From: Squalus acanthias
Taxonomy: Eukaryota
DNA: 64,000 bases
Direction of reading: 5' to 3'
Assembly (NCBI GenBank): GCA_030390025.1
Contig: CM059434.1
Coordinates: 43,648,001 to 43,712,000 of the forward strand
Shown: piece after piece, positions 1 through 64,000 of the stretch
How positions within the stretch are numbered: the first letter of the stretch is position 1
Layout: the number at the start of each line of letters is the position of its first letter
Translations under genes and position numbers: made by a program
The notes under the pieces: generated by a model
Database searches by the model: none
What the model saw: the letters and a program-made list of their open reading frames with translations, nothing else
Told to the model about the DNA's origin: nothing

Positions 1-856
1 TTACAATACAAAAACATGAGAAATTGACCACAAGCGAGGTGTCCGAACGCCTCAGCTACAGGTCCAATACTGTTATATCATTGCGGGTGTGAGTTCAGCA
101 TCTACATGAGGTACAGCGACTTGTCAGCATTTAAAAATGTGGACCAACATACAATGATGTATAACAAAACAGTAAATACATAACTTATATTTCACTATGT
201 ATTCATGAACAAAAATAGAATTCTATTTCCTATGTTATATTTACAATTTAAAAAAAATCTAAAATGAGATGGTGGATTTTTTTTGTTGTAACTTTGTTTT
301 AAGCTCCAATTTAAGTAAATTTGTACTATTTCCTTTTTTGATTGTCTTGGTTGAATAACTCTGCAGTGATATTTTAGAGCCTGATTTCGGCTAATAAATA
401 TTACACAAACATTTATTTGATCTAGTCAACCTTCAAATACAATTTACAAAGAAATATTTATGACCATTTTTAAAAAATTGTGAGTTTGGTGATGTCTGTT
501 TAGTCAATCAGCTTGGAGAGCATGTGGTCATATAGAAAATAAAGAACTTTTGTAGGGTGTTGGTGGAGAGAAGGAAGATAAAGAAATGGGGGTAGGGAAG
601 GATGACAGAAGTGAGGGAGAAAGTGAGACTGGGGTGGAGCTAAAACAAAGTATTCATACATAACATTTTCTTCTTTTTGCATAAATAAAATTACTAGACA
701 TAAAATGACTCAAATCTGGCAACTGTGAGGCAGGCCCACACGAGTCGGAACAGGCGACTTTTTGTTCATGTAGTAACTCTTACAACAGTTTCACATTAGT
801 CAGAAGTGATAAAAAATATCATTTATATCCAGTGCTCATAACACTTTAAAACATCC

Positions 857-975
857 TGTGTGTGTATGTGTGTGAGTGAGCGTGTATGTAATGTGTGTGT
901 CCCTGTGTGTGTATATGTGTATCATATATATATATATATTAAATATATATATAAAAAGTACATACATACACACAC
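857..975. repeat. Compound (TG)n/(TA)n/(CA)n microsatellite in the 3' UTR
   Basis: Directly visible. Confidence 0.9.
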
Positions 976-1626
976 TACAAGCATAATCAAGTTTCAGTCC
1001 CAAAAAACAGTCCTTTGTTTTCCCACCAGCCTGCATTATATCATATTGGCATGGCAACAAAACAGCTAAAACAACTAAATGTTTGTGTGCAATGAAAAAT
1101 AAACTACGAAATGTATTCTCAAACTACAAGCCATACACTGTCTTAAGTAAAACTGAATTTAAAAAATAAAAACAGTTGAGGGGAGCTGATTATTATTAGT
1201 AAGAGGTTATAAGAACTTTAATAAATTATAATTATGCAAGAAATAGGGACCATCCCCTCACTCCTCCATCCCTCCCTCAAGTTGAAGCCAGATATAAAGT
1301 TCAAATCCTTTTTTTTTGAATGAAATAATTTTTATCAGTACCTTGAATAATTTGCAAAAGAAACAGAGTGTTCATCAGTTATTCTCATTGCAAGACATTC
1401 CAACTAGATCATCACAGTCTAAATCAAACTAGTCCAACATTAAATAATGGAGCTTCATTATTCAGTGGAGTTTTAAATAATAAGCAGAATTCTGCCTCAC
1501 TCCTCAGCAATAGTCTGTACTTTTTCCCCAATTTCAAAAAAAAATCCTCTCAAATGTAAATCCAAATCAACAGTACTTTTTAAATTTAATAATTGCTGTT
1601 TATATTTTGCAGCACACATTAAATAT

Positions 1627-3221
1627 TTAAGACGGGAAATTTGAGTACGCAGGGTGGGTTGATGGAGATGCACCATACTTTTGTTAATTTATCTGTGCTG
1701 TTTGTATCTTTGATAAACCTCACCTACTTCCTGCGCGTCAAATCTCATTTTAAGTTTAAGACCTTACAATGTATAGTTTTCACAGCAATGCAGTAGCTGA
1801 ATTAAGACATCGTGAAATTAAGTAGAAGGTTAAGTCATTAGTATTTAATTTCCTCCCTCCCCATCCCTATCCCGTTTGTGCTCATCAAGGTGAAAGCTGA
1901 CAGTGCAAAGGAATGGAGTTTTTTTATTTAAGTAAAGTCACTTAACACCATTGAATAGCAGATAGGACTCCCAGGGTCAGTTGGAACATAAGTCAAATGT
2001 AACATTGAGCCCTCTCTCTCTCTTATCTCTCCATTACCTCAACAATGTTCCTACGAGGCTGAAATAAGAATAGCCAGTCTAACTCTGGGGCGGGGGAGAG
2101 AGGAGAAGGGTGGTGTCTCTGAATGAGTTAGTGTCAATTACAAGAGGCAGATTCAAACTAATGGAGTTATTCCTGCTCAAGCTCTACTTACTAAGCTGGC
2201 TTGGTAAAAGGTTTCCCATCTGAACAGAACACCCAGAAACTTACAGTCATTGATTTTACCCCCAGATGTTTAATTTTTTTCCCCTAGTGTTTTCTTTTAA
2301 ATTCAATAATTCTAGATTATTGGCCCCATGGATCTCTGGAATGACTAAGATACTCTCAACGGAAACCAACGTAATGAGGTAAAGGGCTAGAAACCATGCT
2401 TCGGAGACAAGTGGGGCAGCTGCCAGTCGTGTGGCCTGCAGTGACAAATAACTGTTGAACACCCTATTATGGCACATCAAGTGGCTAAAAAAAAAAGTGA
2501 TTGGACACATGCACTCTGGCAAGCTCCTCCTCTGTCTCAAAAAGAAATCCTTTGTCCATATTCCTGAGTAACTTCACTGTTGTCTGGAAAGAACCATTTT
2601 GTAAGTGTAGTTATATATTTTTTTTTCCTCATTAAGATGACAGACGATTGTCTAAGACTTTTGCAGCGTCTCCCAAATAAGACTTTTCAGAGTGTTAAGA
2701 TTAAAATGTTATTAGAAGTTTGGCACTTTCTTAATTCAAACTGTACAATATGCAACTCAAAAAAAGAAAAGAATAAAACAAGAAAGGAAAGCCAGTCAGG
2801 GCTCAGCTCTTTGTTGTTCTGCTTTATGCTGTGCTTTATGTGCACATGTGCTGCCATTTTTATTTTGGTTTTTTCCCCCCTTTCTTTTTAAAACTACGAA
2901 ATTTAAGTTATTTTAAATAGTTCAGATTAAAAACACATTCACAAGTTGCTGGTTGGCACAGCATACCTGAGTGAGAATATAACCCCCCACCCCTTAAGAA
3001 ACAGTAACTAAAATATTTTAAAACAAGCTCAAAAAAGAAAGGAAAAAAAAACTTTTAAGACTGCCAGATAGCTGTGAATTTATATTAAGCAACAGCTTTC
3101 AAGTCCTGACGTTTGAATTTTTTTTGTTTTCAGGCTGTAGCCAGTAATGTAAAATGTCCATGATACTTTGTAAAAATAAAAAACAATCAGAATGCTTCAC
3201 ACATTAAGAAACATTTAAGAC
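1627..3221 (-). promoter_or_regulatory. Cluster of seven miR-499/miR-208 family seed matches (mRNA GTCTTA core)
   Basis: Plus-strand TAAGAC-containing sites at 1627-1634, 1756-1762, 1802-1808, 2653-2659, 2678-2684, 3055-3062 and 3215-3221. Confidence 0.75.
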
Positions 3222-3309
3222 CATTGCTGATGAATCTGTTGGAGCCACACATGCAGGCTCATCAATAACTTTTTTTTGTTCAAAATAACAGTCTGATTGC
3301 AGTTGCTCT

Positions 3310-3613
3310 TCAGTTGGCACTGATGGCCTCCTGATTCTCATTGTCACTGCTATAGTCTGATTTCTGATCATCCTCATAGTCCTCGTACATTTCCATCTCA
3401 TCTTCGCCATTCATCATTTCGTTCATGCTCAGGTTGCCGCTTTCTCCCTTCATGCTGTAAGTGCTCTGGATGACTGGGATGGTTGGTTCTGGACTGCCGG
3501 ACTCACTGGAACACTCGGATGTCAGTTGTGGTGATGCTGCTGTGGTTGCCATGGAGATAGCACCGGGATACACTACGCCTGCTGCTGTGGTGATCGGAAT
3601 CTGAGGCTGTTGC
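3310..3613 (-). CDS. SOX6: SOX6 terminal coding exon (304 bp including TGA): [24 protein letters not shown]...[15 protein letters not shown]
   Basis: Acceptor gtgcatAG|G and stop at 3310-3312; the acidic C-terminus [14 protein letters not shown]...SDYSS...SAN matches SOX6. The six exons total 1227 nt, or 409 codons with no internal stop. Confidence 0.95.
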
Positions 3614-3744
3614 CTATGCACAGATGAACACTGGTTTGTTAGCAGCTGAAATCAACATATACATTTTTTATGAAGGCTGGTAGGCTTAACATTCAGCCTG
3701 CAAATCAGACCAGCACTGTACTTTATGCATCGCTAGCTTCACAA

Positions 3745-4450
3745 GATCAGAAGATAATTACGGATGAGCAAGGCCATTCGGCCCAATCTTAGTTCTTGCA
3801 TCCAACACTCCCCCCATTTCAGCGTCCAATTGTTTCCTAAATTATTCCAGGGTTGTTACCTCCGCTACCCTGTCTGGAAGTCTATTCCATAAGTTGATCA
3901 CTCTGTGTGCGGCAGAATTTCCTGATATTAATCCTAAAATTACTAGTTTTATCCTGTGTCCTCTTGTTCTACTCTTGCAATTTAATTTAAAGTAAATTTC
4001 CAGGTTTACCTTTTTCATTCCCTTAACAATCTTATATACTTCTAGTAGATCATGTCTCAGAAACCTTCCTTCTAGGCTGAAAAGTCCAGGTCTTTCCAGT
4101 CTTTCTTCATAACCGAGACCCCTGATACCAGAACTGGACGCAGTATTCAAGGAGTGGTCTGACTGGACCATTGTATAGTTTGATCACAACCTCCTCTGAT
4201 TTGCATTCTACAGTTTTGGCTATGTAGTTCAACATCCATCAGAGCTTTGCTGATTGCTGCTCTGAATTGGTTAGACATATTGAGCCTCAAGTGTACTAAG
4301 ACTCCTACATCACTTTCAGCTTCATCCTTAGCTATTTCAACACCAGTCATAGAGTACATGGGTCACCTATTTTCGTTTCCTATGTGCAGTACTTTACACT
4401 TATTTGCATTAAATTTCATCTGCCATTGTTCTGCCCAATCATCTATTCTT
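3745..4450 (-). mobile_element. Degenerate CR1-clade LINE 3' fragment; continues at about 6102-6230 after a nested insertion
   Basis: Minus-strand translation GLGYEERLERPGLFSLEGR...LLEVYKIVKG...TRGHRIKL...VINLWNRLP is typical of the CR1 ORF2 C-terminus; CR1-type 3' hairpin/tail near 3750-3790. Confidence 0.85.
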
Positions 4451-6101
4451 TTCACTATGGACGTCCAATCCCTCTACACCACCATCCCCCACCAGGACGG
4501 CCTGAGGGCGCTCCGCTTCTACTTGAACAGAGGCCCAACCAGTCCCCATCCACCACCACCCTCCTGAACTTGTTCTCACATTGAACAACTTCTCCTTTGA
4601 CTCCACTCACTTCCTCCAAATTAAAGGTGTTGCTATGGGAACCTGCATGGGCCCTAGCTATGCCTGCCTTTTCATGGGATATGTGGGACATTCTTTGTTC
4701 CAGTCCTACTCAGGTCCCCTCCCTCACCTCTTTTTCCGGTACATCGATGACTGTATCGGTGCCGTTTCCTGCTCGCGCCCTGAACTAGAAAAGTTCATTC
4801 ACTTTACTTCCAATTTCCACCCTTCCCTCACCTTCACATGGTCCATCTCCGACTCTTCTCTTCCCTTCCTTGACTTCTCTGTCTCCATTTCTGGCGATAG
4901 ACTATCAACAAAAATCCACTACAAGCCCACTGACTCCCACAGCTACCTGGACTACACTTCCTCCCACCCCGCTTCCTGTAAGGACTCTATTGCATTCTCC
5001 CAGTTTCTCCGTCTCCGCCGCGTCTGTTCTGACGATGCCACCTTCCATACCAGTGCTTCTGACATATCTTCCTTTTTCCTCAACCAAGGATTCCCCTCTA
5101 CTGTGGTTGACATGGCCCTTGACCATGTCCATTCCATTTCCCGCATTTCTGCTCTCACTCCCTTCCCCTCCCTCCCAGAATCATGATAGGGTTCCCCTTG
5201 TCCTCACCTTTCACCCCACCAGCCTCCACATTCAACGGATCATCCTCCGCCATTTCCGCCACCTCCAACGTGATCCCACCACCGAACGCATCTTCCCCTC
5301 ACCTCCCCTTTCAGCATTCCGAAGGGACTGCTCCCTCCGCTGGTCCTGGTCCACTCCTCAATCACCCCTAACAGCCCTTCCCCTTCGCCCGGCACCTTCC
5401 CGTGCAAGCGCAGGAGATGTAACACCTGCCCTTTTACCTCCTCCCTTCCCACTGTCCAGGGCCCCAAACACCCCTTCCAGGTGAAACAGCGATTTACTTG
5501 TCCTTCTTGCAATTTAGTATAGTGTATTCGCTGCTCATGATGCAGTCTCCTCTACATTGGGGAGACCAAACGCAGATTGGGCGACCGCTTTGCGGAACAC
5601 CTCCGTTCAGTCCGTAAGGGTGACCCTGAGCTTCCGGTCGCCTATCACTTTAATTCTCCGCTTCGCTCCCACTCTGATCTCTCTGTCCTCGGCCTCTTAC
5701 ATTGTTCCAATGAAGCTCAACGTAAGCTCGAAGAACAACACCTCATCTTTTGATTAGGCACTATACAGCCTTCTGGACTCAACATTGAGTTCAACAATTT
5801 CAGACTATAACCCCTGCCCCCATTTTTCAGGCTGTATGATTTTGCCATCCCCATTTGCAACATTTTATCTTTCCTGCCTCCTACCTTAGCACAGAATGTT
5901 CCTTCAGTTTCTTCCTCCCCTCCCACCACCACCCCCCCAACCCACCTCTCCCTGCCTCTGCACCTGCCTAAAATCTGTTACATTTCCAGCTTTTTCCAGT
6001 TCTGATGAAGGGTCCCAGACCTGAAACGTTAACTCTGTTTCTCTCTCCACGGATGCTGCCTGGCCTGCTGAGTGTTTCCAGCATTTTCTGTTGTTATTTT
6101 T
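4451..6101 (+). mobile_element. 5'-truncated, decayed Penelope-like retroelement (Neptune-type): RT, Cys linker, GIY-YIG endonuclease and 3' pLTR with hammerhead motif
   Basis: RT motifs MDVQSLYT, GVAMGTCMGPSYACLFM and RYIDD; linker GTFPCKRRRCNTCP (about 5391-5432); GIY-YIG segment LV*CIRCS*CSLLYIGETKRRLGDRFAEH; frameshifts and stops present. Confidence 0.92.
5998..6034 (+). ncRNA. Minimal type I hammerhead ribozyme motif in the Penelope pLTR
   Basis: Stem I AGTT/AACT; CTGATGA at 6002-6008; stem II GGGTC-CCA-GACCT; GAAA at 6023-6026; palindromic stem III region AACGTT. Confidence 0.75.
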
Positions 6102-7115
6102 ATCTATTTTGTTCAACTCTTTCAGTAATTTCTGAGCTGCCACTCCAATTCCACTGCCACTCCTAGTTTGGTACCATCTCTAAATCCAACTGCTTTGCAT
6201 TGAGTTTCTGAATCCAGGTCACTGATGTAACAGTACTGGTCCCAACACCAACCCTGACACACCTCACTTACTTCCCCCGACTCTGACATAACTCATCTAA
6301 CCAGAACATGCCCACTCACAAAATTTATCCTGAATCCCCACAGCTTTGAATTTAACTAATTGTCTTTTGTGTGGAATTTTAGTGTAAATGGAGATTTTGA
6401 TTATTTTCAAAGTGACATGCATCATTCTGCCAAAATCTTTGGGAAAGGGCAAAGGGGTGGTTGCATGTAATTATATCTGCCATAATTGTCAGAATAACTT
6501 TATTCCCATTTCAGCTAATTAACTCACTGGGTTGTAGGATAAAAATAAAACACTAAATAAAAATCAGACTGCCCTCATTAAATCAAAGCTATTATCCAGT
6601 CTCCATTTGTTCAGCAGGATATGGGTTAAGCAACCTCCTAATACAAAGAACAAGGGAGCTAACTGGTGCAGTAGGGTTGTGAATTTGGGAGGGGCGGTTA
6701 GTAATGTTCCCTCTAATTTTTTTTTGTGTGCGGTCCCTTTAACTGGCTGTGCAGCCCATTCAAACTTTTGTGCATGCGCAGTTTCTTCCATCTAAAAGCC
6801 GGTGAATGGCCTGCGCGGGACATCCAGACCGCTGCACGGTTGGTCTTGCTTTTTTTGCAGCGGGGCTAGTGTCCTTTAATGTCTGGGGTCTAAGTACAGC
6901 CCAGGCTGATGTGATTTCAGTCTCACTCTCCCTGCTGGGTGCAAGGGTCCAATATGGAATGAGTTCCAACACCCTAAACACAGTTCCCAGAAGATACAGG
7001 TTCACAGCACTAAGTCTCATCCTAAACTGGCAATCTTATTCAGAAAAGCCATAAGTATGGATTGTGTAAAAAATAGAATAATGTCACACTGATTCAGTTG
7101 GAAGCATTTTGAGAT

Positions 7116-8449
7116 TGTAAGGTTTCCAAAATTTGCAGATCCCCAAAACCTAAGGAAAAAGGACTTTGGAACAACCTGAGTGATAAAAATGAATTTGGGC
7201 CTAACATAAGGAATTTAAGACCAAAAACCAAGTTTTGGCATTTTATAAACATGTCTGGGCCTGTAAAGGGAGAAAAAGGCTGTGAAGGAAGTTGGGATCG
7301 ACCTCTGCAAAAGCAGTTTGGGTATTGCAGTTAATTGCAATGTCTGGGTAACCGGAATGACCTCACTCAAAGCCCCAGCAAGCATTAACATTTTGACAAT
7401 AGACCCTAGGAAGAGACAGCCCCACCCAAAACAACAGGTCCCATCAAACCGATTACAGAACCCATTAAAGACATGCATAAAGCAAATATTCGATCGAAGT
7501 CCTAGACCCAGTCAAGAAACCCAAAACATGAGGACAATTCAAACTCCGATTAAACAACAGATTGACAGGATGGAGCTATCCGGAAACCACTTCACACATT
7601 TACAAAACCAGTTAACACGCTAGTAAAGTCATTACTGTTAACGAGGTCTTACAATGACCGGGATTTGATTTGGTTTTGATAAGGCCACTTCAATTTAGTA
7701 TAATTGAAGGCCCATCAAGCAGTTCAAAAAAAAACAACAGTTCAAGTTCAACAGAAGGCAGTTCTGCAGTTCAACTTGAAAGCCTGTTTTCAGCAGAAGT
7801 CAGTGCTGAAATTACAGAGTTCAGGAGAAGCAAGTTGGGCAGTTAAAGAAGACAGTTCAGTAAGAAGGGAGTTCTCCAGTAAAACAGTTCAAGTTCAACA
7901 AGCAGGCAGAAGGCAGTTTCCACAGTTCTGCAAGAAGGCAGTTCCACAGCTCGGAAGAGGACAGTTTAAACAGAAAGCAGTTCAACAAAGAAAGCCAACA
8001 GCTCCAGAAGTAGGCCGACACGCAAGAAGAGACCAGAGCGACCGCCTCAGTGACCATCGGACACCTCGCGGCAACAAGGGCCTTACGAAACCTTTTACTC
8101 AAAAGACTCTAAACCCTAACTCTCAACTGTCAAGGATTCGTTTGGTGAGCATAATCCCTGGTTCTCCAGAGTCCAACCTAGCTAGTGAAGTGGGATTGGG
8201 AGGGGTGAAGTATTCTTCTAATGTTATTTCCCTCGTGTGTACCGAAGTGTTCCCCACCTTTAGAGTGTTTGTGTTGTGTTTTACTTTCTTGAATAAAGAT
8301 CGAAAATTCTTTCATCAAAACCTGTTGTCTACTGCACCTTTGTTCACAACCCCCAAATAAGTCCAAGGTCTAGAACCAGGGGCGTGGGAGCGATTCGAAC
8401 CGCTCACTGAGTCAGAGGTGAAGCTGACCCTACCACACCACCCCCTACA
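7116..8449 (+). mobile_element. Solo LTR (1334 bp) of an ERV or Gypsy-type element
   Basis: Termini TGTAAGG...CCCTACA; 4-bp TSD AGAT (7112-7115 and 8450-8453); TATA-like sequence near 7700; AATAAA at 8292-8297; internal short CAGTTC repeats. Confidence 0.8.
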
Positions 8450-9368
8450 AGATTGGGGCTAAGGCTTATTGTAGAGAAAGAGCAGAAGAAGGTTTACTCT
8501 GTGCTAACCACAGTGTACCTGACCTGGTAGTGCCTGATGTTCATGGTGGAAAAATCATCTTTTTTCCCTCACTAACATCCCTCAGACAATGGGATGACTC
8601 TGTGAAAAAGTGGATGGGAACTGTGAAAATGGAAGTGATAAGAGATTAAAGGATTACTTATTTTGTCAGAGTTTCTCAGGCAGTAATGTACAAAGGAACT
8701 ATTAATGGACAGGTCCATTCACACTTCACTTCAGTGTGAAAAGGTCTATCTCAATTTGGCTATATTGACTTCAAATCACAAGTACTAAACTGATGCAATT
8801 TATAACCATCGTCTGAACCCAGTTTGGTAATTACTGGCTTGATATCATTCCTGTTTATCCATTTTATTAATGCGAGCAGATATCTCATGATGTTGCTCAC
8901 AGGCCACTGGAGTTATGGAACACAGTTACAAGGTTCAGCTGCTAACCTGACCTGTTCTTTTGAAACCATTGTTCACGAACACCCCTGGTGGAATCCAGGT
9001 AATTGCAGCTGCTTGTAATATGTAACTGATTGTAGTTGAGGTCAATTAGAGGCCAGTAAAATGTTTCTAAATTTCAGGCTCCATTTGAATGACCGGCTTT
9101 CTTTCCCTCTAAGATTGGTTTGCATCTGTAACAAAGTGTGACACTTTGTACGTCACATCTGGTGTGTGAAATCTGCAATGTGATGAGCCTGTGTTAGATG
9201 CAACTTTTATTTATTTTATCTGTATCTCTATATGCTATATTAAAAGTCTTGTGAAAATCGTGTACTTCCTCTAAGTGTCACACTTATTCCTGCAACACTT
9301 TCCCTGTCACACTTTTCCCATTACATTCTTCCAATTGACCATGGCCATGCCATGATGGATTTGCTAGT

Positions 9369-9432
9369 CTGTGTGTGTGTATGTATGTATGTTTATATAT
9401 ATATATATATGTATGTATGTATATGTGTATAG
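9369..9432. repeat. Compound (TG)/(TATG)/(TA) microsatellite
   Basis: Directly visible. Confidence 0.85.
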
Positions 9433-10903
9433 CTATAGGCCTACTGTAAAGTTGGTAGATACATTGTTCTTGCTTCATTTGTTATGTCAGCAACAGCTGC
9501 AAATATAGACAGCCAGGGCAGTCCATGAAGTTGATGGGTGCTGATACCACACTAAAAGACAGTCACATCCTGCACACTCCCACCCATTTTCTCCAATCAT
9601 CTCTTGCACCGTACCTCCCTAACAGACAACTTTTCCCACCAATGCTTGATCTCTAACTGTCAACTAGGAAGCACAATATAGGGACATAGGTTGAAAAATG
9701 CATTTAAAAAACTGCTGGCCCCAAAATTCCTAGGTTGGGAGAGGGCTAAGTCCCATTTCCACCCAAGGGGCCCAGAATATGGGATGGAATCCTTGCTAGG
9801 ATTCTGTCCCTTTTAAACTGAATCTACAAATTCTGGTTGAGGTGACAGTAGATAGATCTTCTACTCATCCCCCTATTCAAGGGAGCCTGTCAGTGGGAGT
9901 TCACGGGCTTCACTGGTAATTCCTCTCTTTATACTCTTGAAAGCCTTCAGAGGAACTCTTAACATTTGAAGACTTGGCACGAGCCCCTTTGAGGCCATCT
10001 GAAAGCCTCTAACCTTTACTACAGTAAGAGGCATCAATCCAGGAGGTAAACTAATGCCAGAGTGGCTTCAGCAGACGCTGAAGACTTTTAAAGAAAAATA
10101 TGTTTTCCTCGGCCCATTTGGTCCTTGGGGGAATCTCATGTAGAGGGACAAGGCACCATTCTGCTTTAGAATTGGCTTGGGCCAGGGCAGATGTCACTTC
10201 TGCATCCTTGCAGGCACCTGCTCTGGAACAGATATGCAAATCATCCCACCCTAATTTCGGACAGGGTCTCTGGCATGGAACTAGGTTGGATGGTGTTCTA
10301 CTCCATCACATTTACTCCAGCAGAGAGGGTCCCCAGGAATTTCCAGGCCATTGTTTCTGTTGAACAGTCACTTCCATAGTGGTGAATCAATGGCTGAAGC
10401 ATAGTATGAACATATGCAAGTACACCTTTAGGATCTTTAGAGTGGAACTGCAAATATATAAACATTTGAGTACGGTATAGACTTTATAATGTGCAGACTT
10501 TCACTGCTCATTGAGAAGTTGTGTATTTGCAGGTTCCATGAATTTATTTGCATCATATCATAACATAGAAAATTGTTGAAGAGAAACATCAAAGAGAGGT
10601 TTTCGGCAACTGGTTGCAGAATTATTTGAAAAAACAGGAAATAAAAATGTAAGAAAAAAGTATATGGAGGAATATTAATTGCCAGTGGGTTTCCAGTGGG
10701 ATCCTGCTGGTTTGTTAGATTTTAAGCACCAGGGCTCATTAACATGCTACTGGCCAAATTCCCGCCTGAAATGTGTGGGAAGCGGCTGCCGTTCTGCAGA
10801 GATCAAGGTGGTGTATGGTGTGTATAACCTGTTGGTTGTTTCTCTTGAACAACAGCCCTTTGCAAAACAGCCTTTCAGAATCATAAGATAGAAAATGTTT
10901 CTA

Positions 10904-11640
<737 letters not shown>

Positions 11641-13249
11641 CCCCACTCACCCTGTTCTGAATAGTGTCACTGTAGATAATTTCACTTTCTTACACAGTTC
11701 CCAGCATTAGCACTTGATTTGGCTGAAATTAATATTCAACCAGCAAATGTCATACTACAGTTGCATGTGTTGTAAGTAAGACCTGCGACTGCTCAACCAA
11801 TTTTCACAATATGCAACCTACACAATTACTTTTGCTGCTAAACACAAACTTAACAATTTACAATATTTCTATTCCCTTAGTAACAGGCAGCACAATACTT
11901 TAGCTTTTTTTTCTGCAAATTCTAAATGATTTGTCACTAAAAGCAATTTGTGAAAACAAAGATTCAATGCATTTATGATGACACGATTGCACTGTAAGTT
12001 TCTTATTTTGAAGAAAATGCGCATAAAAGTTAGGCACAAACTTATATAGTTAAGTGGCTACCGTATGTTTCATTTTATCATTAAAGCCTTCCTTTCTGAG
12101 GAGACTGCCAAGTGAAAAATGTTGAAAGCATTAATTTAAGGATGTAAAGGCTTAACCCTACTATACACTAACAATTCTCCTGGGGACAACTTCTTGCAGA
12201 GCACAGTAGCAAGCAAAAGAGAAAAAAATGAAAAGCGATGTGGAATTTTCTGTTGCAATTCTGACTCTGCAGTTCCTTCCTCTTGAACATTTACAATGGT
12301 CTGATGTGGTGGTATTAAGTTTTCAACACAGTTTCTACACTTTCTCATGCAAGCCCTCCAATCATTGTTAGATTTTATTATTGTAGCCACTTACTGCTCC
12401 TCGGGCTGTGAATTTTTTACAAAGTAAAATAGGGTTTCCGAGTACTACTTATCTCATTTAATCTAAACAGCTTGAAATGGAGACTTTCTTGTTTTGAGGA
12501 GAGACACAATGTAACAAATCTTGTTTTTTGCTATATTACTCAGGATATTACTGCAATAAAGTAGTTATAGTGATTATAAACATACTGATTATAATTAAGA
12601 ACAGTTGGTGCTTTCTGACAAGGCCTTGGTCAGAGCATTGCTAAAGACAGGCCCGATGTTGCCACTCAATCTACCAGCAGTTTAGAACTGACAGACACAC
12701 CACTGCTGCCAACAGTAGAATTGCCCTTGATTTTATATACAACTTACAAACACTGTCCATAGATATATAATATAAAATGGTGATAGAAGAGTTCCCCCAT
12801 CTTATAAAAGTACAGCAGGTAGAGCCGCTTGCTTGAAAATGGTCGGAGAGATATTGTATGAAGGGGGATTAATTTCCAACAGATTGTTTCACTGTGGAGG
12901 AAATGGAACATCAACAAATAATTTAACAAGAAACAGATTTTGTGGAACAATTGTTGTGGTAAATTTTTTTTTCCTTTCATGAATATCAAAGATGGAATCA
13001 GCTTCATTCGGAAGGACCATAGATCTTTTTCCTATTATTTATGATTACTGTGCTTTGGTCTTGCTTTGGGGTCTTTTATGATTTCACACAGGGAACCATA
13101 TTCCTCTTTATGCGTAAGAGCGCTAACAAGTAGAAAGAGGCTTTTAAATCTTTTTGGAATGGCAGCTCTGTTCGGTGACATTTCAACAACGCATCCTTTT
13201 AATCTCAGATCTCAAACAAGAAAAAACTTTTCATCTAAGAGGTGATCGC

Positions 13250-13660
13250 CAACTGTTGCCACATCACCACCCTCCCGTTCCTTTCTAAGATCCTCAAATG
13301 TGTCCTTGCTGACCTACATTAAGTCATCATCCTCCAATACATCCTCACCCTCAACTTTAAATTCCTCCTTGGCATCGTCCCAACCCCTCTCTGTCACCTC
13401 CTCCAGCTCTACGTCAATCTCACTTTTCTTCTCCCCTGCATCTTCACTGTGTTGAAATGAAGACTCACAGGAGTGTCTCTTCCTTCTAGCTCATTCTTTT
13501 GCAGGAACTTAAAACTGTAGAACCCCCCTATCCCCCACCTGCAATCTACAGGCTCTTAAAACCCACATTTGGTGTCACCTAATCATTGCTTCCTGATTTA
13601 CCTCATCTTCCATACTATTCTTTTCAAGCTTGTGGGATGTCCTCTACTATGGGCCTTAGG
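13250..13660 (+). mobile_element. Highly degenerate L2-like LINE fragments
   Basis: Pyrimidine-rich sequence resembling L2 ORF2/3' end (ccttcctttctaagatcctc...; ctctgtcacctcctccagc). Confidence 0.45.
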
Positions 13661-15380
13661 TTTCACATTTGAAAAAATACCCTGGCCCTATGGAATGCGC
13701 ACAGATTGCTGCTTCTTTTATATCTGAGAAATGGACAGGGGATCACACTGGCACATCAAGAGAGTGAACTGAGGGACAAAGAGTATGATCTGAATTCCTG
13801 TCCCCGGTCATCTTATAAATAGGTTTCCTTGCTTTCCTCCCTCCCACCCCCCCACCATCAGTTGATATAACTGGGAATGATTGTAACTAACTTTTTAACT
13901 CACTCCACTATTCTCCACATTGTGCTATTTTTAATCTAAACAGAACTGCTGTGTGTCATATCTGCACCGCTATTTTGGAGCATGCATTGGTCACCATCAC
14001 AGTTCCTTCGCGCCATAAAGAACTTCTGCAGTAGTCTGCCCGTGAGGTCCGAGGCTGGTGCCAAAAATATTCTTCCCTCTTAGAATGTGAAAATGATTTG
14101 AGTTTTTCACATCGTATATTCTACCTGACAGCACATCAGAAAAGATCCACCTTCCTTGCTTTGAACCTCCACTGTTATGTCCAAAGAGAATCAAAAAATA
14201 TTCGGTAATGAGGTAGCTCAGTCCTGCACTAGCTTCCTAAATTGCCAGTTATAGGTTCAACGATCAGGGCTGCACGTCACTCAAACCTGCCCGACACATC
14301 TGGATTGCATTTTCAGTAGTTCTTTTTGAGCCTTTAGGTGGTGCCTGATTTGCCTCAGGGTAGGGGAGAGGGGATGAAAACATCACTCGTCCTGCCACCC
14401 ACCCAGTTCTGTATCACTTCTAACTTCCTTAAATATAAACTGAAAAAGTAGACTTACTTTAATTCAAATCAGATTTAAAAGAATTTACACTCTTTAAACG
14501 TTTTCACAGATGCTACTATAAAAAGAACCTTATATGATGCCAAATCCGTCTATTACTCAACATTTAAAATGTTATATAAGAGAAAACTAAAATTGTTAAA
14601 CTACGAATGATATCCAACACGCAAAAAGAGTGTCTTTGTAAGCTGCAGGTATACGGCACTGGTGGCCTGAAATTCATGTGGTACTGTTCCTTGGCCCAAA
14701 ATGTGAAGCCCCCTTTGTACCATCATGCCATCCTGTGTGAGTTTAAAAACCCATCAGTTACAAAAATTCCAGAAGCAAATGCCATCACTTGATGTAGTTG
14801 AAGCAGAAAAAGCTTTCCATTTGGATGACTGGGGATTTAATTGTGAGGAAGGAGCACACAGGCCAGTGCACACTCCCACTTGAACCACAATATATATGCC
14901 ACGGGTCTCCGGTCACAGAGGTGCGAGCCTTTTGCTGCTAAAGTGTGCAATATTTTTATTAATTGTTTGCATCCAAGTGTAACTCTCATCGGACATTAGT
15001 ATGGCTGAGGGTTCAGAAAAGTAAGACTCAGCAGACTATTTTTGACCCAACTTTTGAATGGAACCTTTGAGGCACCAGCTACGATGAGCTCCAGCTCATT
15101 CAACAGAAAAACTCCATTATTTATTTTTTTTTTTTAAAGCAGATATTGTGGTCCGGAACCTAGGTCTGAATCAAACCCAGATTTACTTAACAGCATAAAA
15201 GTCTCCTCTCACTCCCACTTGAAAATCATAATGAAGTATGGGCCCACAAACCTGTATACCATTCCATATAACAAGCAGTCTCACTCAGGGAGAACACAAA
15301 GATGGCTGGGGTGGGAAATGGAAATGCCACATTGTGCAGGTTAGGCTTAAGGCACTTTAGTGGACAGAGCACAGGGATCT

Positions 15381-15477
15381 TTATGTTGAATCTAGCCCAT
15401 GTTACAACTGACTTTATGCTGAATCTAGCCCATTATAACTGACTTTATGCTGAATCTAGCTCATATTATAACTTACT
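15381..15477. repeat. Three tandem copies of a roughly 32-bp unit (TTATGCTGAATCTAGCCCATATTATAACTGACT)
   Basis: Directly visible. Confidence 0.9.
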
Positions 15478-17736
15478 TGAGAGTGATTTATGTCAACATT
15501 GGATGAAAAAAGTGTTCTGTTCCCCAGGATTGACATCCTTCACCTCAACACATACAAAATATTTCAAAAAGGTTGAGACAAAAGAGAATAAAGTAAAAAT
15601 CTCATTAAATATATCAGCTCTATGGCTATAGTGGTGGAATGTGTAATGGTTTCTGATTGGGCTGTAGGATAGCTTGGTTTAAAAACTAGCCTTAATCACA
15701 ATTTAGTATCACTTGTTCTCCCTTTCCCCCCCAAACACACCAGTTGGAATATCAAAGCTTTCCATCTCCAATTATGCGGGGGGAGGGGGGTTGTGTCAGG
15801 ACCATTGGTAATACTTTCCATAGGAGCAAATCTGTTGATAAGAGGCGACAACTGAAAATGTTAAACTAACACCTTCTTTCAGATACTATACAACCTGCTG
15901 TGCATGTTCCACTTTTCTCTCAGCAAATCTTCTGTGGCCTGTTTGTGTACTGCCTTTAACAGGAGCACTCCCAACCCAAACCATTCAGTATCTTTAGCTC
16001 CGTGAGGGGAAAATGAGGAAAAAACAATACCTGCTCCTATAAAGTGTTCTTCACTAATTTTATTGCACTGGATGGCACCAAAACCTCAGCACATTACTGG
16101 TGATAGAGGAAATACCTTGTGAACCAATTGAGTTCTGAGAAATGCACACAACTGCTTTTGCTATGAAATATTCTGTTTGGATTAAGAATTCTATAAATTG
16201 TGAATTAAAATAGCAAACTGGCAAACCTGTGTCTCCTAATCCACTTCACCATTCATTCAGCAGCTCAGCCTAAACAAAACCGGCAAACAATGACCCATGT
16301 GCATACTTCACTAACTTAAGACGTCAGAATGGACTTTTAAAGTGCGCTAGAAAGCTGCAGAATATTTTGCACTTGTAGTGTGAATTTGTATTTCCTTGTT
16401 TAATAGATCAGGAGTTCTGTACAATTAGAGTGAATGGAAGTGGGTTTGGTCTGCTGGGATTGATCAGGAATTTGTTTATCTGATTCCAGTCTTCAAGCAG
16501 CTATTCAAAAAATGTATTAATTTTTGGCAAGCTCATAATTTGTGAAATTATTTAAAAAGCTAATTTTGTGAAGAACCCTTCCTTGAAAAGTAAGAAAATA
16601 AAGACAAAACTTGGACATAGCAAACATTTGAAACCAATTATTATCTGTATGTTTGAATGTAATCAAACAATATTTATCAGATTTTTAACACAGAGAATCT
16701 AAAGTTATTAGTTTCATATTTTCAGTGCAATCACAGTAGTTATTCACCATGAATGTATCCATATTTCTCCCACATCTATACTGCAATAAAAATCAGAGCT
16801 TAAAATTACATAATGGGATCCTAGCATACAAGGGCTTAACATGTTTATATGGAATTCCTTCCTCATTCACTTTAACAGAGATATCAAATGTTACTTTTAA
16901 AGCAGCAAAGGAAGTAATTTGATAGGAGTATTCATGCTCCAACATTCCACACCACCATTTCAAGGCACAGATCTATTATTCAGTAGAAATATGCAGAGAA
17001 TTCATTTTTGAGGCAGTCATATCACAGCCAATCTGCATGTTAAAGTAATTCACTACAGGTGCAGAAAGAGTTAACTTTCCCATGTGGTATGATCTCCTAT
17101 TTTGTGCCAAAATTACATTATTAATAAATGTTAGCAAATAAAATATTGAGATACACCATTTGATCATATAATAAATAACTAATTGAATAAAATGGATTGA
17201 CATATATTTCCAATAAATATTTCAAAATATAACATAAACCCGGAAATATATCAAGAGCAATAGAGGGATTTGAATACATAAATGAATGTATTCTTTATAT
17301 AAATCAGTTCGTACAATCAATGAGTTAAAAGTGAGAGCAGTAAATGGATATAGCTCAGTAAATATGTACCAAAAGATAAATAACCAAAACACTTCGTCAA
17401 AGTAGAAACGATTCACTATTAAAAAATTATAGAGCTAATTTTACATTTATAATTATAGTACAAATTGATATTTATGATGTTATATTTAACTCTCCATTTT
17501 ATGGATTATGCAATCATGACTCCCTGTTGCCATCCATTGGGACTGAGGTGGGGTGAGGGTGAGGGTGATGATCAATCAGTATTCGATTAAATCATATCAA
17601 TGTTGCACAAATGCCAATCAGCACTTCTCTGAGAGGAATAGCTCATTTCATTACAGAGCAAATTAAGGTGCTGAATGGGAGAAATATAAGAACTATACAT
17701 TAAATTATTAAAAGAGAGATATTATAAATTCCAAGC

Positions 17737-17915
17737 CAGCGGTGTCCAAACGGCAGCCTGGCAGACAGATCTGCCCGCTCCTCAATGTTAGCTGGCCCTT
17801 GGAGCTCTGCCTTTTGATCCTCTTCACTGATATAAACCACTGATTGGCCAGTGGGTTCATAGGGGATTTGGTTTTTAAATCACAGGCAATGCTTTGTCAG
17901 CTGGACACTACACTG
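17737..17915. mobile_element. Possible degenerate hAT-type non-autonomous element
   Basis: Ends CAGCGGTGTCCAA...CTGGACACTACACTG resemble hAT/Charlie TIRs; no TSD seen. Confidence 0.35.
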
Positions 17916-19108
17916 GACTAACATGTGGCTCCCCCTCCCCACAGTGCTGCCCTTCTCCTTCAGTTGCTATCTGTCTCAGCAGTCCACAATACTTGATTCT
18001 GCAACAAGAATATTTGGAATGAAAACCACTTTGCCTGTGACTGGATAATCCCAGTGCCTGGAGATTTGATTGGTTTTCTATGATCATTAATCATTCCCCA
18101 TTATAAGTGTTTCTGAATCTAAATACTATTTATAATACCAATCCCTTAATTCCCTTTTTTCTCTGCTTAGTAAACTGAGCAGCACTCTCACCTAAGGTTT
18201 CACCACACTGCCAGCTAGCTAAACTGGTGGCTTTTTGTTTAGCAGGACAAGAAATTCAGGTTGATCACAGTAAAAAAAAAACTTTAAAGCTGTTAAACAT
18301 AAAAAGTGAAATGTAGGCTTTATCACTGTACTAAAAATATATAGCTCCAAAGTTACTAAAAAAAACATTCTTCTCCTTGCTCTCATCAACTGTTTAAAGA
18401 GCTAGTGAACGGAGGACACTGTTCAATGTACAATAACCAGTTGATGTTGTTAACCCTGCAGTTGAGTTAAAATAGGATTCCAATTGCTCTTTGCCACTGG
18501 GAATTAGTTGGTTGGGGTGTGGAAGGGCACTGGAGAAAAGACAAGATCAAGGTATATAGATGTAATCAACATTTAAACTTATTTTGCGAAACTGAGATCT
18601 ATGACAAGTACTTTCCATTTTTTCTGCCACATTCTTCTCTCCCACAGCACAACACAAATAACATAATTTTGCCTGTAAAGTCATTCACACCTAACTGCCT
18701 CCTACTGGCTCCCAGATGTCACTCACAGCAAAATGAGATGTGAATGGCCAAGAAAAACATACACAAGTTACCTTGCTTGTCTCTATTATCTTGCTGGTTA
18801 GATTAATCCAAATCTTTATCACACTGGGTAAAAAAAGTTCTTCCTGATATCTGTTCTAAACTTATTTGGCACTAATTTCCATTTATGTTTTCTGATCCTT
18901 CTGTCTTGACTTACTTTGAAGAAATAAACTGTTTAATCTACACCATCTAATATTTTATATACTTTGATGGCGTTCCCCTTAAGCACCTTCTTTCCAGACT
19001 GTAAAGATTATGCTTCTCATTGCTCATTCCCTTTACACTTGCGATCGGTCTTCTTCCCCTTTACTTTCGGTTTTATTACCTTAATTCAGAAAAAATATAC
19101 ACATATAG

Positions 19109-21468
19109 TCATAGAATCATAGAATGGTTACAGCACGGAAGAAGGCCATTCGGCCCGTCGAGCCCGTGCCGGCTCTCTGCAAGAGCCCTTCAGCTAATCC
19201 CACTCCCCTGCCCTTTCCCCGTAGCCCTGCAAATTTCTTTCCTTCAAATACTTATCCAACTCCCTTTTGAATGCTGTGATTGAGTCTGCCTCCACCACCC
19301 TTTCAGGCAGTGCAGTCCAGATCTTAACCACTCGCTGTGTAAAAAGGTTTTTTCTTACGTCGTCTTTGGACCTTTTGCCAATCACCTTAAATCTGTGTCC
19401 TCTGGTTCTCGACCCAATAGGAACAGTTTCCCTCTATCTACTCTGTCCAGACCCCTCTATCAAATCTCCTCTCAATCTTCTCTGCTCCAAGGAGAACAAC
19501 CCCAGCTTCTCCAGTCTATCAACGTAACTGAAGTCCCTCATTCCTGGAATCATTCTCGTAAATCGTTTCTGCACCCTCTCTAAGGCCTTCACATCCTTCC
19601 TAAAGTGTGATGCCCAGAATTGGACACAGTACTCCAGTTGGGGCTGAACCAGTGTTTTATACAGGTTCATCATAATTTTCACACTTTTGTACTCGATACC
19701 TCTATTCATGAAGCCCAGGATCCCTTAAGCCTTTTTAACTGCTTTCTCAACCTGCCCTGCCACCTTCAACGATTTGTGCACACATATCCCCAGGTCTCTC
19801 TGTTCGTGCACCCCCTTCAGGATTGTACCATTTAGTTCATATGTCCTCTCCTCATTCTTTCTACCAAAATGCATCTCTTCGCACTTTTCTGCGTTAAATT
19901 TCATCTGCCACGTGTCTGCCCATTCCACCAGCCTGTCTATGTCTTCCTAAAGTCTATCACTCTCCTCCTGACTGTTCACTATACTTCCAAGTTTTGTGTC
20001 ATCTGCAAATTTTGAAATTGTGCCCTGTACTCCCACATCCAAGTCATTAATATATATCAAGAAAAGCAGTGGTCCTAGAACCGACCCCTGGGAAACACCA
20101 CTGTATACCTTCCTCCAGGCCAAAAAAACAACCGTTCACCACTACTCTCTGTTTCCTGTCACTTAGCCAATTCCATATCCAGGCTGCCACTGTCCCTTTT
20201 ATTCCATGGGCTTCAACTTTGCTGGCAAGCCTATTATGTGGCACTTTGTCGAACACCTTTTGGAAATCCATGTACACTACGTCAACTGCATTACCCTCAT
20301 CAACCCTCTCTGTTACCTCATCAAAGAACTCAATCAAGTTAGTTAAACACGATTTGCCTTTAACAAATCCGTGCTGGCTTTCCTTAATTAATCCACACTT
20401 GTCCAAGTGACTATTAATTTTGTCTCTGATTACTGTTTCTAAAAGCTACCCCACTACTGAGGTCAAACTGTCCGGCCTATAGTTGCTGGGTTCATCTTTA
20501 CATCCTTTTTTGAACAATGGTGTAACATTTGTAATTCTCCAGTCCTCTAGCACCACCCTCGTATCGAAGGAGGATTGGAATATTATGGCCAGTACCTCCG
20601 CTATTTCCGCCATCAATTCCCTCAGCATCCTAGGATGCATCCCAGGATGCATCCCATCCACTCCTGGTGACTTATCTACTTTAAGTACAGCCAGCCTTTC
20701 CAATACCTCTTCTTTTTCAATTTTTATCCTATCAAGTATCTCCACTACCTCCTCCTTTACTATGTCTGTAGCAGCATCCTCATCCTTGGTGAAGACAGAT
20801 GCAAAGTACTCATTTAGTACCTCAGCCATACCCTCTGCCTCCATGCATAGGTCTCCTTTTTGGTCCCTAATCGGCCCCACCCCTCCTCTTACTACCCTTT
20901 TACTATCTATATGCCTATAGAAGACTTTTGGATTACCTTTAATGTTGGCTGCCATTCTATTCTCATACCCTCTCTTTGCCCCTCTTATTTTCTTTTTCAC
21001 TTTTCCTCTGACCTTTCTATATATAACCTGATTCTCAGATGTATTTGCAACCTGACATCTGTCATGCACGCTCTTTTTCTGCTTCATCATATTCTCTATC
21101 TCTTTCATCATCCAGGGAGCCCTGACTTTTGTTGCCCTGCCTTTCCCCCTAGTGGGAATGTACCTCAACTGTATCTGCACTATTTCCTCTTTAAAGGCAG
21201 CCCATGTTCCATTACAGTTTTGCCTGCCAATCTTTGATTCCATTTACCCGGGCCAGATCCGTTCTCATCCCACTGAAATTGGCCTTCCCCCAGTTAAACA
21301 TTTTTACTCCAGATTGCTCCCCGTCCTTTTCCATAGCTAATCTAAACCTTATGATACTATGATCACTGTTCCCTAAATGTTCACCTACTTGCTCCACTTG
21401 ACCTACCTCGTTCCCCAGAATCAAATCCAGCAATGCCTCCTCCCTCGTCGGGCCGGAAACATACTGAT
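19109..21468 (-). mobile_element. 5'-truncated, relatively young CR1-clade LINE (about 2.36 kb) with disrupted ORF2
   Basis: End of the endonuclease domain LDLILGN...HLGNSDH; RT segments KSPGVDGMHP, WRITNVTPLFKKG, SQHGFVKGKSCLTNLIEFF and VVYMDFQKVFDKVPH; (ATTCTATG)n tail at 19109-19128; several frameshifts. Sits beside an older CR1 relic at about 18800-19060. Confidence 0.95.
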
Positions 21469-21929
21469 CATTCAGTTTTACCCTGTTTCTCCAAGGATTC
21501 AGTGGAGCTTATGGCAGACAATTGAGAGAACTCTCACTCAAATCCAACCCCATAGTACATACAGGAGAATATCTTGGCACTTTGAAAATGTTCGCATGGT
21601 TTTCAGTGTAGGTATATGGGATGGACAGAATATCTGCCTTGAGTGACAGCAACAGGGTGTCATTACTACTAAGTGCAAAGTGTGTATTAAAATTCTAAAT
21701 ATCTATTCATAAATGTGGGTTAATTAATTGATTTATTGCACTACTGAAAGTCATTTTCTAACAGTTATCTATTGCGATTCAATTCTAGCGCAGGTTTTGC
21801 TCCACACTGACTCCATAGAGCTATGCAGCGTAACAATAATGATTTATATAAGTTGGGCAGCGTACTGTCAAAGGAAAGTGTTAGAGGGTATCCATAGTGT
21901 TGCTTGAAACATTTTCTTCAGCTACTCAC

Positions 21930-22163
21930 CCAAGATTTTGCTGATGTTTGAGTTATGCATGTCTGGAAATGCCTGCAGTATCTTCCTGCGCTCGTCCTTT
22001 GCCCACACCATGAAAGCATTCATTGGTCGTTTGATATGCGGCTCATTGTTGCTGCGACCCCTGGTTTCTCTGTAAACCCGTGCCTCCGTCACCGTAGTGC
22101 TTCCTGTTGGCCAACAATAATACTGCTGTAGTTTAGCTGGAGACCCATTCATTGCCTTACTCC
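21930..22163 (-). CDS. SOX6: SOX6 coding exon (234 bp) with the N-terminal part of the HMG box: [18 protein letters not shown]...[37 protein letters not shown]
   Basis: Acceptor tttcAG|GG and donor TTGG|gtgagt; canonical SoxD HMG sequence, with the intron falling inside the box at the SoxD position. Confidence 0.96.
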
Positions 22164-23478
22164 CTGAAACACCGGAGCAGGAAGAAAAGAGAGCAACACA
22201 GTACATTCATTTCATTTAGCATGCACCGAGCATACAGGATAAATTGATTTCACTTTGCATGGGCTTGGAGAGCCGTGTTTATTGTGCGGTGAAATCTAGT
22301 GTAGCATTCAGCTGACAGTATCCATCAACACAGGGCAATCTGCTGACTGCTGGGCCAGATGAAGGCATCCATTACCCCAGCAGTGAAATGCTAGTTCAGA
22401 CATGACAGCTAGTGTCTGTTCCTCAGGATCAGTTCAGAAATTTATGATGCCCCCAGTGCCATTGCTTTCTGATTGACACTCTTTTAGCAGAATAAATATG
22501 CTTGTGTGCATACATAAATGTGCAAGCTTTATTCTTCCATATCATAATATGTTGAGTCATCAGGTTCCTGCCACCTTTAGGTAGATAAGCGCACTGTTCC
22601 TTGTGCAATGGGGCCCTCGGAGAGTGAACACTCAGATCTCTTTTGGCACCAAAACATTGTTCAGTGTATCAGGACTGAGTATTACTGACTGACAGTTTGA
22701 TGAGCTGGAGAAAGCTGCAAGTTCAGGTTCAGCTCAATGTGAAATTGCTGCATTCTTGACACTAATTCAAAAGGCTCTCTAATCTAATGAAGGTTCTCCT
22801 TCTGGTTTGTAAGCCTAACCATGTTTCACAAGCAAAGATTGCAATGCTAGGACAGCTTCCTTTAGCTAAGCTGGAATGAACATTTTTAAATATGCTTGAT
22901 TAAGAGCATGAGCCAATGAATGTAGGCCACCATTCTTGTAGCTCCTATCTTTCCACTCACGTCACACTGCCCCTCCCTCTGTGGGGTTGCTGGAGTGGGG
23001 GGCTTTTTGTATGGGCTTTTTTTAATATGCTTCTTGATAAGTGAATTGTAACACTTAAATATTTGCAATGCAAATGTATTTTCATTAAATATGTGCTCAC
23101 TATAAGAGGGTTCTGCTGTAATGTCTTTATATAACCTTGTGCTATAAAGCACTAAACAGGGATCAGCTTCTCAGCTATCAACTGGTTTCTGTCTTAGAAT
23201 TATATTGCCTTCATAATTCTAATTTCAAATCCATAATTTTTAAATGTAACAATTCAATATGTGATTATAATCCATCATTCAGTCTTCATCCATCACTGTG
23301 TTTAAAAGATTAACTGAATTCTATATATAAAAAAATATACAGCATGGAGAACATGAGACACAATGAATTCTGAAGACATCTCCAAGTAAATACTGCACTA
23401 AAGGGATAATTATATGAATTTGCGCTCCTCTCTTGGAGCCTCACCTGCTGGCAGACCATACCAGGAATGTCAGACACA

Positions 23479-24360
23479 TGGGGGGGGAATTTTGCCGGTG
23501 CTCAGGGGGCAGGTTTGGAGGTGGGACCGGTGGCAAAATTGCAAAGATTGACAGCGGGTCCCGAATCCGCTGTCAAGCCACCTCCAAACAATCTTCCCGG
23601 GTGTCAGGTTCCCGATTTGCGCATGGACCCGACACCTAGCAGCGGGAAGAGGATTCAAGCCACTTAACTACTTGTTAACAGGTTGTTAACAGGCAGTTAA
23701 GAGGCTTTTTCCAATTTTGACAGGTCTACTGTGGGCTTCCCGATGTCTGGACACCACGCCAGGGTACGTGTGGCGTGCTGTGGGTCTACTGTAATGTTTC
23801 TTCATTGATGACAGCTGCAGAAGTGGTGTGAAGGATCCAATGGTACACTGGTGAGTTTCAGAGGTAAGAAAATGTTGGGAAAATCATTTTTAATGTATTT
23901 AGACTTTTCTGTAGGTAACAAGTTTTGAAGTGTTTGTGTAGTCCCACCTCATTGGGAGAACCTCTCTCACCATTGACAGATCGCTTCTGTAACTTCACCT
24001 GCAGCTGCCATCTGTTCTAGCCTAAGGAAGGAGTCACTGGAGAGCCTGGGTGAAAGGGCTCACCTTTGTACAGTGATTGTCAGTTTTTGCAACACCTCAA
24101 TACTATCAAACACTGAAAAATCACCTGTCAAAAAAAATTGTGCGTGGCCCCTTTAAGAAAACCGGCAGATGACGTATCATCAATTGACATCATCTGACAC
24201 CGGCTTTCTCTTAATTGGCCGGCAAGCCTGCAGCGCGGGCTTAACAAGGCCAATTGAAGCAAAATAGCGTCTGTGCATCAGACGTCATTGGGGGCAGGAT
24301 CGGAACCCGGAAGGCAGCTGTCCCGCCCCCAAGCCGCATCGAAAGGTAAAATCCAGCCCA
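23479..24360. mobile_element. GC-rich non-autonomous DNA-transposon-like element (Harbinger-like termini)
   Basis: Imperfect TIRs TGGGGGGGGAATTTTGCC...GGTAAAATCCAGCCCA and CpG-rich subterminal blocks. Confidence 0.5.
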
Positions 24361-24727
24361 TGGTCCCCATCATTTTCCATCCTATGATTTTAATGGACAG
24401 AAAATCATGGGGAGCACATGCTCGAATTCCCAATATGCACTTCCAGCAGGTGAGGCTCCATGCCAGAATCACACACTCATAAAATTATCCCTTAAGGTTG
24501 CACTTAAAGACTATCGCAAACAAATATAACTTCAAGAGTCATGTTGCAGAAAAACTCAATAAAAATTTGTGAGTCCATTGCTCCCATTTTACTTTGAGCA
24601 ATTGTACACATAATGATGACAATGTGTTATGGAAGGAAGTGCCACTTAAAGTTGTGCATTGGAGAAATTACTAAGAACAATGCAGTTTAGAGCTGATCAA
24701 ACCACAATAATGTGTCAAGGAAGACAT

Positions 24728-24891
24728 GGGGGAATTGAATTTCCACAGGGATTCTCCCGATCGTCTGTTAAGTTGGGCAGAAAACCCCGGAGAAATGGTA
24801 TCGATGTTTATGTCATTTCTACAGTTGTCTGCAGATCTTCTGCTAAAATAACATCAAACATTCAGGAGAACCCCGGTGGCAATTCAACCCC
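24728..24891. mobile_element. Palindromic MITE-like element
   Basis: GGGGAATTGAATTTCCACAGGGATTCTCC...GGAGAACCCCGGTGGCAATTCAACCCC form long imperfect inverted arms. Confidence 0.7.
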
Positions 24892-26321
24892 AATAAGTAT
24901 AGATACAAGTAGTATAATTCAGTTAAAACCAATCTCTTACTTTTCAGTAAAGCACTCACTTCTTATCAGAAGGGAGAACCACATTATATATTTTCCAGTC
25001 AAACTCCTTATTTTGTATGACAGTCTCATCAACCCCACCCTTCCCGTCAAACCTCAAAGGGAAAACTTTGGTGACCATACCAGCTGTTGTTAGTGCAAAT
25101 TATGCAAATACAGTGGAAAATATAAATTTCCACAGCAAAACTCCAGCAAGAAGGTACAAATCGGGAGAATGGATATCATACAAAGAATAAGATGGCTGGG
25201 AGTGGGCTTATAAACTTTAGTGATATCAACCAAACCCTGAGAGTCAGCTTGTGCCTCCGAACATGCAAAGCCATATGTGACGTATCACATGAATTCTTCA
25301 CATGGAATTCTACATACGAAACACTGGTAGTATCAGGAATTTAAAATTCACTGGCAGTTTTAATTCACAAGGCACCAGGCTGCACCAAGGCCTTTCTGAA
25401 GGCACTTTTACTTTGACAGTTTGCTGTCGAAGGTGGATGCATGCTTCTCCTGTCATCCAGAGCATTGGCAAACATACATAAACCACCTGACCCCTGGAGA
25501 ACCAACCAGTCTTTTGTGGGACTTGCAATGTGGTGTTGTAGTAAATGTCTTCTCTTCAGGCCTGCTACATGTACTGAACCAGTTCTGTTCATCTGTATGC
25601 TTGTGTCATGTTGCCAACAAGCAGTTCCATGTCAATTCCCACGCCTACTCTGTGATCCATGACACAAAGTTCCATCATGCAAGATGTTTCAATGTACACT
25701 CTCACTCTGCATGTACAGAACAGCTAGCAAACGGAGTCATCACAATCCACTCTAAGTCTGCAGCAGCATGATATGACGGGATGCTCTGAGCAAGCTCTGA
25801 AGAGCTAGTTTCTGATTTTCAACTTAGTTTCCAATGGCCTTACTGGGAGAGCGGTGCCAGATGCCAACATAAATAAAGAAGAATGATACAGTGAGCTTCT
25901 TTTGGTATCACTTTTCCGGGATCCGATCGATAAGTTAAAAGGACTTTCTATAGGTCTGATCTCTCATTCATGCATTCTCTCTCTCTCTATTTTCCTCATT
26001 CTCTCTTTAATTTTATTGGAGTGCAGTTCCATTTTTTCACTTCCTCAAACTCCCAATTACAATTGTGGTCATTACACACCAAATATGCACACAGTCTATA
26101 GTCTGAGATTACCAACATCAACCAGCAGGCATTAACTCAATCACCAGCACTCCCCTCAAATCACTTCAATACCTACTGCTATTCCCACTACTGCTACAGA
26201 AAAAAATATATTCAAACTTTACTCCTCAATTAAACTGGTTCCAAATGATGGACTGTCACAAAAAAAACCACAAATGAGACAAAATGAAAAACCATAACAT
26301 TTCTAAATTAAAAAGGGAAAT

Positions 26322-26485
26322 TTCTAGAAATACGCAGCAAGTCAGTCATTATCTGAAATAGAAAGACAGCTTAATAGTTCTGGCAAGATCCAGAAATCAC
26401 GAGGAAGGGTCATACTCAAAACTTTAACCTGCCTTTCTCTCTAAAATATTCATCTACCTGCTACGCATTGTGTCATTTTTTTTTA
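26322..26485. mobile_element. Old, degraded inverted pair of Penelope pLTR ends
   Basis: The right half (gaggaagggtcatactcaaaactttaac...acctgct) resembles 6001-6095; the left half resembles its reverse complement. Confidence 0.55.
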
Positions 26486-26644
26486 ACAGTACTTTAAATT
26501 GCAAATTACTTTAAATTACAAAAGGAGTGCAGATTTCTGTGTTGGAACTTCTATGTAAACTCGGATTCCTATCTAGCGAGCCTGGGAGTATACCCTCACT
26601 AGAGTTACTCGGAAATATCACATTAATTTTGTGTCATGAACCAA

Positions 26645-27180
26645 AATGACACAGAATATACAGCACAGAAACAGGCCATTCTGTACAACAGGTCTAGAAT
26701 CATAGAATGGTTACAGCACAAAAGGAGGCCATTCGGCCCGTCGAGCCCGTGCCGGCTCTCTGCAAGAGCACTTCAGCTTAGTCCCACTCCCCGTCTGTGC
26801 CGGTGTTTATGCTCCACACGAGCCTCCTCCCACCTTACTTCATCTCACCCGATCACCATATCCTATTCTTTTCTCCTTCATGTATTTATCTAGCTTCCCC
26901 TTAAATGCATCTATCCTATTCACCTCAACCACTCCATGTGGGAGTGAGTTCCACATTTTCACCACTCTGACTAAAGAAGTTTCTCCTGAATTCCTTATTG
27001 GATTTATTAGTAACTGTCTTACTTTTATGGCCCCCTGTTTTGGACTCCCCAAGTGAAACATCTCTCTACGTCTACCCAATCGAACCACTTCATTTTAAAG
27101 ACCTCTATCAGGTCACCGCTCAGCCTTTCCTTTTCTGGAGAAATGAGCCCCAGCCTGTTCAGTCTTTCCTGATAGTTATG
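26645..27180 (-). mobile_element. CR1 3' fragment carrying a nested 97-bp tail of a second CR1 family (26696-26792)
   Basis: The host matches the copy at 44725-45135; the insert is near-identical to 19111-19209. Confidence 0.85.
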
Positions 27181-29659
27181 TGGAAATGAAGGTGTGTTTT
27201 CAAGTAATAGTTAACAACCAAACAACTCAAGATGATTGCAGACACAGTGATCATCAGATAGTTAAGGATAGATTGGCAGTGGATCCTTTTAGGTTTCACA
27301 AAAAAAAATTTGAATTTAAATAGAAAATGCTGTTATAGGAATTTAGATATATTGTCCTTGATTAAACAGGCACTCCAAAGGCATTTGATGAAGTAGGTTT
27401 TACACACTCCTGCAGTGTGTACTGACATGTCTGTATTATCTATAGTCACATGCGTGCCTGTGATATCTAAAACTATTCAATCATTTTGTGATTGCCAAAC
27501 AGACTCCAGTTGTTCTAACAATGTTTTAACCTCTTGAGTGCTGCATTTCCTACGCAGCATCACAATACAGCAATTTGCAAAATTAAGATTCTATCGGCAT
27601 ATAGTTAAAGCTGAATAATGCAGAGGTAAATGTACAGAGCTTCATAAACTGCTTTCCTAATATTACCTGAATAATCAAGAATAGCAGATACCTGCAACAC
27701 GGTGATCTGATCAAGAGATTCAGACGGTGCGATAAGTGTCAAAACTCACGAAGAATTGAAATCATGCTGTGCAATAGTAGGAACAAAAACAATAATGCAG
27801 CTACATGAAATTCCTTTGACCTCTGTTTTAATGAAAGCATTAAAATAGTGGACCAGGGAGTTTCATACAAACATTTCAATGCATTCATGACTAATATTGT
27901 ACAACACAATTTCAACCCCAATGGCTTTATAACCAGTGGTTAAAGTGGGCCGGAAAACTCTGGCATGGTTTCAAGGATTACAATTATACAGCATCATGAC
28001 CCACTTTAACCACCATGTTTTATAACTTTCACTTGAATCCTGAAATTGCATTACAGCCTTAAAATCACCACAAAGTATCCATCACTGTCACTATATTAAA
28101 AATTAATTGTTTTCGGATGGTGCACAGATTTGCTTCCATTTGATCAGTGCCGTGTTGTTGATGAACAACAGTATTTGCATAGGAGGATTAATGATTGTGA
28201 TGTCGCCCACAGTATATCCATTGAGAAATAACCTGCAGTAAAGTAATAGGAAACTCTATCCAATTTACATCGTGCAAGAGTAGCCCTCGGACACATTTTA
28301 CAGTATCGGGTCATAACCTTTAGGATAACTGTTTGTATTACTTATTTTGAATTAATATAGATGAGATTACAAGGAATATTCTTGTTCTTTTCATAAACTG
28401 CAAATGAGTGAGTGGTCCATTGACAGGTACAAATTGCTAGTAACTTAGGGTCAGGTAATGGGAATTTTTAGTTCAAGCATATATGTAAACAAGGATGCTT
28501 GACAGGCACATTATGCATTTGATAAGTCTTTGCGAGTATAATTTACTTTAGAATTTGATTTACAGCGTGTGTTTTCACTGTGGTAACACTGCTGGAATTT
28601 TTTTTTTGAACAGTTCCTCACTGGGACCATAAATATAAATGTCCTTAAAACTGTAGTACCTAATCACACCTGTCTAAAGCAGGCCCGCACTTGAAGCAGT
28701 TGAGATATGCAGCCAAACACCAAACCTCTTCACTTGATCTTTGACTATGTCTTTGTGCCATAGCAGACAGGCTGTCACAAAGGAATCCACTGTGTGAAAT
28801 CGGCTCCTGCAAAGAATTAGCGCTCACGCAAACATTGTCTGTTCAGCTTCAGGAAACAATGTAATGAGAGAAGAGGGAAATTTAAAGAATATAAACAAAT
28901 ATACTTCGAAGAAAATGATTTAATCTGAGTTTTGGATACAAGTGACCTCTTTTCATTGCTGTGGTTATGTTGCAGGTATCTTTTCGTACTGAAACATGTA
29001 TTTAAGTAGCGTATGCTAACAGCAGTGAATTATATTACATTGCCCTCTGTCAGTAGAAAGCAAAGCTCTGCATAAATCTACTTAGATGTATATGTAGAGT
29101 TCTGCTCCGGACCTCTGATCAGTGGTGAAGTTCCTAACAGGATAGTCACCTCTTTTCTAACATTAGCGATTTAAAGTTGGTCCGGGGCTCTTTCTCTTTC
29201 AAACTCTTAAGCCTAGATCTGCCATTGGTGTAGTTTAGATCCGAATGGCTCCCAATTTTCCGAGGTTAGTTAATATGCATAGCTTTATAGCATAAAACTG
29301 ATGTAATTAAAATTTAAAGAGAAGGGATCAATTAAAGAGGTGTGTTAAAATTGGGAGGGTGGTGGAGGGGGGGAATTTTGAATGCCTTTGAAAAGTCTCA
29401 GAAGGCCTTTCAATCTATTAGCAGCCTTTGTCAAGGAGGGAGAGGGACAAGACTAAGAAGTGATAGGTACAAATGAAGGGGAAGGAAACACAAGGTGCAA
29501 GCACGAGTCAAGAGAAGTGATGGAACAGCCCAGCACCTGACCCTTTGGGGTAGTGGAGGTGGTGCCTCATGAGGTACTTGTGAGGAGGTTTGCCAGCTAT
29601 GTCACTCCACAGCACCAACCCCACAGGTGAGCATTGCATCATGCCTGAAGGAGGTGGAG

Positions 29660-29835
29660 CCAACTGGTTCACTAATCTCTTTCAGGGAAGGAAATCTGCC
29701 ACCCATACTCAGTCTGGCCTACATGTGACTCAAGTCCCACACTATGTGGTTGATTCTTAATGCCCTCAGGGAAACTAGGGATAGGCAATAAATACTGTAC
29801 TGTCTTGACCACACCCCAAGACCAGATAACAAAAA
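29660..29835 (+). mobile_element. 3' end of a non-LTR retroposon (SINE or LINE tail) with AATAAA and an A-rich end
   Basis: ggttcactaat...agggaaggaaatctgcc...gtctggcctacatgtgactc...ggcaataaata is a repeat end I recognise from shark DNA; family name uncertain. Confidence 0.55.
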
Positions 29836-32800
29836 CACCTAAGCTCACAGAAAATGCCTAACTGACACCAATTAGGCTACAGTTAAACTGCTCATCATGC
29901 ATCATAACTGCACAGTGAGACACTGAGCTAGATTTTGTGCACCCTCTCTGCACAATTTCCGTTGGATTTGGGGCAGATAGGAGCAGAAAATGCAGCAAGA
30001 AGCCATTCCAATAGTTCCCTGGCATCCTCTGCCATTTCCAAGATCTTCCATTAGAAGTGACTGTGGATGTTGAGTACGTCCACCCATATATGGGCAGGCG
30101 CATTCAGATGATAGGTTGATGATGGGAACACGTCATGCAATGTACTTCCCATAATTAGCACCCATTTAATACTGGGTGTCAATCTGCTGCTGCTAAGGCA
30201 GCTGGTGCAGAGGTGGGGGGCTTTAAAAATGAAAGGGCTACCTTGCCTAGACAAAGTGTGCTTTTTAAAGAAGTCATTCTTTCTGCACCCCTGGGGTGGT
30301 GCTGCCACCAGAGGTGGGCAACCTGGGCAGCACTGGAAATAACCCCAACCACCCGCAGCAAAATCTAAATGACCCTGACCCCGGGTAAATTGGCTGGGAT
30401 CAGAGCACAGGAGACTGAGTGGGTACAAAGTCAACCCTGACGCCAATCTCTCAGGATTCCTGCCAGATTAGAAAATCTAGGCCGTAATGATTTGTGCTAT
30501 GTTTATTGGCCTAGTTTGTATCTGGATTCTGGGTGACCAGTGTCTATGAGCTGGCTCCTGGTGTTTGCACTGCTAAATCCAACTGTTTTTGTCCTTGTGA
30601 CAGGCTGGCAGACACACAAAGAACTGGGTTTCATAAAGTCAGCTGCTGGGATAAAGGAGCCAGATGTAACATTGTTAACACCTGGAGCTGGCTCACTCAC
30701 AGGCACTGAACTCGCAGAATACAAGTTAAAACGTCACCGGTATAATAAAACAGCTTTGGATGGGCAGGAGTCACTGGATAGTAATCAAGAGGAGGAACCC
30801 TCCCTAACTGTCCCCTCTCAAGCCCAGCAGCACTGCGATTAGTTGCAGAGTCCCGGTTGCTGCTCCAGCAGTGTTCATCTAACTCAGCACAGAGTGGCGA
30901 TGGAACCTCGGGCTTTCCTGGTGCTTACGGCTGGGTATCACGCCAAGCTGTGCATTCACTCGTGAAGTTGTTGGAGAGCTTTGTTTTTTTACAGCAGAAG
31001 TTGATGACCTCTCTATTTAAACCCCATCACACTGCATTAGAACATTCACTTTCTTGATTTTCCTTTAGCGGTGTGCATCTCCTGTTCATCAAAACAGCAC
31101 GAGTGCTAAAGTTATATTCCAATGCTAGTAAAAGTAGGAATCATCATCTGATGACTGCGGCATAATTCTCATCCATCCACTTCAGTATTGAACTTTTTTT
31201 TTAAAAAAAAGCACAACACAGCTTTTTTTCCTCCTAAGGGTGATTCACTTTGAACGATGTGTTGTGCACATTTGATTTGTAACCATCTCAAATTATAGCT
31301 GTTGTGGCCCAATAAAAGTAATAGCATTTCTTTTAAGTGACAATATATCATTTACAAAGCTTCAGTATAATTTTACCTTCGAGCCAAAGTCCAATTTATG
31401 TTATTTATTTATATTTTGATTTAAGGATTTACTTTTCAAAAGCTTTCAGATTGCAGTCTTTAAAAAATCCCACACAAACATGCTTAATCAGCTTCAATTT
31501 GAATCATAATATAACATTTAGAGATGACAGAAAGCAGTAATTAGGAATTAAAATATTGATTAATAAAGAGTGGAATTTTCAAACAGTCGGCATGCAATTG
31601 AGGGGTAGCAAACTGCTCCCTAAGTAATTAACTTGGCATCTTTAGATTATGTAAAAGTTATCGCTAATTGGGCTCTATTTTTGCCATTCACTGTTCCTAA
31701 GGGTCACTCCACTGTCTAAATGGCCTACTAAAATTATAGATTTGAAAGCTGATGTTAAATGAACTACCCAAAGTCAAACTGACCCATAGAGAACAGTAAA
31801 GTTCCATTTTTGGTCCTTGATTCATGCTGAGTTAGTTGATCTCCACCTGGGTGGTACCAGGTCATCATAATTGGGAAGGAGGAGAAAACAAAATCAGCCA
31901 GAGTTCCCAGTCTTAATTGTTGCCCAGTGACCCCTGTATGAAAGTGTGTGTGTTTATCAAAATTATGGAGTGAGCACTGAATCAGGATTGGATGTGATGG
32001 CTCTCATAATTGAACAGCTTGCTACCACTTATTACCCAGATCCACGGTGAAGATACACCACTTGAGAAAGATCCCAGAAGGTGGCTGTCAGCTGTAAAAG
32101 CTGTGTGAGTCAGCACCTTCAGGACAGAAGAGGGGAGCAACTTTGGATTTTATAAAGAGAGAACAATTATGGGATTGCAATGAAGCAAGTCAGATAATAT
32201 TTTATCCATACCACATAGGAGGCCAAGAAAGAAACCACACTGTGTTTTCGAACAACTAGGCACTCGTTGAATGCTGTGCAATAATATTTCCTCATTGTTA
32301 CGTTTAGAGGATAAAAAGAAACCTTTTGGTTTCGCAAGTTTGCCTTCTAAACTGGAATCAACTACCGTGATTGTTGAGAATGTTAAAGAATTCCCTCCAT
32401 ATGAATTCTTAGACAGAGGAAATTTGAACCATCAATTCAAACCTGAAGAAAAAAAATAGACTTATTATTGCCAAGTCCATATGGAGTCAATTCTATCGTA
32501 ATGGATAATCAGTCCCTTTTTAAATTTGTCTAATATTGTTGCAAACCACGTTCGGATTAGTCCATTTCCTGCTTAGATGTCTTGTGTTCTTGCCTCCACC
32601 CCCTCCTGACAAAGTAAGCTAAAACAAACACACGACCAGGGCAGCGTAGGAGCTGCAAACCCGCCACATGTGAGAGAACAAAAGGCCTCACTGAAGCTTT
32701 TGTGGTATCTGCTAATGTTTTACATCTGAGTATTTAAAAAAAAAGACCTAAACGATTGTGGGGTGAATTGATGCGTGGGACTCACGGTTGATTGAAAATA

Positions 32801-33524
32801 AAGGAAAATCTTACTCTTCCCTTTTGACCACGGTCAATCCGTGCGATAACTGTTTCACAGTTTCACCTACACGCTATCTAAAGTTTAAATTCTTCTCCAG
32901 AAATATTTATCTTTGTTCCCGGTGTAACTTTCAACATTTACTGTTTCTTGCCTTTTCTTTCTAAACTACCATGGTGACTGTTACAAATATTTATGCATGA
33001 CAAATATTGGCGCAGGAGGAATTGTTTTTCTTTGCAGTTACAGATGAGAAGCACAAAAGTAGACGTTGCTTTGTCATGCAAACACTACCCACAGTTTACA
33101 CCTAAATGTTGCAGGAGGTTAAACAAATTACATTACAGTTGTAGTTTGCTCTGAATAGTTTACAGCCTTGCTTCAGCCTAACCGAATGTGCAGCATTTTC
33201 ACTCAATTGTCTATCGAATGGATTCAGGAGCAGCAATTCGGCAAAACAGGAACATTAAAACTTCATCGCTGGCTGTATCCACTGGGAAAATTGTTAAGAA
33301 TTGTCTGCACAATGTATAAAATTAGTCAAAAAAACGCTCGCAAAATTCACACCCTGGGAATAATTTTGACTTTGATCGATAGTGTAAAACGTATGATATC
33401 GAAGTCAATCGAAATGGAAATCGGGAGCGGTGTTTAACAGGCGGCCGAGCCGATATTGTCCATTTCACGCTGTTATCCGCTGAGTGAGACAGAGAGGGAG
33501 AGACACACCGATAAAGACAAGGAT

Positions 33525-33817
33525 GTCACAGAATCCCCACAGTGCAGATAGAGGCCATTTCGGCCCATCGAGCCTGCACCGACACATATCCCACCCTATC
33601 CCCATAACCCCACATATTTAATCCCCCCTAACACTAAGGGTCAATTTAACATAGCCAAATCAACCTAACCCGCACATCTTTGGACTGTGGGAGGAAACCC
33701 AGGCAGACACGGGGAGAATGTGCAAACTCCACACAGACAGTCATCCGAGGCCGGATTCGAACCCTGGTCCCTGGCGCTGTGAGGCAACAGTGCTAACCAC
33801 TATGCCAACATGTTGCA
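33525..33817 (-). mobile_element. HE1-like V-SINE (tRNA head, V domain, CR1-derived tail)
   Basis: Minus strand: A box TGGCATAGTGG, B box GGTTCGAATCC, V domain TGTGTGGAGTTTGCACATTCTCCCCGTGTCTGC...TCCCACAGTCCAAAGA, tail GGGCCGAAATGGCCT...GATTCTGTGA. Confidence 0.9.
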
Positions 33818-36783
33818 CCGATGTGCGAGAGAGGCATGCACAAGACAGAAAGATATACCAGGTGCGAGAAACCAATACAAGGAGAGAGACACAAGGAAAG
33901 AGAGCTATACAAACAAGACAGAGAGATGCAAATATGCACAAAAAGTGAGAAGAACACACATACATTTGCGCAAAGCGTGATACGCAAACATACACCAATC
34001 AATACCCATACACACACAAAAAGGAGCAGATGGACAGAAAAAGTTGAGGACACAGATACAGATGCAGGCAGATGTAAAGGATCAATGTGCAACATTGCTA
34101 ACAATGGCAGCCCCAGCTTTGGGGCCAGTGTTATAAAGAACATGAGGTAGCACCTTTGTCTCTGGAGATGCTGATACCCACCTAAGGAGATGGTTTATGC
34201 CAGCAGCCCTGAAAGCAGCAGATGTTCCAGCCACAAATATAAATGCTACCACCAGAGGGAGAGACTGCTATCTTCTCCGGCCTCACGTGGGCTGAGCGTT
34301 CAGCCTGCCCATGTGGGCCAGTGATGTGGTTTCCCGTTCACTGATCTGTATCAATCAGAAGGCCCGGCTGCCAAAATATGAAGTCATGATTTGTGACTTT
34401 AAAACAACTGTGCAGGTGTAGTTGCTTGTGTTATTGCTCCAGTCCCAGAGAGGCAATTTCAGGCAATGTGCTGGTGTCAGAACCTCCAAATGATCTTAGT
34501 TAGAACTCCAAACATACTTTTATTTGAAGATTGTGGAGTTGAGGAGCTTTATAAAGAGAACAAGCCGTTTAAACAGGGCACAGATAAACAGGACATCCAC
34601 TTTTCTGGGAGGACCTGCTGCATGCCGATATCCCTCTATGATTTCTAACGGACCAATCCACTGGTTCAGCAGGATGGCCAAACTCAGTTCGTCCAGTTAG
34701 GTGGGATGATTGTGCTTCAGTCAGCTGAGAAACTCAACTCGGTTCTTGGCTTGAACAGCCGAGTCTCACAGCTGACGCTTCAGTTTGCGCAACTCCAACT
34801 CAGCAATCCCCTCCCCCTGTTGGCTTTACAGTCAGCTGTGAGACTCAGACGCTCACATACAATGCAAAACAGACTAACGTGGCAGCTAACTGAAATGCTA
34901 GTCAGCTGCGACTTCTGTTTGGAGCGATGATCGGTTAATTAGAAAGGAGCAGCTTTCCCGATTAAATGGCTTCTACTGCATTACAACACAGTAGGCTTTT
35001 TCTTTTTGTCCATTAGAGTTCGTACCCTCTGCTCCCTCCACCAAGTGACACCATTACGTTTGGTGAGTTTTCCTTTGCAGATTTGTATCCCATCTCAAGG
35101 CGAGCAGGGAAGTTCTTGCTTCTTCTTCCCTCTCAGCGTCTGCACAACACCAGAGAAAGGAGTAAGACCGGTGGAGGACAACCCAAACTCATGGTGCTGT
35201 CAGAGCTGGAGCAGCAACTGCTGAAAATCAGTGGCCCCTCCAGTCCCTGTCTTAAAAGGTTTACTAACTTGACCACTCCTACGGGGTGTCCTCCCTTAAT
35301 GGCTTCAGCACAGTTGGTGGAAGGTTTCTGATATTCATGTGAGGTGCTTTTAGCCAGCGGCTTCTGGGAGATCAAGCCTCTGAGGGCCTGGCTGCAGACT
35401 GCCGCATTTGGCTTCTCCCGAGCCAGTCAGGCCCAGCTGGCTTTCTGTTAACATGGTTGGCATTGGTTGAGGAGGTGGCGAGGAAGAAGACATGCTGGCA
35501 TCCTGCGAAATGTTGACGGGTGTCGCTCCCGCCCAGTTAGAAATGCGTTGGGGTCCAAATGATGTCGCCAGCTCCTATTTGAATTTACTGATGAGGCATT
35601 CGCCTGTTTCTGGTGAGTGTGTTTCTGATCTGAATCAGCTCTGGAGTTAAAATGGGCATTGGTGGGAATGGGGTGGTAAGTCGATTTTTGCAATTTTAAC
35701 TGCTCACCTGTCCCGTTTCGCTGGTTAAAATCAGGGCCTATGTCTTTAAAAAGGGACTGAATGAATTATGTATGTGCATCCTGGTCCAATTTTCCTCGCC
35801 CACTATATCTACATTACCTGAAAACTACACTTGGCAACACCATGAGAGATTGACTTGTTTTTATGTCAATAAGATCATATTAGAATTGATGGGTTATTGG
35901 CAATTTTCTTTGGAAGAATTTATCCAATTAGTTGGATTTGAGAAGAATGTGGAACTCGTTGCCATTTTATTCTTGGGCCCAGACCTTTTGCTTCTTTCCA
36001 CCCAATTTGGGGCAGTTTCGGGATGTACAGGGAATTTAGAAGTATGAATCCACTGGACAACCAGGAAACACATTACTCCCAAAGGCCCTAAGGGAAGTTA
36101 ACACACTGCCATCCCCACAAAACCACCAGATTACCCCAACAAATTCCCAACACATGACCTCCATAGAGCGCAGACACATTAATCTCCACCAGCATTTAAA
36201 CCACCAGAAAACTCAGTTGCCTGTTCCCCCTCTAAACTGCTGGGGAACTCTGATGGATGTACAGACCATGACATTCCAGGGACTGGGTGGACGTAGGCAG
36301 GAGGATCACCATTTGGGAGGGTGGGGCCATAATTTGGGGCAGAACCTAGATTCGCCGCCCCCCCCAAGATCTTAGAACTGCTTTGGGGGTATGTCTTGAG
36401 GAGTGCCGATTCAAGTTTCTTAAGTTGTGTTGATCTGAGATCAGATGGCACGTGTGTGAACTCATCTGGGCACATCTGGAAATATCCCAAATAGAATCAA
36501 ATAATTTCAATTTACATTTTTAAATGTGAAATGATCCTGCGATTACTGTCCATAGCATTATTTGCTTTTCTAAAATGCTTACAATGAATGGCAGCATTAA
36601 GTGTGGAGTTAATTAGAATTACAATGTGTAGGCTGCTGATGATACTCAAGGAAAAAGGGTGAAAAAAGAAAAAAGGTGAAGCTGATGTAAAAGTACCAAC
36701 ATTAAAGCATACATTTAACTGACTTTATTTGACTAGTCATTGAACGAGTAAGCTTTTGTTACATCTCAGGGTCACCCACTCAC

Positions 36784-36892
36784 CTTCTGCGTCTTCTGGC
36801 CTTGTGAGGTCAATAACCCCTGGACCAACCTTCACATCTTCCCCTGTTTTTCCTGTCAGCTGTTGTGCAAGATTCTCAAAGGGCACCCGTTC
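36784..36892 (-). CDS. SOX6: SOX6 coding exon (109 bp): [36 protein letters not shown]
   Basis: Acceptor ctctgtgcAG|GAA and donor GAAG|gtgagt; [14 protein letters not shown] is characteristic of SOX6. Confidence 0.92.
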
Positions 36893-39009
36893 CTGCACAG
36901 AGAGAACCAAAAATCTGTTAGTTTCTTGTGTGACAGTCACTCTGTCAATCTTGGCAGAGCTAAGTGCTGCTGGATCGGCATCCAGCCTTTATCAGTTATT
37001 CAGCCATCTTTTTTTACCCTCAAGGAACCTGACTTGTGTTTTACTTCTTACCCTGCTGTTTCAAGCTCAAATGAGATAACGTAACAGCTTGTAGTATTTC
37101 AGCACGAGGAGAACCTGTCGATGTGCCCTGTATAAGTATGAAACAATATTAAATGTCACATCTGCTTACATTTGGAGCAGTAAAATAGCAGCTCTGGGAG
37201 CTGAAAATTTGGTGAATGATTCTCTCTACCATGGGTTATGTATTATACAAGGCCAGAATATTGCCTGCTGTTCAAACTATTGTTGAAAGGCAAAAATGCA
37301 AACTGTCTCATTCACAAGAATACAGACTTGGAAAGATACCTGGTATAAACTGTGGTCTGCTTTATGACTGGGCTATGAAGTGCTGGGAAGTGTATGGCGC
37401 AGGTCAGACTGAAAGGCCACTGTTTCCAATTTAGAATGATTTTATCTGGCTCTTTAGCTGAAAGCTGGAACCAACTATAGACCAATGAAAGTCTTCCTTC
37501 AGAACTGCCTCTGGAGTAAGCTCATGAGCCCATCTGTGATCAAGTCACCATTGGTCAAATCTGAAAACAGACTGACTTTCCAGCCATTTCCATCCTACTA
37601 CAGGAGCACTGCTTATCACAATCTGCATATACCGCCTTAAATTAAAAGCATTTAGAAGATTAAAGGCAACTCAGAAATGTAGAAGTGTAGGTGGATTAAT
37701 TGGGTATGGTCGAGACAGAGTCAAGAAACATCACCTGGAATGGATGACAATGGAATACTTGGACCTTTTTTATTTTTCCAGTGTTTTTTTTAATATCTGT
37801 TCATTCATGCTATTGTTGCAGAACAGATGGTTTTCCAATTTGATAAAGCCGTGTTTATGGTCTCCCATAGTCAGAGTACCCAATTAATGCCACATTATGG
37901 ATAGGTGTTATTTTGTTGATGCCTGTCCATTAAGGAACTAAATAGAGAGTGTCTTAACTTAAAACCCTTAACAATTACAATGAGAGGAAACTCCCATCCC
38001 TGCTGTCTAAACTAGAGTAAAACCTAGATCCATGCAAGGTCCCCGAGATGAAAGAACAGAGTTCGATCTCACCATGGCACACACGATCTGTAACCTGATA
38101 CATTTCCTTCTGTGTGTCACACAATGTATGAATTTTCTTATTAGTGTGCACCATGTTTTCTTTGGTTAACAATAGGAAACAAAGGAAAATACCCCCTCCT
38201 AGAATTAGATAATGCTATCTTGACCAGAATAACGATTCCAGCTTAACTTCACTCCCTCGTACTCAGTGCACAGCAACTTCTTTCAGTCTCTCACTGTTTC
38301 TGAAAGACATCTCAAATCCTTTCGGCAATATCAAACAGATTTTGACCATCCTGGCTCTCGAATGGCACACTGCTCCAGTTCAGTCTGTACTGCTTCCTTA
38401 CCTCCACACAATCAATGGCATTCTTTCTGAAGCACACGCCTAACAGATTTAGTTCAACAAATGATTTCTCCTCTTCCCTTGCACACACTTTGCATTTACA
38501 GTTCTGGGCCTTTGCCAGTGTGCTCTTGAATCAGCTGCTAAGACCCAAGTGAGTGGCCAGCAATTTTCCTGGTCTACTGTGGGGACGTGCCATGCCTCTG
38601 CTTGCACTTCACCCAGTGACACAGCTGACACTGGGCCATATGGAAACTCACAAGCACAAGACCATGCCTTATTCCTTCATTGCAGTGGATGTTCATTCTT
38701 AATAGTTGTCAGCAGTGTACAGTGTCACACAATAACTTATAAACTCAAATATTTTTACTGGGATCTACTGTGTGCTCAAAAGGATATCTCGCCAATTACA
38801 TGAAGTTCTAAGCAGTCTTTCAGTTGGACAAGAGACTCCGGGTTAGAACAGTGTAACATTTTGATATCCAAGAGATTTCCTTTTTCTAATTCCCGCACTT
38901 AACAGGGGCACAACTTAATAAGAGCACACATAAAGCTCACTGCAGCATCAAATTTATTTAGAAAAATGTAGTTTTATACTTACAATAATAGGATAGCTTG
39001 GAACTGCTT

Positions 39010-39710
39010 GAAGACTGTATGCTACATTGTACCTCACTGGTCTAGAACAGTATGTCACACTGCATGGCATGTCATTGATCTAGAAATGTATGTTATATTG
39101 CATGGTGTCAGATTGGTCTAGAACAGTATGTTATACAAAATGGCATCAATTAATCTAGAAGTGTATGCTATGCTGTAGTGTCACATTGATCTAGAACAGC
39201 AGGTTACACTGCATGTTATCCCATTGATTTAGAAGTGTACATAATATTACAAGATGAACATATTGACCTAAAACTATATATTGCACTGCATTGTATCTCA
39301 TTCATTTTTTGAACTGTAAGTTACAATGAACACTTATCTGGAAGCATAGGATACATAATCTGGTATCTCACTGATAGAACTGTTATATTACACTGTAGAG
39401 TGAACACATTAACCTAATACTATAAGGTACACTACATGTATTTTACTGATTCTGAACATTACGTTACACTGCAAGGAGAACACATTCATCTAAAACATAT
39501 ATTTACATTGTATAGTATTGCACCGCTCTAGAACATTGAATTACATTGCATGGTGTACATACTGATTTAGAATACTAGGCTAGGTTACACAGCCTGGTAC
39601 CAGGTTGGTTTTAAATTGTACGATTTGTTTTGTGGTATTACATTGACCTGAAACTGTATGTTGTGTTTCACTATATTACATTGATCTAGAATAGTATGTT
39701 GCATTGAGTG
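39010..39710. repeat. Degenerate tandem array, roughly 18 units of about 38 bp (consensus near CATTGATCTAGAACWGTATGTTACACTGCATGGTATCA)
   Basis: TCTAGAA-like anchors at 39041, 39079, 39117, 39154, 39190, 39228 ... 39685. Confidence 0.85.
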
Positions 39711-42700
39711 ATAATTCAAGCAACATAATTTAAATTTCTACATCAGGAATATATATTTTTACAGCAAAAAGTAATGAACACAACAAATTTACCTGTTCAG
39801 TGATTAAGTGTGCATGGACATTAAAAACATACACAAACACATTCCCCTTCCTGTACACTTAACGTAACAGGGCAAATATTCACATCTGAGAAATTGTACC
39901 ATATAATAAGGTATATTTATGTATTAGTCTAGAATTTCTGATTGGTATTATTTTAACACAGGCTGTAACCCAAATTATAAGATCCAGGCTGTTGGGTAGC
40001 AACTTTGAGTAGGCTTTAGATGCACAGCACCCTTTAATAAAATGTTAATATCAGAGATGGAGAGACTCATTGGTTGTAATTAAGGGGCAAGGGTAGTTAT
40101 TTAACAAAAGTGATCAGAAGACAGGTTCCAGTCTATTTTGCGCAAGGTGCTGAATGAAACAGCAATAACAAGTCAACCACTTTATAAAATGCAGAGGAGG
40201 CCTCCGAGGTTTTGTAAGCTTCTGTGTACTGGAGAAAGGTCAGTCTGACAAAAAGTATCATTTTACACAATCTGTCTGATAACAAGACCTGCTGCACAGC
40301 ACATGCTAACGGTAACACTCTCACACAGCACAGTACAAAGGATAAAGAGACAGAAACCCTTTCCGTCAGCCTAACTGATGCTGCAATTTAACAGTATGAG
40401 AAGCTCATACATAAAGATGAGTTGGCTCTGAAGTGTAACTGTGCTATTACTTGAGTAAATCTATCTAAAAAATCTTGAACACCATGATTTAGTTGAGATG
40501 GCTGAAAAATTTGCATACTTTAAAAAAAAAGGTTCAAGCTTTGCTTTTCTTAAGCCTAAATCTAAGTTTACAATTATTAAACCGATTAAAATAACCGGGA
40601 TAGGCTACAAAGCAAACAAAAAAAAGACAATAAAAGAAATTAACTATTGACATAAAGTGGATGCCATATGCATTTTCATGTAGAGTTTCAACTTAAAGCA
40701 ATAGAGTTAAGTGAAGCTAACTCCATGATGATGAGAAAACAATTAGAAAGAATATACCCCTTGTGCATACTGAGAGGGGCTAGGGTTTTCTCCCGCATTG
40801 TAACTGAACAATATTTGGTCAATAAACTCTAAGTACCAATGCATGATATTTGAATCATCTTGTGATACCAGATGAACACATCATACTTTGTCTCGACCTG
40901 ATATATTAATTGCTGTGAAAGCCATCTCTTTCTCTGTATTATTTTACTCTATACAAGATAAAGGTTTCCTTTGTGTGCTAAGTGTAGCAAAATTATAAAC
41001 CTGATTTTGCAGTACCTTGTACACAGAGGAAATCTTTCCCCATAAGGTCTTACTCTTGGATCACAATCAAAAACAAGAAAGCCCCTATGATGGAATGAGG
41101 GCAAGTAGATGCTTTTTATTTCAAAAATACATTTTTAAACAATACTGCTCCTTTTAGAATTTACTGAAACACATGCACTTTGTGTTCTGCTTCAGTTTTG
41201 CTTGTGATTTAAATCTATTATTTTTTAATATTTAAAGTCATTGAAGTTTCATTGCATTCATTTAATTACTGATAATTCTGCTACCAGATCAATTCTGAGC
41301 ACATAAGCGATTCACTGGCTGGTTGGTCTTTGAAATTGTGAAATTGACCTGAAATTGGCAAGCAGACCATACAGAAAGGGGCACCATCATTTAAAAGATG
41401 CAATAAAGAAAAATGAACCTTCTGCTCTGGAGTTTCAAGAAAGGCAAATGTTAATACATCATTTAAACACCGTAAATAGATACATCTTCTCATGCATCAT
41501 CAGTCATTACTAGTCAGGGTCTAACGGAGATTTCTTTTGCAGCAACTGAACCACTGTGTTAGGAAGTTGCTGGTTGCATGCTTTAAGTATCTTTAGATTA
41601 TGATAAACAAGATAGTGCTTATATATTGGATGAAGAGATTGAGATGATGAAGGGCTTGTTAAAGCCCAGGCAATGCTAAATGTTCCAAGGACTGCATCAG
41701 CAGCATCAATCATATTCGAGAATTATCGCTGTTAATGAAAGAGCAGCAATAGTGATGATTGATGGACTGTTAGATTATTACTAACAGTGACCAAAGTCAC
41801 AGAGCCGAACATTTTAATGCCACAATGGTGCACTTTCTTCGATATGAACAGAATGCAAAGGAAATAACTGGATGGGTTCCACATGCCGCATAGAAGTTTA
41901 CAAGATATTTCCAAATTATCTGACTGGAAAAATGCTGTGAATATTTCCAGCCAGCAAACTTTGGTATCTAGGTGGTGCACTCGTCATCTCCACACTGCTG
42001 CTATGACTCAAACCTGCTGATACCTCTCCTGCTCTAGCCTAGTAATCCACACACAGTGAGTGCCAAATACCGGCAAATTCCTTCATAATTAGCAGTCTTT
42101 TAAAGATGAAAACAAGCATGTGTTAAATGGAAGCCATAGCTTCACATGAACATTCATAGAAAAGAGATATCATTGGTTTCCTAAATACAGATCATTTCTA
42201 CTATGCCTGCAGTGTGGTTACCACAATGCAGAATTGGCTATTAAAAATTTCTCATAATTTCAGTGTTTTGGCAATATTAAAATGGGAGTCTGCAGGCCCA
42301 GTGGATAATCATACTGCCCATATTGCACTAAGCTATACAGATCAGAACATCAAGGCCTGATCCCTCATCTATATTGCGTTAGTTGATCTCAGCCAGAGTA
42401 GCAGTTGAGGGGGTGGTACAATTTCCTACATTGGTTTTTGGCCTAGGGAGGGGAAAAAACAGTGAGCGTTCTCGCTCCCCAAAACTATCCAGTGAACCCT
42501 CTTGGAAACTATGTGCATGTATGTGGGTGGATGTGTGGACGAGACCTGGTCCAGCAGTGACACCGTCTGTGGAAAGTGGCCTGCTGACTTGCTCTGCAAA
42601 GGATGCAAAGAATGAAGGATGGCTGCTTGTGTAAAGTTTCAAAGATCTGCTGGAACCCGTGCAACCGTACACATGCAAGGGGTCAATGCTTTCAGGAGAA

Positions 42701-43776
42701 GGGAGGGGGGGGGGGGGGGGAAACTGAGGGAAAAAAATATTTGCAGAGCTAGTTTAGAAGAATTTCTTAGCCATATAGTGTGATTTAAGATGCAAGAGTG
42801 AAATGCAGTTCATCTCTATTGATGTTGATTCTGCTGTTGCACATGTAGGGGGCTCAGTAACTCTTCCAAGATAGCTCTCCAATGATGTCATCACAACTGT
42901 TAAAATAAAAATACTCAAACAGAAATGAGAGAGAATAATAAATGGAATCCAAAGTTCATTATCATTCATTGTCACTGATTTTTAAACAAGATACTGATGG
43001 TGAGACTCTTTCCCCTTTAATAGAAGGCATTTCAGAGGAAGGAGTGAAATTCTCCAGGAGCTAACTGTCACACGTTTTCCGATGATGCAAACAGAATAAT
43101 ATATGGCATTATAAATTTCAAATGATCACAAAAGCAGAACTAGAGCAAAGTCCAAGATTACATAACATTCCATGATTCACAACACACCTCCCATAAATAG
43201 GAATGTATTGATCCACTTAAATTTAAACCTTGGTGTAGAAATGTCAGAGCAATCCTGAATGGGTTAAAGAGAGAGCGGATGAATGAGATTGATTACATGC
43301 AAAGAATCTAATCAGAGGCTTCAGAAGTTATCATAAAATGCAAAACCAAAGCTTGACATTAGATTGCACTCCTGAAAATGACTTTTTGGCATCTGTTATT
43401 TAATTCATTTTACTTTTGTGCAGTTGTTTTATTTTGGATTCTTTACCCCCCTTCCAATTTTCTCTTCTCCTGAAAACAGTGTGTTGTGCTGGGCACTTCA
43501 TCTCTTCCCCGCCCATCCCCCCACTCTTTAATCAAGTTGTCAGTCGTTCTTATGTGGGCCCAGCAAGTTATTCAACATCAGGGGGCCAGCACAGCCAATC
43601 CATACCCTATTCTCACCCGAGCCTACATTGGATGACAATCAGGAATGGGAATCCTGCCTGACTCCCTGCCCCCACTCACCCGCCCTGTGTAGCCCAGGGA
43701 ATTGAGGCTAATTGTAGTGGGCCCACAGCTGCCCCAGCAAAGAGTTTCAACTAGTTCTGAGTCCGGCGGTGGGGGG

Positions 43777-43919
43777 GGGGTAATTTTGACCTTGAGCGAT
43801 TGTAAAACGGGCAATATTGAAGCGGTAGCCCGTTATACATCTTTACCGATTTTCATTACATCAGGAGAGATGTGAAACGGGCTGCCTTTTTGATAGCGCC
43901 CAAAGTAAAAATTGCCCCC
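43777..43919. mobile_element. Palindromic MITE-like element; relatives at about 33355-33475, 53352-53512 and 59202-59335
   Basis: TIR GGGGTAATTTT...AAAATTGCCCC with internal AGCCCGTT/AACGGGCT arms; the relatives share TGTAAAAC, CGTTATA and CCATTGA/TCAATGG motifs. Confidence 0.7.
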
Positions 43920-44724
43920 TCTGGTTTTTATGCTGGTGTCAGCACAGTTGTCAGCCATCAGCATGCTCCATGTCATTGCTGTGCAATGATTTTCAGACTA
44001 AGAGATTAACACTTACAGTATTATCACTGAAGGTTTATCAAGGAATAATCTGCAGTTGATTACTGTGAAATTTCAGGTCCAGCACATATTGCAATATATT
44101 ATAATCACATATCCAGTTCATGTGGGACACTCATCGGAATTCCCATTTCAAGGCAGATTTGTGAAGCATTAACACATAGTGCTATGCGCTGGCAGATGTG
44201 AATTTGAATTTCTACCTCAGTTAGCATTTGTATTTGGGCCTCTGCTCCCCTCATACAGTAAATTAATGATTTCAGCTATGTTGATGGGCACAGCACTGAC
44301 CAAAAGTGGATGGAAGTAAAAGTATACCAATGGAAGTGAGCCAAACATCATCTCAGCATTACCTAAATGTCCAACAATGAGCAGCAATGGCAGTGTCTAT
44401 GGAGATAACTGGCAGTCATCTTGATCACAAAGTATGTAAGAAAAAATAAAGGAATTTAAAATTTAAAAATTCTCATGCATAACGTTAGAGAAATTTAGAA
44501 AATCTACTGAAAGTTGGCTTTATGCTGCAAATGTCACACTTCTAATCATGAAACTCAGTTAACTTTCTGCAATGATTCTTCTAGAATGAATCTGCAATGA
44601 CACTCACTGGCAACCAACATTGCTGTAAAGTTAATTGATAATAGTGCCTTATAAACTTACTTAAAGATCCCACTGTACTCTTATCACAGAAACCCTATTG
44701 CTATTCCCAGTGACGGTGCAGATT

Positions 44725-45135
44725 CTATTACATAGAATTACATAGAATATACGGCACAGAAACAGGCCATTCGGCCGAACCAGTCCATGCCAGTGTTTAT
44801 GCTCCACTCGCGCCTCCTCCAGTCTTTCCTCATCTAACTATCAGCATTACCCTCTATTCCCTTCTCCCTCATATGCTTATCTAGTCTCCCCTTAAATGCA
44901 TCGATACTATTCGCCTCAATCACTCCCTGTGGTAGCGAGTTCCACATTCTCACCACTCTGGATAAAGAAGTTTCTTCTGAATTCCCTATTTGATTTTTTG
45001 GTGACTATCTTACATTGATGGCCTTTAGTTTTGCTCTTCCCCACAAGTGGAAACACTCTCTCTGTGTCTACTCTATCAAAACCTTTCATAATTTTAAAGT
45101 CCTCTATTAGGTCACCCCTCAGCCTTCTCTTTTCA
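44725..45135 (-). mobile_element. CR1-clade LINE 3' fragment
   Basis: (TTACATAGAA)2 tail, ACAGGCCATTCGGCC hairpin and TTCCACATTCTCACCACTCT (RVVRMWN) motif. Confidence 0.88.
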
Positions 45136-47189
45136 ACTCATGTGTACACTTCCAGCACCAATATCCACATTACTTGTAAATACTGCACATAATAGACTGC
45201 TCAATCTCACCCAGAGAAAAAAGGATTAGCTCTGGAACAGATTTTATTTTAAGGCATTTTGGGTGCGGCAGACTTTTAATTATTAACCTTAAACCATTGC
45301 CACTTGATTTATGGGGCAACTACAGCTTTAAAACATCAATACCATTTTTCAAACTACAAAGTACAACCAGACAACCGTTTATATTTATTCTTCCACCTAA
45401 TTACGATGTAAGCACAACTCAGAAAAATTGAAGTTGACGAATACCATTCATTGCCTTTTTTAAAAATGCTACAGTCTGTACTGGTTAGAGTACATCTGTT
45501 ACCATTTTGAGTTTTATAGAAACATTTTCCCTCTCAATGGATTAACAGCAGTTCCTGTAAGTGGACCATGCCCCTATAATCTGGAAACTGCATTTTTTTA
45601 TCAATAATCTGCTCTTTGCAAACATTTGTAACCTGAGGATTAATAGTTAATCTATTTCCAATAACCTCTTTACTGGATTAAATATAAGGGCTGATACCCG
45701 AATGTCGGCTTTCTTTCAGCCAGATAGTGAACAGCCTTTGTACACGCATGCACTGTGCATAGCTGGTCCACTGGATCTTCTGGAATTGCCCTTAATTACA
45801 TATTCATGCCATACCTCTGGCCTGGACTAGACCTCTTGCTGGGAGCTTGCATAGTTGGGGTGGGTGGGGGGAAGAATTGCTGGCACGGTTGCAGTTCTTA
45901 AGGGTCTGCAGTAGCCATTTAAAGGGGTCGGGTTTTTGGCCATAACAAATTCTACTGATCCTGGAAATCTTCACTGTTCAACCTATAAAATAGCAGCAGC
46001 TAGGAATATCCATTTCATGAGTACGGCTGTGGAACTTGGAAATGGGCAAACAAAAGGCTGTCTTGTTCAGCACTCCAGAGCACCCCTCCCCATTGGAGAA
46101 CAATTTAGCCTGTATGAGATGATGTAGCATAAAGGGTGAATGCTGTGTCCAACACCCTAGAGGACCTGGGAACAGATGAGAGAGAATTTTGCCAGCTTGA
46201 GAAAATCTATCAAAGTATCGCTATACCAAGCAGTTAGGCAAAATATGCATGCCATAAAGTATTTTCCCTCAACCTGTTGCATCTTGGCCGCAGCCACAAG
46301 TAAAGTGCTCAGATAACCTTACTACTCTTTCATAGCTTGACATGTATTCCCATACTGTAGTACGGTATACTTTCTAGCTGCAACTTAAACTGGAACTATT
46401 GTCACACTTACATCTGTAAAGGTATGCTCAGCAAGCAATCTTCCAGCAAAATCTAGGTACATATTGCATGTTTGTCTACTCACAGACATGTTGAGATGCA
46501 GGATGGGCATTTGGGTGTCACTTGTGTGGTTGTCAATCTTCTAACATCTCAACATTGCTTCTCTTCTTGCAGGCAAAGGTAGAACATAACAGGAAGATGC
46601 GAACTGCACAAGAGAAGGGCTCGATAATTTCAAATGCTTCAACCTCTTCAAAGAGGCAATGCTGGAAGTTAAAGTGACTGAGAGCATAGAGAGAGTGGGG
46701 CAGGGTGATGTTGGAGGCCTACCTCTAGTTCAGGTTAGTACCATTCTTTTCCTGTTTTTCTTTCTCCCATTTTCACTCAATCCTCATTGGCATACACTCA
46801 ACACAACACCATGACACACAGTGTATTTCGAAGCAAGTATGTTTGAAGTGGTTTTTAACACATGTTGCACTTGTATCTCTATAGGTTCCCATTTCCACAA
46901 TAACCAGCTGAAGCTTTCCATGAAACCGAAGAAGCTAGAATCTCAAATCACCCTGTATCACTCGCTCCACCTGCCACAAGCATCTGCAGAGGTACAATCA
47001 CTCTAGCCGATCTGGAAAGGCAGCTTGAGGCAGACCCATGAGTTGAATTGCAGAGCAGGAGTGAGGAGGAGGATGTGGTGATGGTGATAGTGGAGGAGCA
47101 GGAACCTGCTGGCTACAGGCCCAGTTTATATTCTTCCACAGCTGCAGATCCCAGGGGTACACTACTTCCAACCCTACTTCTGTCTGAGA

Positions 47190-47525
47190 AATGGCCATTT
47201 ACCCTCTTTGTTTCCATCAACTAACTTTCTATCCGTGGTGCTACATTTCCTCTTATACCATATGCCTGAATTTTTTGTAATAAGTCTCTTGTGAGACATT
47301 TTATCGAACATCTTCTAAAAATCCAAATATATTACATCTACTCCCTTTATCTATACATTGATCACTTCTTCAAAAAACACTTATTAAATTTGACAAACAC
47401 AACTTGCTTTTAGCAAATCCACGCTGGCTGTCTGTGATTAACCCATACATTCTAAATATTCAATCATTTAACCTTGAATTATGTTTTCTAAGAGTTTGCT
47501 CATAACAGACATTAGACTATTTAAG
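47190..47525 (-). mobile_element. Old CR1 RT internal fragment
   Basis: Homologous to 20140-20480 (SQRGFAKSKLCLSNL, DVIYLDF). Confidence 0.75.
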
Positions 47526-48399
47526 CCCTTGAATTTTAAACAGAATAAAATTCTTCCCTGTATTTTTTTTTGGTTTTTTGATCTTAGGATAGTAATTTAT
47601 TTGATCACTCTTTTTTAATGAAGTAGTTAACCCAATAAAAAATAAACGAGTTAGTGTGTTTTTTACAATAGCGAACAGAAGAATTTCACCCAAACACGTT
47701 AACCAAGTTGTTAAAAATAGCGCGCACAGGAATTTCTATCCCCCAATATCCCCAAAACACTAAACAGAATAAAAACCTCATTCATTTTGTGCATATAATC
47801 AGATGAATATGTTTGTGCTGATTGAATGCTATTTATAATTTTCTGCAGCATCCCAGTAGTTATGAATAGTGTGCGGCTCTAACCACTACTTTAATTTCTA
47901 ATCATAAACAAATGTATTGAACATTACTGTTTCCCTGATTCTTCCTACTGAGGATTGGTGCATGGGGCCACATGGCTAAATTGAATCCTGCAGTGCAATC
48001 TTCAGCAATAATCATCACTGCTGAACATCAGGCATCACCAAGAAAGAAGCAATTAAATCGCGACAAGGATACGCAATCGATCTTTTTTAGGTACTGAGAG
48101 AGACCAGTCTGTTAAAAAATCACTAAAAGTGGGACTTAAAGACTTGTTCGGTCATTGCAGTCTGCAACTATGCAAGCTCCTAGCAAGAAGCCAAAGATTT
48201 GGTATGGATATGTAATTAAGGCCAATTTCAGAAAATCCAGTGGACCAGCCATGCACAGTCTGCATCCTTTACACCCAAGTGAACACTGCCTGCTGGAAAG
48301 CAGGGCTTCTGCGTATTAGAAACCACCCCTGTCAAATATAGACTCTACCAGTCACAGGTTGTACAGCTCATGGGAATTAGTTTGTGCAAAGTACTGGTC

Positions 48400-48930
48400 C
48401 ACGCTACCTTAAGTATTGTGTTCAGTTTTGGGCAACTTACCACTGGAGAGATAGGGTTGTCTTAGAGGAAGTTCAAAGAAGGGCAACTAAGTTGAGAAAT
48501 GGAATAAAGCATTTGTGCTGCAAAGAAAGACTAAAGTACCAGGGACATTTACATCGGAAAAAAGGCATCCTTTAAGTGATCTTATTGAGGTATTTAACAT
48601 CTTCAAGGGAATAGATAAACTCAATCCCACAGAGATGTTCAATATTAATACAAACTTTAGGACAAGGGGAAATGGATTCAAGTTTAGATGATAAAAAGTG
48701 AATAAATACAGAGTTAAGATATCATTTCCTCATGCAAGGGTGGAGAGTATGTGGAATAGACTACCATGGAGACAGTGGAAGCAGAGGATGTTATAAATTT
48801 CAACAGGGAAATCGATAAATCTTTGACAGACACGGCTACTGAAGATTATGAGAGATAAGGCGGTGAAGGAAGTTTGTAACCTTGAATACACATGGTCTTT
48901 TCTAATCCCATACAGTCCTATGTGCCAAAG
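48400..48930 (+). mobile_element. Old CR1 3' fragment
   Basis: Translation KYCVQFWA...LEEVQRRATKL; later aggacaagggga and agggtggagagtatgtggaatagactacc. Confidence 0.8.
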
Positions 48931-50269
48931 AACATTGCGATATATCAGAGGAGGAGAGTAAGTTGTCCATCGAATGATGACTTCCTCCCCAGGAGTTAGC
49001 ATTAATAGCAACTGGGAGTGTAGTGCCTGAGGTTACATTATCTAACAGATAGGGTGAGCACTGATAGACCTGATGGGGTTTTCTCGCCCCTCCTTTCATA
49101 TGTAGTGGGTGTAATGTAATTACAAGAGGGAATCGCAAAGATAGAAACTGAAAAAAATCAAGGACGCCTGGTCCAATTGTTGATACATACGAGCACGTGG
49201 GTTTTTGATGGATGTCAACTTTAGCTTCTTCAGGACTGGGCTAAGAAGGGGTTAAGGGTATTCTGGTCTTACTCATCTCTCTTCAAAATCCCAGTGCATG
49301 TTAACATTATGCAATATAAGACATGTCTAAACAGTTTTCTTTCATGGTTCATTATTAGGTATGCAATGGAAGTTCTTCCTTCAGCCCACATGCAAGATCC
49401 CGGAATAAGCTGTGAAGTGGATTTATGAGAGAACGGGGAAACAGATTTCAGCACAACGTCATCACAACACAATGTCATGAAAGTTGATGGTTTTCAACAA
49501 TTATCATGTGCTTATTCCTGTTGACAGGAACTGTGGAAAACAGCATGTTCCTGGTATATGAAATATTTACACACAATTCACTTTATTTTAAATAAATATA
49601 TATTTGATTGAGTTTCTGTCTAACTCTGATCATTAAGGTGAATGCAATGAGGGGAAATAGATCAAGTGAGGCTATGACCAGTTTCAGCTACTCTGCCATT
49701 GACCTTTGACTCCAGCAGGATATGTTGCTGGTAAGTGGAATTGCTTTGACTTTGTCACTGATCCAGCACTTGTGTCCAAAGGCAGGTAATGGAACAATAA
49801 GGCATTACAAAATGATGTGCACAGGAGTTAAAAGTCAATGGTGAAAGTGACAATTAGTACTGCGCAGAGAAAAAAAACATTTAATTTGACTGAGTTTTCA
49901 ATCAATCATTTAGATTGCGTGTCTCTTAATAAGACCTTGCATTGAATTAATTGCTGGAGCTCTAGTAGGGATAGGTAGATTTCTTTATGTTTGCATTGTG
50001 TAACCAGGAGTTTGCACCCTCCCTCCTCATGTCACCACTCTCAGTAAAATCAATAATTAATATCTCTACCAAGAATCCCCCATTGATTATTTTAACCTGT
50101 TCTTGAACCCATTTAAGTTGTTCTGAGAGCACTGTAATGTACAAAAGCAAATTTCAGCAGAGCTATTAGAAAATGGACTTATCTATTTGGTAAATGAATT
50201 TGAATTTTACATATGCACCCAACACAATTGCAGTATTTATGCTCAGATTGCACCCTGTGAGTTACAAAG

Positions 50270-50670
50270 CAGCAAGTTACACACACTGGATGCCGGACAG
50301 TACAAATGTAGTGGAGGGGTTGAGAGGTGGTGGCTGAGAGGTAGAGATGAATGTGATCAGTGCTCTTGTGAAAGCTGACCCCCATGTTTGCGGATGATGT
50401 TGCCAAGAGGCAGCATGTAGATGAGGAAGAGGAGGGGGGCAAGGATGGAACCTTGGGGGACTCCTGAAGTGACTTGCAAAGGTCAAAGACTGCGGAGAGG
50501 TTGAAAAAGATGAAGAGGGACAATGCACCACAATCACACTCAAAGAATTCCATTCATCATTTTGATTAGGTCCGTTTCAGTGTTGTGGAAGGGACAGCAA
50601 CCTGATCAGAGATTCAAACAGGGATTTGCAGGAGAGATGGGCATGAGTTTGGCAAGTGAAATTATGGATG
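50270..50670 (-). mobile_element. Degenerate L2-clade RT fragment
   Basis: Minus-strand translations [13 protein letters not shown] and gagtcccccaaggttccatccttgcccccctcctcttcctcatcta ([16 protein letters not shown]-like). Confidence 0.7.
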
Positions 50671-51084
50671 GAGAAGAACATTCAGCCCATCTTTATTCAT
50701 CCTAAAGGCATTTTTTACAGTTGTCGGAAACTTTTAGTGCTTTCTAGGGGTTCTAATAGGATTGATTCCAGCTCTCAGCTGATGTGAGTTCATTTGGGTC
50801 TCAGAAGAATGTAAAGGGCAGAATTCATGGGGTAGCTCAGGAACAACCCAGACATGCCTCCTTGCTGTGTGGGTTGGGGGGTAGGGGGTTGGCAGCAGTG
50901 GATAACTAGCCCACTACCCCTCCCTAGCTTGTATAGTTTAAAAAAAGGGGATAATAAAATAATTGGGAGGGATTAAAATAAAAGGACAGTATGCAAGATC
51001 ACTTTTTAACTACTCGTTTGAGGAAATCAATGATTTTTTAATGGCGATCTGCCAACTGGCTCATTTGTTTTCATGAATCTCTCT

Positions 51085-51412
51085 ACAACATGGTGATCAG
51101 AAGAGGTTATATAATATGATATGGAAAAGATAAATCCAGAAAATGTCTTTAATTTAAATTGTGAATACACGACAAGGGGTCACAGGCTCAAACTAGTCAA
51201 CGGCAAATTTAGGACTGATATTAGGAAGTTCTTCACACAAAAAATGATCAATACGTGGAATGGACTCCTGGATAGAGTAGTTGAGGTGAAATTCCTGGAA
51301 TCATTTAAGAATCGATTGGATACCTCAGTGGGGGAATTTTAGTGTCTTTCTGGATGGATGGATAAATATGGGCTGAATGGCCTTCTCCATCCATAATTAT
51401 CTTGTGACCTTG
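51085..51412 (+). mobile_element. CR1 3' fragment
   Basis: Translation TTRGHRLKLVNGKFRTDIRKFFTQKMINTWNGL; tail gggctgaatggcct. Confidence 0.85.
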
Positions 51413-51486
51413 TTAAAATAAGCCAGAAGAAGGGCTTTTCAGCTGATTAAAGCAAAAGGTGCTACAGGGGATAATAATCTGCTCAA

Positions 51487-52006
51487 GGGCCTAGAAATTC
51501 CTTTAGGCTGTTTTTAAATGTGGTAAATGGCCACAGGGAAAGATCCGCACGCTCGAAGACGGAGGTCCAAGGATTACAATAAATTAGTCCATGGACCTCA
51601 CCTAAATATTCAGAGCGAGCTGCCGACTCCTGTCGTGCCTCAGAAAAGTCCCTGGGTGAAGGTGGGTGGGGTGGGGGGGAGGGGGGAAAGAGGATGATAG
51701 CGACTGGCAGCAGCCTGGGGAAGTACTGTGGAGCCGGGAGTAGCAGTCCTGCTCCTGGCCCCACCAAAATATTTTTAAAAATTTGCGGACTTTTTCGGTG
51801 GAGGCCACTGGCTAGGCTGCATTCCGATGGGGTCCTGAAAACCTGAGCTGTGCAGGCCTGAGGCCCTTCATTAGCATATTTAAGGGGCCAAAAATAATAG
51901 CCTAGGTCGGACGGTTTTCAGGCGTCCTTGGTGTGACCCCAAATTGGTCTTTTTACACTCGTTTTATGCCTGTAAAACAGGCGCATCTAGGACCAATTTC
52001 TATCCT
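51487..52006. mobile_element. GC-rich non-autonomous DNA-transposon-like element
   Basis: Termini GGGCCTAGAAATT...AATTTCTATCCT; CpG-enriched interior. Confidence 0.45.
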
Positions 52007-52699
52007 AAGGTCTCCTACTCCAGTATTAAAACGCACAGCAACATTTTTGAAACATACTGCATAATACTTTAGGAATGCATTCCCAAACCTTGTGTTAAAC
52101 TGCACTGTCTCAGTTCGTCAGAATGCTCATTTTATACGGGCCATTTCTGAATGGGAATATATTTACATTTCAGGAAATTCCATTAAAATATTAAATGCTT
52201 CACAGATCATAAATCAAATGTCAAAATAAATAGTCTTTTCCTGCGAGCTTTCTACCTGCGGGAATGAAACTGAAGACAAAGTGAGCTTACATGAGTCACA
52301 TTCTACTGGGATTCAAGGGCAACCGAAAGGATGAGCATTATTGGGTTTCATCCTCTGAATTACTCTGGTAATGGAAACTGAAGTAGTGGAAAGTCAGTTC
52401 TGAGCATTACAGAACATGTGCTCATTAACCAGGCTTTCATACCTGTGTACAATGCTAAATTCTGAGTTGTCTTTTGACCATTCTTTCCCTACATGAATGA
52501 GGACACCTTCATTTAAGTGAACATACCTGGGAGAGACAGGCTTCCTCTGTGGTAAAGCCAGGGCTATTTATAAACATACCAGGTTCACCTCAGCCATCAG
52601 TTTCTGAAACATTTTGTAGCGTTAATCAAATTATTACATACAAGCATGTGCACTGTAGCGGTAAAGGCAATGGATGGGTCAACTGAAGGATTCCCAAGA

Positions 52700-52802
52700 A
52701 ATCCATAACTCTCCTGTAAGCATGTAATTGGGTGTAATGAATGCTCTTCAATCCAACACTTCTCTTGTAAGCATGTAATTGGGTGTAATAAATGCTCTTC
52801 AA
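52700..52802. repeat. Tandem duplication of about 51 bp
   Basis: TGTAAGCATGTAATTGGGTGTAATRAATGCTCTTCAA at 52715 and 52766. Confidence 0.92.
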
Positions 52803-53950
52803 GGTTAGACCGGAGTATTTCTCTTGGCCTCAAACTATCTCCATTGAAGAATTATTCACAAATGGCTTTCCTATCTAATATTGCTCAACTGAAACAGAAG
52901 GACCAGTTAGGGTTCACCATAGGCTTGGAAATTTCATTTTTCCTTTCCTGGATATGACAGGTCACAACCAGTTCAAAGAAAGCATAATACAAACTTATTT
53001 CACACTAAAGAGCAGGTTCTTTACTTATTTATACTCACCTTAAATTGTATAGACCTTAATAGTGTGACCCAGTAAGCAACGAAGCATTGAGAATTAAAAA
53101 GCATATTAACAAGAAACATTCACTCTTTGAAGTGCAGGTAAGTCTATACCAATTTATCCTTGAACAAGTTATTAGCTGCAAGTCATTAAGAGGGATTATC
53201 ATAACAACCCCTCTGAGAAAACAAATCAAAGAGTTATGATTATCGTTAACATTCTTTTGGTTTGTTCTGCCCATTTCTATTAATTTTTGAATAGTTTAGT
53301 TTAAACATTGCCTTGACTGCTCCATCAGAGCAACTTGCTTTGGGTTGTTGGGTTAGGTCTTCAACTTGCCACCTGGGTGTAAATGTGGCATTGTGGATCG
53401 GCTGCTCGTTCTCGAAAGTGCTCGATTGAAATCAATGGAAATGAAAGTCGGAAGGTTTGTATAACAGGTAGCTGACCCACAATGCCAGTTTTACAAGTTA
53501 AAAATCGAACCCTTGGAGTCTGATTGTATGAGGGAGCTGAATTAATCTTTATTGAGATATGTTCATTAACCTAATGTTGGTGCTCTAGCTTTCATATCCA
53601 ATCGCTGATGATTATTAACTTCTGATCCTTTGGAGAAGTAGTGGCAGATTGGAAACCAAGTGCTTGTCTATCATTGGTGCAAACTGTAAGGATGCAACTA
53701 TATTGACTAAGTTTGATATTTAGTTTATGTCCAATTCTCCAGTGATAATCTGTGGTCGAAATCTAATTCCTTGGTGCAACCTGAGCTTTTTTGTCCAGTT
53801 AGTGGTCTCATGTGCGAATGACAATTCATTGTGTTCCCTGGTGGTCTAGTAAAGTAATGGAGAGTTCCCCAAGTACCCATGGGAGGCTCCCATCCCCACT
53901 GGCACACAAGCCTTGGTTTTCAGACTGCAGGCCCTAAGTCAAAAAACTTT

Positions 53951-54635
53951 GGCCTGGAGATGTGCTGTTTTTTTTCAGCGCAATTCGTCCGAAATTGGCC
54001 AAACCAGCGCAAAAGATCTAGGAATTTCATTCGCAAATTACGTCCCATGCAATTTGAGATTCCGCGCTCTTCTGCGCTAGTTTAAAAAAAATATTGTGCT
54101 GGCAGCAGGCCCTGGCAACAACACTGGCCATGCCCAGCAGATTGAATGAATCACTGGCGAGTTTCCGCTAATTGCGCCCGTTTGCGGGCTTTCGACGAGG
54201 CTCTTAAAATTAAGGGTTTTTTTTGGTGCATGGACACTAATTAAAAGCTTTCAAATATAAAAAAAAATACTTAATTTACTAAGAAACTGACTACAGTACA
54301 CCAATGAAACTAGTAAATGGGTCTGTATAGTTTTTTTGTGATTAAAAATGATTTATTTTGTGATTAACCCATTTTCAGCAGTATTAATAAAACTGCACCA
54401 GGTTACCACTCTTAGATATATCAAGGAATATTTTTAATGCAAAAAAATGTTTTAAAAAATTATCTGAAACGCAGCCCGATTGCGCTGGTTCATGGAAGAT
54501 TTTACGTTCGGCGATATGCAAATGAGTTTTTGAACGGAAACCTGAACAAAAAAACTCACTTCTGAAAACTAGCGCAATTTTGAGCCCAATTTGCGCCCGG
54601 ATCGCCAATAGCGCCCAAAGCAGAATCTCTACCCC
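53951..54635. mobile_element. CpG-rich non-autonomous DNA-transposon-like element
   Basis: Imperfect TIRs GGCCTGGAGATGTGCTG...AAAGCAGAATCTCTACCCC; repeated GCGCAA/TTGCGC motifs in both arms around an AT-rich centre. Confidence 0.55.
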
Positions 54636-54782
54636 GTTAACTTTGGAGGCTGAGCTAAAAGACGGAACAAAGTTGAATATTCATCCCTGCTCTAGAAGCC
54701 AATAAAACAACAGCCGAGAGAGTACTCGCACTTTTTTCTGCTGGTAGGGACCTTCCTGCAGAGCGTCACTACAAACACTCAC

Positions 54783-54964
54783 CTTATTACCCGTGCAGTT
54801 AATTCCCAGGCTATTCATGGACGACATCTTCCCATCAAGCCCAGACTGCTGCAACTGCTGCTCTCGTTGCAGCTGTTCTCTCATTTTTCGAGCTTCCTGG
54901 ATAGCCTTCATCACCGCGTCCTGGTCACCCAGGAAGGCTGTTGAATTCAGAGTGGAGAGGATGT
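54783..54964 (-). CDS. SOX6: SOX6 coding exon (182 bp): (D)[36 protein letters not shown]...GNK, second coiled-coil region
   Basis: Acceptor ccctaccctAG|AC and donor AAG|gtgagt; [12 protein letters not shown] is a SoxD conserved segment; phases match the neighbouring exons. Confidence 0.93.
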
Positions 54965-57620
54965 CTAGGGTAGGGATAAAATAGCAGTCATAAAATTCCC
55001 CAAGAAGGAAATGGGCTGACTTACAGCAAATGGTAGCTTACGACAAAATTAAAATTATTCTGACCCATAAAGGTCCTCTTTTTCCAATGCAACTTCCCCC
55101 TTGTGTAATAAACTACTCAGCCTACAGCAGATTCCTTTATAAACCATCTGTTGTCAAATTTAAAATATTCAATATGAAAAGTGTACTTTATCCCACAGTC
55201 AACATTGTTTTTCTTTCAAAAAAAACTCATTAAAACTGAGGCAAATTTGGATTCAGACGGGAATCTCCTGAAGCTGTTAATTATTAATGAAGCCATTCCT
55301 TTCAGTACATTATCTGGAACATTGATTCCTAAGAATGTGCTCCACACTGCCACAACCGTCTCTTGCAAATGGATTCGCACTTTTTAACTAGATGTATTAG
55401 ACCCTGTATCACTGACCCAATTCAGGTAATAGTAGAGTAGGCAAAGCTGAGAGAGCAGTTAAAACTACTTTTCCTGGCGCTGTTATTTTTTTTTTATGTA
55501 CATCACCTCTTTTCAAATGGTTTTAAAATAACCAATTTTTTTTTTAAAGATGTGAATTACTGAAGTGCGGTGATCTGTGTAGGGATATAGGACTTTTAGG
55601 TAATGAATAATGTTTCCCTCCGGACCCTGTTTTCCGTCGCATCAGTCAGGCTTTCTGCTGCTCATCACCCAAAGCCACTAAGCACTTTTCAATTATGTTC
55701 GGCGCCACTGCGTTAATCAAAACTACAAATTATTTTGAACTCTGTATTCCAAATGAGGACAAAAAAAAAAGCATTTAGGTTTTGCTCATTAATTCTTGCC
55801 CTTTTTTGACATATAGTAAAACACAATGCTAAAGGTGGGCCATTAGTTGGAGGGGAAAAAATACCTTCCAAGCTTCCAAGTTTAGTACATGCTAGAAACA
55901 GAGCAGCAAAACCTATGGGTAGGCAACTTATTTTTGCAATACTGTGATTCATGCAAATGTAACTATTCAGTCTATAGTATAGACAAGAAGTACTCACTAG
56001 GAATAATTCCTTGATCCCTTCCAGTGGGAAGCTTCACTCGACTATGTAGCCCCAGTGAGTGCAGGTCCCAGGAGTGGGAGATTCTGGAATTAGGCCTAAC
56101 TTTTTGTTGAGGGCCACAATCCTGAGAAGTAACTTGATTGATGACCACTCTCACAGAGCTACTATAAAGCTACTCCATTTTGGATTTTTTTTTAAAAGCA
56201 TTTTCCTTTTCTTTCTACCCACAGTCTCTCCTGAATCATAGCTCAAGTATCCCCTGAGAACTGGTGAGCTGTGTAATGATGCCCAGAGACACTTGGGGCA
56301 GCAGGTCTGCCAAGGCTCGCAGGTGAGGAGGAGGTTGGGTGCGAGCTGGTCCCTGTGCTGTATTATAAGTCTTACTGATATAGGCTGGCCCTGCGAAGGG
56401 CACAATGTTGCCACACGCTGTGATGCAGCAGGGAAAAAATGGATCACTACTAAAGGCCAAGTTATTTATAGATTAGATCAAAATGAGCAACTGTGTTACT
56501 GTGAGTATTGGAAGTATAAGCTGAGTCGCCAATTGATATTTGGCGATTGGATAATTATTCAATCAAATCTGATTACATGCCAGAAAATATAACATTTGAG
56601 TCCAACATGGATTAGCTGTAAATTTCCAAAGCTTTTGGAGTTAAGAGACAGAGACAAGAATAAACAATAATGCACTTTCATTTGTACATGCATTGCTCTT
56701 CTGCAGGATATAAGCTATCTACTAAAATGCGTTGCTGGTTATGGTCATGTTTTACACAACCTGTCTCTTATGCTAAGGAAAATCAATAGCCAAGCTTGTA
56801 ATTGTATTAGAGAAGCTTGAGTATATGTACAGTGTTTTTGATAAAAGTAAGCTGGATCTCATCCAACAGTCCCTGCTTCAGCATGGATATAAAGGATATG
56901 TCATGGCCAACAGTAGGATATGATCAATGTAATATTAGTTGCTAGTTTAAGAAATCATAACCTCTCTTTGAACTCAGGAAGTGGAAACATGTATGGGGGA
57001 GGGGGGAACAGACAGAATGATTTCACATATGCTCTTGAATTGTCAATAAACCTGTTTAATTTAAGCAACAGGACTCTCACCAATGCTTTAGATATCACAT
57101 GTAAGGCTTACAACACGTTTAACTGTGTGCTAAGTCAGTGGTGGTGGTGCTACACTGGTAAGAGTGAAGGTGATTTGAGGCTATTAACAAGATTAGGTTC
57201 AATGCCAGATTTGTTTTTTCTTCAGCACCTGAATCATCTAGTACCATAGGGCTAGATTTGATGAATTAGTACTCTTGGCTAATTAATGGTAAACTGTACA
57301 GGGCCAAATTCCCAGTATGCTTTCTCATGGCACAAAGCTCTGTGCTGAAAGCTCTAATTTGTAAAAACGTTCCCCAAAGAGCTCACCCTAGTTGGACTAG
57401 ACTGCAGAATCTTCTGACTTGTACAATGTTATTCACGTTTGATTGGCCGAAAAACGGTCAACTAGCAATACCAAAAAGAACACGTTTACAATTTCAGTAG
57501 AAATACTGACCACATGAAAACTTCACAATTACAATATCACTACATGTAGCATCTTGAGCAACACTTCTCTTGTGATGTTAAGAGTATAAAGATACCGCTT
57601 CATTCTCATTGTGCACTTAC

Positions 57621-57801
57621 CTAAAGATGATCCTCTTCCTGGTGTACCACCCACAGGGCTGGGGATGCTGCTTTTGTTGGGCAGGTTGACTGGACTGGAT
57701 TTATTTGTGTGGAAGAAGCTCTGGGTGGGTGATGTGGGGGATCGGATGGGCTCTGAAGTCTTGGGCCTCGCTGACAGATTGAGTGGCTGTGCTGCTTCAT
57801 C
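57621..57801 (-). CDS. SOX6: SOX6 coding exon, first in window (181 bp): [27 protein letters not shown]...GRGSSL
   Basis: Acceptor gttcgcAG|GAT and donor TTAG|gtaagt; the translation resembles vertebrate SOX6 as I recall it and carries the PLNLS CtBP-binding motif; phase 0 to phase 1 fits the next exon. Confidence 0.93.
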
Positions 57802-60654
57802 CTGCGAACGAACCATAAACAAGCATACTTTAGCACATTGAAGATCACATAACAACAATGTGATCTTCCAATCCTTGGAATCTAATCCAAACTGACATGT
57901 GCACATTTGAGGCAATTGGTGCCAGACCTAGTTTAATCAGGTGCCATTTTGATTCTGGTACGCACAAAAATAGTACAGCTGCACCATTCCTTTTTGTTTC
58001 TAAATCTATTTGCATACAAATGGATTGTTTTCCTTAGATCACAGAAATAATTTTTGGTTTTAACCTTATTCCACTTTAACCTGATTAACTTTAACCTGTT
58101 TAAATGAATCGAGCATTGTGATTACTACAGATAGAAAAGATTCTTAGTAGTTGACATTTACATTTCACACATGCATTTCATTTGTAAATAATGGTTGTAC
58201 TTCATATTAGAAAAATAACCTGGTAATTGGCAGCCAATACAATTTGAGAAGGAAGAGGCCCTGCCTGATCAACTTCCTGGGCTGTTTTTAAGGAACCGAC
58301 ATCCCAAATGGATGTTGGACAACCCCATCATGTAGTGTACCTAGAGTTCCAAAAAGTGTTTCATTAAGTTCCACAAGAATGGCTGCTGCGCAAGCTGAAG
58401 GAAGGGAGTATCCAAGGTGAAACCAGCTGAAATTTAGCTGAACGAGATGAAGCAGCGGATAATAGAGGAGTGATTTCAGACTGGGGAGATATACTTAAGG
58501 AAGTGCCCTGATGTTTGTGCTGGGCCCCAACTGCTTCTAATTTACATACACTGTATAGGATTTGCATCCAGAAGTACAATTCAAGTTGGCAAGATCTGCA
58601 GATGATACTAAAATAGAGGGGGATAGTTAAGTCTATTAAATCAGCCAAGGAGTTACATGGCTTGGTAATCTTGTTTTTAAATTGAAATCATTTAATAAGA
58701 CATCAAAAAAAAAGAAGTTTGTTAAATCCCAGACCTGCCTTCCCTGTCATTTGTTACCAAGCTCAATGACGTAATGGTAGACAATGGCTTGGTAGTTTGT
58801 AAAATGTAGTAACCTCTTATTAAAACACATCCCTCAGGATTCATACAAACCGCATTATAGGAAAGAGAGTGTTGTAGGAAAGAGAAACTTAACTACACAC
58901 ACCGCTAGAGAAAGCCATTCATTACTCACATTACAGCAGTGACCGCAGTATGACAGAGAGCAATGGTAAGCAGTTATTTACTGAAACTGCCTGAGCTTTC
59001 TCGTACATTGTAAAGCTAATTGCTTCTTTAAATTGTAAAGTCCAAATTATCAGAGGTGTACTGACAGAAACGATCATTGAAGCAATTTAGAAATATGCCA
59101 ATGTATATTTACATTGACATAAACAACCTGTACGTTAATGTTGTACATATTCTGAGGGGCATCGGTGTTGGGGTACACTGCCTATTTTATGGAAACATCG
59201 AGAGGTAGATTTTTAACTTTCATCGCTGGGTGGAAACCAGGCGGTAGCGGATCAGCCGCTCGTTATATACCCTGCCCAATTTTCCTTTCCATTGACTTTG
59301 AGTTTTCCTCCTGGTGGTGAAAATTAAAATCTACTGCCGATGTCAAGCTCTCTCAGGTCAAGTACAATAACGGCCAAAGTGAACTCGGGCTGCTCTGTCC
59401 AAACATGCTTTCTCCTCGGGCCTCACAAAAGCTCCACCTACTGCACCACTGTGACATTTCCATTTCCCACACCTTCTTTACTAAGACAGACAGAGTCAAT
59501 TTGGAGGGAAAATACAGGGGGTTTTATGCTGTGGGCCTGTTTCCATTAAGAACTGGGTTAAGGCTGTCCCTAACCCATTTCACAAAGGATCTTTTAAGCC
59601 AGAGGAGACTTTCATTGCATCGGTGTGTGCTGAAGTCAAACCTTAGACCCTACAGGTGTAAATGCGGTGTCCCCCACCCCAGTGCCACTCAATCTCCCAG
59701 CTAAAAGTGTCATTTAGAATAAAGAATTGAATTGACGGCTGCTCCACTGGCTCAGTTGGAAAATGCACTGTCCATTTGGACCAGAAAACCTGCCAGAATG
59801 TCCTCCCGTACTTCTGGGGTTATGGGGAAGGAGGGGGGAATGAATCAGGGTTCCTGCTCCTGATTACTATCAAATGACCCCAGGTGGAAAATGTGCTAGT
59901 GCGAATGGCAGAGGAGGACAGGAATCAATCTCAGCTACAGTGCTGTGCGTGGTAGAACAGCCTGCTGACAGTCACTATCTGGGCTCATACATGAAGAATT
60001 GTAGCTCACTTGGATGAGGTACCAGAAGTTGGCATATGCCCATGAAACTCTAATCCAGTGTAAATTGGAACCTTAGGAGAGGACAGGAGAAAACAGGTGG
60101 GGGGGGGGGGGTGTGGAGGGAACAGTAATTGATATGTATATTTTCTTTTAAAACTCTCATTTAAGATTGTGTGTTTGTGTATCTGCAACAAGAACAGAAA
60201 ATTGCTCCTTTGATAGTTTCAAAAAGCTGAGGTATTAACTGTGGTACATTGCATAGTTAATTGGAAAATACAGAATAACAAAGACTGAATACAACATCTG
60301 ATCATTCAGTTGGATGGTACTTTTTACCTCAGGGACAGAAATGGTTCTCTCCTGTAACATTCAAATAAGAAGCTAATTAGCCAATTCCTAAAAGATTTAA
60401 CTAAAGGAAGGCTCATTAGTCTCTCTCTGTACTTGCCTTTATTTACATAAGCACAGTAATTTTATTATTATAATGTCAGTGTTTACTCATGTTGACAAAT
60501 GTAATTTGGAACTAATGCACTTTGCAGTTCTAACTCTCCACTCAACTAAATCTGAAATGTATTCTAACTAGTATAAGCTAAATATCCAGTTGTGTATTCC
60601 TGTGTTCAAAGCTGAGTTTCTTTCCATGTATGTGTCTAATTTAACCATTTACCG

Positions 60655-61030
60655 TAGAACTCTCGCCTCTGGGTTAGAAGGTTGTAGGTTCAATTCAACA
60701 CTAACGCTTAAGCACATAACTTCGGTTGACACTCAGTGTAGTAATGAAGGAGTCCTGCATTGTTAGAGGTGCCGTTCTTCAGATTAGATATTAAACCAAG
60801 ATCCTAGTTCTGATGAAAGGTCCTCGACCTGAAACATTAACTCTATTTCTCTCCCCACAGAAGCTGCCTGACCTGCTGAGTATCTCCAGCATTTTCTGTT
60901 TTTATTTTATCCTAGCTATCTGTTCCAGTGGTTCAGGTGGATGATAAATATCCTATGGCACTATTTGAAGAAAAACGGAGTTCTCCCATTGTCCTATTCA
61001 ATATTCCTCCCTCAACTAACCTGATTAATG
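60655..61030 (+). mobile_element. Deu-domain SINE (SacSINE1-like) interrupted by a hammerhead-bearing insert
   Basis: Aligns by eye to 63450-63720 (gcctctg-gtcagaaggttgt-ggttcaa, agcacataa, gacact-cagtgyagta-tga, atccyatggcactatt-gaagaa). Confidence 0.75.
60808..60908 (+). mobile_element. 101-bp solo Penelope pLTR end with a minimal hammerhead motif and 7-bp TSD
   Basis: CTGATGA at 60810-60816, stem II AGGTC-CTC-GACCT, GAAA at 60831-60834; highly similar to 6000-6100; ATCCTAG at 60801-60807 and 60909-60915. Confidence 0.85.
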
Positions 61031-63064
61031 TTTGGTCCTTGCTCCCTCCACATCAGAGGCTGATTTTTCAATCATTATGCCACTGCCCTTCAAAATTCCC
61101 CTCCCAAAAATAACTCTACCTTGCTACTTCTCTTCCTGCCTTCAAAAAGCTCCTAAAGCTTTTTTCTTTGCCTCTCTTGCCCCTTCCCATCTAAACTTGT
61201 CTTATTCTTCTTCCATCTTTCTACCCTATTAAGTGTTCTGAAACAATTCCCTTGATGTGAGGGGTGCTGTCTAAATGCTAGACACTGATTGCTGTCCAGT
61301 GGCTTCTGCTAGAAGGTGTACATGGGTGGATGCAGCCAAGATCAGACTCAGCTGTGATGCCCCCATGGTCAAGTGGTCTATTGAACAATTGCTGTCGGGG
61401 TTCATAGATGAAGAGTGCCTACTTGGGCAAGGCAAGTATGCTGGCACATCTCAACATGAGTCATGTGTTTAGGAAACAAAGTAAGACGAGGGGGAGAAGG
61501 ACATTGAAAGGAAAGGTGCCCAAATTAGGTCCTGGAATAAGGATCATTGCAACACAGCAGAATGTTGAAATGGAGAGTTTAGGGCAAGACAAAAATGAAA
61601 GAGTTCAGTCACAACGGTGTTTAATCACTCTGTCATTTAGACTTTTAGGTTTTAGGGCAACACTTAGGATCTGAGTTTGCCTTTTCATTTACAACATTTT
61701 CTGAATAAACAAAATATTTATATCCTTAACAGTTAATTATTTGGTGCAAAAATGTTAACAATAATCTTCAAAAAGTAATTGCTCACCTTGTGGAATGCTC
61801 TTTATAATTGCATCATAAATCTCTAAGTGCCTGAAGCTTTGGGGGCATTATTTAAATATTATTTATTTTGCTTCATGCTCAACAAAGTGAGGAATAACTC
61901 CTCAGTACTGACTTTAATAAATTCGATTTGCATTTTCAGACCTGAACTGGGGACAGTTTTGTGCTGTATGTTCAAGCCCACTGAGAACTGGATAGACATG
62001 TATCCAAACTGATTGGATCTTTACCATCCTACAAGCCCAACTCGGATCAATTAGCGAGCTCAAAAGTCTTACTTAGCTTCAACTATATCCATTCTGCTCT
62101 GATCTGTATTTGTTTTCCTTTCTTTCTCGCTGATAACTCATGAGGGGAGTAGATTCTGTATGAGGCTTCAGCTAGCTGCAGGAGTGTTTACTCTTAAAAT
62201 GTTTCTTTCCTGCTTCAATTATGAGCATATTAGGTGATGTTGGTCTTTTCTACTTAAGTTAATTTCAGGGCTGCGCTCGTACTTGGAGGCTGCTGTTTTA
62301 ACTTCTCTTTAAGCAATTGTCAAACGTCTAAACTTTTATAGTGCTATTGCAATCGAACTGAATGAACATAAAGTTACTCTGAACTGGTATATCAATTTAA
62401 CATGCATTGTGTACCAACCACATAATAGCCAATCACATGAGCATTTTTGAAATTTTAAGATGAAATTATTTCAAATTTGTTTCAAATAATTCTATCTACC
62501 TTCCTTTCCTGTTTACAAAAATGACACATACACTATGCAGTGGGAATTGCAACATGTTCTGGGTTTTCTATGGCAATTGTCAATGTAATGTTACAACATT
62601 AAAGAACTTGCATTTATATAATGTCTTTCATGTCCTCAGGACATCCCAAAGCGCTTCACATCGATGAATTATTTTGACGTGTAGTCGCTGTTGTTATGTG
62701 GACAAAGAAGAGGCACTTGGATTCTGTCTTCTTTTGCTGTTCCTTCACACTGATTACTTCAACATTGCACAGCACTCCATCTAGAGGCTCAATTAAGAAG
62801 TGATAAACTCACCCTAGCAGTAAAGGTAGCCAAGGATTTCTGATCAGCAGTTGAGTGCTCAACTGCTTTAACAATAGGGGTATCTAATATTGTGATACCT
62901 CTGCTTTCTGCCAATAAGCTGTGCATTAGTGGTCTACTGTAAACCAAGGATACTGCACAAAACATGAAGGTCTATGTACTCCGAGGTTCAAGGAAATGTC
63001 AATTACAAAAAGAAACTGACCAAGGTTGAAGAGCAAAGATATGATGCATGTTCTGTAGCTAATT

Positions 63065-63295
63065 TGAGAAGTCGCACAACACCAGGTTATAGTCCAACAG
63101 TTTTATTTGAAATCACAAGCTTTCGGAGCGGCTGCTCCTTCGTCAGGTGAAGTGAAGTATCTCTTCACTTCACCTGACGAAGGAGCAGCCGCTCCGAAAG
63201 CTTGTGATTTCAAATAAAACTGTTGGACTATAACCTGGTGTTGTGCGACTTCTCACTTTTGTCCACCCCAGTCCAACACCGGCATCTCCGCATCA
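63065..63295. mobile_element. Young Penelope-type insertion: perfect 93-bp inverted repeat with a hammerhead motif in each arm, plus a 40-bp tail and 14-bp TSD
   Basis: Arms 63065-63157 and 63163-63255 are exact reverse complements; loop TATCT; TGTAGCTAATTTGA at 63054-63067 and 63296-63309. Confidence 0.88.
63170..63207 (+). ncRNA. Minimal type I hammerhead ribozyme motif (mirror copy on the minus strand at 63113-63150)
   Basis: Stem I TCAC/GTGA; CTGACGA at 63174-63180; stem II GGAGC-AGCC-GCTCC; GAAA at 63196-63199; palindrome AAGCTT; predicted cleavage after T63203. Confidence 0.8.
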
Positions 63296-63449
63296 TGTAG
63301 CTAATTTGATTACCCTTTTGATATTAGGCAAAACTTTCCCTCAGGATATTAAATAAATGTGATAGGGCCCATGTTTGGTACATTGTACATAAGCTATGAG
63401 CTCGATGGAATGAATGACCTTTTTCTGTTGAATGCTTTCTTTTGTCTCA

Positions 63450-63885
63450 GGTGTCAGCCTTGGCTCAGTGGTAGTCCTCGCACCTCTGAATCAGAAGGAT
63501 GTGGCTTCAAGCCCCACTCAAGGTACTTGAGCACATAATCTAAGCTGACATTTCAGTGCAGTATTGAGAGAGTGCTGCACTGCTGTTTTTTGGATGAGAC
63601 ATTTAACTGAGGTCCTGTCTGCCCTCTCAGGTGGACATACAAGATCCCATGGCAGTATTCAAAGAAGAGTAGAGGAATGCTCCAGGTCTCCTGGCTAATA
63701 TTTAGCCAACATCCTAAAAAAACATTTATCTCATTGATGTTTGTGGGACCTTGCTGTGTACAAATTAGCTGCCCTGTTTCCCTACACTGCAACAGTGACG
63801 ATACTTAAAGTATTTCATTGGCTGCGACGTGCTTTAGGGCATTATAAAGTTGTGAAACGAGCAATATAAATGCAAATTCTTTCTT
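63450..63885 (+). mobile_element. Near full-length Deu-domain SINE (SacSINE1-like)
   Basis: tRNA-like head TGGCTCAGTGG...GCTTCAAGCCC; Deu-like core GGATGAGACATTTAACTGAGGTCCTGTCTGCCCTCTCAGGTGGAC...GATCCCATGGCA; L2-like tail TATAAATGCAAATTCTTTCTT. A reverse tail fragment lies at about 62600-62710. Confidence 0.8.
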
Positions 63886-64000
63886 AGCTCTCACATCAAA
63901 TATTATCTTTACCTGCCAGGTTCATCATATCTCCCCAAATATAGCATATCTACCCTCATAAGGTTTCTCAGTTTCCTTCGCCTGTGATGGTAGAGTAGTT

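Follow-up and report, generated by a model that had tools for sequence, protein, structure and literature searches.

A hairpin in a SoxD intron as a leader stub of a Neptune-type Penelope-like element, probably made by twin priming

Layout of the hairpin locus

Within a window of 64,000 nucleotides we analysed a hairpin with two arms of 93 nt each (63065-63157 and 63163-63255), which are complementary to each other at 100% and spaced by 5 nt. The unit is bounded by a 14-bp direct repeat, TGTAGCTAATTTGA, at 63054-63067 and 63296-63309. The whole insertion amounts to about 230 bp of 5' leader of a Penelope-like element (PLE) and has no ORF between the repeats. The features are the following.

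57529-57927, minus strand: open frame containing the exon that follows the hairpin-bearing intron in the host SoxD gene; the exon preceding this intron is located beyond the window (L097, 6899-7192)
63054-63067, plus strand: left target-site duplication, 14 bp; it closes with TGA, 3 nt that are shared with the RNA at the putative inner priming site
63065-63157, minus strand: inverted copy of the PLE 5' leader without tail, spanning about -40 to -131 as counted from the parent ATG; 97.8% identical to L093 over 93 nt
63113-63150, minus strand: left-arm motif of the minimal type I hammerhead, in sense orientation on the strand of the SOX6 pre-mRNA; called by pattern and predicted to be locked in the 93-bp duplex
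63157-63255, plus strand: sense copy of the PLE 5' leader, starting at -137; contains TATCT (63158-63162) and the presumed main transcription start (63167)
63170-63207, plus strand: minimal type I hammerhead of the right arm, called by sequence, pattern and fold
63256-63297, plus strand: PLE tail of 40 nt ending in the parent ATG (63295-63297), from which full-length copies run into the ORF
63296-63309, plus strand: right target-site duplication; its first 2 nt are shared with the ATG

The two 93-bp arms, the 5-nt spacing, the 40-nt tail, the 14-bp duplication and a hammerhead core in each arm had all been described in a first-pass annotation, and all are borne out. The 5 nt had also been called a loop, which they are not: TATCT is templated pLTR sequence (columns -137 to -131 of the family consensus, GTAT[T/C][C/T]CTTCAC), so that the sense copy begins at 63157/63158. 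The duplication overlaps the left arm by 3 nt, as had been noted, and on the right it additionally overlaps the parent ATG by 2 nt (63296-63297). The copy ends at -137 (sense) and -131 (inverted), past the presumed main start at -127, and probably derived from a rarer upstream start or from read-through RNA.

Host gene and empty site

The host is a minus-strand SoxD gene, the HMG exon of which has SOX5 as its best match (5e-20). An ESM Atlas search with the last SoxD exon returned no name. We take the peptides of the flanking exons (57529-57927; L097, 6899-7192) to be consecutive exons of SOX6, the gene named in the first-pass annotation. Just past the end of the window, the same intron holds an LTR-retrotransposon-like element (L097, 1264-5594) with a 989-aa gag-protease-RT frame, a 335-aa integrase frame and repeated ends, presumably Gypsy-like. 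Fragments of a LINE reverse transcriptase, which we take to be CR1/L2-like, lie at 19000-21500 on the minus strand of the window.

A search for an empty allele had been proposed, and one is present in organism C (run X7), where a contig joins 63053 to 63296 with a single copy of the duplication and 90 and 439 letters on either side. Both insertion junctions were found in organism A (run X1), reaching 20 and 25 letters into the element, which is below our 31-letter rule. The left junction was found in organism B (run X5), in a contig that reaches only 15 letters past the duplication. In run X6 neither junction was covered by a contig. The insertion is likely common to organisms A and B. In the shares of the tail-start variants (63254-63257) the three organisms differ from one another, which suggests that the element has subfamilies specific to each species.

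A parent element with an intact reading frame

The right arm and tail are 97% identical to the 140 nt preceding the ATG of locus L093. Continuation of the tail into ATGGCCACTA occurs at 267 loci genome-wide; among 30 such loci, six share at least 1.5 kb of downstream ORF. From the tail-end ATG of L093 runs an uninterrupted ORF of 892 aa, and in the other five of the six loci it is broken. The L093 ORF matches RVT_1 (E 1.3e-8). Its protein has a GIY-YIG-like end recognized by eye (VVY-CRKGC-YIG and downstream histidines), as expected of the GIY-YIG endonuclease with CCHH that marks EN+ PLEs; a Pfam search of the 892-aa protein did not detect the GIY-YIG domain. A 775-bp direct repeat around the ORF, which forms the pLTRs, makes L093 a partial tandem, and L091, L092, L094 and L095 are similar. 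The PLE origin proposed by the first-pass annotation has thereby gained a parent.

The parent protein P0001 contains a CX4CxxC linker, CHGNLCKTC, and a CX2-5CxxC zinc-finger linker between RT and EN marks Neptune and Nematis (PMC8557442). Judged from its sequence, the hairpin is a 5'-leader stub of a Neptune-type PLE, the clade being assigned from the linker, a marker shared with Nematis. The family has the RT/GIY-YIG ORF, the partial tandem, the inverted truncated copy with a one-sided tail and the duplication with an empty site that define EN+ PLEs, and the inverted terminal segment plus tail agrees with the earlier description. An inverted pLTR with a one-sided tail and a duplication is already published PLE anatomy (PMC3846280, PMC8557442).

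Other PLE sequences were noted on the way. A second Neptune-type family is represented on the plus strand at 4451-6101 by a PLE that is broken and truncated at its 5' end and has a hammerhead-like motif of its own near 6003-6035; compared with the parent it has 32% amino-acid identity over 196 aa and DNA similarity over only 49 bp, and the two families are distinct, as had been stated. At about 60810-60845 (plus strand), in what is apparently a solo pLTR fragment, there is another hammerhead-like motif, similar to the one in the 4451-6101 family. Locus L096 contains, beside the sampled copy, a second and more diverged PLE copy (about 3350-7720) with three arm-tail units and several plus-strand frames. 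L048, L200 and L203 belong to a related subfamily whose hammerhead has a longer loop on stem II.

Anatomy across copies

The copy count that the first-pass annotation had suggested gives 8,148 matches to the exact 43-nt arm-tail junction in the 3.7-Gb genome (control 0). We sampled the first 100 listed matches, which are consecutive and all on C1, and two of which (L032, L034) look like one segmental duplicate. An inverted arm is present at 74 of the 100 loci, and in 63 of those both arms lie within -140. Tails end at 0 to +3 in 63 of the 91 loci with an anchor, and among copies with an anchor, 55 have the outer end of the inverted arm between -42 and -31. The duplications measure 12-14 bp in 48 of 68 hairpins (mode 12 bp; 72% AT) and are individual in 56 of 68; overlaps of 0-3 nt between duplication and element ends are common among the sampled copies. 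Exactly one tail was found in 46 of 47 hairpins and two tails in none; this count comes from 60 loci picked by tail-blind junction patterns (47 hairpins, 12 loci without partner, 1 without anchor).

Arms without any substitution occur in 18 of 74 hairpins (111 differences in 5,599 columns, indels not counted), compared with 16% expected by chance. Perfect arms are therefore unremarkable, and the earlier reading of absent divergence as a sign of special youth is not supported; the left junction is, moreover, found in organism B.

Some loci depart from the common form. At L156 the inverted arm is about 570 nt long and the sense arm short, and at L190 one arm starts with G at -127, opposite a long inverted segment that extends into the 3' end of the ORF. 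The two arms may have been copied from separate pLTRs of one tandem RNA, or each from an RNA of its own. L069, L072 and L195 have a new leader, beginning at or close to -127, directly behind the ORF's first 60 nt. Such an arrangement would result if the reverse transcriptase jumped from a capped RNA end to about +60 of another RNA, a possible route to tandems.

The hammerhead motif

The hammerhead core pattern has one match in each arm (63174-63199, plus strand; 63121-63146, minus strand) and none in 100 shuffles. In the right arm it is composed of stem I (TCAC/GTGA), the core CTGACGA, an extra A, stem II (GGAGC/GCTCC), GAAA, GC and TT, with a predicted cut between 63203 and 63204. By the definition of a minimal type I hammerhead that we adopted (PMC4209133), the motif has the core CUGANGA/GAAA/UH, helices I and II, G10.1-C11.1 and a palindromic 15.2-16.2; it is without a stable helix III. 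This anatomy had been correctly named in the first pass, including a palindromic stem III, the palindrome being AGCU rather than AAGCUU. The outer A and U are presumably the core positions A14 and H17, and the H17 position varies across the family (89 T, 4 C).

An Rfam scan of the hairpin gave no hammerhead match at E ≤ 1, and the ribozyme call therefore rests on motif anatomy. A single arm folded alone is no more stable than its shuffles (z -0.1 to -1.4). For the pre-mRNA strand, a fold energy of -214.8 kcal/mol is predicted for 361 nt with the 93-bp duplex, and the hammerhead stems have probabilities of 0.000 against this duplex, versus about 0.33 in the isolated arm with tail. The hammerhead is thus predicted to be locked in the pre-mRNA duplex, in line with the earlier prediction and as a by-product of the head-to-head geometry. 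A hand-drawn dimer hammerhead gained no thermodynamic support (-23.3 kcal/mol, compared with -24.2 for a pair of monomers and -32.3 for a cofold of another shape), the energy model being ill-suited to it.

The predicted cut lies at -91, and 379 arms start there in the raw counts, compared with 197 at -93, 100 at -90 and 188 at -89. When pattern degeneracy is corrected for, with all bases taken as equally frequent, the counts become about 1,011 versus 350, 267 and 334. Among the -91 starts inspected, 10 of 30 share 2-4 nt of microhomology with the partner, mostly in stem I, and two are internal insertions; stem I microhomology also drains the starts at -90 and -89. With this microhomology allowed for, arms begin at the predicted cut about threefold more often than at the preceding neighbours and about twofold more often than at the following ones. 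The excess, which microhomology confounds, is no more than suggestive of in vivo hammerhead cleavage of a minority of templates.

A capped sense RNA as the probable template

The commonest single 5' end is -127, found in 19 of 100 sense arms and located 3 nt before hammerhead stem I. It lies about 30 nt after a TATA-like stretch near -160 in the pLTR, and we take the motif at -127 to be initiator-like. Reverse transcription of a cap usually leaves an untemplated G at the 5' end. Genome-wide, -127 is preceded by G in 3,305 arms, by A in 382 and by the templated C or T in 20,196. The G at -127 starts only about 14% of hammerhead-bearing arms (3,305 of 23,883), many others, the studied copy included, being shorter or starting further upstream. 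Upstream continuation of the pLTR was seen in none of 30 G loci read, and 17 of the 30 Gs could equally be the next base of the partner arm. In the tail-blind set, G precedes 16 of 18 ends at -127, compared with 21 of 50 other ends (p 7e-4). At -91, the first 30 matches are preceded by A in 19 cases and by G in 11; since A exceeds G there, the G excess is not generic. The template was probably a capped sense RNA with the hammerhead among its first nucleotides. The promoter of Penelope has been placed in the pLTR (PMC2377424).

Probable insertion by twin priming

We consider it probable that the hairpin is a PLE 5'-leader stub made by twin priming, in which both nicked strands prime on the sense RNA and the two cDNAs are joined head to head. 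The single tail in 46 of 47 hairpins, the 12-14-bp duplications, the untemplated G at a fixed 5' end, in some hairpins on both arms, and arms that derive from more than one source variant speak for this route rather than for fold-back. The endonuclease would cut both target strands with a stagger of about 12 nt. The RNA would be capped, mostly uncleaved and transcribed from the pLTR promoter, with -127 as the main start and -137 as a rarer recurring end. One target strand would prime at the ATG end of the tail and the other about 40 nt upstream, near -40, and the tail (63256-63297) would be the stretch between the two reverse-transcription start sites. Both cDNAs would then extend towards the cap and be joined at their 3' ends, usually with one source variant serving both arms and sometimes with two RNAs. 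The duplication overlaps, TGA and TG at the two ends, fit pairing between target and RNA at priming. Priming at the first tail would copy only the 130-nt leader, so that stubs would outnumber ORF-bearing copies and tandem transcripts would be needed to move the ORF. In vitro, the protein of an anole PLE cuts both strands and extends each of them, with synthesis starting at two internal sites, one at either end of the tail; it uses uncleaved RNA and is a predicted dimer (PMC11167929). Less in keeping with twin priming at paired sites, that study saw no start-site difference between the strands and no need for homology, whereas overlaps of 0-3 nt are common here (PMC11167929). Whether the two sites (ATG end and -40) form an obligate pair on capped sense RNA, with nicks about 12 nt apart, two RNAs in some insertions and hammerhead-cut templates in a minority, appears to us evenly balanced.

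Unlikely, in our view, is a fold-back origin, in which one cDNA or antisense RNA primes itself, second-strand cleavage trims one tail and the centre is later scrambled by deletions. For head-to-head PLE palindromes, an antisense template that primes itself has been proposed (PMC3846280), and the agreement between arms points the same way: an A/G site with a 50:50 distribution is concordant in 66 of 75 hairpins, and three rare variants are shared by both arms. The nine discordant hairpins (9/75) compare with a background of 26 in 1,634 (1.6%) and with 37.5 expected if the arms were independent; agreement is so far above independent draws that the use of two RNAs is not general. Fold-back may still account for some copies, since central deletion and gene conversion may have acted on them. 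Loop II is discordant in 13 of 32 hairpins, all 13 involving a short variant, and these differences may be slippage; co-discordance of two sites is not significant (p 0.28). Against fold-back stand tail-less arms that carry their own G at -127 opposite a shorter tailed partner (L170, L171, L176), and three hairpins with the extra G on both arms (L228-L230), in one of which, L228, the arms differ at two family-polymorphic sites. The arms of L073 likewise carry three linked differences, and an additional G located where the sense sequence begins suggests that the template was sense and capped. In favour of twin priming, the arms are not nested: the inverted arm extends beyond the sense arm in the 5' direction by 5 nt or more in 24 hairpins, the reverse holds in 24, and the two are level in 26 (n = 74). 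Central palindrome deletions after insertion could mimic such non-nested arms, which counts against twin priming.

It is improbable that this otherwise ordinary stub has taken on a role for its host within the SOX6 intron, whether as a dsRNA substrate for editing or small RNAs or as a splicing modulator. The predicted 93-bp duplex on the pre-mRNA strand, with its energy of -214.8 kcal/mol for 361 nt, and the likely sharing of the insertion by organisms A and B would accord with such a role. However, the insertion is absent in organism C, the arm identity is within the family range (18 of 74 unsubstituted) and thousands of equivalent hairpins exist. Contigs of four putative RNA runs showed no A>G or T>C change at 10% or more; they cover the repeat and leave its unique flanks uncovered, so this result is not locus-specific. 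The ADAR editing and Dicer processing suggested in the first-pass annotation gain no support. The SOX6-intron copy is presumably a neutral passenger.

We regard as very improbable a non-autonomous hairpin, MITE-like or retrozyme-like, that is transcribed, spreads as a unit and carries a self-muting ribozyme. Non-autonomous PLE derivatives and retrozymes exist (PMC8557442, bioRxiv 10.64898/2026.07.22.740005), and the 40 best matches to the whole element are all hairpins with a tail. Yet the centres of the hairpins vary between copies in the C1 sample, and that of the studied hairpin, which the first-pass annotation had thought might recur as a unit, occurs once genome-wide, a relaxed pattern finding five look-alikes in 3.7 Gb in both orientations. 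The hairpin therefore formed anew at each insertion. In addition, the stub is without the TATA-like stretch, and retrozymes are head-to-tail tandems whereas the hairpin is head to head. The self-muting cassette that had been envisaged is not supported, since the head-to-head geometry follows from copying and minimal PLE hammerheads are reported to be inactive as monomers or without protein (PMC4209133, PMC11167929).

An assembly artefact is scarcely credible, because, although no contig crosses the whole hairpin in the runs examined, the same anatomy recurs with individual duplications in 56 of 68 hairpins, organism C has an empty site with a single duplication copy and run X1 contains both junctions.

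How PLE inverted repeats originate and what the PLE hammerhead does have been called open questions (PMC3846280, PMC8557442, PMC11167929). If true, the paired-site reading would replace the antisense self-priming model and explain why tandem transcripts are needed for ORF movement, and it would provide in vivo evidence of PLE hammerhead cleavage. As a single locus the hairpin is ordinary; the family is a countable record of PLE insertion. With an intact young ORF (L093), predicted priming sites, stagger, start and cut site, and thousands of products, twin priming, the use of two RNAs and in vivo cleavage can be tested directly. The near-perfect hairpins of 60-100 bp, which number in the thousands, could moreover be a major source of dsRNA and of instability at palindromes. 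In the openly accessible literature searched, we found nothing on this family, on a cap-derived G, on paired priming sites or on twin priming in PLE insertions.

Comparison with known systems

In L1 twin priming, both target strands prime on the RNA and the cDNAs join by microhomology, which gives an inversion. The twin-primed arms of L1 copy different parts of the RNA, whereas both arms here copy the same stretch from two fixed sites.

The hammerhead resembles minimal PLE hammerheads in its core, the extra nucleotide before stem II, G10.1-C11.1, the 4-bp helix I and the palindromic 15.2-16.2, and differs in that helix II has 5 bp instead of 7-8 and the motif lies 3 nt after the presumed cap (PMC4209133). 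Dual hammerhead motifs on opposite strands, 100-700 bp apart, are described for Schistosoma (PMC4209133). Non-LTR retrozymes are likewise non-coding, PLE-derived and equipped with a type I hammerhead, but form head-to-tail tandems, whereas the present hairpins are head to head and are not copied as a unit (bioRxiv 10.64898/2026.07.22.740005).

EN+ PLE insertions (Pen2a_Av, PMC3846280; scheme in PMC8557442; Penelope of D. virilis, PMC2377424) share the head-to-head, inverted, 5'-truncated pLTR and the duplication, as well as the one-sided tail of 30-40 bp, the pLTR hammerhead and the partial-tandem parent. In contrast to these insertions (PMC3846280), the stub form without ORF is the majority here, at 63 of the 100 sampled loci, and the duplication mode is 12 bp compared with 8-10 bp in A. 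vaga (PMC3846280).

PAc, the Poseidon element of Anolis carolinensis, is alike in its two start sites bounding an AC-rich tail, the extension of both strands, the AT-rich targets (72% AT here) and uncleaved RNA as the main template (PMC11167929). In contrast to PAc, the present family has a Neptune-type linker, and its hammerhead and tail precede the ATG rather than lying inside the ORF (PMC11167929). In the portion of the PAc study available to us, the word 'inverted' is used only for a blocking nucleotide and a pairing of sites is unreported (PMC11167929), whereas here each insertion combines one outer and one inner site (46 of 47).
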